From a virus, in IMG/VR virus record IMGVR_UViG_3300017963_000024, positions 22,833 through 86,832 of that record: 64,000 nucleotides of DNA, one strand, 5' to 3'. The notes below the pieces were generated by a model that worked only from the letters and a program-made list of their open reading frames with translations, was not told where the DNA came from and ran no database searches. Position numbers and translations under genes: made by a program. Shown here in pieces: positions 1-64,000 of the stretch (positions are counted from its first letter, which is position 1; every line of letters starts with the position of its first letter).

Positions 1-333
1 GAATTCCGACCAGACAAAGTTCATGCGGTATTCGTAGTTGAGGGTACTCCAGATATTCCTATCATCTCTTGCTATGAGCACATCAATGGAATCGCCCTTG
101 CATCTAAGAAACTCCGTTGGTGCATTGAGAACTTCAAGGCAGAGGATGGAGAGCGTCTTGAAACGGGGATCATTTCTCCACAGGGAGAACGAACTCTTCT
201 CAATGAGAGGCTGGAAGTAATCGAGAAGCTTCCGCCTCACGTCATGTTTACATTGGAAGACGGGTGGGAGTTGGAAGTTCAAAAGCTTGCTGAGTCATTC
301 AGTAAATTTCTGGCAAAAGGAGGAGCGAAATGA
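1..333 (+). CDS. 5'-truncated hypothetical protein
   Basis: Frame 1 is open from base 1 (EFRPDKVHAVF...) to TGA at 331-333, overlapping the next ATG. Confidence 0.6.
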   Translation, partial: EFRPDKVHAVFVVEGTPDIPIISCYEHINGIALASKKLRWCIENFKAEDGERLETGIISPQGERTLLNERLEVIEKLPPHVMFTLEDGWELEVQKLAESFSKFLAKGGAK

Positions 334-563
334 GCAAGAGAATAAAGGCAACGTTCAGGAAAAGCTTCCAAGTTGGGCAGGGACCGTGGCAAACAGTCGA
401 ACTTGGAATCGAAGAGGACATCAAGAGCGAGAAGAACGCAATCGAAGAGGTACGGAAGCTTCACCGGGAACTGGTCATTCTAGGGGAAGAGATCGTAGCC
501 CAAGAGATTCGGAAGAGCCGTCCCGCGCCCGGAACGAAAAATCGTCAGTCAAAACTTTTTTAG
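330..563 (+). CDS. hypothetical phage protein
   Basis: Strong RBS AAGGAGGAGCGAA-ATG, ATGA overlap with the upstream gene. Confidence 0.7.
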   Translation: MSKRIKATFRKSFQVGQGPWQTVELGIEEDIKSEKNAIEEVRKLHRELVILGEEIVAQEIRKSRPAPGTKNRQSKLF

Positions 564-571
564 TTGGACAC

Positions 572-600
572 TTCACAGGGGCTTGACGACTTGATATAGT
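572..600 (+). promoter_or_regulatory. sigma70-like promoter of the recombination operon
   Basis: TTCACA-17 bp-TATAGT; shares GACTTGATA and an upstream GTCAAA-T-tract with the promoter at 9062. Confidence 0.5.
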
Positions 601-661
601 GTCGTGTGAGTGGGCAAGCACCGTTGGGATTCCTATTCCCTAAACTGAAAGGAGGAGCAGA

Positions 662-1225
662 ATGAAGCGACAGGAGAAGAACGAAGTGGACATCACAGAG
701 AATGAGGTGTCCATGTCAATTGATTTGAGTGGTCGGGTTTTCGATGAGGACCTTACCGCTCAACTGGCCTTCAGTTCGGACCCCCAAGGTCTGAATGAAG
801 CTTTGGTTGACCACGCAAATCGGTTTGCTCATTGGGCAGCGATGGAATGTGTGGCGAAAGAAAACTTGGAAGAGGCAAAGAATGGAATGAAGCTTTTGGA
901 AGCTGATCTCTTCCGGCGGATCGAGAAAACTTTGACCGAAGAACAGGACGGGAAAAAACCGACTCTCGACCGGATTCGGTCAGAGATGGTGAAGCGAGAC
1001 GACTACCAAGAAGGATCAGATACGGTTGCACGAGCACAAGTCATGCTCGACAGAATCGTTGTCGGGCGTCAAGCGATGATGCACCGGAAAGACTGTCTCA
1101 TCGAGGTAGCCAGAAACATGAGGGCGGAAATGGACGCTGGGCTGGTGGTTCAGAGCAGACCAGAGAAAGGAGTGGAAAACGCAAAGAGGAAAGAAGAAAG
1201 AGCGAGAAGGAAGAGGATGCAGTAA
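662..1225 (+). CDS. UvsY-like recombination mediator (coiled coil)
   Basis: Helical 187-aa protein with KPTLDRIRSEM and HRKDCLIEVARNMRAEM patterns, directly upstream of SSB and RecA. Confidence 0.55.
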   Translation: MKRQEKNEVDITENEVSMSIDLSGRVFDEDLTAQLAFSSDPQGLNEALVDHANRFAHWAAMECVAKENLEEAKNGMKLLEADLFRRIEKTLTEEQDGKKPTLDRIRSEMVKRDDYQEGSDTVARAQVMLDRIVVGRQAMMHRKDCLIEVARNMRAEMDAGLVVQSRPEKGVENAKRKEERARRKRMQ

Positions 1226-1264
1226 AGAGGGGCCAAGTTCAACCAACAGAGAAGGAGGATACAA

Positions 1265-2575
1265 ATGGCATTGAGCAAAGCGTTGAAAGAGGAAATGATG
1301 AAGCAAAGCGCCGCCGTCAAGCAGTCGATGTTTGGTGGTGGTAACCGGATCGACCTTTCTGGCAAGAACGCAATCGTGCAGCCGGGAAGTTCCGTGACGC
1401 TGCGTCTGCTGCCCCGGTGGGATGGTGACGACAACAAACCGATCTATGTGGCAGCCAAGCAGCACTGGCTCGACTCCGCGACTCAGCCGGGAGTCCGAAT
1501 TCCTGTCTGGTGTCGGAAGCAGTTCGGGAAAACTTGCCCCGTCTGTGAACAGTCGAAAGCTTTGTCCAAGAGCAAGGACCCAGACGAGCGGCAGACGGCA
1601 GTCGATCTCTCACCCTCTGAGGTGTTTCTTTACAACGTGGCGGTTGGCAAGAAGGAAGATCGGACCACTGACGACATCGGCTACGTGGTTCTGCAAGGAA
1701 CGCTCTTCACTCAGATCATCGACATTATGACCGGGGGCGGTGACGATGATGCTGCTTACGACGACGTGTCTGACATCAAGAAGGGATACGATCTCAGGTT
1801 CATCCGTCCTGCCAAGAAGGGCGACCGCTGGTCAGTCAAGCCCGTGAAGAACTCCTCGCCACTGTTCGATAAGGCGGACAAGCAAGAGTGGAAGGGGTGG
1901 GAAGACGAGATGGCTAACCTTGAAGAGATCGTGCAAGGCGACGTTCGTAGCTACTCCGAAATCTACAAGCTTTTGTTCGGAGTGGAACCGGATGAGGTCC
2001 CCAATGAGGACAATGCCTCTCCGAAGAAGTCCAAGGTGCGGAAGTCGAAGAGCAAGGCAAGCGACGACGAGGAAGAGGAAGAAGAGGACTTTGGCTTCGA
2101 CGACGAGGAAGAAGAGGACGAAGGCGAAGAAGAGGAGGAGACGGACGACGAGGAGGAAGAAGAGGGGGAAGAGGAGGACGACGAGGAAGAGGAAAGCGAC
2201 GAAGACGAGGAAGAGGAGGACGACGAGGAAGAGGAAAGCGACGAAGACGAGGAGGACGATGAGGAGGACTCCGACGAAGAGGGGGAAGAGGAGGACGACG
2301 ACGAGGAGGAAGAAAACGACGAAGACGAGGAGAATGAAGGTGACGATGAGGACGAGGAAGAGGATGACGAGGAGGATGACGAGGAGGATGATGAAGATGA
2401 TGACGATGACCTCTTCGCCGCTCTCGACAAAGAGGTGAGCAGCAAGGGCAAGGGCAAGAAGGCTCCTACCAAGAAAGCACCTCCAAAGAAACAGCCCGCC
2501 AAGAAGAAGGCTCCTGCCAAGAAGAAGGCGGCTCCGAAGAAGGCTCCTGCCAAGAAGGGGAAGGGCCGAAAGTAG
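1265..2575 (+). CDS. T4 gp32-like single-stranded DNA-binding protein with very long acidic tract and PAKK basic tail
   Basis: LRLLP...QHW...CRKQFGKTCPVCE Zn motif, GYDLRFIR, D/E-rich C-terminal region; recombination-operon context. Confidence 0.8.
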   Translation: MALSKALKEEMMKQSAAVKQSMFGGGNRIDLSGKNAIVQPGSSVTLRLLPRWDGDDNKPIYVAAKQHWLDSATQPGVRIPVWCRKQFGKTCPVCEQSKALSKSKDPDERQTAVDLSPSEVFLYNVAVGKKEDRTTDDIGYVVLQGTLFTQIIDIMTGGGDDDAAYDDVSDIKKGYDLRFIRPAKKGDRWSVKPVKNSSPLFDKADKQEWKGWEDEMANLEEIVQGDVRSYSEIYKLLFGVEPDEVPNEDNASPKKSKVRKSKSKASDDEEEEEEDFGFDDEEEEDEGEEEEETDDEEEEEGEEEDDEEEESDEDEEEEDDEEEESDEDEEDDEEDSDEEGEEEDDDEEEENDEDEENEGDDEDEEEDDEEDDEEDDEDDDDDLFAALDKEVSSKGKGKKAPTKKAPPKKQPAKKKAPAKKKAAPKKAPAKKGKGRK

Positions 2576-2584
2576 AGGTTAGCA

Positions 2585-3763
2585 ATGGGACGGAAGCCTA
2601 AGAGTGGTGACGCCGCTGATTATCGAAAAACTTTGATCGAACTGGCAAGCACAGCAGTCGAGAAGAGGTTCAAGAAGAAAGGCGGTGTTGCCATCGAGAC
2701 AGCTTCCGACTCCCTCATTACTCCCTCGCTGTGGGTGTCCACGGGGAGCTTGGCCCTAGACCGGGTCTGCCGGGGTTTCAACCCCGGTGGAATCCCGGTC
2801 GGCCCCAAGCGAGGTCGGCTTGTCCATATTGCGGGCAAGTGGAGCACACTCAAAAGTTTGATCCTCGACCATCTGTTCAAGTCGGTTCAAGAGTTGGAGG
2901 GGATTGCGGTGTGTACTGAGTCGGAGGGGAGTCGGGACCCGTACTTTCCAGACCGCATTGGACTTGATCTGTCGGAAGTGAAGATCATGTATCCAGATAC
3001 GATTGAGTCTGCTTTCGATGCGGGACTCAGCTTTGCCAGTACAATCCGTGCTGTCGATAAGGAGATACCTATTATTTGGGGTGTTGATTCAATCGAGGCA
3101 ATGGAAGCGAAGAAGACGGCAGACTCAGGGTTGTCTGAGAGTGGTTCCTTCCACTATGGAGGAGGAAGGACACAAGCTTTAGGTGCGGCCTTCAGAAAGG
3201 TCGTAGGCGAAACGAACAAGCACCCAACAACTGTAGTTCTCATCAACCAGACACGGACAAACCCAATGATCCTGTTCGGTGACAAGAGCACAACGGGGGG
3301 AGGCAATGCACCTCACTTTTACGCTTCTCTCGAAATCTTTCTCAATCCCTCACAGAAGGGTAAAGTGTTCTCCCCGTATCGCGGATCGAGGCTCCCGAAG
3401 GAACTCCGAAAGAAGCTAGGCTTGAAGGTTACGGAGAAGGGGCACGTCGCTGGCTTTTGGGTTCATGCCCGTGTAAACAAGTCCAAGGTTGGAGGAACGC
3501 TTGGGCGGGAATGTGACATCTACCTCGACTTCCAAACCGGGATCAATCCTGTAGCAGGACTTCTTGAAGTTCTGCTCGAAGAAGGCGTTGTGGACTTCGA
3601 TGGTAAGAAGGTTGTCCACCATCTTCCAACTGCAAAGAAGCGAACATTCTCTTCACAAGCTTTGTGGGAGGAGTGGATTCTGGACAATCTCGAAGTTCTC
3701 GGGCCGGAAAGTGTGAGGCGCAATGGCAAGAGGACTAAGAAGAAGAGACGTAAAGAAGATTGA
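2585..3763 (+). CDS. recA: RecA/UvsX-like recombinase
   Basis: STGSLALD, GGIP..GR, variant P-loop GKWSTLKS, VDSI Walker B, INQTR, TTGGGNAPHFYAS. Confidence 0.9.
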   Translation: MGRKPKSGDAADYRKTLIELASTAVEKRFKKKGGVAIETASDSLITPSLWVSTGSLALDRVCRGFNPGGIPVGPKRGRLVHIAGKWSTLKSLILDHLFKSVQELEGIAVCTESEGSRDPYFPDRIGLDLSEVKIMYPDTIESAFDAGLSFASTIRAVDKEIPIIWGVDSIEAMEAKKTADSGLSESGSFHYGGGRTQALGAAFRKVVGETNKHPTTVVLINQTRTNPMILFGDKSTTGGGNAPHFYASLEIFLNPSQKGKVFSPYRGSRLPKELRKKLGLKVTEKGHVAGFWVHARVNKSKVGGTLGRECDIYLDFQTGINPVAGLLEVLLEEGVVDFDGKKVVHHLPTAKKRTFSSQALWEEWILDNLEVLGPESVRRNGKRTKKKRRKED

Positions 3764-4268
3764 GAAAGCCTTTCACAAGGCCACCGAGCGCATTACTGAG
3801 GAAGTTTCAAAGGGGCAGGACAACTTGTTCGAGGAAGTTGTGTTTCCTTCTCCACAGTCAATGAATTCGCTGGTTAAGCTTCTAACTCTCACCAATGAAG
3901 CTGTCGCAGGTGCTATTTCAGATCACATCAGCGAGCCTCAGAATGAGGGTACTCTTAAAATCTTGGGGATGATAGACGCTGCTTGCGTGGAAATGGCTTC
4001 TGTAGTTGAAGCTGAAAAGACTTCTATTTGTCTATCCACGCCTCTTTGGGCGCACGTTATCCTATCCCTCGAAAGCTTTTCAGACGGATTGAAAAATAAG
4101 CTTGCTGATCCTGAATGTGGAAAGGAAGCGCGTATTACCTTTACATTGATGAAGGAAATGTCCTCAATCATTAGAGGACAAGCTTTGAACGCAGCAAAGG
4201 AGGCTGACAAGCTGAGTAACACTTATAATAACCATGTCGCTTCGATGAAACCAATGGGTTCGGCATGA
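3723..4268 (+). CDS. hypothetical protein
   Basis: 181-aa ORF filling the gap between recA and the Mre11-like gene; ATGA overlap with the next gene. Confidence 0.65.
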   Translation: MARGLRRRDVKKIEKAFHKATERITEEVSKGQDNLFEEVVFPSPQSMNSLVKLLTLTNEAVAGAISDHISEPQNEGTLKILGMIDAACVEMASVVEAEKTSICLSTPLWAHVILSLESFSDGLKNKLADPECGKEARITFTLMKEMSSIIRGQALNAAKEADKLSNTYNNHVASMKPMGSA

Positions 4269-5374
4269 ACTGCTGCTCATTCATACACACGGCAGATTGG
4301 CATCTACATCGCTTTCGGAGTTGTTCCAAGAACAACGGACTAGACCGGCTGAATGATGGTCTGTCCGTAGTCGAACAAATTTTTGATTACGCTTCTGAGT
4401 ACGAATGCCCCATCGTGGTTGCTGGTGATCTGAAACAGCAAAAAGGAACATGGGACCAGCTAGCTCTGAGCGGCCTCATCGACATCTGTGAACGGCACTC
4501 TCACGTTCAGGTCCTCGCTCTTTCAGGCAACGGTAATCACGACGGCACAGGGAAAGAGACAACGGGGGAGTCAGCATTGGCTCCCCTTCGCTTGCACATG
4601 AGATGCCATTCAGAACCCTTCGTCGGTCGCCTCGACATCTTCGATGAGATGCCCATCGCTCTTTGGCCTTGGCAACCAACACTGGAAGCCTTACCTCAGT
4701 TTCTTAGAGATGCTGAGTTCCACGGAGCGAGGATTCTCTTTGGTCATGGTATGTTCGAGGGGTCAGCCGTGGGTCCAATTGAATACCGACCATCGGGGGC
4801 ACCGCTCAAGCTTTCTGACTTTGGACTTTCAGGACCACCGAAGAACAGGAAGTTCGATGCCGCTTTCTTTGGGGACGTTCACAAGAAACAAAAACTTGGT
4901 GGCGTCTACTACTGTGGTAGTCCTTATGCTCAGAATTGGGGCGAGCGGGAAATCGACAAGGGTGTGTACTTTGTAGAGATCGACTGGAATGCTGAGAAGG
5001 GACGCATTGACAGCATCAAGGCTACTGAACTGCGGATCAAAGCACCACGGTATCGAGTGATCGACCTATCGAAGCGGCTTCCCAGCAAGGTGCCGTGGGG
5101 AAAGTTCAAGGATGACTTCGTTCGTGTGCTTGTTCCAGTGGGAATGAGTCTCAACACGGAACAGGTGCAGGAAGAAACCAAAGCCCGCTGGTTAGAGTTC
5201 AGACCAATTCGGAAGGTACAGAAGATCGAGAGAAAGGAGGAGATCAACGCTGCGATGTCTCCAGTGGACATCATCGAGGGCTACGTCCGGGCAGTGCCGC
5301 CGGGTGAGGAGTTTTCGGCACGAGACGTAGCAAAGCTTGGACTTAAACTCTGGAAGGAAGGAGGAGCGAAATGA
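4265..5374 (+). CDS. Mre11/SbcD (gp47-like) metallophosphoesterase nuclease
   Basis: Motifs ADWH, AGD, GNHD, GHG, GDVH, YCGSP. Confidence 0.9.
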   Translation: MNCCSFIHTADWHLHRFRSCSKNNGLDRLNDGLSVVEQIFDYASEYECPIVVAGDLKQQKGTWDQLALSGLIDICERHSHVQVLALSGNGNHDGTGKETTGESALAPLRLHMRCHSEPFVGRLDIFDEMPIALWPWQPTLEALPQFLRDAEFHGARILFGHGMFEGSAVGPIEYRPSGAPLKLSDFGLSGPPKNRKFDAAFFGDVHKKQKLGGVYYCGSPYAQNWGEREIDKGVYFVEIDWNAEKGRIDSIKATELRIKAPRYRVIDLSKRLPSKVPWGKFKDDFVRVLVPVGMSLNTEQVQEETKARWLEFRPIRKVQKIERKEEINAAMSPVDIIEGYVRAVPPGEEFSARDVAKLGLKLWKEGGAK

Positions 5375-5778
5375 GTAGAGGAAGATTTGAATTTTTCATC
5401 TGCTTAGGACAAAACGATTACCACTTCATGTTCTTTGCAGCACGGGTGATGCTGAACGATTCGGAGACAGGCGAGAATGTTCGCTGGTGTCGTTACATGG
5501 GCTGCCAAGTATCTGTAGACAATCATCCCATTGAACCGATACTGGCGCGGGTTTATCTGAGTGACAAAGACAAATGGGATACCCTCACCGGGCGAAGACG
5601 CGCTTTGGAACGTGCTCTCCAAATGTCGATGGTCGATAGGGAGGAGCGCATCAAAGTTTGGAATCGCTTCAACGAGCAACCAGAGATCAAGAAGCTGGTG
5701 GCTAGGGCTGCTGCAAAGTCGAAGAGTGAACGGGAGTGGGCTGCTTACTATGCTAAGTATCCCAAGCGATGCCGATGA
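5371..5778 (+). CDS. hypothetical phage protein
   Basis: RBS AAGGAGGAGCGAA-ATG; translational coupling. Confidence 0.65.
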   Translation: MSRGRFEFFICLGQNDYHFMFFAARVMLNDSETGENVRWCRYMGCQVSVDNHPIEPILARVYLSDKDKWDTLTGRRRALERALQMSMVDREERIKVWNRFNEQPEIKKLVARAAAKSKSEREWAAYYAKYPKRCR

Positions 5779-6284
5779 CCGTCGAGGAGTGTCAGGACTT
5801 TCTCCCGCTTTGGCACGGCAAAGGACTAAAGCTTGCACCAAAGGTTGAAGCGGTTACTGATTGGCTTCTCAGTCAGTATCAACCAAGAAATCGGGAATCT
5901 CTTCCTCCTGATATCGCTAAGGTGATGAAGGATTTTGGTGGACCGATCAAGGAATGCTTCCACACGACGCAGACGCTCGTGGCGAGCTTGGACAGAGCAC
6001 AGTACGTCGAAGGCTTTGTATTCAACTGTGCGATCATTCCCATCGAACACGCTTGGATCGAAGTAGACGGGTACGTTGTCGAACTGACTTTACGGTCAGA
6101 CCCGGAAAGAAAGGGTGAAGCGGTTATCACTCCTGACCCGGAGTGGATCTACATAGGAATTCCTATGGGTACTTCGTTTGTTTTGCATACGATGTTGGAG
6201 CGGAAGTTCACTGGCCCACTGAAGTATGTACTAGCAGCGAAGGCTCTTGGGTATCCAGAGGGAGAGTATCATGCTTGCTTTTGA
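5775..6284 (+). CDS. hypothetical protein, possible transglutaminase/papain-like fold
   Basis: ECF...YVEG...PIEHAWIE pattern (Cys...His-Trp). Confidence 0.5.
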   Translation: MTVEECQDFLPLWHGKGLKLAPKVEAVTDWLLSQYQPRNRESLPPDIAKVMKDFGGPIKECFHTTQTLVASLDRAQYVEGFVFNCAIIPIEHAWIEVDGYVVELTLRSDPERKGEAVITPDPEWIYIGIPMGTSFVLHTMLERKFTGPLKYVLAAKALGYPEGEYHACF

Positions 6285-8154
6285 GTTTCTGGAATTGGAA
6301 AACTTCATGTGCTTCCAATCCCCCGTGAAGATACCGCTACGGGATCAGGGTTTGGTTGTCATCAAAGGTGACAACCAAGTCAGCAACGTTTCCGATGCGA
6401 ACGGAGTTGGAAAGACGGTGGTGGCCGCTGATGGTTTGGCATGGGTTCTATACGGACAAACCCTTCGGGGCCTCAAGGCAGATGCCGTCATCAATCGCTT
6501 CTCTGGAAAGAAGACGTGCAAAGGCAAGCTAACGTTCGAGAGTGATGGTGAGTTGTGGAGGATCGTCCGTGAGCGCCCGCATCGAATCTATGTCGTCAAT
6601 GGAAGCAATGAGGAATGGACGGGACCGGAAGCTGAAGAGGTCATCCAGCGAAAGATTGGCATTGGCTTCAAAACTTTCTGCAATGCCGTTGTGTTCGGTC
6701 AGGGTGCATTCGAGCGATTTGCCAAGGCCGATCAAGCAACGAAGCTTCGGATGTTCGATGAGATTCAAGGGGTGGACTTCAGAAAGATGAGGGAAGCCGC
6801 TGTTGCTCTCCGTTCCAAGATCGAGGCAGAGCAATCTATCGTTGAATCAAAGCTCCAATCGCTGCGAAGCACTGGAGTAGACCTTGCCGACGAGAAGGAA
6901 CAACTCGAAAGGGAACGAGACGACTTCAAAGCGGCGCAGAAAAAACGGCTGGCAGCGCGTCGTAAGGCGGAGGAAGAAGCGTTGGACGAATACCTCCGGG
7001 CCAAGGAAGCTTTCGAGGAGTTCAAGGCAGAACAGGCTAAATTACCGGAATTACAGCGGAAAAAGGCAAAGCTTGAGAAGGCTGCTGAGATTCTGGACGA
7101 GATGAGAGACGAACTAAACTCCGCAGAGTCCGAGAAGCGGGTTATCGACACGATCATTGCCAACGAGTTGAAAAGCTTGGAAAAGCTTGTGGCAGAAGGA
7201 GTTTGTCCTACCTGCCGCCGGGAGGTGCTCGATAGGGGTGATGTGAATGTCGTGACGGAGGCTTTCGAGCGTGAGGTCGCACCCTCCATTGAAGCTCAGA
7301 AGGAAGCTGAGAAGACTATCACTAGGTGTGTAAAAGCTTTGAACAAGGCTCAAGCGAGGTACGACAAGGCTGTTGCCGACAGTGGGGGTGTGACTTCAAT
7401 CGAGATCGCCCGCTTAGAGGCAAAGTACGATGACGATGCCGAGGACATCCGACGAAAACGTCTGAAGACCCTCAAGGCCGCTGCGGAGAAAGCACGCGAC
7501 GAGTACCAAAATACTGTAACAACTGATACTTGGGGCGGTGAGCAAGCTTTAGCTAGGATAGTAGAGAAGCAACTGAAGGTTGGCAAGGAACTCAAGAAGC
7601 GAGTGAAGGAAAACGATAAGCTTCAACTCAAGTACGACATGGCGGACTATTGGGTGGTTGCGTTTGGTGATCGTGGGATTCGCTCCCGATTCCTCATGTC
7701 TCAGGCCGACTTTCTCAATGCTCGACTGTTGCAGCATCTCGAAACGTTAGCGGGTAGCGAAGCCGAAGTGCTCCTCTCACCAGAGAGGACAACAGGAAAG
7801 GGGGCAACCAAGCAGCAATTCAACATTCAGACGAAGTGGAATTGGGGCGGAGAAACCTACGAATCAGAAAGTGGAGGTCAAGAACGTCGGGTAGACCTTG
7901 CAATCTTTCTGGCTCTTCAAGACTTGGCAGAGAAAACCTCCGCGTCCCCGTTTCCTCTCCGAATGTGGGACCAGCCAGAAGAGGGCTTGGATGCGACGGG
8001 GTTGGAGATGTTCGGTAGGTGGATGAAGGTCGAAGCTCGTCGCAGAGGAACAGGTTTTCTAATCACACACAATCCAATTTTGGCGGAGGCAGTACAGGCG
8101 GATCAGGAATGGACAGTGCAGCTAACAGAAGATGGAAGTCGCTTAGTGCTCTAA
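6271..8154 (+). CDS. Rad50/SbcC (gp46-like) ABC ATPase
   Basis: LENFMCF, NGVGKT Walker A, VVFGQG Q-loop, coiled coils with CPTC zinc hook, SGGQ signature, LITH H-loop. Confidence 0.92.
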   Translation: MLAFEFLELENFMCFQSPVKIPLRDQGLVVIKGDNQVSNVSDANGVGKTVVAADGLAWVLYGQTLRGLKADAVINRFSGKKTCKGKLTFESDGELWRIVRERPHRIYVVNGSNEEWTGPEAEEVIQRKIGIGFKTFCNAVVFGQGAFERFAKADQATKLRMFDEIQGVDFRKMREAAVALRSKIEAEQSIVESKLQSLRSTGVDLADEKEQLERERDDFKAAQKKRLAARRKAEEEALDEYLRAKEAFEEFKAEQAKLPELQRKKAKLEKAAEILDEMRDELNSAESEKRVIDTIIANELKSLEKLVAEGVCPTCRREVLDRGDVNVVTEAFEREVAPSIEAQKEAEKTITRCVKALNKAQARYDKAVADSGGVTSIEIARLEAKYDDDAEDIRRKRLKTLKAAAEKARDEYQNTVTTDTWGGEQALARIVEKQLKVGKELKKRVKENDKLQLKYDMADYWVVAFGDRGIRSRFLMSQADFLNARLLQHLETLAGSEAEVLLSPERTTGKGATKQQFNIQTKWNWGGETYESESGGQERRVDLAIFLALQDLAEKTSASPFPLRMWDQPEEGLDATGLEMFGRWMKVEARRRGTGFLITHNPILAEAVQADQEWTVQLTEDGSRLVL

Positions 8155-8621
8155 CAACAGACAGTACCATCGTCCAGCGAATGTCGAAAAAGATCAAGAA
8201 GGGACCCGGATGCTGGGAGTGGACTGGCTCAAAAACTTTGTGTGGCTACGGGCAAATTCGCTTTGAGGGAAGATTGGAATTGGCCCATCGTGTCATGTGG
8301 ATATTGGTAAAGCTAAAGCGTATTCCAAAAAAGCTTTGTGTGATGCATTCTTGTGACAATCCCGGTTGTGTTCGTCCTACACACCTAAAGCTTGGAACAC
8401 ACGCTGAGAACTCGCTAGATATGAAAGAGAAAGGAAGAAGTGCTGTAATTAGAGGAGGTGACAGCCCGCGAGCAAAGCTTTCTTGGGATGATGCGTATGA
8501 GATTAGGCGACTGTGCTATAATGGATTGGCAAATCAGAAGCAGCTTGCAGAGCGATACGGTGTTACACAGCCAACTATTTCTTACATTGTAAACAAGAAG
8601 CATTACGTGAGACAGACATAG
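8019..8621 (+). CDS. HNH homing endonuclease with C-terminal HTH (real start probably ATG 8181)
   Basis: CWEWTG...GYG...AHR...HSCDNPGCVRPTHL..GTHAEN; C-terminal LAERYGVTQPTIS HTH. Confidence 0.9.
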   Translation: MDEGRSSSQRNRFSNHTQSNFGGGSTGGSGMDSAANRRWKSLSALTTDSTIVQRMSKKIKKGPGCWEWTGSKTLCGYGQIRFEGRLELAHRVMWILVKLKRIPKKLCVMHSCDNPGCVRPTHLKLGTHAENSLDMKEKGRSAVIRGGDSPRAKLSWDDAYEIRRLCYNGLANQKQLAERYGVTQPTISYIVNKKHYVRQT

Positions 8622-8645
8622 AGTGGCTAAAGAAAGGAATGTACG

Positions 8646-9035
8646 ATGACAATGTTTGCTTTCGTAAGAGGAAGTCACAGGGCACATGAGATTGCGGAGG
8701 ACAAAGTTCACACCCGATGTGGACTCATCTTTGATGAGGTGCAGGATATTACCCCTTGTGCGGCGACCAAGTTTTGTAAGGAGTGCCCACGAGAGGATGC
8801 CGCTTTTCCACCCGAAGCTGATATTCCAGAAGAGGTCGAGGTGAAGGAGTCCTCCCGTCAAAACGAGATCGAACAGAAGCTCGCTGCTCTAGATTCTCTC
8901 TTCCCTAACAATCCGTACTTCTGGAACGCGGCTCTGATGCTGGCCTTTGCAGAACCTCACCGATACGATTTTCGTTGTGATACAGCCATTGCCTTCATCA
9001 ACGAGGCCCGGAGGATGCGAAAACTCAAAGGGTGA
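8646..9035 (+). CDS. hypothetical protein (His/Cys Zn-binding N-terminus)
   Basis: RBS AAAGGA; H..TRCG..CKEC pattern. Confidence 0.55.
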   Translation: MTMFAFVRGSHRAHEIAEDKVHTRCGLIFDEVQDITPCAATKFCKECPREDAAFPPEADIPEEVEVKESSRQNEIEQKLAALDSLFPNNPYFWNAALMLAFAEPHRYDFRCDTAIAFINEARRMRKLKG

Positions 9036-9061
9036 GAGGTCAAAGTTTTTTCTTTCAGCCC

Positions 9062-9090
9062 TAGACAGCCAAAGCTTGACTTGATAGAGT
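9062..9090 (+). promoter_or_regulatory. sigma70-like promoter with AAGCTT in spacer
   Basis: TAGACA-17 bp-TAGAGT. Confidence 0.5.
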
Positions 9091-9694
9091 GAGCACAATG
9101 GAACACAGGTCACGGAGAGCCAAGGGAAGGCGGCTGCAAGTGAAGGTTGCCGAAGCTCTAGCTCGTGAATACAGCTTGACGATTGAGGCTGCTCCGCCCA
9201 GCAAACCGGGGATCAGGAAGGGAGTCCGATACGTTCCAGAGGGTTCCAATCCTGATCTCCGGGTCCGCGTCGGGGGTCAGCCGGGTGAGGATGTTGCTTT
9301 GGTATCGAAGAAGGCTCAAGAGGCGTGTGCAATTGGTGGAGACAAGCTCTACATCGAGTGCAAAAATGCGGAGGCTTGGGACTTCGGAGCAAACTTTTGG
9401 AACAAAGGAGGAAGACTAGAGTTCATCATCAGAGCGTTGGAGCAATCAGAGAGAGGCTTGGAGAAAAGGAGGGGGTCTTGGATTCCTGTCGCTTTCTTCT
9501 CGAAGAACCACTGGCCGATCCTTGTGGCTTTCACAGCACGGGGAGGCGAGATCATTCGGATGAGGGAAGAGACTCCGATCTTGGTTGCATCGGGATTCAT
9601 CGTTGTAACCCTCCCCGCCTTTCTCAAAACTCTGGATGGGAGGAGTCTCAATGAAGACCAAAAAGAAAAAGGCATCCAGTGCCTCACCGACTAA
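9089..9694 (+). CDS. PD-(D/E)XK Holliday junction resolvase-like nuclease
   Basis: AKGRRLQ..VA..L, GEDV, YIECKN motifs. Confidence 0.75.
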   Translation: MSTMEHRSRRAKGRRLQVKVAEALAREYSLTIEAAPPSKPGIRKGVRYVPEGSNPDLRVRVGGQPGEDVALVSKKAQEACAIGGDKLYIECKNAEAWDFGANFWNKGGRLEFIIRALEQSERGLEKRRGSWIPVAFFSKNHWPILVAFTARGGEIIRMREETPILVASGFIVVTLPAFLKTLDGRSLNEDQKEKGIQCLTD

Positions 9695-9932
9695 GAGGCA
9701 ACCCCCGAAGAAGAGAGAAGTAGCGAAGGGATCAAGTCAGCCCAAGGGCAACTACTACGCACAGATCACTGATGAGAAGACAGGAGTTGAGCGGAAGGCC
9801 CAGTTCCAGTACGTCGAGGATCGAGATGTGTGGTTCCTTGCTTGGGGCATCAGAGACGCGCTGGAGACGAAGGACAAAAAGTACCTCCGTGAATGTATCA
9901 CGCTCCTCAAGAAGATTCCGGTGCTGCACTGA
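9651..9932 (+). CDS. Lys-rich hypothetical protein
   Basis: GGAGGAG RBS before ATG 9651. Confidence 0.55.
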   Translation: MKTKKKKASSASPTKRQPPKKREVAKGSSQPKGNYYAQITDEKTGVERKAQFQYVEDRDVWFLAWGIRDALETKDKKYLRECITLLKKIPVLH

Positions 9933-10088
9933 TGGAAACTTTGAGAGAATTGGTGAGGCTAATCGTGCGGGAGTCGGCTTGGTGGCTTGTCGTCCTCTTC
10001 TGTGCCTACCAGCTTGGTTACATGACTGCCGTGAATCGAATGAGGGGAGCGGTCTTGGAAGAGCAGATGGTGGATAGCGAGGTCTACA

Positions 10089-10643
10089 GTGGCAGTGTTC
10101 AAAAGGAAAAACCGGGCAAGTCTCTCTGCGAACCAAAGCGTTCAAGACCGATTTCTAGCCAAGGTCAGCAAAGAATCTAGGGAAGATGGTTGCTGGATTT
10201 GGACAGCGTCAATCCGAACGGATGGCTACGGTCAGTTTGGTTGGAAGGGGCGGATCATCGGTGCTCACAAGTTTTCGTATATGCTCTTCGTTGGTGACGT
10301 TCCCGATCCACTTGTGGTGTGCCACAGATGCGACAATCAACTCTGCGTGAACCCGGACCACCTGTTTCTCGATACTCAGTCAGAAAACGTTTGGGATATG
10401 CGGAGAAAAAATAGGAACTTCAGGGCGACGGGTAACATGAACGGCATGAGACGACGACCAGACCGCGTGGCGAAAGGAGAAAAGCATGGACAGGCCAAGC
10501 TGACAAGAGAGACTGTGAAGGCGATCAAGCGTTTTGCAAAGCTTGGGTGGAAGCCGAAGGAGATAGCGGATCACTTCGGAGTCGGCCCCTCAACTATTCG
10601 TGATGTCCTCACGGGTAAGACATGGAAAGGAGACACAGCATGA
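10089..10643 (+). CDS. HNH homing endonuclease with C-terminal HTH
   Basis: CWIWT...GYG...AHK...CHRCDNQLCVNPDHL..DTQSEN; IADHFGVGPSTI HTH. Confidence 0.9.
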   Translation: MAVFKRKNRASLSANQSVQDRFLAKVSKESREDGCWIWTASIRTDGYGQFGWKGRIIGAHKFSYMLFVGDVPDPLVVCHRCDNQLCVNPDHLFLDTQSENVWDMRRKNRNFRATGNMNGMRRRPDRVAKGEKHGQAKLTRETVKAIKRFAKLGWKPKEIADHFGVGPSTIRDVLTGKTWKGDTA

Positions 10644-11113
10644 AGATGAAAAAGCGAAAGAAGAAGATCGGACTGGTCAACGCACTTGGCGGTGGCTCGG
10701 ATAAGCCCAAGAAGAAAAAGAAGCAGGTCGAGGAAGCTGCCATCGAAGAGAAGCCCAAGAAGAAAAAGAAGCTGAAGAAGACGAAGAAGACGAAGAAGGG
10801 CAAGAAGGACCTCGCTGAACTGAAAGATAAGGTCAAGGCCGAACGTAAGAAGCCGAAGGGCCGCACCATTGAGTTTCTCGATCTGAAGGTGGAGTACGAT
10901 GTCGAGATTCCAGCCAAGGGCCGCCCGTCCTTGAAACGGATTCCGTTCGACAAGCTGAACAAGAAGAACGCTTCTTTCTTCATTCCGTTCGAGGAGATGG
11001 CTCCTTCACAGGTCAACTCTGCCGTGGGTCAGGAAAATCTCCGTGCCGAAGGGAAGCGCAAGTACATCTACCGTTCGGTCGAAGGTGGCTCACGAGTCTT
11101 CCGAATCGACTAG
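10640..11113 (+). CDS. Lys-rich putative DNA-binding protein
   Basis: RBS AAAGGAG; poly-K N-terminus and small globular C-terminal domain (IPFDKL...SFFIP...RVFRID). Confidence 0.6.
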   Translation: MKMKKRKKKIGLVNALGGGSDKPKKKKKQVEEAAIEEKPKKKKKLKKTKKTKKGKKDLAELKDKVKAERKKPKGRTIEFLDLKVEYDVEIPAKGRPSLKRIPFDKLNKKNASFFIPFEEMAPSQVNSAVGQENLRAEGKRKYIYRSVEGGSRVFRID

Positions 11114-11114
11114 A

Positions 11115-11339
11115 ATGGCTGGTGTTTTTTCGAGAGACTACGGCTCGCACGTTGCAAAGTTTGAGGACGTGCGGGCCACAGGGCAGACGATGGGGGGTGC
11201 TCTGATTTGTGAGATCAACGGCAAGTCGGAGTTCATCCCCCAAGGCTGTATTGACGACACCAGCGAGGTTTGGGAACCGGGGCACGAGGGGACGCTTGTG
11301 ATTTGGGAGAAGATCGCAATCGAAAAAGGTCTGGTGTAG
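11115..11339 (+). CDS. small hypothetical phage protein
   Basis: ATG right after the upstream stop; FIPQGCID...IAIEKGLV. Confidence 0.55.
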   Translation: MAGVFSRDYGSHVAKFEDVRATGQTMGGALICEINGKSEFIPQGCIDDTSEVWEPGHEGTLVIWEKIAIEKGLV

Positions 11340-11893
11340 AATGTGTTCCCATGAAGCTTGCGACGAAGAGGTGGTTGCTGGCGGCTCTTGACGACATTCA
11401 AAAGCTTTCAGATGAGTTTGCGAATGACCCACGGGGAGTCGCTGATGCGTTATGGGAAGTGGGCTTTGAGGTGGAACAGGAACTAGCTTCAATGGATGGG
11501 CTACTGCCCAACGAAAGGAGTGATAATGAAGACAAGGCGAGTAACGGTGACGATGGAGATCGAGACTGACATCCCTCTGAGTGATCTTCGCAAGAAGGCG
11601 AACTGGCATACTGATGTGTGCCGAAGAGGAGAGCGAGTAGCTGAACCTGTGGATGTGAAGCAAGTCACGGTTCAGGTCGCCGCCAACTGACAAGCTTCGG
11701 TGTACCTGCGGGCTAGGCCAGCACATTGTTTAACCGTGAATAGAATACAGGCACTCATCCTCGTTGTCAGCGCAAAGAGCACGAGTAGCCTTTTTTCTTT
11801 TCCCTTAGACGATGTCGTGCGAAGTGTCCGCAGGAAACGGGCCGGGTTGCTGGTCCCCGGCCCACCCTTTGCAGATTCACGAGAAGGGGCGGT

Positions 11894-12208
11894 ATGGAGG
11901 ATAGAGCTTTCAACAATGTCTGGTTACTGCCTGAACTCTGGAGAGCGTTAATCTCAGGTGTATGCTTTGCTGAGAACCAATCCAGCAATAGGCGGTATGA
12001 TTACTCCGGTCTACTCCAAGCTTTGCTTCTCCTCGATCAGATGCGGGAGGACGACGACATCATCGAGATTCGCCTACTCAAGCCAGATGAGATCGGACTG
12101 AATGGGGAGGACTTGGGGTTGAACACGGAAGCTGTGACCGAGGTGCTGAGAGAAAAGCGGGTCATCAACGTAAGACAACTTAGGCAGTTGCGGAGGAGGG
12201 CTGGATGA
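11894..12208 (+). CDS. hypothetical protein
   Basis: ORF with upstream purine-rich RBS. Confidence 0.5.
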   Translation: MEDRAFNNVWLLPELWRALISGVCFAENQSSNRRYDYSGLLQALLLLDQMREDDDIIEIRLLKPDEIGLNGEDLGLNTEAVTEVLREKRVINVRQLRQLRRRAG

Positions 12209-12310
12209 GGACGTTCAACGTTTACGTTACATCACCCAATGGGGCAGGGCGGTTTTTCTCCGTTCCTGCCCCGTTCACTTTGAAGGGCAGAGCTAGAAAG
12301 GGGGAGCGAA

Positions 12311-12490
12311 ATGAGAGTCAATCTAGGAACCATCGACATCAGCGACAAAGCACGAAAGGCGATCACACGGCACCTGACCGATGGTAGGCGGGGCAGCTTG
12401 GCTGGCCGTGCCGAAGTCAAGGAAATCTTCCAGAAGGCGGGGAAGAAAGCCATCAAGAAGATGGTGAAGGAGTGGAGTGGGAGCGACTGA
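12311..12490 (+). CDS. small basic protein (59 aa, below ORF-track cutoff), paralog of 14221..14472
   Basis: GGGGGAGCGAA-ATG; MRVNLGTIDISDKARKAITRHL...LAGRAEVKEIF. Confidence 0.55.
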   Translation: MRVNLGTIDISDKARKAITRHLTDGRRGSLAGRAEVKEIFQKAGKKAIKKMVKEWSGSD

Positions 12491-12897
12491 TGCAAACGTT
12501 CCTCCCGTATGCCGACTTCGATCAGACTGCAAAGTGTTTGGACTTTCGTAGACTCGGCAAGCAGCGTGTTGAGGCAATGCAGATTCTCAAAGCATTGTGC
12601 TTCCCCGGCACGAGTCGGTGGGAACATCATCCCGCAGTGAAGATGTGGAGTGGTTGTGAAGAAGCCTTGGCCCTCTACTACAACACCATTGTACGTGAGT
12701 GGGTGCGGAGGGGATACAGAAACACGATGCCTTCCCTGTTGCTGGAGGACATCGTTCTTCCCTCTTGGCTGGGGAGCGAAAGTTTTCACGCAAGCCACCG
12801 ATCAAACTTGCTGCGGAAAGACCCTGAGTGGTACGGACAGTTTGGATGGGATGAGCCTTCGGACTTGCCGTACATCTGGCCGAAGGGGGAGCGATGA
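12490..12897 (+). CDS. pyrimidine-dimer DNA glycosylase/endonuclease V-like (MSMEG_6728 family)
   Basis: MQTFLPY.DF...LD.RRLGKQRVEA.QIL, HPAVKMW.G, HASHRSNLLRKDP. Confidence 0.85.
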   Translation: MQTFLPYADFDQTAKCLDFRRLGKQRVEAMQILKALCFPGTSRWEHHPAVKMWSGCEEALALYYNTIVREWVRRGYRNTMPSLLLEDIVLPSWLGSESFHASHRSNLLRKDPEWYGQFGWDEPSDLPYIWPKGER

Positions 12898-13379
12898 GAG
12901 CAATCACTCAAGAGGAGTTCGACAAACTTGAGTGCAACCAGTGTGGGGATTGTTGTGAACGTTTCTACCTTCCCCTCCCAACAAAACTTTGGTCTGGTTG
13001 TCAGTGGCCGCTCGATCACTACAACTGGTCCGAAGAAGAAAAGGTAGAAGCCCGGAAGATGGCGATGTGGGTGTCTTTCGGAGTGGAGCCACTGGATGAA
13101 CCGTTCACCGAGCGAAATAGGATGTCCTGCAAGTGCAACTGGTTCAGACGGATCACTCCAGACTACGGTGTCTGTACTCGCTACGAGGATCGCCCAAAAA
13201 CGTGTTCAAGCTTTCCTCTCCACTGTACCATTGGGGATGAATTTCCCCGCTGCGTCTACAAAGTTTTCTCAGAAGAGGAGCAAACCAGTGACGACGAAGG
13301 CGAGGAGAAATTCGAGAAAGACAGAGAAGAAGCTGAAGTCACGCAAGAACCGATTACTGTCGAAGGAGGAGCGAAATGA
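12894..13379 (+). CDS. YkgJ-family Cys-cluster (CxxCxxCC) Zn/Fe-chelating protein
   Basis: CNQCGDCC ... CTRYEDRPKTCSSFP. Confidence 0.75.
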   Translation: MRAITQEEFDKLECNQCGDCCERFYLPLPTKLWSGCQWPLDHYNWSEEEKVEARKMAMWVSFGVEPLDEPFTERNRMSCKCNWFRRITPDYGVCTRYEDRPKTCSSFPLHCTIGDEFPRCVYKVFSEEEQTSDDEGEEKFEKDREEAEVTQEPITVEGGAK

Positions 13380-13828
13380 ATGTGTTGGTGTGTGGATCGA
13401 GGACATGGACCGACCGGGAGAGAATGAAGAGCGTGCTTGAAAAACTCCGTGAAGAGTTCGAGGGGGAAATCCACCTCATCGTGGGGGGAGCGCGTGGAGC
13501 AGACGAGAGGGCTTGTCTGCTGGCAGAGGAACTTGGGTACACCTACGAGAACTACTACGCACAGTGGGACCGCTACGGAAGGTCTGCTGGCCCGATCAGG
13601 AACAAGAAGATGGTGGACATCCTCGTTGAGGAGGGCGGCAAGCTTGTCCTTGCCTTCTTCGGCCCCGGCCCCTGCAAGGGAACGTGGAACACCGTCAAGT
13701 ACGCCCGAACGAAGGAACTCACCGTCAGGGGGTTCCCGCAGGAAGGAATCTCCGTTGGCTTCAGCACAGAGGAGGACCATGATGGGAAAGGAAGTCGAGA
13801 AGTATCGACCAGTGTGGAAGGCAAGTAG
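13376..13828 (+). CDS. SLOG superfamily (DUF2493/YspA-like) protein
   Basis: VLVCGSR, GGARGAD, W..YG.SAGPIRN..M, KGT. Confidence 0.85.
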   Translation: MNVLVCGSRTWTDRERMKSVLEKLREEFEGEIHLIVGGARGADERACLLAEELGYTYENYYAQWDRYGRSAGPIRNKKMVDILVEEGGKLVLAFFGPGPCKGTWNTVKYARTKELTVRGFPQEGISVGFSTEEDHDGKGSREVSTSVEGK

Positions 13829-14220
13829 TGCGGGAGGACTCCACTACTACGGAGCGTGGTTGAAAGCTTGGACCTTCGATGAGATGTGGCGGTGTGAGCA
13901 CAGGCACAGAACCAGAGAAGAAGCTCTGGCCTGTGCAATGAAGTGGAAGCCGGGAAAGGCGGATGGATGACGTACAAACTTTGGTGCTGCTGTGATGGAA
14001 GGTTCAAGTTGTGGTGGAGGCGAATCCAGAAAGTTTTAAAGGAAACCTACGGAGGAAAGAGGGGCTACCAAGTGGTCAGCGTCGAGGAGTCCGAAGTCCC
14101 TCTGGAAGTCTTCGACCGGAGAAGAAGACTGGCAGGATTCGCTGGCCGGGGTAGATGCTCGTTCTGTGGGAGCAGGGACCCCCGGTACGAAGTCAAGCTT
14201 GAAATAGAAAGGAGGAGCGA

Positions 14221-14472
14221 ATGAAGGTGACGTTCTCAATCGACGTGGACGACCGGGTCAGGAGGGCACTCCGCGCCTACCGAGGAAAGAGAGGGCTTGC
14301 CTCCCGTGAAGAGGTCAGGCATTTCTATATCAGCCACGGAGGAGCGGTCCTCGATGACGTGATGTGGGAATTTGAGAGGGGGGAGCGGTCTGATGAGGAA
14401 GAGGAGAGCGATAAAAAAGCAGAGGGGGGCGGGTCCTCCGATACCGTCAGCCCGCCAAGCCAGCATCTTTGA
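14221..14472 (+). CDS. small hypothetical protein
   Basis: RBS AAGGAGGAGCGA-ATG. Confidence 0.55.
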   Translation: MKVTFSIDVDDRVRRALRAYRGKRGLASREEVRHFYISHGGAVLDDVMWEFERGERSDEEEESDKKAEGGGSSDTVSPPSQHL

Positions 14473-14902
14473 AATCTACCGTGGAACCAACTCAGCCCTG
14501 ACCAATCTGGTAGCCTCAGAAAGAGATCCGATTTTCATCCCCGGCGGGGTAAAAGACTCCACCCCGCCAGCTTTCAAATCCCCGGAAAAGAGGCTCATGG
14601 CTGCAATCCTAGAAGCAGCCCTAGACGACCTCCGCAAGAAACCCACCTACCTATCCAGCCACACCCCCGACGAGAGACAGAGAAAGAACCGTCTAATTCG
14701 CTTGAAAAACAATGCGATAGACTGGTTCGAGGACGATGACGACACCTACGTCTTCTCCTTCCCCTCAGTCACACAAACGCTCTTCTCAGCCCACCCAGCT
14801 TCCATTCGAGAAGCCCTGAGAGCGTCCCACCTCCTTGAAAAAGAATCACCAGAAATCCCCCGTCAATCACCCAAGAGAATCAAAAAGCCCGCCCACAAGT
14901 AA
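14372..14902 (+). CDS. hypothetical protein with PEKRLM.A.LE.A motif (start uncertain)
   Basis: SPEKRLMAAILEAALDDL...AIDWF..DD.YVFSF..V pattern recognised from bacterial hypothetical proteins. Confidence 0.6.
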   Translation: MRGGSGLMRKRRAIKKQRGAGPPIPSARQASIFEIYRGTNSALTNLVASERDPIFIPGGVKDSTPPAFKSPEKRLMAAILEAALDDLRKKPTYLSSHTPDERQRKNRLIRLKNNAIDWFEDDDDTYVFSFPSVTQTLFSAHPASIREALRASHLLEKESPEIPRQSPKRIKKPAHK

Positions 14903-15120
14903 TTCCCCGCCTGTTATATGTAAGGGGTAGATTCAAACTACCCCTCCCACCTGATTCAAAAACACCCTCAAAGATTTCAGGACAGAAAATCCAGCAAAAA
15001 CAACGGGAAGCGATTCCACACAACCCAAAACAAACGGGGAGAGTTGTGAAAAAGCGGCCCTACCGATTCCAAAAACCTTCAGGGGGACACATCGCTGAAA
15101 AAGGGGGTAATCTCGCCTTC

Positions 15121-15171
15121 AAAAGGTCCTAGAGGGGGTAATCCACCCTACAAAAGGTCCTAGAGGGGGTA
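15121..15171. repeat. direct repeat AAAAGGTCCTAGAGGGGGTA x2
   Basis: Copies at 15121-15140 and 15152-15171. Confidence 0.85.
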
Positions 15172-15218
15172 CACGCTTGAATGAAGTATCAATACTCGCT
15201 CGTGTGAGCACTGCGGTT

Positions 15219-15397
15219 GCAATACTCGTGAGTATTCGCACCGCTCACGGAGCGGCGTTCCTTATATAGACAGAAACCCATAGCAGCCCTCCTACGGTGC
15301 GAATACTCGTGAGTATTCGTGCCCTCCTACGGTGCGAATACTCGTGAGTATTCGTGCCCTCCTACGGTGCGAATACTCGTGAGTATTCGTGCCCTCC
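15219..15397. repeat. tandem 35-bp repeat x3 with palindromic core (plus one inverted partial copy); candidate origin iterons/operators
   Basis: GCCCTCCTACGGTGCGAATACTCGTGAGTATTCGT at 15286, 15321, 15356; core also at about 15219-15243. Confidence 0.9.
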
Positions 15398-15409
15398 CCC
15401 GCCCCCAAC

Positions 15410-15438
15410 TTGACAAAGCTTTGATAATGTGAGACAAT
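15410..15438 (+). promoter_or_regulatory. early sigma70 promoter P1
   Basis: TTGACA-AAGCTT...17 bp-GACAAT with extended TG. Confidence 0.75.
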
Positions 15439-15492
15439 ATGACCGTGGAAAAAGCCCATTCTAACGGTCACAGACCAGAAAGGAGGAACAGA

Positions 15493-15774
15493 ATGGCGGT
15501 ATCGAAATCATTGGAGGAGCAGTTGGCGGCTTTGACTGGAAAAGGGGGCAATACGAAGAAAGCCCCTGCCAAGAAGAAGGGGGGCCGCCCCAAGAAGACC
15601 GAGGCGGAAAAGATCGTGGAGAAGGTCCTGAAAAAGGGTCCGAAGTGCAACTTCTGCGGGCGTCCTGCCACGGTCGAAGTTCTCATCGCTGAACTGGACG
15701 GTAGCCATGTGAAATCGGTGATGCTCTGCAAGGGCTGCACGGGGAAGCGCATGAACTTCAGGAAGGAGGGGTAA
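15493..15774 (+). CDS. small Lys-rich Zn-ribbon protein
   Basis: RBS AAGGAGG; CNFC...CKGC. Confidence 0.7.
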   Translation: MAVSKSLEEQLAALTGKGGNTKKAPAKKKGGRPKKTEAEKIVEKVLKKGPKCNFCGRPATVEVLIAELDGSHVKSVMLCKGCTGKRMNFRKEG

Positions 15775-15775
15775 G

Positions 15776-16261
15776 ATGGTGGCGAAGAGCACGTTCGTTT
15801 CCCCGATTCGGTTCACAGAAACGTGGGAGCGGCTAACCGAGAAACAGAGGGAGTTCGTTCTGGATGCTTTCGATGGTACTTCACAGGACGAACTGGTGGA
15901 CGCGCTCACACGCATCGACACGATCATCGTCTACCACGGAATGCTCAAGGACGCGGAGGAGCACGAGAGGAACATGGACCCGAAACGCGGCACAGAGGAT
16001 GAGGACTGCACCTGTCCACAGTGTCGCGGGTTTGGGCACGATGACAGGATCGTGGTCGATCTCCAGAAGGAGAAAGCCACAACGGGGACGCTCATCTGTG
16101 AGCTACTCCAAACCTTCATCGACGATGTTCCCCGTAGCGAGATCCTCGATGCAATCCACAGACTCCGGGTGTGGGTCGAGCGGCATCCGGGTGTCAGCCC
16201 TGACATTCGTAATCTGAAATGCTCCGCTCCAGACTACGAACTCTTCGAGGTTTGTCCGTGA
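15776..16261 (+). CDS. hypothetical protein
   Basis: RBS GGAGG; CTCPQC motif. Confidence 0.65.
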   Translation: MVAKSTFVSPIRFTETWERLTEKQREFVLDAFDGTSQDELVDALTRIDTIIVYHGMLKDAEEHERNMDPKRGTEDEDCTCPQCRGFGHDDRIVVDLQKEKATTGTLICELLQTFIDDVPRSEILDAIHRLRVWVERHPGVSPDIRNLKCSAPDYELFEVCP

Positions 16262-16458
16262 GTACGCTCAAGCAACTCAGGAAGGTGCGTAACAAAGCTT
16301 ACCGGCTGTCGATCATACTCGGGGATGTGATCGCAATCCTCAACGGGACTTACATCAAGCGTGTGATGAGAAAGCACGCGCTGAAGCGGGCCGGTAGAGC
16401 AACGATGTGGGGCATCCCCGTTTCAAAGCTGAAAGGAAAAAGGAGGAAGCGCAGATGA
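16258..16458 (+). CDS. small basic protein, paralog of 22890..23060
   Basis: GTG overlapping the upstream TGA; AYRLSIILGDVIAILNG.YIKRVMRK. Confidence 0.6.
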   Translation: MSTLKQLRKVRNKAYRLSIILGDVIAILNGTYIKRVMRKHALKRAGRATMWGIPVSKLKGKRRKRR

Positions 16459-16736
16459 AGGGGAACTACGAAGAAGGGAAATTGGGGCGAACAGCGGCAG
16501 AGAGTCTGCTGGCGGCTGCCAACCTGATGGGAAACGAAGCAGAGGTTGATGCGTTCATGGACACGATCATGCGGTCCCACCGTACTCTGCAACAGGGGGC
16601 GGGGCGTTTCATCCAAGCTTTGATCTTCAACACGGCGGAGGACAAGTGGGGCCACGATCTCCGTAATGAAGCGTGGGTGGAGTTCTGCAAGGCAGCCAAA
16701 CCTCTCGTGTGGGACCACCCGCTGCCGTTCATGTAG
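16455..16736 (+). CDS. hypothetical protein
   Basis: RBS AGGAGG; HRTLQQ motif. Confidence 0.65.
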   Translation: MKGNYEEGKLGRTAAESLLAAANLMGNEAEVDAFMDTIMRSHRTLQQGAGRFIQALIFNTAEDKWGHDLRNEAWVEFCKAAKPLVWDHPLPFM

Positions 16737-16790
16737 CAGGGGGAGCGGCTCGCCATAGCGGGCCTACCCTGCTATGGCGGGACTGCTAAC

Positions 16791-16819
16791 TTGACAAAGC
16801 TTTGGGCATTTGGTACAAT
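16791..16819 (+). promoter_or_regulatory. early sigma70 promoter P2
   Basis: TTGACA-AAGCTT...17 bp-TACAAT. Confidence 0.85.
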
Positions 16820-16875
16820 GTGCCACCATCGAGAAACGGGGATTTCCCCCACACACACAACGAAAGGAGGAAGCG

Positions 16876-17481
16876 ATGGCAGTAGATCTGAAGAAGAAGT
16901 TGGCGGCCTTGAAGGCGAAGGCTGCCGCCGCGAAGAAGGAGTCCAACGGGAAGGTGCCGAAGAAGGGTGCTTTCAAGGAGGACAAGAAGGCAGCGGCAAA
17001 GGTGAAGGGTGAGGTGAAGAAGAAGGGGAAGAAGGACTACGACCCGGACAAGGAGGAGTTGTTCGGCGGGATGACCGAGAAGGAGATGAAGAAGATCGAG
17101 CGGACGACCAATCCGAGGGAACTCGATGTCTCCACCCGGCGTTACCTCCCGCAGATCAACGAGACGTGTGCCATCCTCCGGCAGATCGAGAAGCTGAACG
17201 AGGAAGTCTTCTGCGCGGTGGGGACGTTGCTGTTCGACAGGACGGTGGCGGGAGAATTGAAGTGGGCCAACCAGTGTCTCAAGGCCAACGACATGGGGCT
17301 GGACTTCAAGGGCGAGGTGGATCAGCCTGTCGAGAAGGTGCTCGACGTTCTGTATCTGGCAGGGTTCTACGTGGCGGAGGTGCAGAAGAAGCAGATTGCT
17401 TTGGCCCACCAGACGAGCAAGGCCAAGGCGGTGGTGCTGGCCGGGAAGGATTCCTGCAAGGTTGCCGTTGCCAAGGTGTAA
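16876..17481 (+). CDS. Lys/Ala-rich hypothetical early protein
   Basis: RBS AAAGGAGG; strong GC3 codon bias. Confidence 0.75.
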   Translation: MAVDLKKKLAALKAKAAAAKKESNGKVPKKGAFKEDKKAAAKVKGEVKKKGKKDYDPDKEELFGGMTEKEMKKIERTTNPRELDVSTRRYLPQINETCAILRQIEKLNEEVFCAVGTLLFDRTVAGELKWANQCLKANDMGLDFKGEVDQPVEKVLDVLYLAGFYVAEVQKKQIALAHQTSKAKAVVLAGKDSCKVAVAKV

Positions 17482-17508
17482 AGCGGCTCGCCATAGCGGG
17501 GAGGAAAG

Positions 17509-17537
17509 TTGACAAAGCTTTCCTCCCTTGCTATAAT
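17509..17537 (+). promoter_or_regulatory. early sigma70 promoter P3 (perfect consensus)
   Basis: TTGACA-17 bp-TATAAT with TG; AAGCTT in spacer; embedded in an inverted repeat 17493-17534. Confidence 0.9.
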
Positions 17538-17592
17538 GTATGCACAGTGAGGGAAGGGATTTCCCCTTCCCCTTAGACGAAGGAGGAGCGAA

Positions 17593-17844
17593 ATGGCAAC
17601 ATCGAAAGACAGAGAGATCGAGAAGCTGCGGAAGGAACTGGCTGCCATGAAGTCGAAGAAGTCGAAGGTGGAGTCGGGTCTGAACCTCTCGGTCACGTCG
17701 GGCAAGAACAGGCTGGCCGTGGCGGGGCTGGCCGGGATCAAGGGCTACGTGTTCACGTTCAAGCGGGCGACGATCATGGACATTCTGGAGAACGCGAAGC
17801 GCATCGTCGAGTTCCTCGACGAGCACCCCGAGATCGAGGAGTAG
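17593..17844 (+). CDS. small hypothetical early protein
   Basis: RBS AAGGAGGAGCGAA-ATG; followed by a GC hairpin with a UUCG loop. Confidence 0.75.
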   Translation: MATSKDREIEKLRKELAAMKSKKSKVESGLNLSVTSGKNRLAVAGLAGIKGYVFTFKRATIMDILENAKRIVEFLDEHPEIEE

Positions 17845-18182
17845 ACCGCCGGAGCACGGCCCCCTTCGGGGGGCCGCCCCCTCCCGAAACGAACCGCTCC
17901 CCGAGGAGCGGCCAGCCATAGGAGGCGAGTATGACGTTGGCAGTACAAGTTTGCCGCGTCTGCCTCCGACCGGAGAATCTCTGCAAGTGTACCGAAGCTC
18001 TCGAACGCGCCTATGCAGAGAGTGAAGGTCCTTGGATCATTCGGACGGAGGAGGAGATAGCGGCTTTGGATTGCAGGGGCAGACCATGAGCAAAACATTC
18101 AAGGATGATCGAGGCGATGGAGACAAACGTTACCGGCTGCTGATGAAGAAGGCGGAGCAGTCGAGGAAGGAACGGAGGAGGT

Positions 18183-18464
18183 ATGAAGCTTTCAGTCGAA
18201 GCGAAGAAAGAACTCGTCAGGGTCGTGGACAACACATGGAGCGCAATCGCAATCGACGTGCTCCAGTGCCTAGCTGATTGCGAAGGCAAGAAGGTCGAGG
18301 CGGTCACAGTGGACCGGGAGTCCGTGTGTGACTCTGTCCTCAACTATTGGGAAACGCACGGCGGGAAGATGAGTGACGAACTCAAAACCTTCCTCCGTTC
18401 GGGAAGCGATCTGGTCAGGAAGTCTGTCCGGGGGTGTCTGAAGTTCTCCCGTTACGGACTCTGA
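18183..18464 (+). CDS. hypothetical protein
   Basis: RBS GGAGGAGG. Confidence 0.65.
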   Translation: MKLSVEAKKELVRVVDNTWSAIAIDVLQCLADCEGKKVEAVTVDRESVCDSVLNYWETHGGKMSDELKTFLRSGSDLVRKSVRGCLKFSRYGL

Positions 18465-18635
18465 CCGCTACGGGCTGCTCCCTCTGTCCCCCCGGAGGGA
18501 GCGGTCCACCTCCCAGCCGCTTAGGGGTCGCCGCACAAGCGGCGCAATCTTTTTTTTAGCAAGCGGTGCAAGACCAGCCGCGAAGCGGCTGCTCATAAGG
18601 GCAACCCATAGGTGGGGGATAAGCCGCCTCTCGAT

Positions 18636-18664
18636 TTGACAAAGCTTCAAAGCTTTGCTATACT
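18636..18664 (+). promoter_or_regulatory. early sigma70 promoter P4
   Basis: TTGACA-AAGCTTCAAAGCTTTGC-TATACT (two AAGCTT in spacer). Confidence 0.88.
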
Positions 18665-18696
18665 GTAACCATCGAAAACAACCACGGAGGAAGGAC

Positions 18697-19164
18697 ATGA
18701 GAAAGACAAAGTATAGATGGCCCGCAATGACCAAGGCACTAGAGGCAAAGTACGAGAGAGCCAGAAAGGAGGTTCCGCGACTCTGGAACGGAATTGTGCT
18801 GGGACTCGGGGAAGAGTTCCTGCTCCACTGGAAGAACCAGAGAGAGTGCCATGATAACCGCGACCTCGAAGAAGTGTGGGAGGTGTGGAGGCACCTGACG
18901 AGTGGAGGTGGTGCCCGCCCCAAGACCCCGAACGACACCTACCGGATTGCAATGGCATGGCTCCCAAAGCTTGTCCACCGTACTACCTCCGCAGGTGAGG
19001 CAATCCGTTGGGTGCAGGGGGTTCTCAACGAAGACGGGGAACTGTCGGACAATGGTATCGCCATCCCCTTCTTTGCCGTCTCCCATCATGGGACAACCCG
19101 CGATGCTCTGGAGCACATTGCCATGAAGAGGCATGAAGAAGTCTTTGACATGGGTTCTTGCTAG
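18697..19164 (+). CDS. hypothetical early protein
   Basis: RBS GGAGGAAGG before ATG 18697. Confidence 0.65.
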   Translation: MRKTKYRWPAMTKALEAKYERARKEVPRLWNGIVLGLGEEFLLHWKNQRECHDNRDLEEVWEVWRHLTSGGGARPKTPNDTYRIAMAWLPKLVHRTTSAGEAIRWVQGVLNEDGELSDNGIAIPFFAVSHHGTTRDALEHIAMKRHEEVFDMGSC

Positions 19165-19225
19165 AAAGAGAGTGTGTGCGCGGCCCCCCGTGGGTGTGGG
19201 GGCCGCCGAACCATAGGAGGAGAAA

Positions 19226-19501
19226 ATGAAAGAACTACAGGGCAATGAATTCTTTGATCTGTTCGACCCGGAGGTTCACCAGACGCTCAAGGACGTGGCA
19301 AAGAAGTTCGACGCGGACGGGATGATCGTGTTCGAGAATCTCCAGATGGACTCCAGTCAGTTCGGGGAGCGAACTGCCGTGGTGTTCGGGTCATGCTGCA
19401 CCTACAAGACGGCGCAGGACGCGGAGGGGAAGTGGCTGTACGATCTCCCGTCTCAGAGGCAGTACGCAACGGCATGGGTGGATGCGGTGTGGTTGGATTA
19501 A
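19226..19501 (+). CDS. hypothetical protein
   Basis: RBS AGGAGG. Confidence 0.7.
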   Translation: MKELQGNEFFDLFDPEVHQTLKDVAKKFDADGMIVFENLQMDSSQFGERTAVVFGSCCTYKTAQDAEGKWLYDLPSQRQYATAWVDAVWLD

Positions 19502-19526
19502 CAGAAAACCATAGCGCGGGTCCAGC

Positions 19527-19555
19527 TTGACACTCCTTCAAAGCTTTGCTATACT
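19527..19555 (+). promoter_or_regulatory. early sigma70 promoter P5
   Basis: TTGACA-17 bp (contains AAAGCTTT)-TATACT. Confidence 0.85.
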
Positions 19556-19582
19556 GGTTGCAAATGGAGGAAGGAGATTCCA

Positions 19583-20068
19583 ATGACCAGAACCTATGAA
19601 GTTTGTGATCGGTGTTCCCGCGTCGTCAGCAAGTGGGAGAGAGATGCGGGCTGGGCTGCCTGTCATGGACGGGGAGTCATCGAGGTCCCCGAAGAGGCAG
19701 CTAAGGACTACGAGTCCTGCCGCCTCTGCGATGAGCCAGCCGTCGCTTACGTGGAGTGGGTGAGTGATGCTGATGGGTGGGACCGCAGGACGGGGCTGGC
19801 TACGGTGGTCGAACAGGTCGAACGGTTCCCGTACTGTTTGGAGCACGTTCAGACGACCATCTCCGATGGTGACGCTATCGGGAGTGAGCCTGTTGAGCCG
19901 CTGACGTTCGAGTTTCTGCTCAATATCTCGCGGAGTCTGGAGGATGTCTATGACTTCTTCTGGTCCTGCATGAAACACAAAGGAGTCTACCACCCGAACC
20001 ACAGGAAGCGTCGTGGTCTTGCGCGTGCCTTTCGGGGGATTGGAGGAAGGGTTCGCCGAGGAGGGTGA
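19583..20068 (+). CDS. Cys-rich hypothetical protein
   Basis: RBS GGAGGAAGGAG; CDRC, CRLC, CLEH. Confidence 0.65.
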   Translation: MTRTYEVCDRCSRVVSKWERDAGWAACHGRGVIEVPEEAAKDYESCRLCDEPAVAYVEWVSDADGWDRRTGLATVVEQVERFPYCLEHVQTTISDGDAIGSEPVEPLTFEFLLNISRSLEDVYDFFWSCMKHKGVYHPNHRKRRGLARAFRGIGGRVRRGG

Positions 20069-20217
20069 AAGCCCTACCTCATCCACCCGGTAGGCGGAAT
20101 CTTCGGATTCCGCCTATGGCTGACCCCCACCCGTGGGGCTGATCGTGCGTAGCACGCGGGATCGTGGGGAACACCTAGCGGGTGCTCATAACAGAAACCC
20201 ATAAGCCGCTAGTCCAT

Positions 20218-20245
20218 TTGACAAAGCTTTTAGATTTGCTATAAT
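20218..20245 (+). promoter_or_regulatory. early sigma70 promoter P6
   Basis: TTGACA-AAGCTT...16 bp-TATAAT. Confidence 0.85.
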
Positions 20246-20287
20246 GTAGTCACGTTGGAAATGAATCCAACAACAAAGGAGGAAGGT

Positions 20288-20857
20288 ATGCACGCAGAAG
20301 GAAAAGTTGGAGTAAGTGAGTTCGTGCGGAGGCAAACCCCGGAATCACGCTTCGGGCACTTCGAGGGAACGTAGGAAGAACTGGTGAAGATGGTCGAGGC
20401 AGTTGAAGTGGAGAAGTGGGAGCGTGGCTACCGGGATGGTGTGTGGCTCGTCCCCATAACGCGGAGTGAGCCGTGGGGGGGTGCGGTACAGAGATTCTTC
20501 ACCAGCATCGTTCCCACGAAAGGCCGAATCATGTACGGGAGGTGGGAGGCGAGGAGGCCGGGTGAGAAACCTGTGATGGTCCGAACGGTAGCTGGTGACA
20601 AAACCAGAGCTAACTTCGTGGCAATCGTGCTCTACGAAGATTGGGTGCTCGCGGAAGACAACGAACGGTCCACCGACAAGAAGTACGAGATCATCTCCAT
20701 CAACGCCTCCCCGTTGGACAAGGATGTTCCGATGACCCCGGAAACGATGAAGCGCAACATGAACCACGAGGCTGGGGGAACGAAGGGAACATACACAGAC
20801 GAGGAGTTCGCGGAGTCGGAGGCTTTCTGGAAGGCTCACGCAATGGTGGAGAGGTGA
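20288..20857 (+). pseudogene. DUF3228-like gene interrupted by in-frame TAG (20372-20374)
   Basis: Strong RBS and ATG 20288; FVRRQT...HFEGT*EELV continues in frame into GYRDGV...YEIISINA...PMTPETMKRN. Confidence 0.6.
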
Positions 20858-21059
20858 GATGCTGAAGACGATGCTGGGCGGACTGGTGAAGGAGGGGCTG
20901 AAACAAACGAGTGAGTTCAGGAATCGCCCCTCCGGGTTGTATGACAGGAACGAGGAAGAATTGACGTTCGAGGAGGTTTTCAAACACCTCCTCGATGCGC
21001 TAAGAAAAGGATAATCTGCGAGCGGTGAGACGGATACCTTCCCCCGTCACCCGTGTCGA

Positions 21060-21090
21060 GGGGCAGTCTTTCGGGACTGCCCCTTTTTTT
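21060..21090 (+). terminator. intrinsic terminator ending the early cassette array
   Basis: GGGGCAGTC-loop-GACTGCCCC followed by T7. Confidence 0.9.
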
Positions 21091-21433
21091 GTCCTCGTCG
21101 CTCTGTGGACGAGCGGTGCATTTGACTTGCTAGCGGCGCGCCTTACGCTTCGTGGAGGTCGTTCAGTCAAAGCTTTCCTGAAAACGCGCGGTGCAGCTTT
21201 TAACGGCAGACTCGACGCTTTTGGACCCCCCCCGAACAGAAGTTCGTACCCCCTGACCGACCCCCTGACCGGGGGTGTCAAAGCTTTGACGGTGCCGTGA
21301 AGTGTCACATGGTCAAAGTTTGTCACTTTCCAAAAGTCAAAGCTTTTCGACCACTTAGGGGGGAAGGTTCAAGGAAATTCGACCTTTGTGTCAAAGCTTT
21401 GACGGTAGTGCGAACAAACGTTCACGATAGGAC

Positions 21434-21494
21434 GTCAAGGACCGTGCCAAAAGCTTTGAACCTTCAAAGCTTTGACGTTGGCACGGTCCTAGCT
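21434..21494. promoter_or_regulatory. divergent pair of sigma54-like -24/-12 boxes forming an inverted repeat
   Basis: TGGCACGGTCCTAGCT (+, 21479) and TGGCACGGTCCTTGAC (-, 21449), flanking two AAAGCTTT. Confidence 0.55.
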
Positions 21495-21778
21495 ACCATT
21501 CCGAACCATGATCGGTTCACGTTCCCCCCCTTCGGTTCCCCTTCGGTCAAGCCTTCCCCTTGGAAGGTGAGGAACCAAAGGGGATTCGGCACCTTCCAAG
21601 GTGAGCAGTCAGGGATTGCAGAATAATCGTGGCTCCTGATTGGCCGAACGAAGGTTCGGTCACGTCACTCCAGTTCTGATGATCGAAACCTTGGAAGGGG
21701 TGACAGGGAAGGGGAACCCTTCCTACCGAATAAGAACCCAAAAGCTTTGAACCTACAACGATCAAGGGAAGGTGAGAA

Positions 21779-22831
21779 ATGGCTACTGACAAAACTGAGT
21801 TTGTTACTCCTGAAGGGTTTGTTTTCTACGTTCCTACCTCTGATGCCGATGTAATCATGCAACAGAGGAAGGAAGGCCGTCGAACCCTTCTCGAAATTCT
21901 AGAAGGAAGGGGATATGAGCCTTCCGAAGTGACCGAACCTTCCGAACCCTTGGAAGTGGTCAAAGGCTCCGAGCCTGAACTTCCGATTGAACTTACAGAC
22001 GTGGTCAACGAACCGAAGGTTCAAACGAAGCCACTTCGGAGAACAATCGTTGACCGTTCCCGTGAGTCAAAGCTTGAAGAACTGACAAGCCTTCTGACTC
22101 AACAGAACGAAGCTTTGAAAGCTCAGTTGCTTGAACTGAGGAAAGAAGCCAACGGGAACGAACCTGAAGCCAACGAAGCCACTTCGGAAACGGTCAACGG
22201 TCCTGTCACTCCTGAAATGGTCGAAGCCTTTTTCGTTTCCATTCTGGCAACAATCGGAAGGGATGTTAAAGCCTTCGTTTCCACGTTCGTTCGGTTCACC
22301 TTCAAGCTTGTTTCCTTCACCTTCAAGCTTGCCACTTCCCCCCTTTGGGTTCCTATCAAGTGGCTTGTCCGGTTCGGATTGTACCTGAACGGAGTTTCCC
22401 CTTCGGGAACGGTCAAGCCTTCAGGAACCGTCAAGGCTTCGGTTCCTTCCGAACCTTCCGAACCTTCGGGAACGAAGGGAACGAAGGGAACGAAGGGAAC
22501 GAAGGGAACGAAGGCAAAGTCAAAGCTTATCCCTGAAGCCACTTCCTACAAGGCTTTGACCGAACGAATCCGAACGAACTTTGGTTACGGTGCCGACCGT
22601 TGGCTTTGTGGCTGGATTGCAAACGAAGGTGAGGAACCGGGAGACGTTCCCGAACTTTCCAAAAGCCCTAGGATTGCAGACACGTTGGCTTTCCTTCATG
22701 CAATCAAGGAACGTGTTTTCAACGGGAACGAAGCTTTGACCGTCAAGTGGTACAACGAACACGTTCGGCAAGACAACGAATGGAAGGTTCGGAAGGGGAA
22801 GGCTTCAGCTAACGTCTACATTTCAGAGTGA
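21779..22831 (+). CDS. hypothetical protein with coiled coil, hydrophobic segment and EPS/GTK repeats
   Basis: 350-aa ORF, RBS GGGAAGGTGAG; 9-bp repeat GGAACGAAG x5 at 22469-22513. Confidence 0.75.
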   Translation: MATDKTEFVTPEGFVFYVPTSDADVIMQQRKEGRRTLLEILEGRGYEPSEVTEPSEPLEVVKGSEPELPIELTDVVNEPKVQTKPLRRTIVDRSRESKLEELTSLLTQQNEALKAQLLELRKEANGNEPEANEATSETVNGPVTPEMVEAFFVSILATIGRDVKAFVSTFVRFTFKLVSFTFKLATSPLWVPIKWLVRFGLYLNGVSPSGTVKPSGTVKASVPSEPSEPSGTKGTKGTKGTKGTKAKSKLIPEATSYKALTERIRTNFGYGADRWLCGWIANEGEEPGDVPELSKSPRIADTLAFLHAIKERVFNGNEALTVKWYNEHVRQDNEWKVRKGKASANVYISE

Positions 22832-22889
22832 AGCCAACGAAGGGGGGAACGTTCCTCAGTTCCCCCCTTTCCTGAAGGGAAGGTGAGGA

Positions 22890-23060
22890 ATGAACATCAG
22901 GAAGGCAAGGGGAAAGCTTTACAGGCTTGCAAGGGTACTCGGTGACGTTCAGGCAATGCTAGACGGTCCCGAAGCCTACGTGAAGAGGCTTGCAAGGAAA
23001 CAAGCCTTGAAGGCTTCGGGAAAGTCGATCAACCATGCAATCAGAAGGAAGGGAAGGTGA
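22890..23060 (+). CDS. small basic protein (56 aa, below ORF-track cutoff)
   Basis: RBS GGGAAGGTGAGGA-ATG; MNIRKARGKLYRLARVLGDVQAMLDGPEAYVKRLARK. Confidence 0.75.
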   Translation: MNIRKARGKLYRLARVLGDVQAMLDGPEAYVKRLARKQALKASGKSINHAIRRKGR

Positions 23061-23064
23061 GGAA

Positions 23065-23364
23065 ATGGAAATGAACTTCAGAAGGAACTACAACGATCAA
23101 AGCTTGATAGTTCCCCTTTGTGGACTGTGCAACGAACGGACAACAATCAACGAATTAACCGTGGCTACAGTGCAAAGGGAAGGTGAGGAACCGAAGGTGA
23201 AGGCCGTGTGCTTCGATTGCTTAGGAGCCTACTCCGACTCTGAAGTGTCGAAGATCACTCGGACGTCAATCGTGAAGGTTCGACCTTTTCCCGTTCGGGA
23301 AACTGAAGGGGGGGAACTGAAGGAACGTTCCTTCGGTAGAGTTCACCGATTCAACGTGTACTGA
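23065..23364 (+). CDS. small Zn-finger protein
   Basis: Same RBS; CGLC...CFDC. Confidence 0.7.
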   Translation: MEMNFRRNYNDQSLIVPLCGLCNERTTINELTVATVQREGEEPKVKAVCFDCLGAYSDSEVSKITRTSIVKVRPFPVRETEGGELKERSFGRVHRFNVY

Positions 23365-23380
23365 CAAAGCTTGAACAACG

Positions 23381-23420
23381 AAGGGGGGGAAGGGGGGAAC
23401 GTTCCCCTTCCCCCCTTTTT
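23381..23420 (+). terminator. intrinsic terminator
   Basis: G-rich/C-rich hairpin around GAACGTTC followed by a T tract. Confidence 0.8.
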
Positions 23421-23465
23421 CTGGCTTCGTTCCTTCAATCAAACGTCATTCTAAAAGCTTTGATA

Positions 23466-23651
23466 TGCAACGAACGTGCCACTTCCGAACCGTCAAAGCT
23501 TTGACACGTTCGGGAACCGTTGGCACAAAGCTTGCAAGCCAACAGACGTTTGGCCTAGTCAAACGATTCCCCTTCAAGGAACGTGCCAAGTGGCTTCCCC
23601 TTGCCAAGTAAAGCTTTGACAAAAAGTGGCACCGTAGCAACGAACGTGCCA
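23466..23651. promoter_or_regulatory. cluster of sigma54 -24/-12 consensus boxes on both strands
   Basis: TGGCAC-N5-TTGCW perfect at 23466-23481 (-), 23521-23536 (+), 23636-23651 (-); near match 23573-23588 (-). Confidence 0.65.
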
Positions 23652-24057
23652 AGGCCAGTAACAAAATTTGACCATGCACGGCTAGCACGAAGCCATTTTT
23701 GGCTGACCGACCCCTGACCGGGGACCCCTCTCCGCACGAATTTTCGTTCGTACCCCCTCTTTAGGACCCCCTCGAAAATATAGCGGAAAAATCTATCAAA
23801 ACTTGGAAATTTGGCGGAAAAATTTATCAAGTTTTGAGGACTGCCTTAATGCGAGCGGGGGGAAATGGTGAAATGTGTGAATTGAAAAAAGTTTCGTTGT
23901 GCAGTGGAAGATTTCCGCTCGGCGTGCTAGGGTCCCATGTGTAAGCTGGCAGTAGGTCGAATAGCTAGAAAGGAGTATGCACGATGGAAGATGCCGAAGT
24001 GGTCGAACTGGTCATGGCCCTGTCCCGCGAGATCGGGTGGAGGAACGAGGAGGAGTG

Positions 24058-24363
24058 ATGGACACAATTGACGCTGAACACTGGTCACGTCTACAAGACA
24101 TCTGGAAGCGACTCGATGACCTCAAGTGTGACATTCGCGGCATTGGGGCCGACGACCAGCGGATTGATAGCCAAGTGGATGATGTGGTCGAGCTACTCTA
24201 CACGGCACAGTGCCGCGTGGAGGAAGCGCAGGGTGCCATCGCAGACCACTATGACGAGATGATTGAACAGAAAAACCAGCGCATTGAGGAGCTGGAAGAA
24301 GAGGTTGCCAGACTAAAGAAACCCGGCTCAGTAACCGCAGCCCGCGAGACTGAGGAGGAGTGA
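24058..24363 (+). CDS. coiled-coil hypothetical protein
   Basis: RBS GAGGAGGAG before ATG 24058. Confidence 0.55.
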   Translation: MDTIDAEHWSRLQDIWKRLDDLKCDIRGIGADDQRIDSQVDDVVELLYTAQCRVEEAQGAIADHYDEMIEQKNQRIEELEEEVARLKKPGSVTAARETEEE

Positions 24364-24364
24364 G

Positions 24365-24682
24365 ATGAGGGCTACCGACACGCGAATTGTTTACGGCGCT
24401 AAGTGTACGTGGTGGGACGTAATCCAGACCGTCGCTACGCTCCCCCCGCGCATAGGAGATCGTGGTCTGGCGGGTCTACCATGCTGCCCACACTGCGACA
24501 GCGTCCTGATATTTGAGGTGGATGCCGCAACCGCGTGGCGCAACGTGGACGAATACGAACGGGATGGTCATCCGGGTTATAGGGCCATGATGGAGTGGGC
24601 ATGGAAGAAATGCTTCCCGTCGAGGGTATGGACTTGGAGTTCGAGGACGGTTACGGCTTCCGCATCGACTACATCAACGTGA
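24365..24682 (+). CDS. Cys-rich hypothetical protein
   Basis: CTWWD...LPCCPHC. Confidence 0.55.
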   Translation: MRATDTRIVYGAKCTWWDVIQTVATLPPRIGDRGLAGLPCCPHCDSVLIFEVDAATAWRNVDEYERDGHPGYRAMMEWAWKKCFPSRVWTWSSRTVTASASTTST

Positions 24683-24874
24683 AGCTGCCCAATGGTGAGA
24701 TCGTCCTGTCCGAGAAGGAGGAAAGGTTGCAGATCAGCAGTGATCCACAGCACCTCCGCGATGCGATGGTACATCTCGACAAGCTTGCCGAAGAGTGGAT
24801 AAGGAACGGATGGTCTGTCACCCGTTCGCCTGACATCAAGAAGATCGCAAATGAAGAGCGAGAGAGGAGGGCGA

Positions 24875-25189
24875 ATGAAGGCTAAGAGCACACTGGACTT
24901 CCTTCCGGGGTACAACCGGAAGAGGATGACAAGGCGGGAAGACTACGACACGAGCAACGAAGCTGCCGACAGAGTGTTCACAAAGCTTCGCCCGTTGCAG
25001 AAGAGGGTTCTGGCTGCGCTTAGAAAGAAGCCGATGACTGACAGGCAGCTTGAAGCTTTGCCGGAGTTCGAGGAGTATATGTACTCCACAGTTCGTAAGC
25101 GGAGGAGTGAACTTTTCCAAGACGGGCTGGTCGAGAAAGCCGGAAGGGACCCGGAGACTCGAATGACGATCTGGAGGGCTGCAAGATGA
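24875..25189 (+). CDS. winged helix-turn-helix protein
   Basis: TSNEAA...VLAAL...MTD.QL...STVRKRRSEL...GLVE. Confidence 0.7.
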   Translation: MKAKSTLDFLPGYNRKRMTRREDYDTSNEAADRVFTKLRPLQKRVLAALRKKPMTDRQLEALPEFEEYMYSTVRKRRSELFQDGLVEKAGRDPETRMTIWRAAR

Positions 25190-26213
25190 GCTTTGAAATC
25201 TGGAGGTTCTCCTGCAATTTCCTCCGCCGTGGAGTTTTCATCTTCTTCAGGTTCGGACCTAACAAGAAGACTGGTGGCTGGATAGATTACAGAAAAGTAA
25301 TCGGTTTCTATTGGCCTTGGTGGGGTTGGCTGGTCAGACGGGAGGAAAAGCGAAGGAGGCAGAAAGATGGGGTATCTATTTCTGACGGCGAAAGACGGTA
25401 GTGAAACAATCATCAATCTTTTGCACGTCAAGATGATCTGCACCTCCCGTGAAGGTGGAAGTGAGATCCGAATGAGCGATGGTGGTTACTACACGACAAC
25501 CACTTCCGTCAGTGAGTTGAAGAACCAAGTTGTTCAAGCCCTGCGGCAAGCTTTGTTTGGTCTAAGGGGTGTGTGATGGGCGTCGAATTCGGAGTTGATG
25601 GTCACAGTACACAGGACAAGCTTGCCCGAATGACCGAGAAGGCTCGCTTGCTGGACGAGCATCTGGTAAAAAGGACGGCAGAGAGAAACGCAATCATCTT
25701 CGAGATCGAAAGGATGGCCGAGAGCTACAGGGCGGAAGCAAGTGAAAGCTTGAAGGGGGCAGCTAGATTGCTGTACGGAACCATCGCCCGTGAACTGGAC
25801 GGGATAGCCAAACGTTTCAGGGGAGAGTTCAATGTCAGAGCAGTTGAAAGCGGAGTTGGACAAGAGGATCAGGGAGAACACGGCACTACGGAGAGAGAAT
25901 CGGGGAGCGAAACTTCGGATCAAGCATCTGGAGATTGAGAATGAAAGGTTGACGGACAAGCTTCGGGATGCTGGACTGGAGCCATGAAGCGTAGAGAGTG
26001 GAGGATCGGGATTTCGATGGCTACGTTGGGACAAGTTTTGTGTGGGATTGGTGTCCATGATTACAGGCTGGACACTTCGTCAGGCTCGCTCGACTCGACT
26101 TTCCGTATCTGCAAACGACCGGGTTGCCACCACAAACAACGGTGGGTATCCTACGAGGAACTACCCGACCCGCTCTATGGTCGGGCAACAGGAAGATGGG
26201 AGGACATAGAGGA

Positions 26214-26333
26214 ATGAAAAAGCTTTGTTTTCTGCTCATTTTCTTTACATTCATGGGCTGCGATGGCAAGTTCAACCCAATCACCAAGCAGCCTCGTCCG
26301 TTGCCAACCGCTGCCGTAGAGGTGCCACAATGA
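26214..26333 (+). CDS. tiny predicted lipoprotein
   Basis: MKKLCFLLIFFTFMGC lipobox-like signal. Confidence 0.5.
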   Translation: MKKLCFLLIFFTFMGCDGKFNPITKQPRPLPTAAVEVPQ

Positions 26334-27007
26334 GAAAACTTTGTTTGCTGCTGGTTTTTCTGTTTCTTTTCGGTTGTGGTTCTCTGGCCCACAACAATGC
26401 AGACCCACGACCAGACCTCGCCTTGCCTGATCTTTGGGAGGAGCAACCTGCATCCTTCTACTTCGCACCTCTGGCAATCGAGGATCACCCCGACAGTGAT
26501 GTTGTACGGGAGACGGAACGGTCGATCCGCTACCTCAAGAACCACTACCTCCCGTACCTCGGGATGTACGAGGACGAGGAGAATCCTGAGATCACGTTCC
26601 ATACTATCCTGTTCGAGGACAACGACGACATCAACTTCGGGCGAACGTATCACCTAACCAAAGCTTGCCGAATCGAGTTGAACGAGGACAGGATCAAGGA
26701 AGTTCCAGTTCTTTGGGACCGTGCTCTGAAGAACACCTACGTCCACGAAGCGGGTCACTGCCTTGGCCTTGTTGTCACACCAACAGAGTCGGCCCAAAGA
26801 TCACCGGGGGACACGCTTAACCATTGCCGTCATTTTGACTGTGCCATGACGATTCGTGGGATTGGCAGTGACCTCGATCAGTTTCTCGGCTGGCTGGAGA
26901 ATGTTGGGAGTGACGAGCCAACTTTCTGCCGCCACTGCGAGGAGTATCTAATGAAACGCTTGGAGGAGAGGCACAATGAGCAGGAGAATGCTTCGGTTGC
27001 CCACTGA
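26330..27007 (+). CDS. lipoprotein zinc metalloprotease (metzincin/archaemetzincin-like)
   Basis: Lipobox LFGC; HEAGHCLGL; HC..CAM Met-turn; FCRHC. Confidence 0.75.
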   Translation: MRKLCLLLVFLFLFGCGSLAHNNADPRPDLALPDLWEEQPASFYFAPLAIEDHPDSDVVRETERSIRYLKNHYLPYLGMYEDEENPEITFHTILFEDNDDINFGRTYHLTKACRIELNEDRIKEVPVLWDRALKNTYVHEAGHCLGLVVTPTESAQRSPGDTLNHCRHFDCAMTIRGIGSDLDQFLGWLENVGSDEPTFCRHCEEYLMKRLEERHNEQENASVAH

Positions 27008-27205
27008 GAACCCCTACCCGTTGGAGGGATCAGCGGCAGTACCGGGAACAAGGGCTAGGGGTACTTTCACCAGTGAAGAACTCGTCAAGCAAGTTTTGAT
27101 GAGGTTGGCCGAGAAAGGCTTTCTGCGTGACGACACAGACGAGCGGCGAGAAGGCATCCTCAAGACGGTGAGTGAAGTGATGACGATCACAGATTCGGAG
27201 GAAGA

Positions 27206-27436
27206 ATGGAAAGGGTTCCTGTCGTAAGCTCGAACATCCACAGCGTCGGGTACGATCCAGACACCGAGACGCTTCAAATCCAGTTCAAGACAAAGAACGG
27301 AGGACCGGGGTATGTCTACAACTATCCCGGTATTCCAGCCTCAAAACACGAAGATCTGATGACTGCTAAGTCGAAGGGAAAGTTCTTCGCAATGGAGATC
27401 AAGCCTCTCACCAAAGGTGAGCGGATTGAAGAGTAG
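27206..27436 (+). CDS. KTSC domain protein
   Basis: MERVPVVSSNIHSVGYD...L.IQF..G.VY.Y..I....L..A.SKG.FF...IK. Confidence 0.9.
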   Translation: MERVPVVSSNIHSVGYDPDTETLQIQFKTKNGGPGYVYNYPGIPASKHEDLMTAKSKGKFFAMEIKPLTKGERIEE

Positions 27437-27440
27437 GAGA

Positions 27441-27535
27441 GTTGGGGTCCCATCGGCATAGCCTGTTGTGAACCGTGCGTACTTCGACCTACGCCAGCCC
27501 GCAACGTGAGTGCTCCGGTAGGGACCCCGACACCA
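27441..27535 (+). ncRNA. candidate tRNA-like long hairpin RNA ending in ACCA
   Basis: 11-bp terminal stem GTTGGGGTCCC/GGGACCCCGAC plus ACCA overhang; inner stems; apical TTCGA loop. Confidence 0.5.
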
Positions 27536-28303
27536 AATTATGACGAACGAACAATTTGAGGAACTTCTAAACGAGATCAGGATAGGATTCGTGACTCTGA
27601 GTTCTGCCACACTGCACGGGTTTGACAATCTGGCGGAGTGCTTCAGAAAGTCACAGCACCAGTGGACTTCCCCGCATCAACTTGTTGACAAAGCCGAAGC
27701 TTTAATGGCAGATGTGAGGAGACACTATGGGACGATCAAAGACTAAGAGCAAGAAGCCGACGCAGGAGAAGAGGGCTAAGAAGAGGCGTGGCAAGAATCA
27801 CAACTGATGAAGCCACCGGGACATACGATGTACCACTGTGACACGGGTTTTGCCTGTGGTTCTCTTTGCCTTGTCGGAGATACAGTTTGTGCCGCCCATT
27901 CAGCACCAATCTTTCGGAAGTGGAATGGAACAAGGTACAACAGGACATGGAAGCTCAATCGTTTGGGAGGAGCGAAAAATGCCAAGAGCCAGTCCGTAGT
28001 AAGTCCTCAGAGAAAAATTTCGATCTGAAACCCAAAACCTAAGAGGAGAAAAGCGATGTCTATGAAAGTTTTGTTAGGAGTTCCTTCCCCCTGTGAGTGT
28101 GCGCCCGGATTGGTTGAGAACCTGATCGAGGAAGTGCTCGACGAGTTTGCCTATCCGCCGGGACAGGAAGACCTTTGGGCTGGAATGTTTCTTTGTGGCG
28201 TGCTGATGAGCCGCCAAGACATCCTCGACAAGCTTCCGAAATGGCCCGGTACGGATGTTCCGATGATTACCCCTGAGACGGTCAAGATCGGGATTCTCTC
28301 GAC

Positions 28304-29128
28304 ATGACCCGCTTTGCGCTTCTGCTGGCTCTGCTTGTCCCGGTGCTGGCCGGGGCGCAGACTTCCATCGACGTTAAGGCTGCCGTGGCTCGCGCTGAAA
28401 GTGCGGCCATTCGAGCCGAAGTAGCCGCAATCAAGGCCCAGCAAAAATCCACAGTGGCTACAGAGGCAGCCGAACGTGCCGAAGCGGTTGTCAGAATCAT
28501 GGAGGTTCCTCCAAAGCTTGAAGTAACTCCAGAGGAGCCTGTAATTACAGAATACACTGCCCCCTTAACCTTCGTACCTCGTAGAGCGTCAATGGGCGGA
28601 GGAGGGGGAACTGATGCGTGTGGGGTGGACCCCGGAGCCGTTACTACGGACGGCTTCGGGATGTACGAGATCACGAATATCGAGAGTGGCACGAAGATCA
28701 AGCCCTTCAAGGTTGGTGGAACGTGCAACGCAATTTCTGCTCTCGATGCCTCGTGGATTCTGCAATACGTGGTCGGAAAGAGGGAGTTCGACTCGTTCCA
28801 ACTTTTAGCCTGTGACACTACAGGAAATGGTACGTGTTCGTCTCTCGATGCAGCAAAGATTTTACAGTACATGGTGGGTAAGATTGACAGGCTCCCCGCT
28901 GCTGACCTCTGCTGCTCCGACTGGCTGTTTTGGCCCGTGATTTCGGCTCTTCCCGTTGGTGTGGATCTTGTGACGGTCGCTCCCAATTTCGCTGGAGGCG
29001 TCTGCACGATGGGTTCTGCTGAATATACTTGGGAAGAGCCTCCTCCTGACGGAAGGATCATAGGCCAGAATTACAAGGGGATCGTGATCGGTGACGTAAC
29101 CGGAAACTGGCAACCTTGTGAGGAGTAG
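28304..29128 (+). CDS. secreted protein with dockerin type I-like domain
   Basis: Signal peptide; duplicated ISALDASWILQYVVG / DTTGNGTCSSLDAAKILQYMVG; C-terminal IGDVTGNW. Confidence 0.7.
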   Translation: MTRFALLLALLVPVLAGAQTSIDVKAAVARAESAAIRAEVAAIKAQQKSTVATEAAERAEAVVRIMEVPPKLEVTPEEPVITEYTAPLTFVPRRASMGGGGGTDACGVDPGAVTTDGFGMYEITNIESGTKIKPFKVGGTCNAISALDASWILQYVVGKREFDSFQLLACDTTGNGTCSSLDAAKILQYMVGKIDRLPAADLCCSDWLFWPVISALPVGVDLVTVAPNFAGGVCTMGSAEYTWEEPPPDGRIIGQNYKGIVIGDVTGNWQPCEE

Positions 29129-29130
29129 AG

Positions 29131-29430
29131 ATGAATGTGTTTGTGACCATGCTGATTCAGACCGCTCTAAAGCTTTTGGGCGAACTCATCGTTGCTTTCA
29201 TCGAGAATCTTCGGAAGGCAAGGATGGATGATCCCGATCTCGCTGGTGTGGTTCTGAAGATCGTGCAGGGAATCAACAATGACCACCCTGAGTGGGACAA
29301 CGAACAGAAATGGCGTTACGCAAAGGACGCCGTCATCCAGTACGGCAAGGGCCTTGGAAAAGATTTCAAGGATTCGCTCATCAACACGCTGATCGAGCTT
29401 GCCGTGCAGAAAGTGAAGCTCAATGGCTAA
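29131..29430 (+). CDS. LL-H-family holin-like protein
   Basis: N-terminal hydrophobic helix; EQK..A...V...G...INTLIELAV. Confidence 0.5.
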   Translation: MNVFVTMLIQTALKLLGELIVAFIENLRKARMDDPDLAGVVLKIVQGINNDHPEWDNEQKWRYAKDAVIQYGKGLGKDFKDSLINTLIELAVQKVKLNG

Positions 29431-29732
29431 GAAATGTGGTGGAGGCAAACGGAAGAGGCAGCGCAAGGGCCAAGGGGCGAAGTGATGAATCACCACATCC
29501 ATGTCTACTTGGTTGCAGGGTTACGGGAGTATGACTTCAAGGATTGCACCGAGACAGAAGCTCTGCAACGCGCTCTCGACAACGCACTGGACGGCAGAAA
29601 GAAATTCAAGCAAGCTGACTGTGTAGTTGTCGCGCTCTCTCCTTCTAACCCAGCAAACAAGACACAGTCGAAACCAAAGGGCGCTCCCGGTTCTGTGTTC
29701 TCGACCAGTGATCTCAGAGGAGGATCAAGGTG

Positions 29733-29960
29733 ATGTCCGACGAGACACCAAAAACCCCTGTTGCAATGGAAGCCGCGTACAAGGAGGTATGCGAGCTTCG
29801 TGCAAAGCTTTCTGTGGCTCAAGAGGCTATGGAGGAGCGAGCCAAAGCGCACGACCTGACGAGGCGAGAGTTGGATCGCGCTGCTACGGTTCGAGACAAC
29901 CTTAAAGAGCAACTCGACAAGGCTCTGCAAAAGTTTCAGAACGCGACTTTGAAGGCTTGA
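29733..29960 (+). CDS. small coiled-coil protein
   Basis: RBS and heptad pattern. Confidence 0.5.
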   Translation: MSDETPKTPVAMEAAYKEVCELRAKLSVAQEAMEERAKAHDLTRRELDRAATVRDNLKEQLDKALQKFQNATLKA

Positions 29961-30016
29961 CTTTGGTCTTGGCTACTTTACCCTAGAGAAGGGTGGATCG
30001 CTGTCCGCCTTCCTCC

Positions 30017-30058
30017 TTGGTGACGGGGGCTAGCCCCCCTTCAGGCCCCCGTCACCAA
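30017..30058 (+). terminator. strong hairpin, possible terminator or processing site
   Basis: 14-bp perfect stem TTGGTGACGGGGGC/GCCCCCGTCACCAA. Confidence 0.55.
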
Positions 30059-30234
30059 CCCAAACTTGGATTTTTTAGAACAGGGTGTTGACTTTCATGG
30101 GAGAGTTGTGACCAAAATATGCACAATCCTCTTTCCCCCTCGTGGGGCGGCCCTGATGGTGGCCGAAGTTTTGTCCCCCGACCATCAGGGTCGCCCGCCT
30201 CGGAGGAAGAGGGGATGAGGAAAGGAGAGAGAGG

Positions 30235-30873
30235 ATGAGAGATCAGAGGTTCTTCGGGGTTCTTACAACCCTGATTGTGCTGACGCTTCTTGGGCTTATT
30301 CTTCTGGCGTCTCCAACTTACGGTCAGGAAACCCCAACCGACACTCCAACGGACACGCCTACGGAGACTCCGACAGAGACTCCAACGGATACGCCTACGG
30401 CAACTCCAACAGACACCCCAACCGAAACACCGACACCCACCGACACGCCTACAGAGACTCCAACTGACACTCCAACGGACACGCCTACCGACACACCTAC
30501 TTCGACGCCAACCAGCACTCCAACAGCAACGCCAACAACCACATCTACGAACACTCCGACACCAACAGCTAGACCCGCTGGTTTCATGGGACCAATCTCA
30601 TCGTGTCCAAGTCCTCCTTGTTGCACAAACATCATGGGAGGTCTGACCAAAGGTTTGAAGACGGTTTCGGTTAAGCAGACAGGCACGGCAACTATGAAAG
30701 TGATGTGCCGCGTCTGTGACGACTTCAGTTGCCCGTTTGTGCAGATTGGTTCTGACATTACCGATTCAGCCGCACTCCTGACCTTTAGTGACTGGTGTTC
30801 AGAGTTAAAGCTTTGCGTCGATCCTTACACAGACGGCTCTTCAATGGGATGGGTCCGGTCTACAGGCAAATAG
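30235..30873 (+). CDS. secreted Pro/Thr-repeat protein with Cys-rich C-terminal domain
   Basis: Signal peptide; (TPTD/E)n linker. Confidence 0.8.
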
Positions 30874-30881
30874 GAGAAAGT

Positions 30882-31631
30882 ATGGATATTTTAGCAGCGG
30901 CAATGGCCGCTTGGCTCATTGGAGCGCAGGACAAGCCAACCAGAACTCCCCGTCCACAGAGAACTCCACGCCCCACCCGTACTCTGAAAGCTGTCCCTAC
31001 CATTGGAGATAAGGACCACGGGGGCAAAGGAAAGAGTGAGAAGGCCAAGGCGGCAGACAAGAGCAAGACGAAGGACATTTGGAACAACGCCAAGCCAGAA
31101 GACGCTCCCGGTCAGGTCAAGAAGCTGGCCGAGATCACGCAAATGTGCATGGCGGACAATCCAACAAACACTGACAAGTGGGACAGAAAGTGGGGTAATG
31201 CCAATGGTCGAGGACGTGTGCTGAAGAAGAGTGGCAAAACTTTGGCTTTCACTACTCTTCCTCCAGCGTTTGAGGAAAGCGTCAGGAATATCAACGGAAA
31301 GATGTACTGCCCGTTCGACATCATTGTTCTCAACACTCAGGAAGCTGACGTTCAGGACGATGGTATTGCACTCTACAAGACGTTCTCAATGGACGTTGTG
31401 GGCGACTTGCAGGGAATGGGCTATGATGGCCTCTACGTCATCACACCAAAGCGCATTGGCGATTCGGACGACAAGCTTCCCGGCTACTTTGTGACTCTCG
31501 GTGAACTCGGGTTCACTGAGTACGTCTACAAAATGGACGTGGATGGAAATGCAACGAAGTGGCTTTACACGGTTGACTTCAACGAAGTGCAGACAGGGAT
31601 GATTCTCGATGCGGCGAGAGGAGGGGTGTGA
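30882..31631 (+). CDS. hypothetical (possibly exported) protein
   Basis: RBS AGGAG before ATG 30882; PTRTPRP repeats. Confidence 0.65.
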   Translation: MDILAAAMAAWLIGAQDKPTRTPRPQRTPRPTRTLKAVPTIGDKDHGGKGKSEKAKAADKSKTKDIWNNAKPEDAPGQVKKLAEITQMCMADNPTNTDKWDRKWGNANGRGRVLKKSGKTLAFTTLPPAFEESVRNINGKMYCPFDIIVLNTQEADVQDDGIALYKTFSMDVVGDLQGMGYDGLYVITPKRIGDSDDKLPGYFVTLGELGFTEYVYKMDVDGNATKWLYTVDFNEVQTGMILDAARGGV

Positions 31632-32797
31632 TGAAGTTGGTCAAATTTTTGCTGACTCTTCTTCTGCTAGGCTCTCCAGCCTTCGGCCAGATTTGGCCCA
31701 CTCCCCCTGCTGTAACTCCGACTCCTCAGACTGGTGGCCCTATCGCCGCTGATGTTGTCATGTTTGAGGGGACGTTCGAGGACACGCTTGAGGTTCTACA
31801 CTTTTACGAGGGCGAATTCACTCCCGAGACTATCGAACCCACATGGGTTGGTGTATTTCCCTCCAAAGGTGGTGGCTTAGGCAACCTTACCCGTGCGCTT
31901 TATCAGTTGAACCTCTACGACATTGGAGCAGAACCGGGTGACACAATTCTTCAGTGCCTTGTAGGGCTGGTAACTGAGGAGGTTGGTGTAGGCTTCTCTG
32001 ACGGCGAGGTTTACAAAACTACAGTTCCTTGGGAGCCTGTGCCGGGGCCTACATGGTGGACGGCTGCTGGGGATATAGTAAAGCTTTATGGTTTTTACGA
32101 AGATCCTGGCATTATAGAGGATGCGGGATTTGAAATGACGCCTCCTCTTCCTTTTGGTGCAACAGACCCCGGTTGGCCCACCTCAACGATTGGGGACTCG
32201 ACCGTCATCTACCGCTCGCCTTATACGAACCTTCGGACGTGGGAAACTTCGGGAGGTGACTGGACTGTTACCGATGGAATTACTGGCATCGTTTGTGACA
32301 CGGTCGATGAGTGGCTAATCCTTGATGTTCTGCCTTGGTGCAAGGACGCGGTTGAAGGTGGTGGAAACGGGGTTGTGCAATTCATTTTCAAACGTGCCTC
32401 AGAGGATGTAACCGCAGGGGTGTGTGGCTACTCTGGAACAGACCACGCGGACGAGAGCCGCCATCCAGTCTTCGGCCTCAGTCTTCTTCGTGGTTCTGGT
32501 TTTGGACAGGTCGAAACGTGCTCGTCTGCTCCGTGCGCTTCTCCCCGAAAGCTTACAGGAGCAACTGTTGGACGAAAGACTATATCCATCAACAACGAAG
32601 AGGGAGCCTCAGTTTCGGTCTATTGCCGGATCAGCAGTGAATTTGCCGCCCCTCCCGTTGTGATCGACAGCACAACGACTTCCGAAAACATTGTCTTCGA
32701 TGATTGGTGCGAGGAAGTCTGGTACGAAGTAACGGCTACGTGCGATCCTTGCAATGTCACAGCTACTCTACGGATCGACAAAGGAGCTTGTTTGTAA
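31631..32797 (+). CDS. secreted protein, DNRLRE-like beta-sandwich plus Cys-rich C-terminal domain
   Basis: Signal peptide; RALYQLNL, W.T.GGDW, DV..W patterns. Confidence 0.6.
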   Translation: MKLVKFLLTLLLLGSPAFGQIWPTPPAVTPTPQTGGPIAADVVMFEGTFEDTLEVLHFYEGEFTPETIEPTWVGVFPSKGGGLGNLTRALYQLNLYDIGAEPGDTILQCLVGLVTEEVGVGFSDGEVYKTTVPWEPVPGPTWWTAAGDIVKLYGFYEDPGIIEDAGFEMTPPLPFGATDPGWPTSTIGDSTVIYRSPYTNLRTWETSGGDWTVTDGITGIVCDTVDEWLILDVLPWCKDAVEGGGNGVVQFIFKRASEDVTAGVCGYSGTDHADESRHPVFGLSLLRGSGFGQVETCSSAPCASPRKLTGATVGRKTISINNEEGASVSVYCRISSEFAAPPVVIDSTTTSENIVFDDWCEEVWYEVTATCDPCNVTATLRIDKGACL

Positions 32798-33375
32798 TGT
32801 CTAAGGGGGCTAAACCCAAAGTGAGTGCGGAAGTTCCCTCCGCTCATGGAGGGAAACGCCCCGGTGCTGGCCGACCAAGAGGCTCAAAGAACGCACCAAG
32901 GCCCACTGCTAGTTCACTTGCTAAGATGTCACGTCGGGAAGCTCGTGAAAAATTTAAGGAGCTTCTCGAACCAGTTGAGCGCGCCGCAGCAGTGAGGCTC
33001 ACTCAAATCTTGCTAAAGGAAACAAAGGATCGACCAGACCTCGCGCTGGAAGCGTGTCGGTTGGTGTTTGAGTTCCGTCAGGGCAAACCGGCTCCGATGG
33101 AGTGGCTGGACGAGATGCCAGAAGGACTTGTGTCCGGGCAACAGCAACCTCAGATCGGACAACAAGCGAACATTGGCGTCCTGATGATCGGGGGAAACGA
33201 AGAGGAGTACAAAGAAGGTCTTCGTATGCTCCGAATGAAGATGAGGGGAACTGCCGAGCCTCAACAGGTTGACCTCTCCAAGATTCCTCCACCCCTTCCA
33301 GCCCCCGTGCAGTCCGACGTTGTGGACGTAACTCCTGAAGAGGAGTCAGAAGCGACGGGAACCGATGGCGACTAA
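32797..33375 (+). CDS. terminase small subunit (putative)
   Basis: HGGKRPGAGRPRGSKN N-terminal motif; position upstream of TerL. Confidence 0.7.
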   Translation: MSKGAKPKVSAEVPSAHGGKRPGAGRPRGSKNAPRPTASSLAKMSRREAREKFKELLEPVERAAAVRLTQILLKETKDRPDLALEACRLVFEFRQGKPAPMEWLDEMPEGLVSGQQQPQIGQQANIGVLMIGGNEEEYKEGLRMLRMKMRGTAEPQQVDLSKIPPPLPAPVQSDVVDVTPEEESEATGTDGD

Positions 33376-33652
33376 CGACGTTGATTTCAAGTTTACTTGG
33401 AAGATTCTCTCTTGGCCTGAACAGGAAGAAGGCTTTCTAACAAAGCTTTTTGATCCTGATCGCCTTGGATTTCCTCTCGATCCTGACGAGAAGATTACTT
33501 CCGAGCGTATTAGAAGAGCCTTGGAATCTCCTCAATTCCGAGATGAGTTCAGACGGAACTTGAATGAGATTGTGGAGGAAACGGCTAGAAAGATATTTCG
33601 AGAAGCTTTGGAAAAGGGTTTTACGGCCATTGAGCTAGAGCCAACACCATGA
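33365..33652 (+). CDS. hypothetical protein
   Basis: Coupled between TerS and TerL. Confidence 0.55.
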   Translation: MATNDVDFKFTWKILSWPEQEEGFLTKLFDPDRLGFPLDPDEKITSERIRRALESPQFRDEFRRNLNEIVEETARKIFREALEKGFTAIELEPTP

Positions 33653-36093
33653 GTGAAGTAGCCTTTGATCCGCTTTCGGTAATCGACGACAGCACTCCTT
33701 GTGCTTTTAGTCGGTTTCCTCAGACGGACGACGAACTTTGGGAGTTCGTGGCAACGGTTTGGGGCGTTGAGATCCCAAGGAAAAAGATTTGCCCCCAGCA
33801 CTGTGCTCCGTTCGATGCTTTTGCCGATGCCTTCTTCTGTAAAGCGGAAAACGCGATCTGGCTCGCAAGCCGTGGGTTGGGTGGCAAGAGTTTCCTTCTT
33901 GCTACGCTGGGCCTCACTGAAGCAGTTTGTCTTGGGGCGACGGCAACGGTCCTTGGTGGATCAGGCGCACAATCACAAAACGTTCACAGGTATATGCAAG
34001 ATATGTGGAGTTACCCTGCCGCGCCACGTCAATTGCTTGCGGAGGACCCCACGAAAATGAGGACCGTTCTTAAGAACGGTGCCTATGTTCAAGCTTTGCT
34101 GGCTTCATCCACCAGTGTTCGTGGCCCTCACCCTGTAAGGCTTCGGTGCGACGAGTGCCTCACTGGAGATTCACTCGTTCTAATGGCTGATGGTTCTAAG
34201 AAACGTTTGGACAGGGTAGAACCCTCAGACAAGGTGGTTACTTTCTATAGGGGTTGTTTATGTGAGGGTGTTGTGTTAGCCTCTGAGTATAAGGGTGTCA
34301 GAGAGACACTAAAGCTTAGAACGGAGGCTGGTAATGAAATCGTCTGCACAAAAGAACATCCGGTCCTCGGAGAAAGTGGTTGGCGAGAAGCGTCTACCTT
34401 TGCAGCGGGGGATTACATCTGGCTATCCGATAACTCTGCCGACGTACTCCCACCGGGACGTGAAGAAGTGTCTCGACTGTGGGAAAGCTTTGAAGCACAA
34501 GATGGCTCGGCTGGTGACGGGGTACTGCAAAGAGTGTCTAACGGAGAAGGTCAAGAAACCGAAGTTCTGCGAAGAATGCGGGACTCAGGTTGGAAGCCAA
34601 TCGAAGCTTTGTCGGCCCTGTTGCTTCAAACGAAGGAAGAAGTCAAAAGCTTTTTGCAAGGATTGTGGAACCGAATTGCGTTTAGCTTCTACGAAGCGTT
34701 GTCGCCCCTGCCACCTCAAGTTCATGTCCTCGGAACGCATGGTTTCGAGGATGTCGGCTTCCAGAGCTACGGCTATGAAAAACAGGGAGGAGAGATCGAG
34801 AGCCGAAACACAGGCGGCGGAGCTTCTTCGACTGTTCAAGATAAACTTTCGAGAGCAAGTTCCAGCCTCCCGTTATATTCTGGACTTCGTTCTGGACGAC
34901 TACAAGGTTGTGATCGAGGTACACGGGGCGTATTGGCACGACAGGCCCGCTGCGAAGAAAAGGGATCAAGCAAAAAAGAAAGCTTTGGAGAAGAGGGGTT
35001 GGCAGGTTCTTTTCTGGCGAACCGAAAAGCTCCACCTGTGGTGGCTCGATCTCGTGTCGCCTCCATTCAACAAGCTGGGAGAAGTGGAGTCTATGATATA
35101 AGAGTTTCTCCTGGCAAGAGCTTCGTCGCTAACGGTATCATTGTTCATAACTGTGACGAGATGAAGCTCGACATTCTCGATGCGGCTCTAGGCCAGCCGA
35201 TGTCGAAGGACGGAATTCCCGCTCAAACAGTAATGTCCTCGACGCACCACTATCCTGACGGTACGGTCACAGAGCTTCTGAATCGAGCCAAAGAACGTGG
35301 GATGCCCGTCTATAACTGGTGCTACCGGGAAAGTATGGCCGGGGGCTGGCTTTCCCCTGCCGATGTGGAAGCCGCCCGTGCTCGTGTTCCACTGGCAATG
35401 TGGGATGTTGAGTTTGAGCTTCAGGAGCCGAGTCCTGAAGGACGCGCCATCCAGCCACAAGCTGTAGAGTGGACTTTCGATCAAAGCTTGGGATACTTTG
35501 AAGGCCAAGCGAATGAAAAGATCGTGCTTGAACCCCCACAGGAGGGGGCTAAGTACGTGACCGGGGCAGATTGGGCGAAGGAGAGTGACTGGACAGTCAT
35601 CATTACGTTCCGAATTGACGTTACTCCTTGGAAGCTTGTCATGTTCGAGCGGCTTGGCCGACGCCCTTGGCCGGAAATGGTTGAAAAATTCAATGACAGG
35701 CTTACTCGCTACCGAGGTGTCGGCGTCCACGATGCAACAGGGCTGGGAAATGTTGTGGATGACTTCGTGACCAACAGAGCCGCCAGAGGGGAAGTTTTGG
35801 TGGGAAAGAATAGGGCTGAAATTTTCTCTGAATACGTTGCAGCACTGGAAAACCGTGAAGTGGTTGCACCGAGAATTGACTTCATGTATGCAGAGCACAA
35901 GTATTGCACGGTGGATGATTTGTGGGGGAGTGGGCACCCGCCTGATTCCTTTGTTGCTGGTGCGCTGGCATGGCGAGGCAAACGTTTCAGCCAGTCTACG
36001 GGAACCGTAAGGTCCATTGTGTCCCACCCGAAGTGGAAAGAGCGGTCGGACGAGAGGATCGCACGTCGGCTTGAACCTTGGAAGTTCGACTAG
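33649..36093 (+). CDS. terL: terminase large subunit containing an intein
   Basis: ASRGLGGKS Walker A; RG.H...LRCDE(CDEM) Walker B; C-terminal RNase H-like GADWA, DATGLG, DSFVA. Confidence 0.92.
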   Translation: MSEVAFDPLSVIDDSTPCAFSRFPQTDDELWEFVATVWGVEIPRKKICPQHCAPFDAFADAFFCKAENAIWLASRGLGGKSFLLATLGLTEAVCLGATATVLGGSGAQSQNVHRYMQDMWSYPAAPRQLLAEDPTKMRTVLKNGAYVQALLASSTSVRGPHPVRLRCDECLTGDSLVLMADGSKKRLDRVEPSDKVVTFYRGCLCEGVVLASEYKGVRETLKLRTEAGNEIVCTKEHPVLGESGWREASTFAAGDYIWLSDNSADVLPPGREEVSRLWESFEAQDGSAGDGVLQRVSNGEGQETEVLRRMRDSGWKPIEALSALLLQTKEEVKSFLQGLWNRIAFSFYEALSPLPPQVHVLGTHGFEDVGFQSYGYEKQGGEIESRNTGGGASSTVQDKLSRASSSLPLYSGLRSGRLQGCDRGTRGVLARQARCEEKGSSKKESFGEEGLAGSFLANRKAPPVVARSRVASIQQAGRSGVYDIRVSPGKSFVANGIIVHNCDEMKLDILDAALGQPMSKDGIPAQTVMSSTHHYPDGTVTELLNRAKERGMPVYNWCYRESMAGGWLSPADVEAARARVPLAMWDVEFELQEPSPEGRAIQPQAVEWTFDQSLGYFEGQANEKIVLEPPQEGAKYVTGADWAKESDWTVIITFRIDVTPWKLVMFERLGRRPWPEMVEKFNDRLTRYRGVGVHDATGLGNVVDDFVTNRAARGEVLVGKNRAEIFSEYVAALENREVVAPRIDFMYAEHKYCTVDDLWGSGHPPDSFVAGALAWRGKRFSQSTGTVRSIVSHPKWKERSDERIARRLEPWKFD
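34156..35151 (+). mobile_element. intein (332 aa, TerL residues 170-501) inserted in the Walker B region
   Basis: N-terminal CLTGDSLVLMADG, block B CTKEHPV, block F VYDIRV, C-terminal IIVHN followed by extein Cys. Confidence 0.93.
34334..35101 (+). CDS. Zn-finger repeat plus DUF559/Vsr-like endonuclease nested in the +1 frame of the intein
   Basis: GGAGG at 34323-34327 before ATG; six CxxC pairs; FREQ...YILDF...VIEVHGAYWH...RD..K...L...GW.VL. Confidence 0.85.
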   Translation: MKSSAQKNIRSSEKVVGEKRLPLQRGITSGYPITLPTYSHRDVKKCLDCGKALKHKMARLVTGYCKECLTEKVKKPKFCEECGTQVGSQSKLCRPCCFKRRKKSKAFCKDCGTELRLASTKRCRPCHLKFMSSERMVSRMSASRATAMKNREERSRAETQAAELLRLFKINFREQVPASRYILDFVLDDYKVVIEVHGAYWHDRPAAKKRDQAKKKALEKRGWQVLFWRTEKLHLWWLDLVSPPFNKLGEVESMI

Positions 36094-36101
36094 GAGTGGT
36101 C

Positions 36102-37667
36102 ATGTCCCGAAGCAAAAAGCGAATAATGAAGACCGGGGGAGCCGTTCAGGTTTCCAAATCAACGGTCGTCAAAGAAGATCAAGAACCACTCCTGCCGACG
36201 ATGTTCGTGAGGGTCATTAAGGCGGCAAAGCCAGTGACTTCTACTCCTCCAAGTCAGCAGATTACAAACGATGACTTCAGTTCGTACTACGAAGGCGAGG
36301 TTGTCGTCCAACCTTATGTAGACCCTTCTGCGCTTCTAAACCTCGCTCAAGAGAATCCTGTTCATTGTGCTTGCATCACTGCTGTTGCGGCTGATGCTAC
36401 TGGCCGGGGTTGGAAATTGGAGTGGTCTGGTCAGCCTGATCTTAGGATCGAGCAGAAGGATGTGAAGCAAGCACAGCAAGAACTTTGGCAAAAGCTTGAA
36501 GACATTACACCAAATCTCACGTTTTCCGAACTCCTTCGTCAGGCAGTTTGGGAGCTTCGGGCAATTGGGTGGGCCGCTTGGGAGGTCGCTCGTGACAGCA
36601 GTGGCGAAATTGGTGCTCTCTACCCAATTCCCGCCCACACCGTTCGAGTTTTGAAGGACAAGACTGGTTACATCCAGATTCGAGGTGGCAAAGCTCGATA
36701 TTTCCGAAACTTTGGTCAGGAGGGCGCGCTTCCAGAAGGTGTGGAGTTCGTGAATGTGGATACAGGCGATGCTTCCCGAGCCAATGAACTTCTTTTCTTC
36801 CAATCTTACCATCCACGAACTCCTTTCTATGGACTTCCCGATTGGGTTTCCGCCGTTTCGTCGATGGCTGAGATGACTCAGATTCGAGAGTTCAATATGT
36901 CGTTCTTCTCAAGTGGAGGGATGGCAGACAGAATCATCACTGTAAAAGCCGATAACGAGGCAGTTGCCGATGCGCTTGGTAAAAAGATCGAGGAGCAAGT
37001 CCAAGCTGCTAAAGGTCTAGCTCACGTTTCCATAGTAATCAGTGGAACGACTGATGTTGAAGTTCGTGTGGAATCAATGAGCCGAACCGAGGGCGATAGG
37101 GATGGTCAGTTCAGAACTCGGCGGGATGACCTCGTAAAAGAAATTCTCATGGCCCACAGTGTTCCTCCATACAGAATCGGCTTTGCCGAGCTAGGAACTC
37201 TTGGAGGATCAGCAGCCCGTGAAATGCTTCGAGCCTACCGCTTTGGGGCAATCGAGCCTGTCCAGACAATCATCGAAGACCGACTAACTCAAACTTTGTT
37301 CGGTCAACAAGGCTTGCAGATTCCATCAAGCATGAGATGGGTTCTGCAAGACGTTGATTTTGAGTTGGTTGATTTGAATCTTCTCATCGCTACCCGAGGA
37401 GTTCAAAATGGTTTTGCCACTCCCTCACAAGCTGGACAGTTGATGGGATTCGAGCCAACTGACGATCCAGCGGCAAACCGTCTCTATATGGATGGTGTTC
37501 CTATCACTGGAGATGTTCGTGAAGGCCAACCATCTGGATTATCTACAGAGCAACCAAGCGGATTGCCAGAAGGAATGGCTCCGACCGCCCCGACACCGAT
37601 GGAGACTCCAGCACCACAGAGCGGGGGCAATGGTCGAGGAGGAACGATTGAGGTTGCTTCCGCGTGA
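36102..37667 (+). CDS. portal protein (PBSX-like)
   Basis: HCACI, GWAAWEV.R, FYGLPDW, HSVPP; follows TerL. Confidence 0.88.
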   Translation: MSRSKKRIMKTGGAVQVSKSTVVKEDQEPLLPTMFVRVIKAAKPVTSTPPSQQITNDDFSSYYEGEVVVQPYVDPSALLNLAQENPVHCACITAVAADATGRGWKLEWSGQPDLRIEQKDVKQAQQELWQKLEDITPNLTFSELLRQAVWELRAIGWAAWEVARDSSGEIGALYPIPAHTVRVLKDKTGYIQIRGGKARYFRNFGQEGALPEGVEFVNVDTGDASRANELLFFQSYHPRTPFYGLPDWVSAVSSMAEMTQIREFNMSFFSSGGMADRIITVKADNEAVADALGKKIEEQVQAAKGLAHVSIVISGTTDVEVRVESMSRTEGDRDGQFRTRRDDLVKEILMAHSVPPYRIGFAELGTLGGSAAREMLRAYRFGAIEPVQTIIEDRLTQTLFGQQGLQIPSSMRWVLQDVDFELVDLNLLIATRGVQNGFATPSQAGQLMGFEPTDDPAANRLYMDGVPITGDVREGQPSGLSTEQPSGLPEGMAPTAPTPMETPAPQSGGNGRGGTIEVASA

Positions 37668-37678
37668 GAGGTGAGATC

Positions 37679-39622
37679 ATGGCAGCAATGAAAACGGAAA
37701 GGGGCATGAAGTTCCCCTCCAAAGCCTACGCATACGTTCCAGATGCGTCCAAACCTTCAACATGGAAACTTCGTCTCTGGTCAACCCCGACCAGTGGAGT
37801 GACGGCCCAACAGGTAGGAGCCGCAATCGCAGCAGTGGGTCCCAAAGGCTTCCGTGGGAAACGAGTTCAGATTCCGAGTTCCGCGATGGGTTCCGTGAAG
37901 CAAAAGATCAGGGGGGCTTTCAAAAAGTTGCACCCCGGTCGAATGCTCCCGGCAGCCCTCAAGAAAAGCTTTGAGGCCATCGAAAAAGCCGTTGAGCGGC
38001 TGGAGAAATCGGACAACGTCCTGAAAGCTTGTGGGGCCTGTATGTTTCCGACTCTCCCCGATGATCCTCTCTGCCAGTGGTGCGGAAGTCCTCTCGCAGA
38101 AACAGCCGAGGAGCTTATGAAAGAAGAAGTAAAGAAGGTCACTGGAGGAATCGAAGAGACGGATCGCAGCTACCGCGTTCGTGTGACGGCCCCGAAGGGC
38201 TTTCTCAAAGGAACCATGCGTCACAAGGAAATGACAGGTGGTGTTACAGGCTTGTTCGGAAAAAAGTCAGCTTCCGGCAAAATGATTCTGCGGACTCTAA
38301 TCTTCGACAAGTCGGCGTTCAAGGACACCAGAGCTGTCCGGGCGTGGATGACCCGCAACAAGGTCAAGAAAACCGAGGATGGGTACGAGCAGCCGACCTT
38401 CCCTCTCTGGCTGGAAGACGACAAGGAGTTCGTTCTTGTAAAAGCTTTGATCGACTCCGATCAGGTTGCCGAGTACAGCTATATGCAGATCAACCGAAAG
38501 GATGGGGTCCGAATCTCGCTGGAGCACAACGGAACCGAGTGGTATGTCTCCAGCCTTGGATTCAGCCGTGATCCCTACCCAACGATGGAGCAAGCCGAAG
38601 CGTGGATCAACGAGACGCGCTCGACGGTAGAAGCCTCGAAGAACAAGTGGTCGGAGGGTGCCGTTCTTCCTCTGGATGGTGGCCCACAAAAATTTGTCAT
38701 TCACGCTTCATTTGATGGCTTGTCGCAGAAGGAATCCACAGAATCCTTCCCGATTCTCAAGGAGAAGTTTCAGCCTGTGTTTGATGTACGATTCGGAACC
38801 TCACGGGATCGCAGTGGGTTCTTCGGCTGGCGCACAGACACAGATCTCTCCAAAGCTTGCCCGATCCTGAAACGGGCACCGGGTCCCGCGTTCTGGCTAG
38901 ACACCGACAACGTGGCCCCTAAAGTCATCAAGACAGCCGGAGCCTACCCTCCCGTCTCGACATATCGTGAGACATTCGTGATGGACTATGGAGAGTGGCG
39001 GCTGCGGCACGCAACTCCCACCAATCTTTCGATTTCCATCGAAAGTGCTCTCAAGAAGTTTTCCGGTGACGTTGAATTGGTCTATGACGAAGACATTGGC
39101 TGGTTGTGGTTGCCCGCTGCCAAAGCTTCTGACCCCGGTGATCGAATTACTTGGGCCAAGAAGGAACTGGAGTGGGTGATCGTTCCAGATGGTGCCACAC
39201 ACACGAAGATTGACGTGGATGCCTCCGCGACAAAGCTTCGTCAGTACAACGTTATCAAGTCCACCGGGGAACGTCGATTCACTCTCGGAGTAGCTTATCC
39301 GGTTGCTGAACTCGATGCTCACAAGGACTACATGACCAAGGAGCGACTGGAAGAAGCTGCTTGGCTCTACATGGCGAAGTGTCAGGACATCGGCTTGTAC
39401 CACAAGGATGGAACAAGTGGTTCCGGTCAAGTGGTGGAGTCCTACATCTATCGGGGTCCTGATTGGGAAGTTGGAGATCAGATCATCAAGTCTGGTGACT
39501 GGCTTCTCGGTGTGCTCTGGAGCGAGGAAGCTTGGGAAGTTGTGAAAAGTGGAAAAGTGAAGGGTTACAGCTTCCAAGGGCTTGCCAAGAGGGTAATTCG
39601 AGAACTCAAGAATGCCGCCTAA
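37679..39622 (+). CDS. multidomain protein with C-terminal XkdF-like prohead protease
   Basis: C-terminal GVAYP...DAHKD...LYH...VVESYI...GDWLLG...W..VK.G...GYSFQG. Confidence 0.8.
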   Translation: MAAMKTERGMKFPSKAYAYVPDASKPSTWKLRLWSTPTSGVTAQQVGAAIAAVGPKGFRGKRVQIPSSAMGSVKQKIRGAFKKLHPGRMLPAALKKSFEAIEKAVERLEKSDNVLKACGACMFPTLPDDPLCQWCGSPLAETAEELMKEEVKKVTGGIEETDRSYRVRVTAPKGFLKGTMRHKEMTGGVTGLFGKKSASGKMILRTLIFDKSAFKDTRAVRAWMTRNKVKKTEDGYEQPTFPLWLEDDKEFVLVKALIDSDQVAEYSYMQINRKDGVRISLEHNGTEWYVSSLGFSRDPYPTMEQAEAWINETRSTVEASKNKWSEGAVLPLDGGPQKFVIHASFDGLSQKESTESFPILKEKFQPVFDVRFGTSRDRSGFFGWRTDTDLSKACPILKRAPGPAFWLDTDNVAPKVIKTAGAYPPVSTYRETFVMDYGEWRLRHATPTNLSISIESALKKFSGDVELVYDEDIGWLWLPAAKASDPGDRITWAKKELEWVIVPDGATHTKIDVDASATKLRQYNVIKSTGERRFTLGVAYPVAELDAHKDYMTKERLEEAAWLYMAKCQDIGLYHKDGTSGSGQVVESYIYRGPDWEVGDQIIKSGDWLLGVLWSEEAWEVVKSGKVKGYSFQGLAKRVIRELKNAA

Positions 39623-39962
39623 GATGGCTGAAGAAATTACAGAGAGTGCTGCCCTCAGTAAGTTGAGGGAGGTCAAAGACATCAACCGTCTGTTTGTTGA
39701 CGTGCGCTGCCGCAAGTGCCGCAAGCTTTTCTTCAAATGGTTACCCGTGCAGCAGATCATGTTTGAGGTCAAGTGCAGTCGGTGTGGGCACATCGAAACT
39801 CGGAATATGTGCGGCATATTGACGCCGGACTTTTTTCCAGAAAGGGGTTGCAAAAAACAAAACAGCGGATTAAAAGTTGGGACCGATGAGGAAGAAACTG
39901 AAGTGTCTGAGCACCCTTCAAGAGTGCCATCGAATGAAGCCATTCAAACTTTTGGAGGGTGA
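39612..39962 (+). CDS. Mu Com-like zinc-ribbon protein
   Basis: VRCRKCRKLFFK...EVKCSRCG. Confidence 0.65.
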   Translation: MPPKMAEEITESAALSKLREVKDINRLFVDVRCRKCRKLFFKWLPVQQIMFEVKCSRCGHIETRNMCGILTPDFFPERGCKKQNSGLKVGTDEEETEVSEHPSRVPSNEAIQTFGG

Positions 39963-39965
39963 ACC

Positions 39966-40568
39966 ATGAGTCTGTTCAGCTTTACCGTTGCAGACAAGCC
40001 GGAGACGGAACTCGAAAAGCTCCAAGTCGCCCGCGTGGATGCTGTCGAGGACCCGGCAACAGGCCGATCTTTCATCATTACGAAATCGGAAGACACGGCT
40101 GAACTGCGGGCGAATATCGAGAAGCTTGCGAAGAAGACCGACGAGGTACTTCGCAAGATTCACAAGTCGAGTCCAAAGCTTTCGGACGAGGCAGTTGTGA
40201 CTTCTCTCAACGAACTTTCAACGCTACTCGGTACGGAGAAAGACGTGAAGTTCGAGTACGCGAAGAAGGAAGAGGGTGATAAGCCCTCCGATGCTCCGGC
40301 AACGGAGGCCACGAAACCCGAAGACGACAAGGACAAGGTGGAGACACCGGAAACTCCGGCAACAGAAGCCGCCAAGTCCGCTCCCACTGTGGAGGAGATC
40401 GCCGATGCCGTCATCAAGAAGCTCGAAACAAAGCTTCAGAAGGACGACGGCAAGGAGAAGAGCAAGCCAGCTTCCCAGCAAGTTCAGGCGGGCGACGATG
40501 TGAAGAAGTCGAAGAAGCCCGATTTGGGAGAGGGCCTGTTCGAGAGTGTCGTCTTCTCGCAAGAGTAG
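39966..40568 (+). CDS. putative capsid scaffolding protein
   Basis: Acidic/Lys-rich helical protein immediately upstream of the major capsid gene. Confidence 0.55.
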   Translation: MSLFSFTVADKPETELEKLQVARVDAVEDPATGRSFIITKSEDTAELRANIEKLAKKTDEVLRKIHKSSPKLSDEAVVTSLNELSTLLGTEKDVKFEYAKKEEGDKPSDAPATEATKPEDDKDKVETPETPATEAAKSAPTVEEIADAVIKKLETKLQKDDGKEKSKPASQQVQAGDDVKKSKKPDLGEGLFESVVFSQE

Positions 40569-40608
40569 ACGGACAACCTCAAATCTTTTCTGAGTGAGGA
40601 GAAGAAAC

Positions 40609-41628
40609 ATGAATCTTTCACAGTGGTTGGAGAAGGCAACTTTTACGACCGACGACATCGACCCCTCGATCACCGCAGGAGCAGGTGGGCTTCTCTCTCC
40701 GCGTCAGACGCAGCAGTTCCTTCGCATCGCAATCGAAGCACAGGTAATTGCGCGTGAGGCCCGGATCGAGACTTCCCCCTCTCCGAAGTTCGAGGTTCCC
40801 CGGCTGGCAATGGCCGACCGCATCATGCGGGCTGGTGTCGAAGGTGCTCGCGTAGTGGATGGTGACAGGGTTAAGCCCCGTACCGGACTGATGGAGTTGT
40901 CCACGGTCCTCCTGAAGGGCGAAATGCCCGTCACTGACGAACTGTTCGAGGATCAGATCGAACGGGGTGCCATCGCAGACACTCTGATGATGATGCTCGC
41001 ACAGGGAGTCGGTCGAGACATCGAAGAACTCGCCATCAAGGGTGACACCGACAGAACGGCAGCCGATGACGGTCTGCTCGGAACCAGCGAGCGGGAATTC
41101 ATGGCGTCGATGGACGGTATCGTCAAGCACGCGCAGGACGACTTCGATGCTGGTGTTCTGGTGGACGCGAGCACGATCACGAGCTACGAAGACCTCTTCG
41201 CAGCAATGATCGAAGCTTTGCCTCCGCGTTATCGCCGGAACTACGGCCAGCTTCGGTTCTACGTTCCTGTGGTAGTGGCTGACGGCTACCAGAAGTCCCT
41301 GTCGGCACGCGGAACAAACCTTGGAGATCAGGCGATCATCGACAATCTCCAGACCCGTCTCGGGTACAGGGGAATTCCGGTTGTCTCCGTTCCTCTGCTG
41401 GACGGGGAGAGTTCGATCAACGGGACGGCAATCGACTACTCGAAGTTCTGCTTCTTGACGCCTCCGACGAACATCATTTTTGGCTACCATCGTCGGGTCA
41501 GGGTCGAAAGGTGGCGTGATCCGCGTGCGGGTCTGACCAGCTACTTGCCGACTGTCCGGTTCGACGTGAATTGGGTCAACCCGGAGAGTCAGTCGGTCAT
41601 GGCATCGAATGTGGACATCACCGTCTAG
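40609..41628 (+). CDS. major capsid protein (HK97 fold, XkdG-like)
   Basis: GGLLSP.Q..F, E..EDQIE, DIEELAI.GD, LPPRY, YRGIPV; followed by a hairpin. Confidence 0.88.
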   Translation: MNLSQWLEKATFTTDDIDPSITAGAGGLLSPRQTQQFLRIAIEAQVIAREARIETSPSPKFEVPRLAMADRIMRAGVEGARVVDGDRVKPRTGLMELSTVLLKGEMPVTDELFEDQIERGAIADTLMMMLAQGVGRDIEELAIKGDTDRTAADDGLLGTSEREFMASMDGIVKHAQDDFDAGVLVDASTITSYEDLFAAMIEALPPRYRRNYGQLRFYVPVVVADGYQKSLSARGTNLGDQAIIDNLQTRLGYRGIPVVSVPLLDGESSINGTAIDYSKFCFLTPPTNIIFGYHRRVRVERWRDPRAGLTSYLPTVRFDVNWVNPESQSVMASNVDITV

Positions 41629-41692
41629 CTTTGAGTAGGCCCCCGGTTCCGCTGGGGGCCTCCTCAAACCAAAAGTTTGGAGGAGAAAAGAA

Positions 41693-42592
41693 ATGAGAGA
41701 TCCAAACAGAGGGAAGCTGGTCGGGTTCGGTGAAAGCTCCCCGTTTGGCCTCGGCAGCATTCCGTTTGCTGTCCTCAGTCAGACGGGCGATGGAGTCACG
41801 GGTGAGCAACTCGTTTTTGGTGATACGGTTGATGCTGAAGTCTACGAACTCAGTGTCGTCGCCACCGATACGACTGTGAACACGGCAGACGACGAACTGA
41901 ACAACACCAACGGCTTTGCCGTGGTGACGATCACCGCACATGGGTTGTCTGTGGGTGATCTGATTCGTGTCGAAGACGAGATTATGAAGATCATCGAAGT
42001 CATCGACGTGAATACAGTTCGTGTCTCTCGTGAGCACAGTGGAACGACGATTGCTGCTCATGCCGATGGTGAGGACATCCTCAAAGCTGCGGCGGCTGCA
42101 ACTGCCGGGGCGAAAGAGGTGGGCCTCGGGGCTGACGTTACCAATGCGTCAGTTACGACTGCTCTGGCTGCGGTTATCGACGCTGAAACCAACATCGGGT
42201 TGAATGCCGAGAAAATCGCAGATGACGAGTTGCTCGTGGCTCTTTCGGCTGGTGCTCAGAATGCTTTGGCGGTGTCCACGGACTTTTCCAACGGTACGTG
42301 GCTCACTGGAGCAAACATGGTTGCCGGGGTCAACCCGAACGATTCGGTTGGCCCGATGGTCGTTCAATCTCGTGTGCCTCTGGCAAACGAGGTTGCGGCA
42401 GCCAAGATGCACTTCGTTCTTCCCTTCGCTCCTGTCTACGTGGGCGTTCTCGTGACGGTCACGGCAACCGGGGTCCAGAAGGTGTGGGACGGACTCATCA
42501 CCATTGTTGGGAACAGAGTAACTCTCGACGATGGGGCGGCAACGGAGCCTTTCGCAGCTACCGACACGATCCGACTGGTCGCACTCCAGTAA
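41693..42592 (+). CDS. putative capsid decoration/accessory structural protein
   Basis: Beta-rich Ala/Val/Thr protein after the major capsid gene; followed by hairpin 42607-42630. Confidence 0.5.
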   Translation: MRDPNRGKLVGFGESSPFGLGSIPFAVLSQTGDGVTGEQLVFGDTVDAEVYELSVVATDTTVNTADDELNNTNGFAVVTITAHGLSVGDLIRVEDEIMKIIEVIDVNTVRVSREHSGTTIAAHADGEDILKAAAAATAGAKEVGLGADVTNASVTTALAAVIDAETNIGLNAEKIADDELLVALSAGAQNALAVSTDFSNGTWLTGANMVAGVNPNDSVGPMVVQSRVPLANEVAAAKMHFVLPFAPVYVGVLVTVTATGVQKVWDGLITIVGNRVTLDDGAATEPFAATDTIRLVALQ

Positions 42593-42653
42593 AGAAAGCT
42601 TGAGAGTGACCGGGGGAAAACCCCCGGTCATGTCTCAGGAAGGGCCGAGATGA

Positions 42654-43292
42654 ATGTCCACTCTCGTCACACTAGACCAAGCGAAGGAGCGGCTGGGCAT
42701 CGCCCCGGCTAACACGACTGAAGACGTTTCCATTCAACTAGCCCTTGATTCTGCCGAAGAGCATCTCGTTGAACTCTACGGCTACACCTTCACTGCTGGC
42801 GAGAAAACAGACATCCTACGCAACAAGAGACTTCAAGACCAAATCTTTCTAGCTTATCGGCCTGTAACCTCGATCACATCAGCCAAAGCCCGCTACCGGG
42901 GAGCCGATTCAGAGGTCTACGATCTTGAACCTGACCTCATCGACCCGGACGAAGGCATCATCGCCCTTTGGCCTGATCCAGAAGCTTTGTTCCCACCTAG
43001 CTACTGGTACAATTACTCTCCGTTCAACATCATCACACGATGGCGGTATCAAAATTGGCCTGTCGTCACCGTGGTCTACCAAGTCACGGCACTGGAAGAA
43101 GCAACTGCTCCTGTTTCCTTGAAGGACACTGTTCTCGATCTTGGAATTTACTGGCATCGTCGGGGAGGCGCGGCAGAGCATCTATCCTCGAACATTGGTG
43201 GAGTTCAGGAAACGTTTCTGGCAATGGGAGTTCCCCGTTGGGTGGCAGCACGAATACCACATAAACGAAGACAGTCTGTGCGGGTGGTGTAA
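42654..43292 (+). CDS. head-tail connector (gp6-like adaptor)
   Basis: LVTLDQAKERLGI...ED..I...LDSA; P..LK. Confidence 0.75.
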   Translation: MSTLVTLDQAKERLGIAPANTTEDVSIQLALDSAEEHLVELYGYTFTAGEKTDILRNKRLQDQIFLAYRPVTSITSAKARYRGADSEVYDLEPDLIDPDEGIIALWPDPEALFPPSYWYNYSPFNIITRWRYQNWPVVTVVYQVTALEEATAPVSLKDTVLDLGIYWHRRGGAAEHLSSNIGGVQETFLAMGVPRWVAARIPHKRRQSVRVV

Positions 43293-43633
43293 TGAGACGG
43301 GCTAGCTCCCAGCATCTTCTGAAGGAGCACGTCACCATCCTTCATCCTGTAATAACCACCGATGGGATGGGTGGGCACACAGAAAGCTTTGTTCCAGAAG
43401 CAACTATCAGGAGAGCACGATTCCAAGCTTTGAAAGGCGAAACAGAAGCTTTCTTCGCCGGGACGATAGAAGCCGATGGCATGACTCAGGTTTGGGTTGA
43501 GCCTTATCCCATTCCCGTAGAGAGTGATGATCGTGTTCTGGATGATGAGGATAAGCAGTGGGAAATCGTTAGCATAATGAACATCGAGGGTCTTCAACGC
43601 TTGACGTGTAAGGACATCGGAAGGGAGCCATGA
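43292..43633 (+). CDS. head closure protein (SPP1 gp16-like)
   Basis: VTI.....DGMGG....F; WEIVSI. Confidence 0.75.
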   Translation: MRRASSQHLLKEHVTILHPVITTDGMGGHTESFVPEATIRRARFQALKGETEAFFAGTIEADGMTQVWVEPYPIPVESDDRVLDDEDKQWEIVSIMNIEGLQRLTCKDIGREP

Positions 43634-44079
43634 TCTTTCGCGCAGACTTAGTGGGCTGGCGTTTGCTTCTCTCAAGATGGGAAAAAGCTGCCTACCTTTT
43701 GAGTGCAGCCGCACAACTTGATGCTTTGAAAGAAGTTGCTGAGAAAATTGCGGAAGCAGCCCGCGAGATGGCTCCGAAAGCTTTTGGTGATCTGATCGAG
43801 TCAATTGTTGTGGAGGAACATCCAACTTGGGTAGCTGTTCTCGTAAAAGCACCCTACGGAGGTTACGTCGAGTTCGGAACAAAACCACATTGGCCGCCTC
43901 TTGAGGCTGTTAGGGCTTGGGCTGAATTGAAGGGCTGGACTGCCGAAGAAATCCAAGCTGGAATTGCTAAGAAAGGTACTCCCGCTCAACCTTTCTTCAT
44001 ACCAGCTTGGGAAAAGTACGAAGATGAAGTTCCGGTAGCCTTTCGTGGAAAAATACAAAAGCTTTGGAAGAGAGTATGA
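43630..44079 (+). CDS. HK97 gp10-like tail completion protein
   Basis: AP...G.L..SI; Y..YVEFGT; AQPFF.PA. Confidence 0.85.
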   Translation: MIFRADLVGWRLLLSRWEKAAYLLSAAAQLDALKEVAEKIAEAAREMAPKAFGDLIESIVVEEHPTWVAVLVKAPYGGYVEFGTKPHWPPLEAVRAWAELKGWTAEEIQAGIAKKGTPAQPFFIPAWEKYEDEVPVAFRGKIQKLWKRV

Positions 44080-44489
44080 TCTCCTTCGAGGAAGTGCAGC
44101 AAGCGGCTTACAACCGACTTGTTGGGGATGTAACCCTTACTTCAAAGCTTGCTCAAGGTGCGAGCAGCGTCATGGATCAGATGGAGCAAGAGCCTCCGTA
44201 TCCTCTGGTTCACCTCGACTACATAACAGCTACTCCTTATTGGGTCCACGGTGAAACGCCTACAGCGGATACTGCCTATTTGCACATGGCTGTCTGGTCA
44301 AAGAAGAATAGCTGGGCCGAAGCTGACGCGATTGCGCGTGACGTGGTCAGACTTCTAGGGCGGTATCAAGTAGTGCAGGGAGACTACAATCTTCAGTTCA
44401 TGTACGGATGGGCACACCAAATTCGCTCCCCGGACGGCAAGCTTCGTCAGATTGCCTTTCGGTTCAAAGTTCTGGCTCTCGATCCGTAG
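44076..44489 (+). CDS. tail terminator (DUF3168/SPP1 gp17-like)
   Basis: Q.A.Y..L; YP.V; VWS....EA..IA. Confidence 0.75.
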   Translation: MISFEEVQQAAYNRLVGDVTLTSKLAQGASSVMDQMEQEPPYPLVHLDYITATPYWVHGETPTADTAYLHMAVWSKKNSWAEADAIARDVVRLLGRYQVVQGDYNLQFMYGWAHQIRSPDGKLRQIAFRFKVLALDP

Positions 44490-44533
44490 GGTCTTGGCTT
44501 TTGAGGCAATCTCGCTTATAGGAGAGAGTGACG

Positions 44534-44785
44534 ATGGAAAAGAAGAAGGTTTTTTTCTACAAGGGGTACACGCACCGTCACGAAGGCGGACGTATCGCAA
44601 CAAGTTGGGGGAGAGGCTTGGCTTCTCTTCCGGTTGATGTAGCTGATCGGCTCATCGCAGAAGGTGCTGCGACTGATCCGAACGCCCCCGCACCAGTTGA
44701 GGAAGAAGAAGCTCCTACTGAAGCTCCAGAGAATCCAACGGAACCATCAAACGACATGGAGGACGTAGGAGATGGCAATTCTTGA
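44534..44785 (+). CDS. small hypothetical structural-region protein
   Basis: RBS GGAGAG; acidic tail. Confidence 0.5.
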   Translation: MEKKKVFFYKGYTHRHEGGRIATSWGRGLASLPVDVADRLIAEGAATDPNAPAPVEEEEAPTEAPENPTEPSNDMEDVGDGNS

Positions 44786-45128
44786 GATTCCCGTAACGAC
44801 GGTCGAGCGGTTCGGTGTTCTCGATGTTTCGCCGGGAGAAGCTGACGAGACAGACGGGAACTACCCTGACGGCAACGACTACAACAACAACGAACAGGAT
44901 GTGATTTTGCACATTCACAACACAGGCGTAGTGACACGCAACATCATCATCGAGTCCATTGACGATCCCTACGGTCGGCAGGAGGACATCCCTATTGCGA
45001 TAGACGCTGGGGACACAAAGATTGTAGGCCCTCTGAGGTCCATAGCCTTTGGTCGGAGAGTAGCTATCACCATCAGCGAGGACTCGACCGATCTCAAGTT
45101 TTGGGCGCTCCGCTTCAAGTACAACTAG
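44772..45128 (+). CDS. hypothetical structural protein
   Basis: Coupled ORF upstream of the tail tube gene. Confidence 0.6.
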   Translation: MAILEIPVTTVERFGVLDVSPGEADETDGNYPDGNDYNNNEQDVILHIHNTGVVTRNIIIESIDDPYGRQEDIPIAIDAGDTKIVGPLRSIAFGRRVAITISEDSTDLKFWALRFKYN

Positions 45129-45159
45129 GACCGGGGACGCTCACTAGGAGGACTTTCAG

Positions 45160-45612
45160 ATGGCAACGGAAGCAATTGCTGGCTTTAAGTCGATGGTCTA
45201 CATCTCGCAGACTGAGGATGGAACCTACAACCGTCTGTGCGAGTTGAAGGAAGTCACTCTCAGCATCGAGCGTGATACCATCGACGTGTCCAACCACTGT
45301 AGCGGAGGGTGGAAAGACAACATCAACGGGATGGCTCAGTGGAGCGCGTCGGCGGAAGCTCTCTACATCTTCGACAACACGGCACAGGAAGATGTGTGGG
45401 ATGCCCTGATCGACGAGAATCCACTGTGGTTCCGCTTCGTTCCTCGTGGCTCGGAAGGTGTTGTCGGTACGCATTACAAGTACGAGGGTCAGGGGATCAT
45501 TACTTCTTGGGAACTCTCCGGGCCGAATGACGATGCGGCTGCAATCAGCATCGAGATTCTCGGTGTAGGCCAACTCGACAGAGCAGTTCTGGAGGCGGGT
45601 GACAATCCATAA
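45160..45612 (+). CDS. major tail tube protein (TP901-1 family)
   Basis: TIDVS....GWK..I.G...WS; G.GIITS......DD...SIE..G.G. Confidence 0.85.
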   Translation: MATEAIAGFKSMVYISQTEDGTYNRLCELKEVTLSIERDTIDVSNHCSGGWKDNINGMAQWSASAEALYIFDNTAQEDVWDALIDENPLWFRFVPRGSEGVVGTHYKYEGQGIITSWELSGPNDDAAAISIEILGVGQLDRAVLEAGDNP

Positions 45613-45643
45613 GTAAAGCTTTCAACGAAAGGAGAGCACTACG

Positions 45644-46036
45644 ATGCCAAAGTTTCGCACAGTTCCGTTTGATCTGCTGGACAGGCCACGGAACATCAGG
45701 TTCGATGTCAATGCGCTGGCCGATCTCGAAGAAAAACTCGGGATCGGTCCCGCGCAAATTTTTTCTGAGGAACGTACCGGCTACGCCACGATTCGTGGTC
45801 TGCTTTGGGCTGGTATAAAGTGGGAAGACAAGAGGATTACCGTCGATAGGGCGGGCGAACTCTTGCAGACTTTCCTCGAAAAAGGCGGCGAGTTAGAGAA
45901 GCTGATGATGCCTCTGGCTGAAGCTTTGACCAACTCAGGTATCTTCCCTAGAGAGGAGGAGATACCTGAATCAAAAAACGAGGAAGCGGGGGGGACGACG
46001 AAGGAAAACCCCTCCGTACCTTCAGAGAATGGATAG
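45644..46036 (+). CDS. tail assembly chaperone G
   Basis: RF..NAL.DLEE.LG; RGLLWAG; between tail tube and tape measure. Confidence 0.8.
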   Translation: MPKFRTVPFDLLDRPRNIRFDVNALADLEEKLGIGPAQIFSEERTGYATIRGLLWAGIKWEDKRITVDRAGELLQTFLEKGGELEKLMMPLAEALTNSGIFPREEEIPESKNEEAGGTTKENPSVPSENG

Positions 46037-46359
46037 ACGCTGCTTTACCTGCTGCGTTGGGGCCGTTGGCACTCTCTCACGATGAATTCTTTCGGCTTAC
46101 CGTGAGAGAGTTCAATGAGCTAATTGAGGGCTACAAGTGGCGCGAGCAGCGAAAGTGGGAAGAAAACGCGGTCGTTGTTGCGACAACGATTGCTCCACAT
46201 CTCAAGAAAGGGAAGAGTCTTTCACCGAAAAAGCTTTTACAGAAGTGGGGTATAGGGGAAGTTAGCCGCGAAGACAAAATATCAAAGTTTGAGGAGCTAA
46301 AGCGACGACTCGAAGAACGTCAACGACGTGCTAGGATGGCGGAGAGGAACCTACGGTAA
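45973..46359 (+). CDS. -1 frameshift extension of the tail chaperone (GT)
   Basis: Slippery A AAA AAC at 45973-45979 in the G frame; the -1 frame is open through to 46359 (F..LT.REF). Confidence 0.75.
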   Translation, partial: KKRGSGGDDEGKPLRTFREWIDAALPAALGPLALSHDEFFRLTVREFNELIEGYKWREQRKWEENAVVVATTIAPHLKKGKSLSPKKLLQKWGIGEVSREDKISKFEELKRRLEERQRRARMAERNLR

Positions 46360-49300
46360 TGGCAGCATCGGGGGCAGCTAGCTCAATCGCGTCGATGATG
46401 GTTCGGCTCGGTGTCGATCCGAAAGCTCTCTTCGTCGGTTTGGCTCGCGCCACAAACGCGATTCTTGCATTCAAAGGCAAAGTTGGCGGTTTGGCTGCTG
46501 CTGGCTCTGCCATTGGCATAGGCTTTGGTGTCGCAATCGCAAACGTCATTGATGAAGCTCGTGAATTTCAAGACACGTTCACGAATGTTGCAAAGACGGT
46601 TGCTGGAGACGCGAAGGAGCTTGAGCCAAAACTCGGTGATCTGGCTCGTCAGTTCCAGAGGTTGTCAACGACTATTCCGATGACAACCACTGAGATCAAC
46701 CGGGTTGGTGAGATCGCTGGTCAGCTTGCTGTTCCAATCGACTTCATCGAGACATTTACCAAGACAATGCTTGGAGTTGGTGTCGCAACCAACTTGTCTG
46801 CCGAAGAAGCTTCGATGGCAATGGCAAAGCTTTTGAACGTAACGGGGATGGGGTATGACCAAATCGAGAATTTGTCCTCCGCTCTCGTTCAACTTGGTAA
46901 TACATCTGCGACCACTGAACGTGATATTGTAAACTTTGCCGTCAGAATGGCTCCGGCAGCCAAACAAGTTCAACTAACTGCCGATCAAGTTTTGGCATTT
47001 TCAGCTAGTATCTCAGAGTTGGGTATCTTGACTGAAGCGGGGGCTACCGCAATCAGCCGTGCAATTGTAGATATGTCGGCTGCTGTGAGTCGGGGTGGCA
47101 CAAAGCTTGCTGTTATGGCGGACACCGCTCAAATGTCCGTCGAAGATTTTTCCACAGCTTTCAGAGAGAAACCCGCAGAAGCCATCCATGCTTTCTTGCG
47201 GGGTTTGGGGGAGCTTGGAGTTGAGTCTGGTAAAGCTTTCTTGAGACTGGCGCAGTTAGGTTCTACATTTGTTGGTCAGCGTGTTCGTAATACTTTGCTT
47301 GCGCTTGCTGGAGCAAGTGACAAGTTGAAGAAGCACCTTGCTGATGCTTCTTCCGAAATGCTTCACGCACAAGCTTTGTCAAATGAGTTTAATCGTAGGT
47401 TGGGCACCCTGACGAGTAACCTACAGATGCTTGGAAATTCCTATGTTCGGATCAAACAGCACATAGGCTCGATTTTCATACCCTCGCTCACAGACGCGAC
47501 CAAAGCAATCAAAAAGGTTGTAGACCGCATAGGTGACTGGACTGAAGGCTCTACTGAGTGGGAAGACTCCACCAAGAAAATGTCTGTAAAGCTTGGATTG
47601 GTGACTGTTGGCGTAACAACACTCATCGGTACTTTCTCCCTCCTAATTGGTGCTCTTCAGCTTGTCTCCAAAGCCATCAGCGTAGTAGCCGTACTCAGGT
47701 ACGCAAGCATTTGGGGGCTTGTTGCTGTTGGAATCGGTACTTTTGTATCACAGGTCATAAAGTATTGGGACGATATTGTTATGGGCACCAAGCGCGCAAC
47801 TGCGTCGGTTGTAAGAGGTGCCTCCATCGTCGCAGAAGCTATTGCGTATCTTACTGGTTGGGATGGCTTGAAGATAAGCGCAGCAGCTTGGGAGGAGTGG
47901 GCCGATTCCGTTGAGGAGTCAGCCTTTCGTGGCTACTCGGCTGCTACAAGCGGACCTGAAGGGGGCAAAGACGAAACAGGGCCTAAACCACCCGAACAGA
48001 TACTTGAAGAGGCTGGCATCGAGTGGGCGCAGATGATGGGGGAGCACGTTGAAGCCATCGCTTCTGCCATTCAAGGACTAGCAGCCATCGACATAAAGGC
48101 ACCAAAACTGAAGTGGGACGAAGAGCAGATCAGAGATGAAACTATAAAACTCTTGGAAAAGGTCTTTACTGATCTCCCGTTTGAAGCTTTCGAGAATATG
48201 CCGCCTGAGTTGCAGGATTTTCTCGATCTTCTGAACCGGCTTAAAGACCCCATTAACACACTCCAAAAAGATTTGTCGCACTTGGAGACAATCTGGCAGC
48301 TTAACGGCAAAACACTGGAGTATGTCTCAAATGTTTGGGATCGCTACGACACCGAAATTCAAAGCTTGTCGCGTAACATGGACAAGCACGGCGCAACAGT
48401 TGTGAAGCTGACAGACGAGCAAGCGGCCTTTGCTAGGTCGTTCGATGTTGTCGGCTTATCCATAGACAATGCAACCAGTGAGCTTACGTCGTTTTCGTCA
48501 GCGGAGGACCAACTCAAAGCGGTGATTAAGGGCATACAAGATGCTCTCCCCATTCTTGCCAAAATGTACGGCCTAAATAGCCAGATGGTTGCTAAGTGGC
48601 GCGAAGAGCTAGAAGGCTTGCAACTTCAACTAAAGGCTATGGGGGAAATAAAAACTGAAGTCTCACTCGGCGAGGTGACGCAAAACTTTGACAAAAGTAT
48701 AAGAGGTGCCGAGCGTCTTGCCGCTGCTTACTGGAGTATTGGAGAACCTTTCGATCTCCTTGAAGCAAAAGCTTCTGAGTACAGGTCCGCTCTACAAGAA
48801 ATTTATGAATCGAACACTATCGACAAGAATGCGGAGGATGTCAAAAATCTTTTAGTAGGCTTGCAAAATCTTCGGAATGTCCAGAAAGTTTTTAATGTCA
48901 TCGAAGGCTCGATTGACAGCGTAGCTAACTCGATCACCTCGACGTTCGATCAGTCCCTCGAAGGCATTATCAACGGAACTGTTTCCGTCGAACAAGCCTT
49001 TGCGAACTTAGGCCGCAATATCGCTCTGATGTGGGCAAAGACAATGGTGAACATGGCTGTTAAGTCTGCTGCTCGCTGGGCAAAAGAGAAAGTTTTGATT
49101 GCTCTGTCTAAATCGACGAAAGCCGCAGCCGATCAAGCCGAAGTTGCATCACACTTAGCCAAGGAAACTGAAAAGACAGGAATCACAGCAGCCGGAACAG
49201 CTACCCGCGAGGAGCTTACTTGGTGGGAAGCCACGAGTGCTGTGCTCGCAAAGTGGTGGGAAAAAGCCGAGTGGCTAGGGACCGAAATACAAAAGACAGC

Positions 49301-49973
49301 TATCTCCATTTGGGGTTCTGTCCAGCGTAACGCAATCCAGATGTGGGAGTTTGCACAGGAGAAAGCTGGAAAGCTTGCTGAGACGGCACTCTGGATAATG
49401 ACTGAAGGCTGGAAGGCTGCCGTTACTTGGGTGACGAACACAGCATTGTGGGGGCAAGTCACCGCTCTTTGGGCTGTAATCGCACCCCTTGTTGCTTCGG
49501 CAGCAAAGTGGCTCCTCCTAGCCGCAGCACAGATGATCTCAGCAATCATGGGGGCTGCTGCCTCCGCTGCACAGATCCCCTACATTGGATGGGTGCTAGC
49601 TATCGTGGCTGCTGCGACTCTGGGTGGCATACTTGGAGCTTACCTCTCTTCGGCTGCCAAAGGTGGTGTGCTAGGCGAAGATACACTCCTCTTTGCTCAC
49701 AAAAAGGAAATGATCCTCCCGCCTGATCTGTCGGTTGGCCTACAGAATATGATTCGTGGCAAGGGCTTCTCAAGTGACGACTACATTGGAGAATTGGGAA
49801 TCGCTGGTCCTACGGAAACTAGAGAAGCCCCCATTACATTTATAATTCAGGCTGCCGATAGCAAAGACGTTAAACGTTTGTTCATGCGGAACGGCCCAGC
49901 GTTGGCAAAAGCTGGAAGGAAGCAGTTCCGTAATTTCAACAAGGACACGCGGATTCCGAGGAAACGAGGATGA
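46359..49973 (+). CDS. tape measure protein (TP901 family)
   Basis: 1204 aa, LGN..AT.E..I core, Trp-periodic C-terminal repeats. Confidence 0.92.
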   Translation: MAASGAASSIASMMVRLGVDPKALFVGLARATNAILAFKGKVGGLAAAGSAIGIGFGVAIANVIDEAREFQDTFTNVAKTVAGDAKELEPKLGDLARQFQRLSTTIPMTTTEINRVGEIAGQLAVPIDFIETFTKTMLGVGVATNLSAEEASMAMAKLLNVTGMGYDQIENLSSALVQLGNTSATTERDIVNFAVRMAPAAKQVQLTADQVLAFSASISELGILTEAGATAISRAIVDMSAAVSRGGTKLAVMADTAQMSVEDFSTAFREKPAEAIHAFLRGLGELGVESGKAFLRLAQLGSTFVGQRVRNTLLALAGASDKLKKHLADASSEMLHAQALSNEFNRRLGTLTSNLQMLGNSYVRIKQHIGSIFIPSLTDATKAIKKVVDRIGDWTEGSTEWEDSTKKMSVKLGLVTVGVTTLIGTFSLLIGALQLVSKAISVVAVLRYASIWGLVAVGIGTFVSQVIKYWDDIVMGTKRATASVVRGASIVAEAIAYLTGWDGLKISAAAWEEWADSVEESAFRGYSAATSGPEGGKDETGPKPPEQILEEAGIEWAQMMGEHVEAIASAIQGLAAIDIKAPKLKWDEEQIRDETIKLLEKVFTDLPFEAFENMPPELQDFLDLLNRLKDPINTLQKDLSHLETIWQLNGKTLEYVSNVWDRYDTEIQSLSRNMDKHGATVVKLTDEQAAFARSFDVVGLSIDNATSELTSFSSAEDQLKAVIKGIQDALPILAKMYGLNSQMVAKWREELEGLQLQLKAMGEIKTEVSLGEVTQNFDKSIRGAERLAAAYWSIGEPFDLLEAKASEYRSALQEIYESNTIDKNAEDVKNLLVGLQNLRNVQKVFNVIEGSIDSVANSITSTFDQSLEGIINGTVSVEQAFANLGRNIALMWAKTMVNMAVKSAARWAKEKVLIALSKSTKAAADQAEVASHLAKETEKTGITAAGTATREELTWWEATSAVLAKWWEKAEWLGTEIQKTAISIWGSVQRNAIQMWEFAQEKAGKLAETALWIMTEGWKAAVTWVTNTALWGQVTALWAVIAPLVASAAKWLLLAAAQMISAIMGAAASAAQIPYIGWVLAIVAAATLGGILGAYLSSAAKGGVLGEDTLLFAHKKEMILPPDLSVGLQNMIRGKGFSSDDYIGELGIAGPTETREAPITFIIQAADSKDVKRLFMRNGPALAKAGRKQFRNFNKDTRIPRKRG

Positions 49974-50596
49974 GCAACCGAGTCTTTCCACCCGATGAGG
50001 CTTACCTCACGGACAAAATCGCGTGGAACAACACAAAGACTCCTCTGTTTACAACTCTGACTCAAATGTCGAGTTCGGGGCGGGAGTCTCGTGTAATGCA
50101 GGAAGTGTATCCTCGTTGGCAATTCGAGGTGGAGTTCAAAGGTTTGTTCGATGATGAACCTCATGGCGATCAAGTCAACGCAATGTACGCCTTCTTTTTG
50201 CAGCATCATGGGCAGTACGAAACGTTCCTCTACAAGGACACACAGGACAATCACTTGGAAGAGCAGCAAATTGGTGTTGGAGATGGCACACAGCGGGTGT
50301 TCCAGATCGTCCGTTCGATGGGTGGCATATTTGCCGAGCCGATCTTCGACATAGATGCAAGCTCTCTTGAAATCTATCACTACATCGGCGGAATCAAGAC
50401 GCCGATTCTGACAGGCTGGGAGGAAGACAACGGGCGTATTACGTTCGATCTAGGAAACGAGCCGACAGGTCCGGTGCTTGTGACGTGTGACTTTTACTAC
50501 CGCGTTAGGTTCTCCTCTGACGAGCTAACGCTTGAGCAACTTCTAACCGCAGTTTGGAGATCGGGGACGATTACCCTTGTCTCAGTCAAACCATGA
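49970..50596 (+). CDS. DUF2460-like distal tail protein (GTA-like)
   Basis: SGRE.R, FF....G....FLYKD, GDG....FQ, F...VRF..D. Confidence 0.85.
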   Translation: MSNRVFPPDEAYLTDKIAWNNTKTPLFTTLTQMSSSGRESRVMQEVYPRWQFEVEFKGLFDDEPHGDQVNAMYAFFLQHHGQYETFLYKDTQDNHLEEQQIGVGDGTQRVFQIVRSMGGIFAEPIFDIDASSLEIYHYIGGIKTPILTGWEEDNGRITFDLGNEPTGPVLVTCDFYYRVRFSSDELTLEQLLTAVWRSGTITLVSVKP

Positions 50597-53500
50597 AACT
50601 GGCAACCAAAGAATTGGTAAGCCTCCTGACTACTCCCGGTCGCCGGGAGTTCTGGATGGCCGACCTGTACCGCTTTCGTCTAAAGTCTGGACAGGATCTC
50701 CGGTGGGCGTCGTCTGACGTAAACGTAAAGCTTTCTTATCGAGACATCATTGTCGGGTCCCACCCGATTGCGTACTTTCCCCTCAGTGGTGATGTGCTGG
50801 ATGAACTTCCAGCGGCACACGACGGGAGAGCCTACAACCTCACGTATGCCAGTGACTCCCCGTTAAACGATGGTAGTGAGGATCAGCAATGTGCCGTCTT
50901 CAATGGAGCGGACTCCGTAGTTGAATTTGACCTGTACGGAGGATGGTTTCGAGTCCTTCGTGCGTTTACCTACGAGTGTTGGTTCAAGGGGGACAACAGC
51001 GCAGACGGCACACACAATCAAGTTTTGATGGGGAGCAATGCTGGTGGTTTTCAATTCTCATGGGACCAAGTTGGTAAAGGCTTGAATGCTTCAGCGGGGT
51101 CTATAACCAACCTTGAATGGATTGGAGCGGAGACTATCCAGACAGGCGCTTCAAAGCTTTATCCGGCTGGAGGGGTTTGGTATCATCTCATTGCAACTTG
51201 GGATGGTGTTTTTCTTCGCCTCTACACCAACGGTGTTCTTGACAACCAGAGCACAGAAACCGATCTAACTCTGAACCCTTATGATGAGTATGTGAAAGAC
51301 AACGATGTGGGCCACTTCCGCATTGGTCTTGGCCCTGAAGCTTTGTCGAGTACAGCTTGGCTTGCTGGCCGATTGGCTCACGTTGCAGTGTACCCATATT
51401 GTATGCCCCCGGAACAGGTGGCGTACCACTATGAGGCGAGGAACGGCATTCTCTTCAGGGCCGACGGGCCTCCGATGGAGAGAGAAGGAGTTCGAGAAAC
51501 GGTTGGAGTCGAAGCAGCGGACATGGAAATGACCGTGTTCCCCCGCGCCGAGGATATGCTGCCTTCGATTGAGGAAAGTGTCGGGAGTACCAATCTGACA
51601 ATCAGGAAAGCTTTGGCAAATCACTACTTCGATCTCGCTGATGTGACTCTCTATCGTGCGTTTGCGTGCAATGTCCTCTGGCCGACTCCTTCTATCACGG
51701 CAGATGTAAACTATGCCGCACATACGAAGTACAATCGTAATGTCTCCGGTGGAGTAGTTTGGATCAACGAGGACAACGCTCTAGGCGAACCAGATGGGTC
51801 TTTTGCGTATCAAGATTTGATCCAAGGAGATACCACTAAGCCTCTGATGTCATTCGGCCACAACTTTGAAGTTCCAGCCGATGCGACAATTACAGGTGTA
51901 AAGGCTACAATTCGGCGGAGAAATGTAAAGATTGATCCAGAGACAGAAGATGTTGGTTCTATCTTCGTGATGCTTGTCGTCAACGCAGATCGTTATGATC
52001 TAGGCTTACCCGATCCCGCTCTTATTGGTGTGTCCCAAGATGATCTTTTCGGTCCAGCTTGGAGTGTTGGCAGTTGGGAAGACAAAGTTTACGGTGGACC
52101 GAACGAGCTGTGGGGCGCAACCCTAACACCTGAAATTGTGAATGATCCGGGATTTGGAGTCGCCTTCAATGCTCACGGGTCTGGCGGGGGAACCCACCCA
52201 CGTCAAGCACAGGTTGATTCGATCCTCTTGGAAGTTTTCTTCGACCACGATGGGACGGAATACAGTCATCCATCGAAGTACCCCGGAGCGGTTACTTCGG
52301 GGAACGTGATTGGTCATGTCCCCGGTACACCTGACTGGATCAATCAATCGAATGTGCTTGTTGAAGACGACACTGGCACCTCTATAACGCTAGCCGCAAA
52401 CCAGTTCGGTAAAGCTTTGCTAGTATCGAACTTTGGTTTCGAGATTCCAGATGGGGCTGAAATCAAAGGACTCAGAATGGGAGTCCGCCTTAAAACATCT
52501 GGAGCAGGAGCCTACATCTGGTACGCGAACGTTCACCATGACGTGACAACGCTTACTTACGATGGCGACACGAAGGGAGTTCTTCCTTATACCAACACAG
52601 ATTGGGAAACAGCTTGGTTCGGAAGCGTTGCTGATGATTGGGGAGCTTCACTCACCCCAGCTATCGTCAGTTCTGAAAACTTTGGTGTTTCTATCCAGCC
52701 GCGCGGATTTTCCAGTGGTCCTAGTGTGATGGAAGTGGACTCCATTCAAGTAATCGTAACGTATTCCTTGGGAGGTGGCACAGACGGAGAGTGCGTCAGC
52801 TACGTCAACACCTCCGACCTAGTGAATAGTGGACCTTTTGTTAAACCACCGGGAGCACTTCTTCGATTTGCTGGAATAATTGGAACGGTACAGGTGAAGC
52901 CAGCGCAAACCGATATGACGGTTCGGAGCAAAATGATCCTCCTCAATGCTCCCGTTCCAAAAAACATCATCAAGCCGGGGTGCTCTTGGTCCCTCTTCGA
53001 CGCGGGCTGTGGAAAACGGCTTACCGACGAAACCTTGTACTTCCAGACAGCCGTTGGACCGGGGTCTACGGCAAGTATTCTTCAACTCCAGTCCTCACCC
53101 GCCTCAAGCTTTTCGTCTACTGTGGCCCCCACACTTCGTTCTCAGGCAAACTACGCAAGAAAGGCGTATGACTACGCTTCAGGTGGTGGCTCTCAGCCTT
53201 GGACCTCCCCGGAAAACTTGGGAGAGTTCAATACACCTTCAACCGTTGCAACCTGTCAGGTCAGAAACGTGACGGGAGAAAATGTCTCTCACCCTCTACT
53301 CCTCTTTGATTATGGATTTGCTCTACCCGATGACGCGGTGGTCGAGGGCGTTGTGGTCACGTACACTCGCCGTCTCCCCGGTAAGAGTGACGACCACAAT
53401 GTTTGGAATTACAACCTGAGTTCCGCTCTATGGGAAAATTGCCAGAACTACGAGTCTGGTTCTCCGGTTCCTATCAAGATTGGTAACGACAAAGCGGACT

Positions 53501-54021
53501 GGAATGGACCCGACTGGTGGGGTGGTTGGGAGTACAAAACGCACGGTAACGAGTCCGACTTGTGGGGAACAGCAGGTGCTTTAACTCCTGAGTTGGTAAA
53601 TTCAGAGGGGTTTGGTTTTGACATTCAGGTCATCAGTGCAGACGACAGCGACAACTGGAGAATTCCAGAAGTTGACGCTGTTAGGGTAACTCTCTACTAC
53701 CGTAGCGCGTCCGAGGATATTGCTGAAGGCGTAGAGGGGCAGAACACAGTTGGCTTCTTCAACCTTGGGCATATCAAATTTTTGACAGGAGATATGGCCG
53801 GATTGCAACGAAGCATCAAGCGACAGACTGGAACTTATGTCGAGCTAGCTCAACCATTTCCCTTTGCCCCACAAGTGGGGGAGACGGTGAGAATGTGGGC
53901 TGGATGCGACAAGACACATACCATGTGCGAGCAAAAGTTTAGGAACCTTCAACGTTTCAGAGGATTCCCGTTAATTACTCCAGCAGATTTGCAACAAGGC
54001 TTTGCACAGGTCAACGCATGA
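50593..54021 (+). CDS. DUF2163-like baseplate hub protein with LamG and triple beta-sandwich insertions
   Basis: N-terminal ADLY.F; C.WSLFD.GC; C-terminal GCDK...C..KF.N..RFRGFP. Confidence 0.8.
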   Translation: MKLATKELVSLLTTPGRREFWMADLYRFRLKSGQDLRWASSDVNVKLSYRDIIVGSHPIAYFPLSGDVLDELPAAHDGRAYNLTYASDSPLNDGSEDQQCAVFNGADSVVEFDLYGGWFRVLRAFTYECWFKGDNSADGTHNQVLMGSNAGGFQFSWDQVGKGLNASAGSITNLEWIGAETIQTGASKLYPAGGVWYHLIATWDGVFLRLYTNGVLDNQSTETDLTLNPYDEYVKDNDVGHFRIGLGPEALSSTAWLAGRLAHVAVYPYCMPPEQVAYHYEARNGILFRADGPPMEREGVRETVGVEAADMEMTVFPRAEDMLPSIEESVGSTNLTIRKALANHYFDLADVTLYRAFACNVLWPTPSITADVNYAAHTKYNRNVSGGVVWINEDNALGEPDGSFAYQDLIQGDTTKPLMSFGHNFEVPADATITGVKATIRRRNVKIDPETEDVGSIFVMLVVNADRYDLGLPDPALIGVSQDDLFGPAWSVGSWEDKVYGGPNELWGATLTPEIVNDPGFGVAFNAHGSGGGTHPRQAQVDSILLEVFFDHDGTEYSHPSKYPGAVTSGNVIGHVPGTPDWINQSNVLVEDDTGTSITLAANQFGKALLVSNFGFEIPDGAEIKGLRMGVRLKTSGAGAYIWYANVHHDVTTLTYDGDTKGVLPYTNTDWETAWFGSVADDWGASLTPAIVSSENFGVSIQPRGFSSGPSVMEVDSIQVIVTYSLGGGTDGECVSYVNTSDLVNSGPFVKPPGALLRFAGIIGTVQVKPAQTDMTVRSKMILLNAPVPKNIIKPGCSWSLFDAGCGKRLTDETLYFQTAVGPGSTASILQLQSSPASSFSSTVAPTLRSQANYARKAYDYASGGGSQPWTSPENLGEFNTPSTVATCQVRNVTGENVSHPLLLFDYGFALPDDAVVEGVVVTYTRRLPGKSDDHNVWNYNLSSALWENCQNYESGSPVPIKIGNDKADWNGPDWWGGWEYKTHGNESDLWGTAGALTPELVNSEGFGFDIQVISADDSDNWRIPEVDAVRVTLYYRSASEDIAEGVEGQNTVGFFNLGHIKFLTGDMAGLQRSIKRQTGTYVELAQPFPFAPQVGETVRMWAGCDKTHTMCEQKFRNLQRFRGFPLITPADLQQGFAQVNA

Positions 54022-54482
54022 CCGAAAACGAACAAAGAGAAGAAGTGGTCCGAGAGGCCCGGAGTTGGCTGGACACACCTTATCACCATGCCGCAAGGAC
54101 GAAGGGTGTTGGGGTGGATTGCGCCTATCTCCTTCTAAAAGTGTACGAGGCTGTAGGCATTGCTCCTCCGTTTGATCCCGGTCCCTACAAACCGGGATTG
54201 GCAATGTATCTGAAGGGGGAAAGACTGTATAGGAAAGTTTTGTCTTCTTTGGCGCAGCCTGTGAATCGAGAGCCTCTTCCCGGCGATATTCAAGTTTTCC
54301 GCATTCGGGTTGGAAACGCCACACACAATGTCGTTGCCACTCATGGAGGCATTGTGACCGATTGGCCGAAGTTCGTTCATGCTGATGCTGTGCAGCACGC
54401 TGTCAGTGAAGATAATGCTCTTCGTCTTCCTGCTCACGCGACTCTCGCTCAACTTTGGACTCCGAAAGCTTGGGTGATGTGA
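54018..54482 (+). CDS. NlpC/P60 tail-associated peptidase
   Basis: ARSWLDTPYHH...GVDC; PGD; HGGI; VHA. Confidence 0.9.
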   Translation: MTENEQREEVVREARSWLDTPYHHAARTKGVGVDCAYLLLKVYEAVGIAPPFDPGPYKPGLAMYLKGERLYRKVLSSLAQPVNREPLPGDIQVFRIRVGNATHNVVATHGGIVTDWPKFVHADAVQHAVSEDNALRLPAHATLAQLWTPKAWVM

Positions 54483-57400
54483 TGGGTGGGGGAAAGATCA
54501 GCCAGAAAGAACCAGAAGCGCAGGGCCTCCAGCTTCAGACTTCTGTGTACGGGAGAAGCTTGCCTCTTCAGTACGGTCGAAACCGTATTGCTGGAAATCT
54601 CATCTGGACTGGAAATTTCACTCCAGCCCAATTTGTGAACGTCGAGAAGGTTGATGACTTCATAGCGGGGGATGGTTTTGGTGGTGCTCCTCCGGGTAGC
54701 AAGCAGTTTTACTACTTTCTAAGCGCATTCACCGCATTCTGCGAAGGCCCGATTCGTTCTTTTCGACAGGGCTACCGCGAACAAATCCGATCACCCTTCT
54801 CTCCGTATTCTATTGGAAAAGGAAATTATGCTTTCGACCCAGCTATCCTGACGACAGACGATAAAATTCATCTCGTTCACAGTTGGGACATTGCCCACGC
54901 CGATCTGTATGCGTATCGAGGTACTTACGCGCAGCAAGCTTTCTCACAAAATTCGGTAATGGTCCTCAAAATAGATGGCAGTCGGGCGTACATAAATATG
55001 CCCGCTCCAAGCTTGCAGTTGTCCTACTCACGAACGGCTTATATTTCTCGACCTGTGTGGGGTGTGGGCAGCAGTCCTCAGATGCGGAATCTGACTGTCG
55101 AGATCGAAGGTTTGTTTTGCAGCTACGTTGAATACTTGTACGGAGTGAAGGGCATCACGTTCGTAGAGCTTGACGAACCCCGCGATCACTGGTTTCCTTT
55201 CCAGCCTTCTCCAATTCCTGTCTACTGGACGTGGAGAGGGTTCAGCCACATCTGCACAGGTAAAATTTCAACTGTTGATGGGCAACCCGGCGTTCTTAGC
55301 TTTCTTAACACCGACCCTTCCACACACGAGACTCTGGACTACATCTATCTCAACAAAGGAAACATCCAGAGCGTACAAAACTTTCCATCTGGTACTTACG
55401 GAATCGTTCGTGGTGCAGACCCCGCTGATGTAATCATTGACTTCGTAACTCATCCGTATCGAGGGACTGCTGTGCAGATGGGACCTCATCTTGGAAACTT
55501 TGCGCCCTACACATACTACGTTGGTGCAATCGACGTTCCTGTAAATCCTTCTTACATCGAGCCAGTGGCCGCCGCAGACGCAATCGTTGAACTTCTCAAG
55601 ATCACGAACTCTGAAGCCGTGTTCTCCCAAGGCTTTCTGAAAATCATACCAAAGGGCGATCAACAAATTATCCATAGGGACTGGTACGACAATCGTCGGC
55701 GTATGCAGCGAAACTACACGCCGGATTTCATGGACTACAGTGTAAATCCTCCCGTAGTGAAAGCTTTATTCAGTCTGGACGAGGATGATTTCGAGGAAGG
55801 AGACACCGTAATTGAGATTAGTCCTCCAGACTCAGAAGATGTGGTCAACTCTGTTAGCGTCGAATTTGCTGACGCTGAAAACTTTTATCAAACCCGAACA
55901 GTGGACTACACCGATCAAGCATCAGTTCTTGTGTACGGCCTACGCGAGGGTGAAAGTGTTAGAGCTACAATGCTCATCGACGAGGGGACCGCAGGAATCG
56001 TTGCTGCTCTCGTTGGTCAGGAATCGTCGGCTCTCAAAAACAAGTACAGCTTTTCGCTTCCGTGGAAGTTCGTTCTGATAGACCCGATGGACGTTCTCGT
56101 GTTTTCATTTCCAGATTTGGAAATCGAGGACAAAGCTATCCGGGTGCTTACCGTTGAAGAGAACTCAGAGGGGACCTTAGCGATTGAAGCGGAAGAACTT
56201 CTTACTGGACATAGTAGTTCGTACCTGTACGAGCATGAGGGGCCTCAGACAGAACTTCCAGACTACAACGCCGAACCGGGCAACGTAACTCGTCCATTCA
56301 TCTTCGAGCCTCCGTATCACCTCTCGAAAGGCCAGTTCTCAATTTGGATTGCTGCGGCAGGAGAAAGCCCGAATTGGGGTGGAGCAACTCTAAAGCTTTC
56401 TGAGGATGACGGAATTGAGTACAACGCTGTAGGCACTGTTTTGCCTACGGCGGGTCTTGGCTACCTTATTTCTGATTTTACCGAGGGCTACACGGAAGAA
56501 ATAGTCAGGGGGATAACAGTCTACAAGGCTACGGATGCCTCCATTGACATTCAACTTCTGACTCCGAGAATGGAGCTTCCGACATTCGACGAGTACCAGG
56601 CGGTGAATTTCAATCTCCCCTTCATTCTTGGAAACCGAAATCGCTTCGAGATTCTCTCGTATGAAGGTGCAGAACTGATCTATACCGATGATGACGGGAG
56701 AAATAGGTACAGGCTAACCAACATCTACCGAAAAGGTTTTGGAACAGAAGCGATCCAGCACTTTCTAGGCAGCAGCACATTTGCAATGCTGGGGTCGAAC
56801 GTCATCAAGATTCCAATCACAAAGCGATACGCTAACAAAACTTTGAAGTTCAAGTTCGTTAGTTGGAACACCTACAATGCCGCTCGTCAGGTCGAGACTG
56901 ATGTTGACGACTTTTCTTTCCGAGCAACCGGAAAGAAGTTCGCCATCGGCGCACCTATCCCAAAGAGGCTGACAGCGGAGTACAACGATAGACGTGGAAG
57001 CTTGGAACTACAGTGGAAGCAACTGGATTTTGTTGCGAACCGCCCCGGCTTGTTCGTGGAAATCAGAAAAGCTCCTTTACAAGTTCCTCAAAAGCTTTTA
57101 GACATCTTTCCCGGTTTGGATGTAACTGATCCCACGTCTTTATGGACAGTCGCAGCGCGACTCGGCTACACGCATGAGCCAAACTTTAAGGTGCAAGGGG
57201 ATGGTGTCTACCTTGTTGCCCTCCGTTGTGGTGATCCTGTTGATGCCGAGCTTTCTGATATTGAGGGAACTCCAGCGGCATACGGTGTTCCTGCCGATCT
57301 GGTGATTGAAGGTACAGAAAACGTTGTTGGCGAGAATACCATCGTTTCCCGTCAGGAAGTTCCTGTTTCTGACAATAACTATGACTACGAAGCTTTGGCA

Positions 57401-59680
57401 GATGCGGACGAACCTGCATTGTGGTTGCAGATGGGTGATCGTCCTCTTGTTGAACCGGGAATCCTTGAGGAACTAACGGACGAGCCTTTCGTTGACGCTG
57501 AGTACAAGACCTACGGATCGGCAACGATTGAGTTTCGTGCCGTAAAACGTGTGTTTGACACTCTCAGAGAGCGGACGGTAAAGTTTCAGCCTACCGATAC
57601 AAGTGTAACTGGATGCTGGATGGAGTTTCCAAACACAGATGGACTCCTAGACTTTCCCGACGCTGATTGGAGTGTCCTCATCTGGTGTGCTCCTGAAACA
57701 GGAAGCGCCGAACCTGCATTGTTGTTCGGTCGTGAGGAAGGCTCTTGGATCAAAGTCGATCATATCGCTAAGACGATCACTTGGCAGTCTGACGTTGATA
57801 CTCCTGTTCAGACAGCCCCTTGGAATTTCAGTGAAGGGGATTTCCATCTAATTGTAGTCGCTTATGACTACAGCAGACAGCGACTCTTTGTGTTCGACAA
57901 TGATAAGCGGGCTGCTCTCTTCGAGAATGTCATCATCACGAAGAAGACGGGTGCTGTGTACGTCGGAGCACGAGGCTGGCTCACGAGTGGAATGCAGTCC
58001 TTCAAGGGAAATCTCTACGGATTTTCTTTCCACCATGAGCGTATTAGACTTGCGAGTATTGAAACTCTCGTCACAGCAACTCGATTGAGCGCGGATCTCT
58101 ACCATCGGCGTTTGAACCGACTCAGTCAGGTCGCTTATGCCCGGACGCAGGAAAAGCCTGAAGGAACAATGGTAGATCGGTCACCCATCGGAGACGGTGG
58201 CTATCTCGATCTCAATCCTGAATTGCCTCTCGCTGTTGGACTCGTGCAGGGTGCGGAAGACGAAGCACGACTGGTAGACGGCACGTTCAACCGATTTTGG
58301 GGCATAAATCAACGGATTCGGAACATTACCACTGAATTCACGATGATGTGCCTTGTTCGCCTGACTGCGGTAGATAAGGAACAATACCTCTTTCATTGGG
58401 GGGACTATGGTGGTGGAGATGATGCTGTAGAATTCTACATTAGTGCCGCCAATTATCTTGAAGTAACAATCACAGACCAGCCGGGAACAACAAGCCTCAC
58501 ATGGGACTCGATAGGTTCTGGCATTCAGCTTGAAGCTGGCAAAGTTTACCATCTCGCTGCAACCTACAACTACAATAATGTCGGAGTGCGGGGCAGAATC
58601 TTTATCAACGGACGTGTGGTAAGCGAAGAGGTAAGTGGCCTCATCATAGGAGGTACTTTTCCGTATTGCTCTTCAAACTTCATAGCCTCGAAGACTGATG
58701 GAACTTCAAAGCTTGATGGTATTCTCGATGAGCCTATGGTGTTTACGAAGGAACTTACTCCAAACAGAATCCGAGAGTACGCCGAGCAAGCCTTGCAGTC
58801 TAACGTCTACCAGAATCTCCGACTGACAGAAGAAGGCTACGTCTCAGCGTTGCCAAACACCGAAGGAATCTTCGCTCCGAACTACACTCTTTCTCTGAGC
58901 AGCGGCCCCGACACTGTTCAGTTCTCCAGCACGTTTGATCTGGTGCCTCTACCTGAAGAACAGTTTCTCCTGTTTTCCACTATCCGACTGATGCCAGAAA
59001 TCGGACGGGTAGACCCTGTTCAGCACATTCGAGGGAATCCGATTCTGAAGACATCGTTGATGGACTACCAGACGCCTTACTACGTTTCGGAGGACATCAC
59101 GGTAAACGCTGCTGGTCAATACTTTGAAGACCTGAGTGGGGGCTTTACTCCTCTACCGAAGGCTGGCGAATACTTCCGGGTTATCTATGCTGACAACTTT
59201 GAGAACAGAGGAGAATTCCTTGTCACCGGAACCGAGACAAACCGAATCTACGTGGATGCTCCAAACCTCGTGAACGAGAGTGGATCGGAGATGACCGTTC
59301 AGTGGTACACTGGCTGGAAGGAACTCATTAGTTCTGGAGCCACGTATGGGCGGCATTTTTGGGTAGGCTTTTCTCTTGCCAGTAGTGGGCAGGACTTGGT
59401 AGCCCTCCTTTCAAAGTTTGTCTGGTATGCAGATGTGCCTGACATCGTGAAGAGTGCCACAGCAATCAGCGATGACTCTACCCCTCCGTACTGGACGGCA
59501 GTGACCTACTCCTCTGCTTTTTCGGACGTGCCAAAGCTCATGGGAATCATCCAATCTCCCGATCTAGGAGATACGCTTGAAATCCAGAACGAGACGGCTA
59601 CAGGCTTTGAGTTTCGGGTTGCAACTGTCTATGGAACTTACGTGCAAAAGAGTGTACGCTTCTACGCGAGAGGATTTTGA
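54482..59680 (+). CDS. tail tip / host-specificity protein with LamG domains
   Basis: TS.YG..LP..YG.NRIAGNLIW, CEGPI, N.V.VEF.D, EI..Y; LamG-like segments in the C-terminal half. Confidence 0.85.
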   Translation: MGGGKISQKEPEAQGLQLQTSVYGRSLPLQYGRNRIAGNLIWTGNFTPAQFVNVEKVDDFIAGDGFGGAPPGSKQFYYFLSAFTAFCEGPIRSFRQGYREQIRSPFSPYSIGKGNYAFDPAILTTDDKIHLVHSWDIAHADLYAYRGTYAQQAFSQNSVMVLKIDGSRAYINMPAPSLQLSYSRTAYISRPVWGVGSSPQMRNLTVEIEGLFCSYVEYLYGVKGITFVELDEPRDHWFPFQPSPIPVYWTWRGFSHICTGKISTVDGQPGVLSFLNTDPSTHETLDYIYLNKGNIQSVQNFPSGTYGIVRGADPADVIIDFVTHPYRGTAVQMGPHLGNFAPYTYYVGAIDVPVNPSYIEPVAAADAIVELLKITNSEAVFSQGFLKIIPKGDQQIIHRDWYDNRRRMQRNYTPDFMDYSVNPPVVKALFSLDEDDFEEGDTVIEISPPDSEDVVNSVSVEFADAENFYQTRTVDYTDQASVLVYGLREGESVRATMLIDEGTAGIVAALVGQESSALKNKYSFSLPWKFVLIDPMDVLVFSFPDLEIEDKAIRVLTVEENSEGTLAIEAEELLTGHSSSYLYEHEGPQTELPDYNAEPGNVTRPFIFEPPYHLSKGQFSIWIAAAGESPNWGGATLKLSEDDGIEYNAVGTVLPTAGLGYLISDFTEGYTEEIVRGITVYKATDASIDIQLLTPRMELPTFDEYQAVNFNLPFILGNRNRFEILSYEGAELIYTDDDGRNRYRLTNIYRKGFGTEAIQHFLGSSTFAMLGSNVIKIPITKRYANKTLKFKFVSWNTYNAARQVETDVDDFSFRATGKKFAIGAPIPKRLTAEYNDRRGSLELQWKQLDFVANRPGLFVEIRKAPLQVPQKLLDIFPGLDVTDPTSLWTVAARLGYTHEPNFKVQGDGVYLVALRCGDPVDAELSDIEGTPAAYGVPADLVIEGTENVVGENTIVSRQEVPVSDNNYDYEALADADEPALWLQMGDRPLVEPGILEELTDEPFVDAEYKTYGSATIEFRAVKRVFDTLRERTVKFQPTDTSVTGCWMEFPNTDGLLDFPDADWSVLIWCAPETGSAEPALLFGREEGSWIKVDHIAKTITWQSDVDTPVQTAPWNFSEGDFHLIVVAYDYSRQRLFVFDNDKRAALFENVIITKKTGAVYVGARGWLTSGMQSFKGNLYGFSFHHERIRLASIETLVTATRLSADLYHRRLNRLSQVAYARTQEKPEGTMVDRSPIGDGGYLDLNPELPLAVGLVQGAEDEARLVDGTFNRFWGINQRIRNITTEFTMMCLVRLTAVDKEQYLFHWGDYGGGDDAVEFYISAANYLEVTITDQPGTTSLTWDSIGSGIQLEAGKVYHLAATYNYNNVGVRGRIFINGRVVSEEVSGLIIGGTFPYCSSNFIASKTDGTSKLDGILDEPMVFTKELTPNRIREYAEQALQSNVYQNLRLTEEGYVSALPNTEGIFAPNYTLSLSSGPDTVQFSSTFDLVPLPEEQFLLFSTIRLMPEIGRVDPVQHIRGNPILKTSLMDYQTPYYVSEDITVNAAGQYFEDLSGGFTPLPKAGEYFRVIYADNFENRGEFLVTGTETNRIYVDAPNLVNESGSEMTVQWYTGWKELISSGATYGRHFWVGFSLASSGQDLVALLSKFVWYADVPDIVKSATAISDDSTPPYWTAVTYSSAFSDVPKLMGIIQSPDLGDTLEIQNETATGFEFRVATVYGTYVQKSVRFYARGF

Positions 59681-60489
59681 TGGCACAGGAAGATTTGGTA
59701 ATTGATCCCGGTTTGAACGGGGAAGCCTACACGGAGCAGCTAAACGCTGCGATCCGCTCGTTGTTCACTCTCTACTACGGGGCTGCCGACCCGATCAACA
59801 TTGCCGGAGAAGATAGTGATGAATGGGCACCTGTGGGGCCGGGGGCGATGTGGTGGGACTCCGGTGGCTCTCCTGTTGTGCTCAAAGTCTACGATGGTTC
59901 CGATTGGATCGTAATCGCTCGTCTTGATGGTCTGCCTCACCAGTCTTTACAAGACCTCCTCGATGACAAGATGACCCTTGCTGGTGGCACCATCGAGGAT
60001 GGCGGGAACAGAAACCAGCTTGGAACGAATGGAGTCATTCGAGTTCATTCAAGCTTTTGGCCGTCAAGCGATTATGATCTTGTTCACAAAGCTTACGTGG
60101 ATGCCAAAGCTTATTCGGATTCCGTATCCTTTCTCTTTCAAGGTAACGTGTCGATCACGGAAAACCTCATGGGTAGAGTGCTCGACAAGGAAGGCTTCTG
60201 GAGTGGCATCAGAGTTCGCGTGGGAACCGCCCCGGTTGGTTCTCCCTTGATCGTTCGCGTTTCCCAACTGCCGGGAGAGAATCATCCGAGCGGATTTAGC
60301 GATTCTCCCATTGATTCAGAGACGGCTACTGTTCCGAGTGGGCAGAAATACGTTGATGCTACTTTCTCTTCAATTCAAGTCTACCCCGGAGACATCTTGC
60401 GACTGGACATCGACGACATAGGGGCGACGACCCCCGGAGGAAATGATTTGTACGTCACTTGTACGATTGATCCGAACATTCCGAGTTAG
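59680..60489 (+). CDS. tail-associated hypothetical protein
   Basis: WWDS...LKVYDG..W and K.YVD fiber-like motifs. Confidence 0.6.
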   Translation: MAQEDLVIDPGLNGEAYTEQLNAAIRSLFTLYYGAADPINIAGEDSDEWAPVGPGAMWWDSGGSPVVLKVYDGSDWIVIARLDGLPHQSLQDLLDDKMTLAGGTIEDGGNRNQLGTNGVIRVHSSFWPSSDYDLVHKAYVDAKAYSDSVSFLFQGNVSITENLMGRVLDKEGFWSGIRVRVGTAPVGSPLIVRVSQLPGENHPSGFSDSPIDSETATVPSGQKYVDATFSSIQVYPGDILRLDIDDIGATTPGGNDLYVTCTIDPNIPS

Positions 60490-60498
60490 GGGTGAACC

Positions 60499-63459
60499 AT
60501 GCCAACTTCCTACCCCGGTGCTCTCGATTCCTTCACTGTCAAGTTGAATGATCCCGGCGGTGACGTAGTCTACGCAGAGCACGTCAATGATCTTCAAGAT
60601 GCCATTTCTGCTCTCGAAGCAAAGCTTGGAGTGAACGGAAGTGGCGACACTACCTCGATTGATTACCTTCTGAAAAACCCGGTGTCTCAGGACCCCGGCC
60701 ATCGTCATTCTGTCGCGAGTTTGGACAGCTTTGAAGCCTCGAATCTCGCATACTCGGGGTTGACCTCCGGTCACGCGCTAATGGCAGATTCTCCTACGTC
60801 TGCCGATTTTCGAGCAATCCAAGAAACAGACATTGCCCCCGGTGGCTCGATCTTTGCGAAGGTCGCCAGCAATCATGTCATCACAGGCTACTGGAACTTG
60901 ACGAATCTTGCCGAGTTCACACTCAAGAATGCGGGTGATCCCTATGTTGACCTCGAATACACTCATTTTGGATTTGGCAGTGATGTCATTCTGTATTGGT
61001 GGGCAGGGGCGACAATTGGTGCAGGAGTTCCCGATGTTGGGCTGAGAAGGTCGAACACGGCAACATTGCGTGTGACGTATGCCGACGATGCACCGGGACC
61101 AAATGACATTGCCGATCTCGAACTTGGAAAGCTTTACTTCTACGAGTATGGCGGAAATTACTACAATTCGTTCATTACTTCAGCCAGTGCATCTAGCAGC
61201 TACAATTACACCCTTCCCGTTGGGGGTCCTGTTGCTGACTATTACTTGAAGACTGATGCGCTTGGAAATCTTTCGTGGGCACCCGCTTCAGGCGGAGGTG
61301 TTTCCCCCGGAGGTGCAAACACTCAGGTTCAGTTTAATGACAGTGGAGTTTTTGGTGGAGACTCTGATCTGACGTGGAACAAGACTACCAATGTTCTGAC
61401 TTTGGCGGGAGACGGTACGGTTGATTCACCAAATGTCATCACGGGTGATCTTCAGGTCTACACAGGCGCACAGCAAGTTTTGAGAACTTGGCCGGTTGGC
61501 GGAAGAACAGAGCTAGCTCCTTGGCCGGATACCGAGCAAACCGCATTTACTTGGGGTGGCCTGAAAGTCACGTACAGCTTCAACCCAACAGGCGCTTCTC
61601 TAGTTTACGGTCGAGGTATTTGGTCTTGGACGTACATCGACAATGCTTGTGCTCAAAGCTTTACTAACCCTCTCGATGCAGTCTTTGCCGATATGTGGCA
61701 TCGAGGCACAGGCGCAGCACAGCAATTGAATGCTGTCCGTGCAAGAGCGGACGTTGAATCTGGTGCCACGGTCGTAAATCTCTCGGCCATCAGAGCGGAA
61801 GTGAACATCAACTCAACAACGGTCACAACAGCTTCCGCCATTCGTATTCCAGCTTTTACAGGAGCACAAGCCGCTTCGGCACCTTGGGCTATTCTCCAAG
61901 AAGGACCGGAGTGCAGTGTCTTCGCCGGATGTGCTCGCTTTGGTTCTCTCACAGCCCCGGAACGTCATGTCCATGTGGACGAAGCTTTGAGAATTCAGCC
62001 ACAAGCTTCTCCTCCCGCATCTGCGGCTCTCGGGGACTTCTACGTGGATTCGGACGATAGTAAAGCTTACTTCTACAATGGCTCGACGTGGCAAGCTTTC
62101 ACTGGAGCGGCTGGAGGCCCTGTTCCTTTCAACGATTTAACAGACGCTACAAACACAAACACCCTCAACAATGGAACATACAGCCAATACTGGAATTGGG
62201 GGACACTTGCTGCGCTTGCTTATGGCCTTAGCCTCGCGGCAGGTGGAGGAGCGGACTCCAGCGTTCTAGGCATCACAACAACTTCTTCGGGTATTCGTGG
62301 AATCACGATTGACTGTGCTTCAGGCGGAGGCGACCCTAATACTGGCCTTTGGGTCAACATGGGAACCTCGACCGTTGCTGGGTACGGAATCGAACTCGAA
62401 AGCGGAAACAGTGCTGGGTCAGTTGCCTTCAGGCGTGTAACAATCAATTCTCTAGGCTCTAACCTCCGTCTGGTTGTGAACAACACGGCTGGAAGCGCGG
62501 TTGGAACTCAAACTCAGCACATTCGGTATTACTCCGAAGACACAAGCCACACAGAAACAGAAATGTGCCGTCTCAGTACCGTACATGATGGAGATTGGGA
62601 CAACGCGAAGTTTGAGATTGCTACCCGAAGACTAGGCGGCACAACTGTACTTGCCACGTTCGGAAACGACATTGAGTTCACCCGCCCGCTCACAAAGCTT
62701 CATGGCTTGATTGCTGGGTCGAATTGGGGGACTCCGAGTGCAAACGACGGCAACAACAACATCTCGTTACTGGACACCAGCGAAACAAAGATTCGGATTG
62801 GCGAGCAACAAGTAGGGGCTGCAACCCCATATCAAGTCACACTCTCTTCCGATTCCTACCTTGGTTGGCAAAACAGTCTTGATTGTGATGCGGGCCTTAC
62901 AGCGGTTGGTTTCGAGTACGTTTCTGGTGGAGTCCTCCGCCTGACTGACGGGCAATCCGGTGCGGATTATACCGCAAAGCTTCAATTGCGTGAGATCGAG
63001 TTCTACGATCCAACCGGGCCGACGACGGTTATCCATAAAGCGATTCCCACGGCTGGTGGCTCTGCAACTTACCAGTGGCCTACATCGGCCCCCGCTGGAA
63101 CATTCCTCCGTAACATTGCCGGGGGTGTTCTCCAATGGTCATTGGCGAGCCAGAAGAAAGTCACTGTTGTCACTACAACTTCCTATCTGGCACAGGACAC
63201 GGACGAATTCATTATTGCCGACACTGCTAGTGTGGGCGCGGCGATCACGATCAATCTCCCGACTGCTTCTGGCAGGTCGGGAAAGATGTACTACATCAAG
63301 AATCGAACAACTGGATCGGCTCCTTACTACAACTGCATCATTGACGCCTACTTGACCGAACAGATTGACGGCGCATTAACGACAACAGCAGCCGCAACGT
63401 GGGGCTTCAAGACTATCATTTGCGACGGAACGCGCTGGCTGATTCTCTCGACGAGTTAA
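60499..63459 (+). CDS. tail fiber / receptor-binding-like protein
   Basis: YPGALD...HVNDLQDA..ALE.KLG N-terminus; PGG.NTQVQFN..G.FGG; T.NLP.A...GK.Y.IK C-terminal module. Confidence 0.75.
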   Translation: MPTSYPGALDSFTVKLNDPGGDVVYAEHVNDLQDAISALEAKLGVNGSGDTTSIDYLLKNPVSQDPGHRHSVASLDSFEASNLAYSGLTSGHALMADSPTSADFRAIQETDIAPGGSIFAKVASNHVITGYWNLTNLAEFTLKNAGDPYVDLEYTHFGFGSDVILYWWAGATIGAGVPDVGLRRSNTATLRVTYADDAPGPNDIADLELGKLYFYEYGGNYYNSFITSASASSSYNYTLPVGGPVADYYLKTDALGNLSWAPASGGGVSPGGANTQVQFNDSGVFGGDSDLTWNKTTNVLTLAGDGTVDSPNVITGDLQVYTGAQQVLRTWPVGGRTELAPWPDTEQTAFTWGGLKVTYSFNPTGASLVYGRGIWSWTYIDNACAQSFTNPLDAVFADMWHRGTGAAQQLNAVRARADVESGATVVNLSAIRAEVNINSTTVTTASAIRIPAFTGAQAASAPWAILQEGPECSVFAGCARFGSLTAPERHVHVDEALRIQPQASPPASAALGDFYVDSDDSKAYFYNGSTWQAFTGAAGGPVPFNDLTDATNTNTLNNGTYSQYWNWGTLAALAYGLSLAAGGGADSSVLGITTTSSGIRGITIDCASGGGDPNTGLWVNMGTSTVAGYGIELESGNSAGSVAFRRVTINSLGSNLRLVVNNTAGSAVGTQTQHIRYYSEDTSHTETEMCRLSTVHDGDWDNAKFEIATRRLGGTTVLATFGNDIEFTRPLTKLHGLIAGSNWGTPSANDGNNNISLLDTSETKIRIGEQQVGAATPYQVTLSSDSYLGWQNSLDCDAGLTAVGFEYVSGGVLRLTDGQSGADYTAKLQLREIEFYDPTGPTTVIHKAIPTAGGSATYQWPTSAPAGTFLRNIAGGVLQWSLASQKKVTVVTTTSYLAQDTDEFIIADTASVGAAITINLPTASGRSGKMYYIKNRTTGSAPYYNCIIDAYLTEQIDGALTTTAAATWGFKTIICDGTRWLILSTS

Positions 63460-63472
63460 TCGGAGAAAGCTT

Positions 63473-64000
63473 ATGACGTATGATGACTCTTATCTCTTCG
63501 TGGCGCTCGGGTATGACCCAACCCGGATGCTGAAGAAAGTTGTGGGCGTCAATTGGGATGTTGGCACAAGCTTTGAAGACATTTGGGCTGGAGGTGCCAA
63601 TCTCAATTGGCCTCAAGCGGCTCAAAAATTAGAAATCATCTCAAGTGATGCTGCCGACGACTATGGTTCTGGTGACAATGCGTGGGTTGTTCGCCTTTGC
63701 GGACTGAACGAGAATTGGGAACTCATCAAAGACATCGACGTTCAGCTTCAGGGACTATCAGCGAGCGCACAAACAACAGAGCAGTTTATTCGTGTGCTCG
63801 ATGCAAGGGTGATTCAAGTTGGCTCTTACGGAGCCTCGAACAAAGGAACTCTGACAATTCGTGGAGCGGACGGCTCTACCCTCTTTGGAAAAATCGGAGT
63901 GTCACCTGATGGGGAAGGTACAGGACAACTCCTTTCGTCCGCCTTTACAATCCCCGCCAATTGGACTGGTTTTTTTCTCGGGGGGACGGTCTACGTCGCA
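63473..64000 (+). CDS. 3'-truncated hypothetical phage protein
   Basis: ATG after GGAG RBS; reads G.N.DV....DIW...SSDAAD...GL..NW and runs off the window end. Confidence 0.6.
   Translation, partial: MTYDDSYLFVALGYDPTRMLKKVVGVNWDVGTSFEDIWAGGANLNWPQAAQKLEIISSDAADDYGSGDNAWVVRLCGLNENWELIKDIDVQLQGLSASAQTTEQFIRVLDARVIQVGSYGASNKGTLTIRGADGSTLFGKIGVSPDGEGTGQLLSSAFTIPANWTGFFLGGTVYVA

Follow-up and report, generated by a model that had tools for sequence, protein, structure and literature searches.

The 64,000-nucleotide stretch of viral DNA analysed here (the window) carries a gene that is probably terL, coding for the terminase large subunit. This gene is interrupted by an intein, within whose DNA a second protein is encoded on the same strand in the +1 frame (Table 1). 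The host gene is assigned from synteny and from a weak match of the N-extein to PHROG 9 'terminase large subunit' (E 4.3e-5); neither extein matched a Pfam terminase family. A P-loop-like SRGLGGKS can be read in the N-extein, whose end is the Walker-B-like RLRCDE (34138-34155); 237 relatives of the C-extein were found on viral contigs.

Table 1. Features of the terL locus (positions are those of the window)
Feature	Position	Strand	Basis or remark
terL precursor gene (814 aa, intein included)	33649..36093	+	ORF, translation
N-extein (169 aa)	33649..34155	+	Ends exactly where intein-less relatives run on gap-free
Class-1 intein, 332 aa (C1 ... H331 N332), then Cys+1	34156..35151	+	Pfam Intein_splicing, invariant residues
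N-terminal splicing lobe, blocks A + B (CLTGDS..., CTKEH)	34156..34425	+	Intein frame better conserved
GGAGG, Shine-Dalgarno-like site	34323..34327	+	Six bases before the nuclease ATG; made of intein codons T-E-A
Putative homing-endonuclease gene, 255 aa + TAA	34334..35101	+	+1 frame, wholly inside intein DNA; Pfam matches
Intein-frame tether, about 205-210 aa	34426..35055	+	Identity at null level, no Pfam family
Three tandem four-cysteine zinc ribbons, presumed DNA-binding module	34469..34711	+	Pfam DZR 27.4 bits, CxxC motifs
Vsr-like/EDxHD nuclease domain, residues about 143-237	34760..35044	+	Profile match to PDB 3r3p and Vsr
C-terminal splicing lobe, blocks F + G (VYDI...IIVHN)	35056..35151	+	Intein frame better conserved
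C-extein (313 aa + stop), starts CDEMKLDILDAALGQPM	35152..36093	+	Sequence, relatives' alignment
Portal gene, 3' of terL	36078-37667		Pfam Phage_portal, E 3.9e-24

The intein and the nuclease in its +1 frame

In the terL translation the junctions read ...VRLRCDE/CLTGDSLV... and ...IIVHN/CDEMKLD, which places the intein at residues C170-N501. Pfam Intein_splicing (PF14890, curated cut-off 35.8 bits) matched the whole TerL with 39.9 bits and the intein alone with 43.3 bits, and scored 42.6 bits in the genome search. The complete splicing motifs (C170 ... VHN501/C) read by a first-pass annotation of this DNA are therefore present. Across all five aligned inteins C1, T65, H68, D314, H331 and N332 (block B TxxH and the C-terminal His-Asn) are invariant, and so are F323 and V330 of the C-terminal lobe; Cys+1 opens CDEM... 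in the window, and HNCDE is found in all six loci that carry the element. Removal of the 332 intein residues from the 814-aa product would leave a mature TerL of 482 aa, the length expected beforehand, and this predicted protein is colinear with TerL of intein-less relatives. All 78 IMG/VR terL relatives that have both exteins lack the insert. The extein-to-extein gap at the predicted junction is exactly 0 nt in 77 of them, the odd one (L121) having -28 nt with a frame change at the junction. The closest relative (71% identity) has the empty site RLRLDE/CDEM.

No endonuclease family was found in the intein frame by Pfam search, in line with the earlier remark that LAGLIDADG and HNH motifs are missing there. 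HMM search of both frames, which had been proposed as a check, placed nuclease families in the +1 frame only and Intein_splicing in the TerL frame. Within the open terL frame, the +1 frame is free of stops from 34313 to 35098 (786 nt), close to the roughly 770 nt of double opening first reported; the ATG lies at 34334 and the TAA at 35099-35101, and the 255-aa protein was recovered where it had been placed. The remaining four frames are closed across the overlap region. Gene callers permit only short same-strand overlaps, so that one of the two genes is missed in this layout.

The 255-aa product matched Pfam DUF559 with 46.7 bits (cut-off 20.6), Vsr with 27.6 bits (cut-off 27.0) and a double zinc ribbon, DZR, with 27.4 bits (cut-off 27.3). 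A profile built from seven nuclease sequences matched, among PDB entries, 3r3p_A (I-Bth0305I, E 5.7e-12), 1cw0_A (Vsr, E 1.8e-6) and 1vsr_A (E 1.9e-5); the DUF559/Vsr-like character noted at first sight is thus supported by both kinds of search. Six putative catalytic-domain residues (E158, D184, E195, H197, H202 and D211) are invariant in 7/7 sequences. D184 and H202 align with alanines of the 3r3p crystal construct (D196A, H213A), and as we read the profile alignment, E158, E195 and D211 would map onto the composite active site of I-Bth0305I. The composite EDxHD motif, that is E, D, an acidic residue (at the position of Vsr F62), H and D, corresponds to E158, D184, E195, H202 and D211.

An N-terminal NUMOD-type DNA-binding region is absent from the nuclease by Pfam, and the N-terminal half holds six CxxC motifs, which start at nuclease residues 46, 65, 79, 93, 108 and 123. 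The first-pass annotation had spoken of six CxxC pairs; the number of motifs stands, whereas they form three four-cysteine zinc ribbons and not six pairs. Among relatives of the nuclease the number of CxxC motifs varies from 4 to 11. Judged from sequence, the presence of zinc ribbons instead of NUMOD is a difference in accessory domain which leaves the predicted catalytic family unaffected. The combination of zinc ribbons with an EDxHD domain represents an uncharacterised enzyme architecture.

Related loci and the constraint on the two frames

Five metagenome loci (L001-L005), whose nucleases are 37-48% identical to that of the window, share the +1 layout (5/5 full-length relatives). All carriers are uncultured phages, from metagenomes of sediment and seawater. 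The +1 offset of the nuclease relative to the intein is common to 6/6 loci, window included, and the +1 ORF is intact in all six. The intein frame is open in four of the five relatives; in L002, a near-copy of L001, it is interrupted by a TAA, a change with no effect on the nuclease protein, and so one or more of the natural copies may be defective. The inserts occupy two registers exactly three codons apart in a tandem xDE-xDE repeat of the Walker B region. In the window and L004 the insert follows ...DE, and in L001, L003 and L005 it precedes CDE; in both registers it is followed by TGC-GAY-GAR.

The window is a metagenome assembly, and it might be supposed that the nuclease truly lies in the intein frame and was displaced by two compensating indel errors of assembly. 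Logan contigs from two runs (word depth about 30) show 0 differences and 0 gaps, but the two are alike in sequence and in length and may themselves be what the window was built from, hence not independent. However, five divergent loci share the +1 offset, with the intein frame open in four of them, so that sequencing frameshifts cannot explain the layout. An open intein frame would moreover be unexpected under indel errors, yet the probability of its arising by chance is 5e-11 (see below). Compensating indels, named beforehand as what could overturn the reading, are excluded by the same offset in five independent loci, and we regard the probability of an artefact as negligible.

When the nuclease protein was held fixed and its codons were resampled synonymously, 19.1 intein-frame stops were expected in the window, with P(no stop) = 5.3e-11. 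The same probability was 1.2e-13 for L001, 1.9e-4 for L003 (where the codon-usage null was drawn from a very short extein sequence), 1.9e-4 for L004 and 7.1e-5 for L005. Among nuclease codons of the window that precede AA, AG or GA, 0/74 end in T, compared with 50/180 elsewhere. The window has 19 stop-to-stop ORFs of 300 codons or more, and of these terL shows the longest run left open in an alternative frame (262 codons, the next being 196). The double open frame is not explained by chance; the choice of codons for the nuclease keeps stops out of the intein frame.

Over 166 shared codons the mean pairwise identity was 0.477 in the nuclease frame, 0.235 in the intein frame (null 0.228 +/- 0.009) and 0.242 in the closed third frame, and codon position 3 of the nuclease was the least conserved (0.377). 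The per-frame selection check proposed at the outset, run here as codon identity, thus found the nuclease frame conserved and the intein frame at the null. With the layout in 5/5 full-length relatives and the invariant catalytic residues, this argues for an independently encoded +1 nuclease. Base by base, the data show which frame is constrained: the intein frame at the two ends, the nuclease frame between them. In the bin profile the better-conserved frame switches to the intein before 34425 and after 35056: identities in the bins of 34336-34425 are 0.43 for the intein frame vs 0.31 for the nuclease frame and 0.27 vs 0.13, and over 35056-35100 they are 0.34 vs 0.08. The layout is therefore a clean natural case of two-frame coding.

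Because intein-frame identity in the middle equals the null (23.5% vs 22.8%), the tether is unconstrained in amino acids, selection only keeping stops out. Together with the avoidance of stops this agrees with the overprinted tether proposed in the first reading. L001 and L002 differ at three places in the overlap; two of these changes leave the nuclease protein unaltered, and none is silent for the intein. In 5/5 loci the tether has a lower hydrophobicity than its synonymous-resampling null (z about -0.7 to -2.3).

Proposed expression and homing of the element, and its persistence

We put at roughly 80% the probability that the insert in the Walker B region of terL is a composite selfish element, consisting of a class-1 mini-intein and an overprinted +1 homing endonuclease gene. 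The mini-intein, predicted to be competent for splicing, has a tether of about 205 aa between its two lobes, and over this tether a complete nuclease gene of the free-standing type is written, one base off. Frame 0 of the terL mRNA would give the 814-aa precursor, which would splice to TerL with the sequence ...RLRCDE-CDEMKLD..., while ribosomes might also initiate at the internal GGAGG-N6-ATG (34323/34334) to make the 255-aa nuclease. In mixed infection the nuclease would cut terL alleles that lack the intein, close to the codons of Walker B; repair would then copy intein and nuclease jointly into the cut allele, that is, homing. The likeliest origin would be the invasion of a mini-intein by a free-standing endonuclease gene, as in the model set out by Dassa 2009 and Gosselin 2025.

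The GGAGG, which had been described as hidden in intein codons, is present with the spacing given in Table 1. In the window as a whole such a site precedes 4.2% of ATGs, and 14 of the 75 ORFs that run for 120 aa or more from their first ATG. GGAG-type sites occur at the homologous position in L001, L003 and L004. The GGAGG of L004 abuts the ATG, and a GTG two codons on has the 6-base spacing; L005 has no clear Shine-Dalgarno site at its first ATG. No promoter-like site was found on the + strand inside terL, which fits translation of the nuclease off the terL mRNA. Since one mRNA carries both frames and the nuclease showed no promoter-like site of its own, a programmed +1 ribosomal frameshift from terL might instead yield an N-extein/N-intein/nuclease product. 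It seems highly improbable. The +1 frame opens just 15-75 nt before the first ATG or GTG in each locus, a homologous ATG with an upstream GGAG-type site exists in four of five lineages (window, L001/L002, L003, L004), and no conserved RNA structure was found there (z-scores -0.23, 0.47, 1.06, -2.15, 0.85).

As judged from the terL homologues aligned here, the distribution of the element is sporadic. In the extein tree (FastTree; L001, L004 and L005 lie on long branches) the window TerL groups with the intein-less L060/L061 (71% identity, SH-like support 99), and 3 gain/loss changes are needed, at least 2 of which are forced by starred branches. The patchiness could be due in part to losses. 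Near-identical inteins in divergent exteins were not seen, the intein-bearing lineages being far apart, so that recent transfer is unsupported. This lack of visible transfer between deeply divergent carriers would suit a relic, in which the +1 ORF is unexpressed or no longer homes and the intein is inherited vertically, persisting since terL needs splicing; L002, too, indicates that copies tolerate damaging changes. However, a silent ORF would collect stops, yet this one is intact in 6/6 loci at 37-48% identity, with the five putative catalytic residues of the composite motif unchanged, and third-position variation marks the nuclease frame as the selected one. The nearest terL relatives, besides, lack the element. 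We consider a relic unlikely.

Intron-encoded endonucleases can mediate interference between co-infecting phages. The nuclease might be retained mainly as an aid to the phage beyond homing, for example by cutting competitors' terL or host DNA. Its long retention across divergent lineages would be consistent with such a role, and in competitors without the intein it would attack an essential gene; yet no sequence feature tells co-option from plain homing, and we take co-option to be very unlikely.

Within the reading of a composite selfish element, a more far-reaching proposal can be made only tentatively, and it is doubtful that all its parts hold together. The intein and the +1 zinc-ribbon/EDxHD nuclease might have been a co-adapted unit for a long time, instead of a chance product of recent invasion; this unit would have been retained in four or more deeply divergent lineages of phages and have moved between the two insertion registers; selection on the tether might go beyond stop avoidance, towards lower hydrophobicity; and L002 might be a natural first step to the 'fractured gene' (split-intein) state of Dassa et al.

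Relation to known systems

Endonucleases encoded out of frame or antisense within inteins have already been described, and the window adds, with respect to the main text of the preprint discussed next, a sense-strand +1 Vsr-like case. Non-canonical inteins of actinobacteriophages with the endonuclease in another frame or strand were reported by Gosselin, Arsenault & Gogarten (bioRxiv 10.1101/2025.01.02.630785), and the remark in the first-pass annotation that alternate-frame endonucleases occur in phage inteins is thus found in print. As in the window, a full intein, there often in terL, has a middle without a recognisable in-frame product, the endonuclease is a separate overlapping ORF, and the proposed origin is a free-standing gene invading an intein; a Vsr-like/EDxHD type matching PDB 3R3P is included. 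In that main text the Vsr-like type appears only antisense (the supplementary tables may add cases), whereas in the window it is on the sense strand in +1. The sole same-strand out-of-frame type of the main text is endonuclease VII-like, in frame 3. Zinc is nowhere mentioned there, while the window nuclease has three zinc ribbons, and those inteins come from actinophages, not from uncultured phages of sediment and seawater metagenomes. Because the general principle has been described, what is gained here is breadth and quantitative support and not a new mechanism.

A cyanobacterial dnaX intein with a LAGLIDADG endonuclease in an overlapping frame was described by Phillips, DeSimone & Gogarten (bioRxiv 10.64898/2026.09.14.751524), who cite Gorbalenya 1998. 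Like the present element, it shows purifying selection on the frame of the endonuclease, whereas selection on the overlapping intein frame is relaxed; its distribution is likewise sporadic, and secondary invasion of a mini-intein was proposed there. It differs in that the enzyme is LAGLIDADG, in the '+2ORF' frame of a bacterial chromosomal gene, and not EDxHD/Vsr-like in phage terL. The arrangement in the window favours the view of how inteins arose that puts the 'splicing domain first, endonuclease later'.

In fractured genes a free-standing Vsr-like endonuclease gene lies between the halves of a split intein (Dassa et al. 2009, PMC2677866). The nuclease family is common to both systems, as are a separate ORF and start within intein DNA and a 3' end that overlaps the C-terminal part of the intein; this shared family links whole inteins to the split ones. 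The host gene is there divided into two ORFs and the intein acts in trans, whereas in the window the intein frame continues across the nuclease gene, so that one precursor would be made. Assignment of the window to the fractured genes was rejected on its uninterrupted 814-aa ORF; only L002 has an intein-frame stop.

I-Bth0305I, the prototype EDxHD homing endonuclease (Taylor et al. 2011, PMC3239194; PDB 3r3p), is the best solved-structure match to the predicted nuclease domain, with all five composite active-site positions matched. It belongs to a recA group I intron and has NUMOD-type motifs, while the window nuclease is nested in an intein and has its three zinc ribbons at the N-terminus. 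[quoted passage not shown] 2025, PMC11855218). In both cases the insertion is read through in the host frame with the endonuclease out of frame inside; the ShiLan insert is described as lacking splicing domains and is retained in the protein, whereas in the window a complete intein is predicted to remove the read-through peptide.

The probable terL gene and the intein within it

The window covers positions 22833-86832 of an IMG/VR virus record that is 86,832 bases long and has direct terminal repeats, and an 814-aa ORF in it is probably terL. Its N-terminal part weakly matches PHROG 9, terminase large subunit (E 4.3e-5), P-loop-like and Walker-B-like motifs are readable in the sequence, a portal gene lies immediately 3' of it (Pfam Phage_portal, E 3.9e-24), and an alignment scan with the C-extein found 237 relatives of the C-terminal part among viral contigs. 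No Pfam terminase family was matched by the exteins, the TerL parts flanking the intein, in a Pfam search. The ATG of terL overlaps the stop codon of an upstream 95-aa ORF (ATGA, within 33646-33652) and is not preceded by a clear Shine-Dalgarno site, which suggests translational coupling.

Features of the terL locus (window positions)
Feature	Position	Strand	Basis or remark
terL ORF, 814 aa	33649-36093	+	ORF call
Intein, residues 170-501; starts CLTGDS, ends IIVHN, then Cys	34156-35151	+	Pfam Intein_splicing
+1 open stretch	34313-35098	+	one base out of intein frame
GGAGG	34323-34327	+	six bases ahead of nuclease ATG
Nuclease ORF, 255 aa; ATG at 34334, TAA at 35099-35101	34334-35101	+	sequence

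The first-pass annotation had described a terminase intein whose homing endonuclease is encoded in a different reading frame. This layout was found to be correct in every detail, that is, in coordinates, intein motifs, GGAGG, ATG and both open frames. By its hallmarks the 332-aa insert in terL is a class-1 intein, and splicing is predicted: Pfam Intein_splicing scored 39.9 bits against a threshold of 35.8 (42.6 bits in the genome search), and C1, T65-x-x-H68, D314, H331-N332 and Cys+1 are invariant in 5/5 inteins. The Pfam search of both frames returned this family but no endonuclease family in the intein frame, and DUF559, Vsr and a double zinc ribbon in the +1 frame. Apart from the window's own protein, a search with the intein region recovered nothing but unrelated inteins hosted by other proteins; three database proteins (P0154, P0156 and P0159) were rejected as terL inteins, since the intein there follows a GGSGK P-loop motif and the host is not terL.

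The gene in the +1 frame and its predicted product

All frames except the intein frame and the +1 frame are closed across the region. The 255-aa product matches DUF559 (46.7 bits), Vsr (27.6 bits) and a double zinc ribbon (27.4 bits) in Pfam as well as several PHROG endonuclease families, and its six CxxC motifs make up three four-cysteine ribbons. A profile of seven nucleases matches PDB 3r3p at E 5.7e-12, more strongly than E. coli Vsr (1cw0, 1.8e-6). The 3r3p structure is the catalytic domain of I-Bth0305I, an intron-encoded homing endonuclease, and its crystal construct carries D196A and H213A (PMC3239194). D184 and H202 of the window's nuclease align with these two alanines, E158, E195 and D211 are also matched in the alignment, and all five residues are invariant in 7/7 nucleases. 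On the strength of the profile match and these five active-site positions, the enzyme can be placed by sequence in the Vsr-like 'EDxHD' homing-endonuclease family, the fold being read solely from sequence profiles. Whereas NUMOD-type motifs have been described for I-Bth0305I, the window's nuclease has three zinc ribbons instead. Close relatives (proteins P0001-P0013 and metagenome loci L001-L005) carry between 4 and 11 CxxC motifs in front of the nuclease, which suggests that a modular zinc-ribbon array of variable length serves as the DNA-recognition part.

GGAG-type sites also precede the homologous ATG in L001, L003 and L004, where a Glu codon of the block-B-proximal intein strand forms them; the alignment sets the window's Glu apart from the others. 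The nuclease start and GGAG-type site are less clear in L005. No promoter-like site on the + strand was found within terL by a promoter scan. RNA structure analysis at the nuclease start revealed no conserved or significant fold, leaving a hairpin-controlled ribosome site unsupported.

Constraint on the two overlapping frames

When metagenomes were scanned with the nuclease aligned to its three database relatives, 43 loci were obtained, five of which (L001-L005) contain full-length relatives. In 5/5 the nuclease ORF, 37-48% identical to the window's, is nested in the terL intein in the +1 frame. Compensating indel errors, by which the first-pass annotation had supposed that its reading might fail, are excluded because independent, divergent sequences share this +1 layout. 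Logan contigs from two DNA runs matched 2,445 terL bases with zero differences; the two runs yielded identical 62,416-base contigs. They may have supplied the source data, may be duplicate deposits of a single data set, and were not counted as independent. The runs listed as holding the sequence are DNA, none RNA.

The frames were compared by mean pairwise identity over 166 gap-free codon columns of five sequences. The nuclease frame scored 0.477, against 0.235 for the intein frame and 0.242 for the closed third frame, and resampling the nuclease codons synonymously while avoiding stops gave an intein-frame null of 0.228 +/- 0.009. As the intein-frame value equals this null, residual conservation of the intein frame in the overlap is a shadow of the nuclease frame. 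Within nuclease codons, identities were 0.548, 0.640 and 0.377 at positions 1, 2 and 3, the third being the least conserved. It had been proposed that the nuclease is encoded in the +1 frame and the intein frame is an overprinted tether, a reading that lack of conservation of the +1 ORF would have undermined; the opposite was found, and the difference in identity between the two frames, together with the layout in 5/5 relatives, argues for that proposal.

Conservation changes frames twice along the window. Up to about 34425 (blocks A and B) the intein frame is the better conserved; between 34426 and 35055 the nuclease frame takes its place, and from 35056 (blocks F and G) the lead returns to the intein frame. 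Because conservation of the intein frame sits at the null level and the frames switch in this way, the intein middle (~205-210 aa) is best described as a tether, and its remaining open is the sole constraint detected. The tether (34426-35055 and the homologous tethers of L001 and L003-L005) is less hydrophobic than a synonymous-resampling null in 5/5 loci; since each locus deviates by just ~0.7-2.3 sd, this is taken only as a suggestive hint of weak selection for a harmless, disordered linker.

The chance of a dual open frame was estimated with the 255-aa protein fixed and its synonymous codons resampled by extein usage. This null expects 19.1 stops in the window's intein frame and gives P(none) = 5.3e-11; the corresponding values are 1.2e-13 for L001, 1.9e-4 for L003 (from very little extein sequence), 1.9e-4 for L004 and 7.1e-5 for L005. 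An intein-frame stop requires a T-ending nuclease codon ahead of a codon starting with AA, AG or GA, and in the window T-ending codons occur at 0/74 of such stop-risk junctions versus 50/180 in other contexts. The reverse null, in which the intein-frame protein is given and the +1 frame is open by chance, yielded P = 0.03 to 6e-4. It carries little weight, since the sequence in the intein frame itself follows from that of the nuclease frame.

The comparative evidence for dual coding is solid, whereas expression, splicing and homing are inferred. The terL mRNA would be translated into an 814-aa precursor and spliced to a 482-aa TerL, and the internal GGAGG-N6-ATG would start the 255-aa nuclease. 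In a mixed infection, empty terL sites would be cleaved by the nuclease and would acquire the entire element during repair. Four alternatives, which seem unlikely even jointly, are an artefact of assembly, a silent relic, a fusion made by frameshifting and a nuclease co-opted as a weapon.

L001 and L002 differ at 11 of 2,409 bases. Three of these differences lie in the overlap, two being silent in the nuclease and none in the intein. One of them, a C>T change (L002:1023, cf. L001:3661), is nuclease-silent (His) and turns an intein-frame Gln codon into TAA, splitting terL in two; a second L002 change converts the conserved GPHP to DPHP. L002 may be an inactivated copy or contain a sequencing error, or it may mark the beginning of a transition to a split-intein 'fractured gene'.

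Relatives, published systems and insertion site

In viral contigs a single-protein scan with the nuclease gave nothing, and an alignment scan gave two distant loci (24% identity) whose ORF is a 557-aa zinc-finger protein, uninformative on inteins. Equally uninformative on inteins were 13 loci from an alignment scan of genome contigs, many of them from candidate division WOR-3 MAGs, which matched the nuclease core only. L006-L059 were rejected as inteins: 0/10 long ORFs overlapping nuclease-core matches had a Pfam family, and these are high-GC open frames. GenBank phages gave one weak match, a free-standing hypothetical gene of Microcystis phage MaeS (27.5%). An exhaustive profile-free protein search returned 1,500 representatives at E <= 1e-3 (51 at <= 1e-10, 12 at <= 1e-30), nearly all 80-340 aa long. 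No longer relatives with the nuclease fused in frame were found by a word-index search, which is weak evidence. A distant match of the exhaustive search, the 1,274-aa metagenome protein P0047, has two Intein_splicing and two DUF559 stretches (Pfam), being one protein with two inteins and an in-frame DUF559/Vsr-like domain in each. By these Pfam matches, inteins are thus also paired with this fold in the canonical, in-frame manner.

Intein endonucleases encoded in a different frame or on the opposite strand have already been published. The preprint of Gosselin, Arsenault and Gogarten (10.1101/2025.01.02.630785) counts 63 non-canonical endonucleases in a set of nearly 800 actinophage inteins, in four host proteins including terL. 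Among them are in-frame HNH, antisense LAGLIDADG, antisense Vsr-like and same-strand 'frame 3' endonuclease VII-like types, and free-standing endonuclease genes are proposed there to have invaded inteins. The Phillips preprint (10.64898/2026.09.14.751524) describes frame-specific selection on an overlapping LAGLIDADG gene in the cyanobacterial dnaX intein, crediting Gorbalenya 1998 with first notice of the case. An out-of-frame HNH in a non-splicing insertion (Arsenault et al. 2025, PMC11855218) and Vsr-like family members as free-standing genes between split-intein halves (Dassa et al. 2009, PMC2677866) are also reported; a literature search on inteins, homing endonucleases and alternative reading frames gave nothing beyond these four. 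The Vsr-like genes listed in the text consulted of Gosselin et al. are antisense, whereas the window's is on the same strand in the +1 frame. No same-strand +1 Vsr-like/EDxHD gene with zinc ribbons in a whole terL intein appears in the text consulted on the published cases, although the supplementary tables of Gosselin et al. may list closer ones. The overlapping-frame principle itself is known.

The best 80 of the 237 IMG/VR loci found with the C-extein alignment were fetched. Among these, 78 have both exteins (L092 and L096 are without the N-extein), and 0/78 have an insert. Since these intein-less relatives join the exteins with a 0-nt gap at the predicted junction in 77/78 cases, the predicted intein boundaries are confirmed to the base; the exception, L121, gave -28 nt with a frame change. 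In that intein-less locus (L121:2569-3803) the matches to the N- and C-extein share 28 nt at the Walker B site but not a reading frame; a frameshift or an error of assembly, located precisely at the homing site, may account for this. The closest relatives among the best 80, L060 and L061, with 71% identity over 448 columns, have the sequence RLRLDE|CDEMKLPILD, and their empty site already carries the Cys required at +1.

A FastTree phylogeny of 81 extein rows (the window, L001, L004, L005 and 77 viral loci; L002, L003, L092, L096 and L121 omitted) groups the window with L060/L061 (SH-like support 99). The intein label requires three changes on it, and well-supported branches force two or more of these; the placement of L001, L004 and L005, which sit on long branches, is uncertain. 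The element is sporadic among terL relatives, as for a mobile element, and no case of recent transfer was seen in this tree. On the longest branch, that of L004, the C-extein (L004:4626-5504) aligns with the window's over no more than its first 97 residues (tblastn), and the downstream nuclease half of this TerL seems to be of a different type.

Two insertion registers exactly three codons apart were observed: the element follows ...(C/L)DE in the window and L004, and lies earlier, before CDE, in L001, L003 and L005. In both registers the insert is followed by TGC-GAY-GAR (window junctions 34147-34155 / 35152-35160). Because the Walker B region is a tandem xDE-xDE, it is a plausible conjecture that the registers differ by a slip of one repeat unit.
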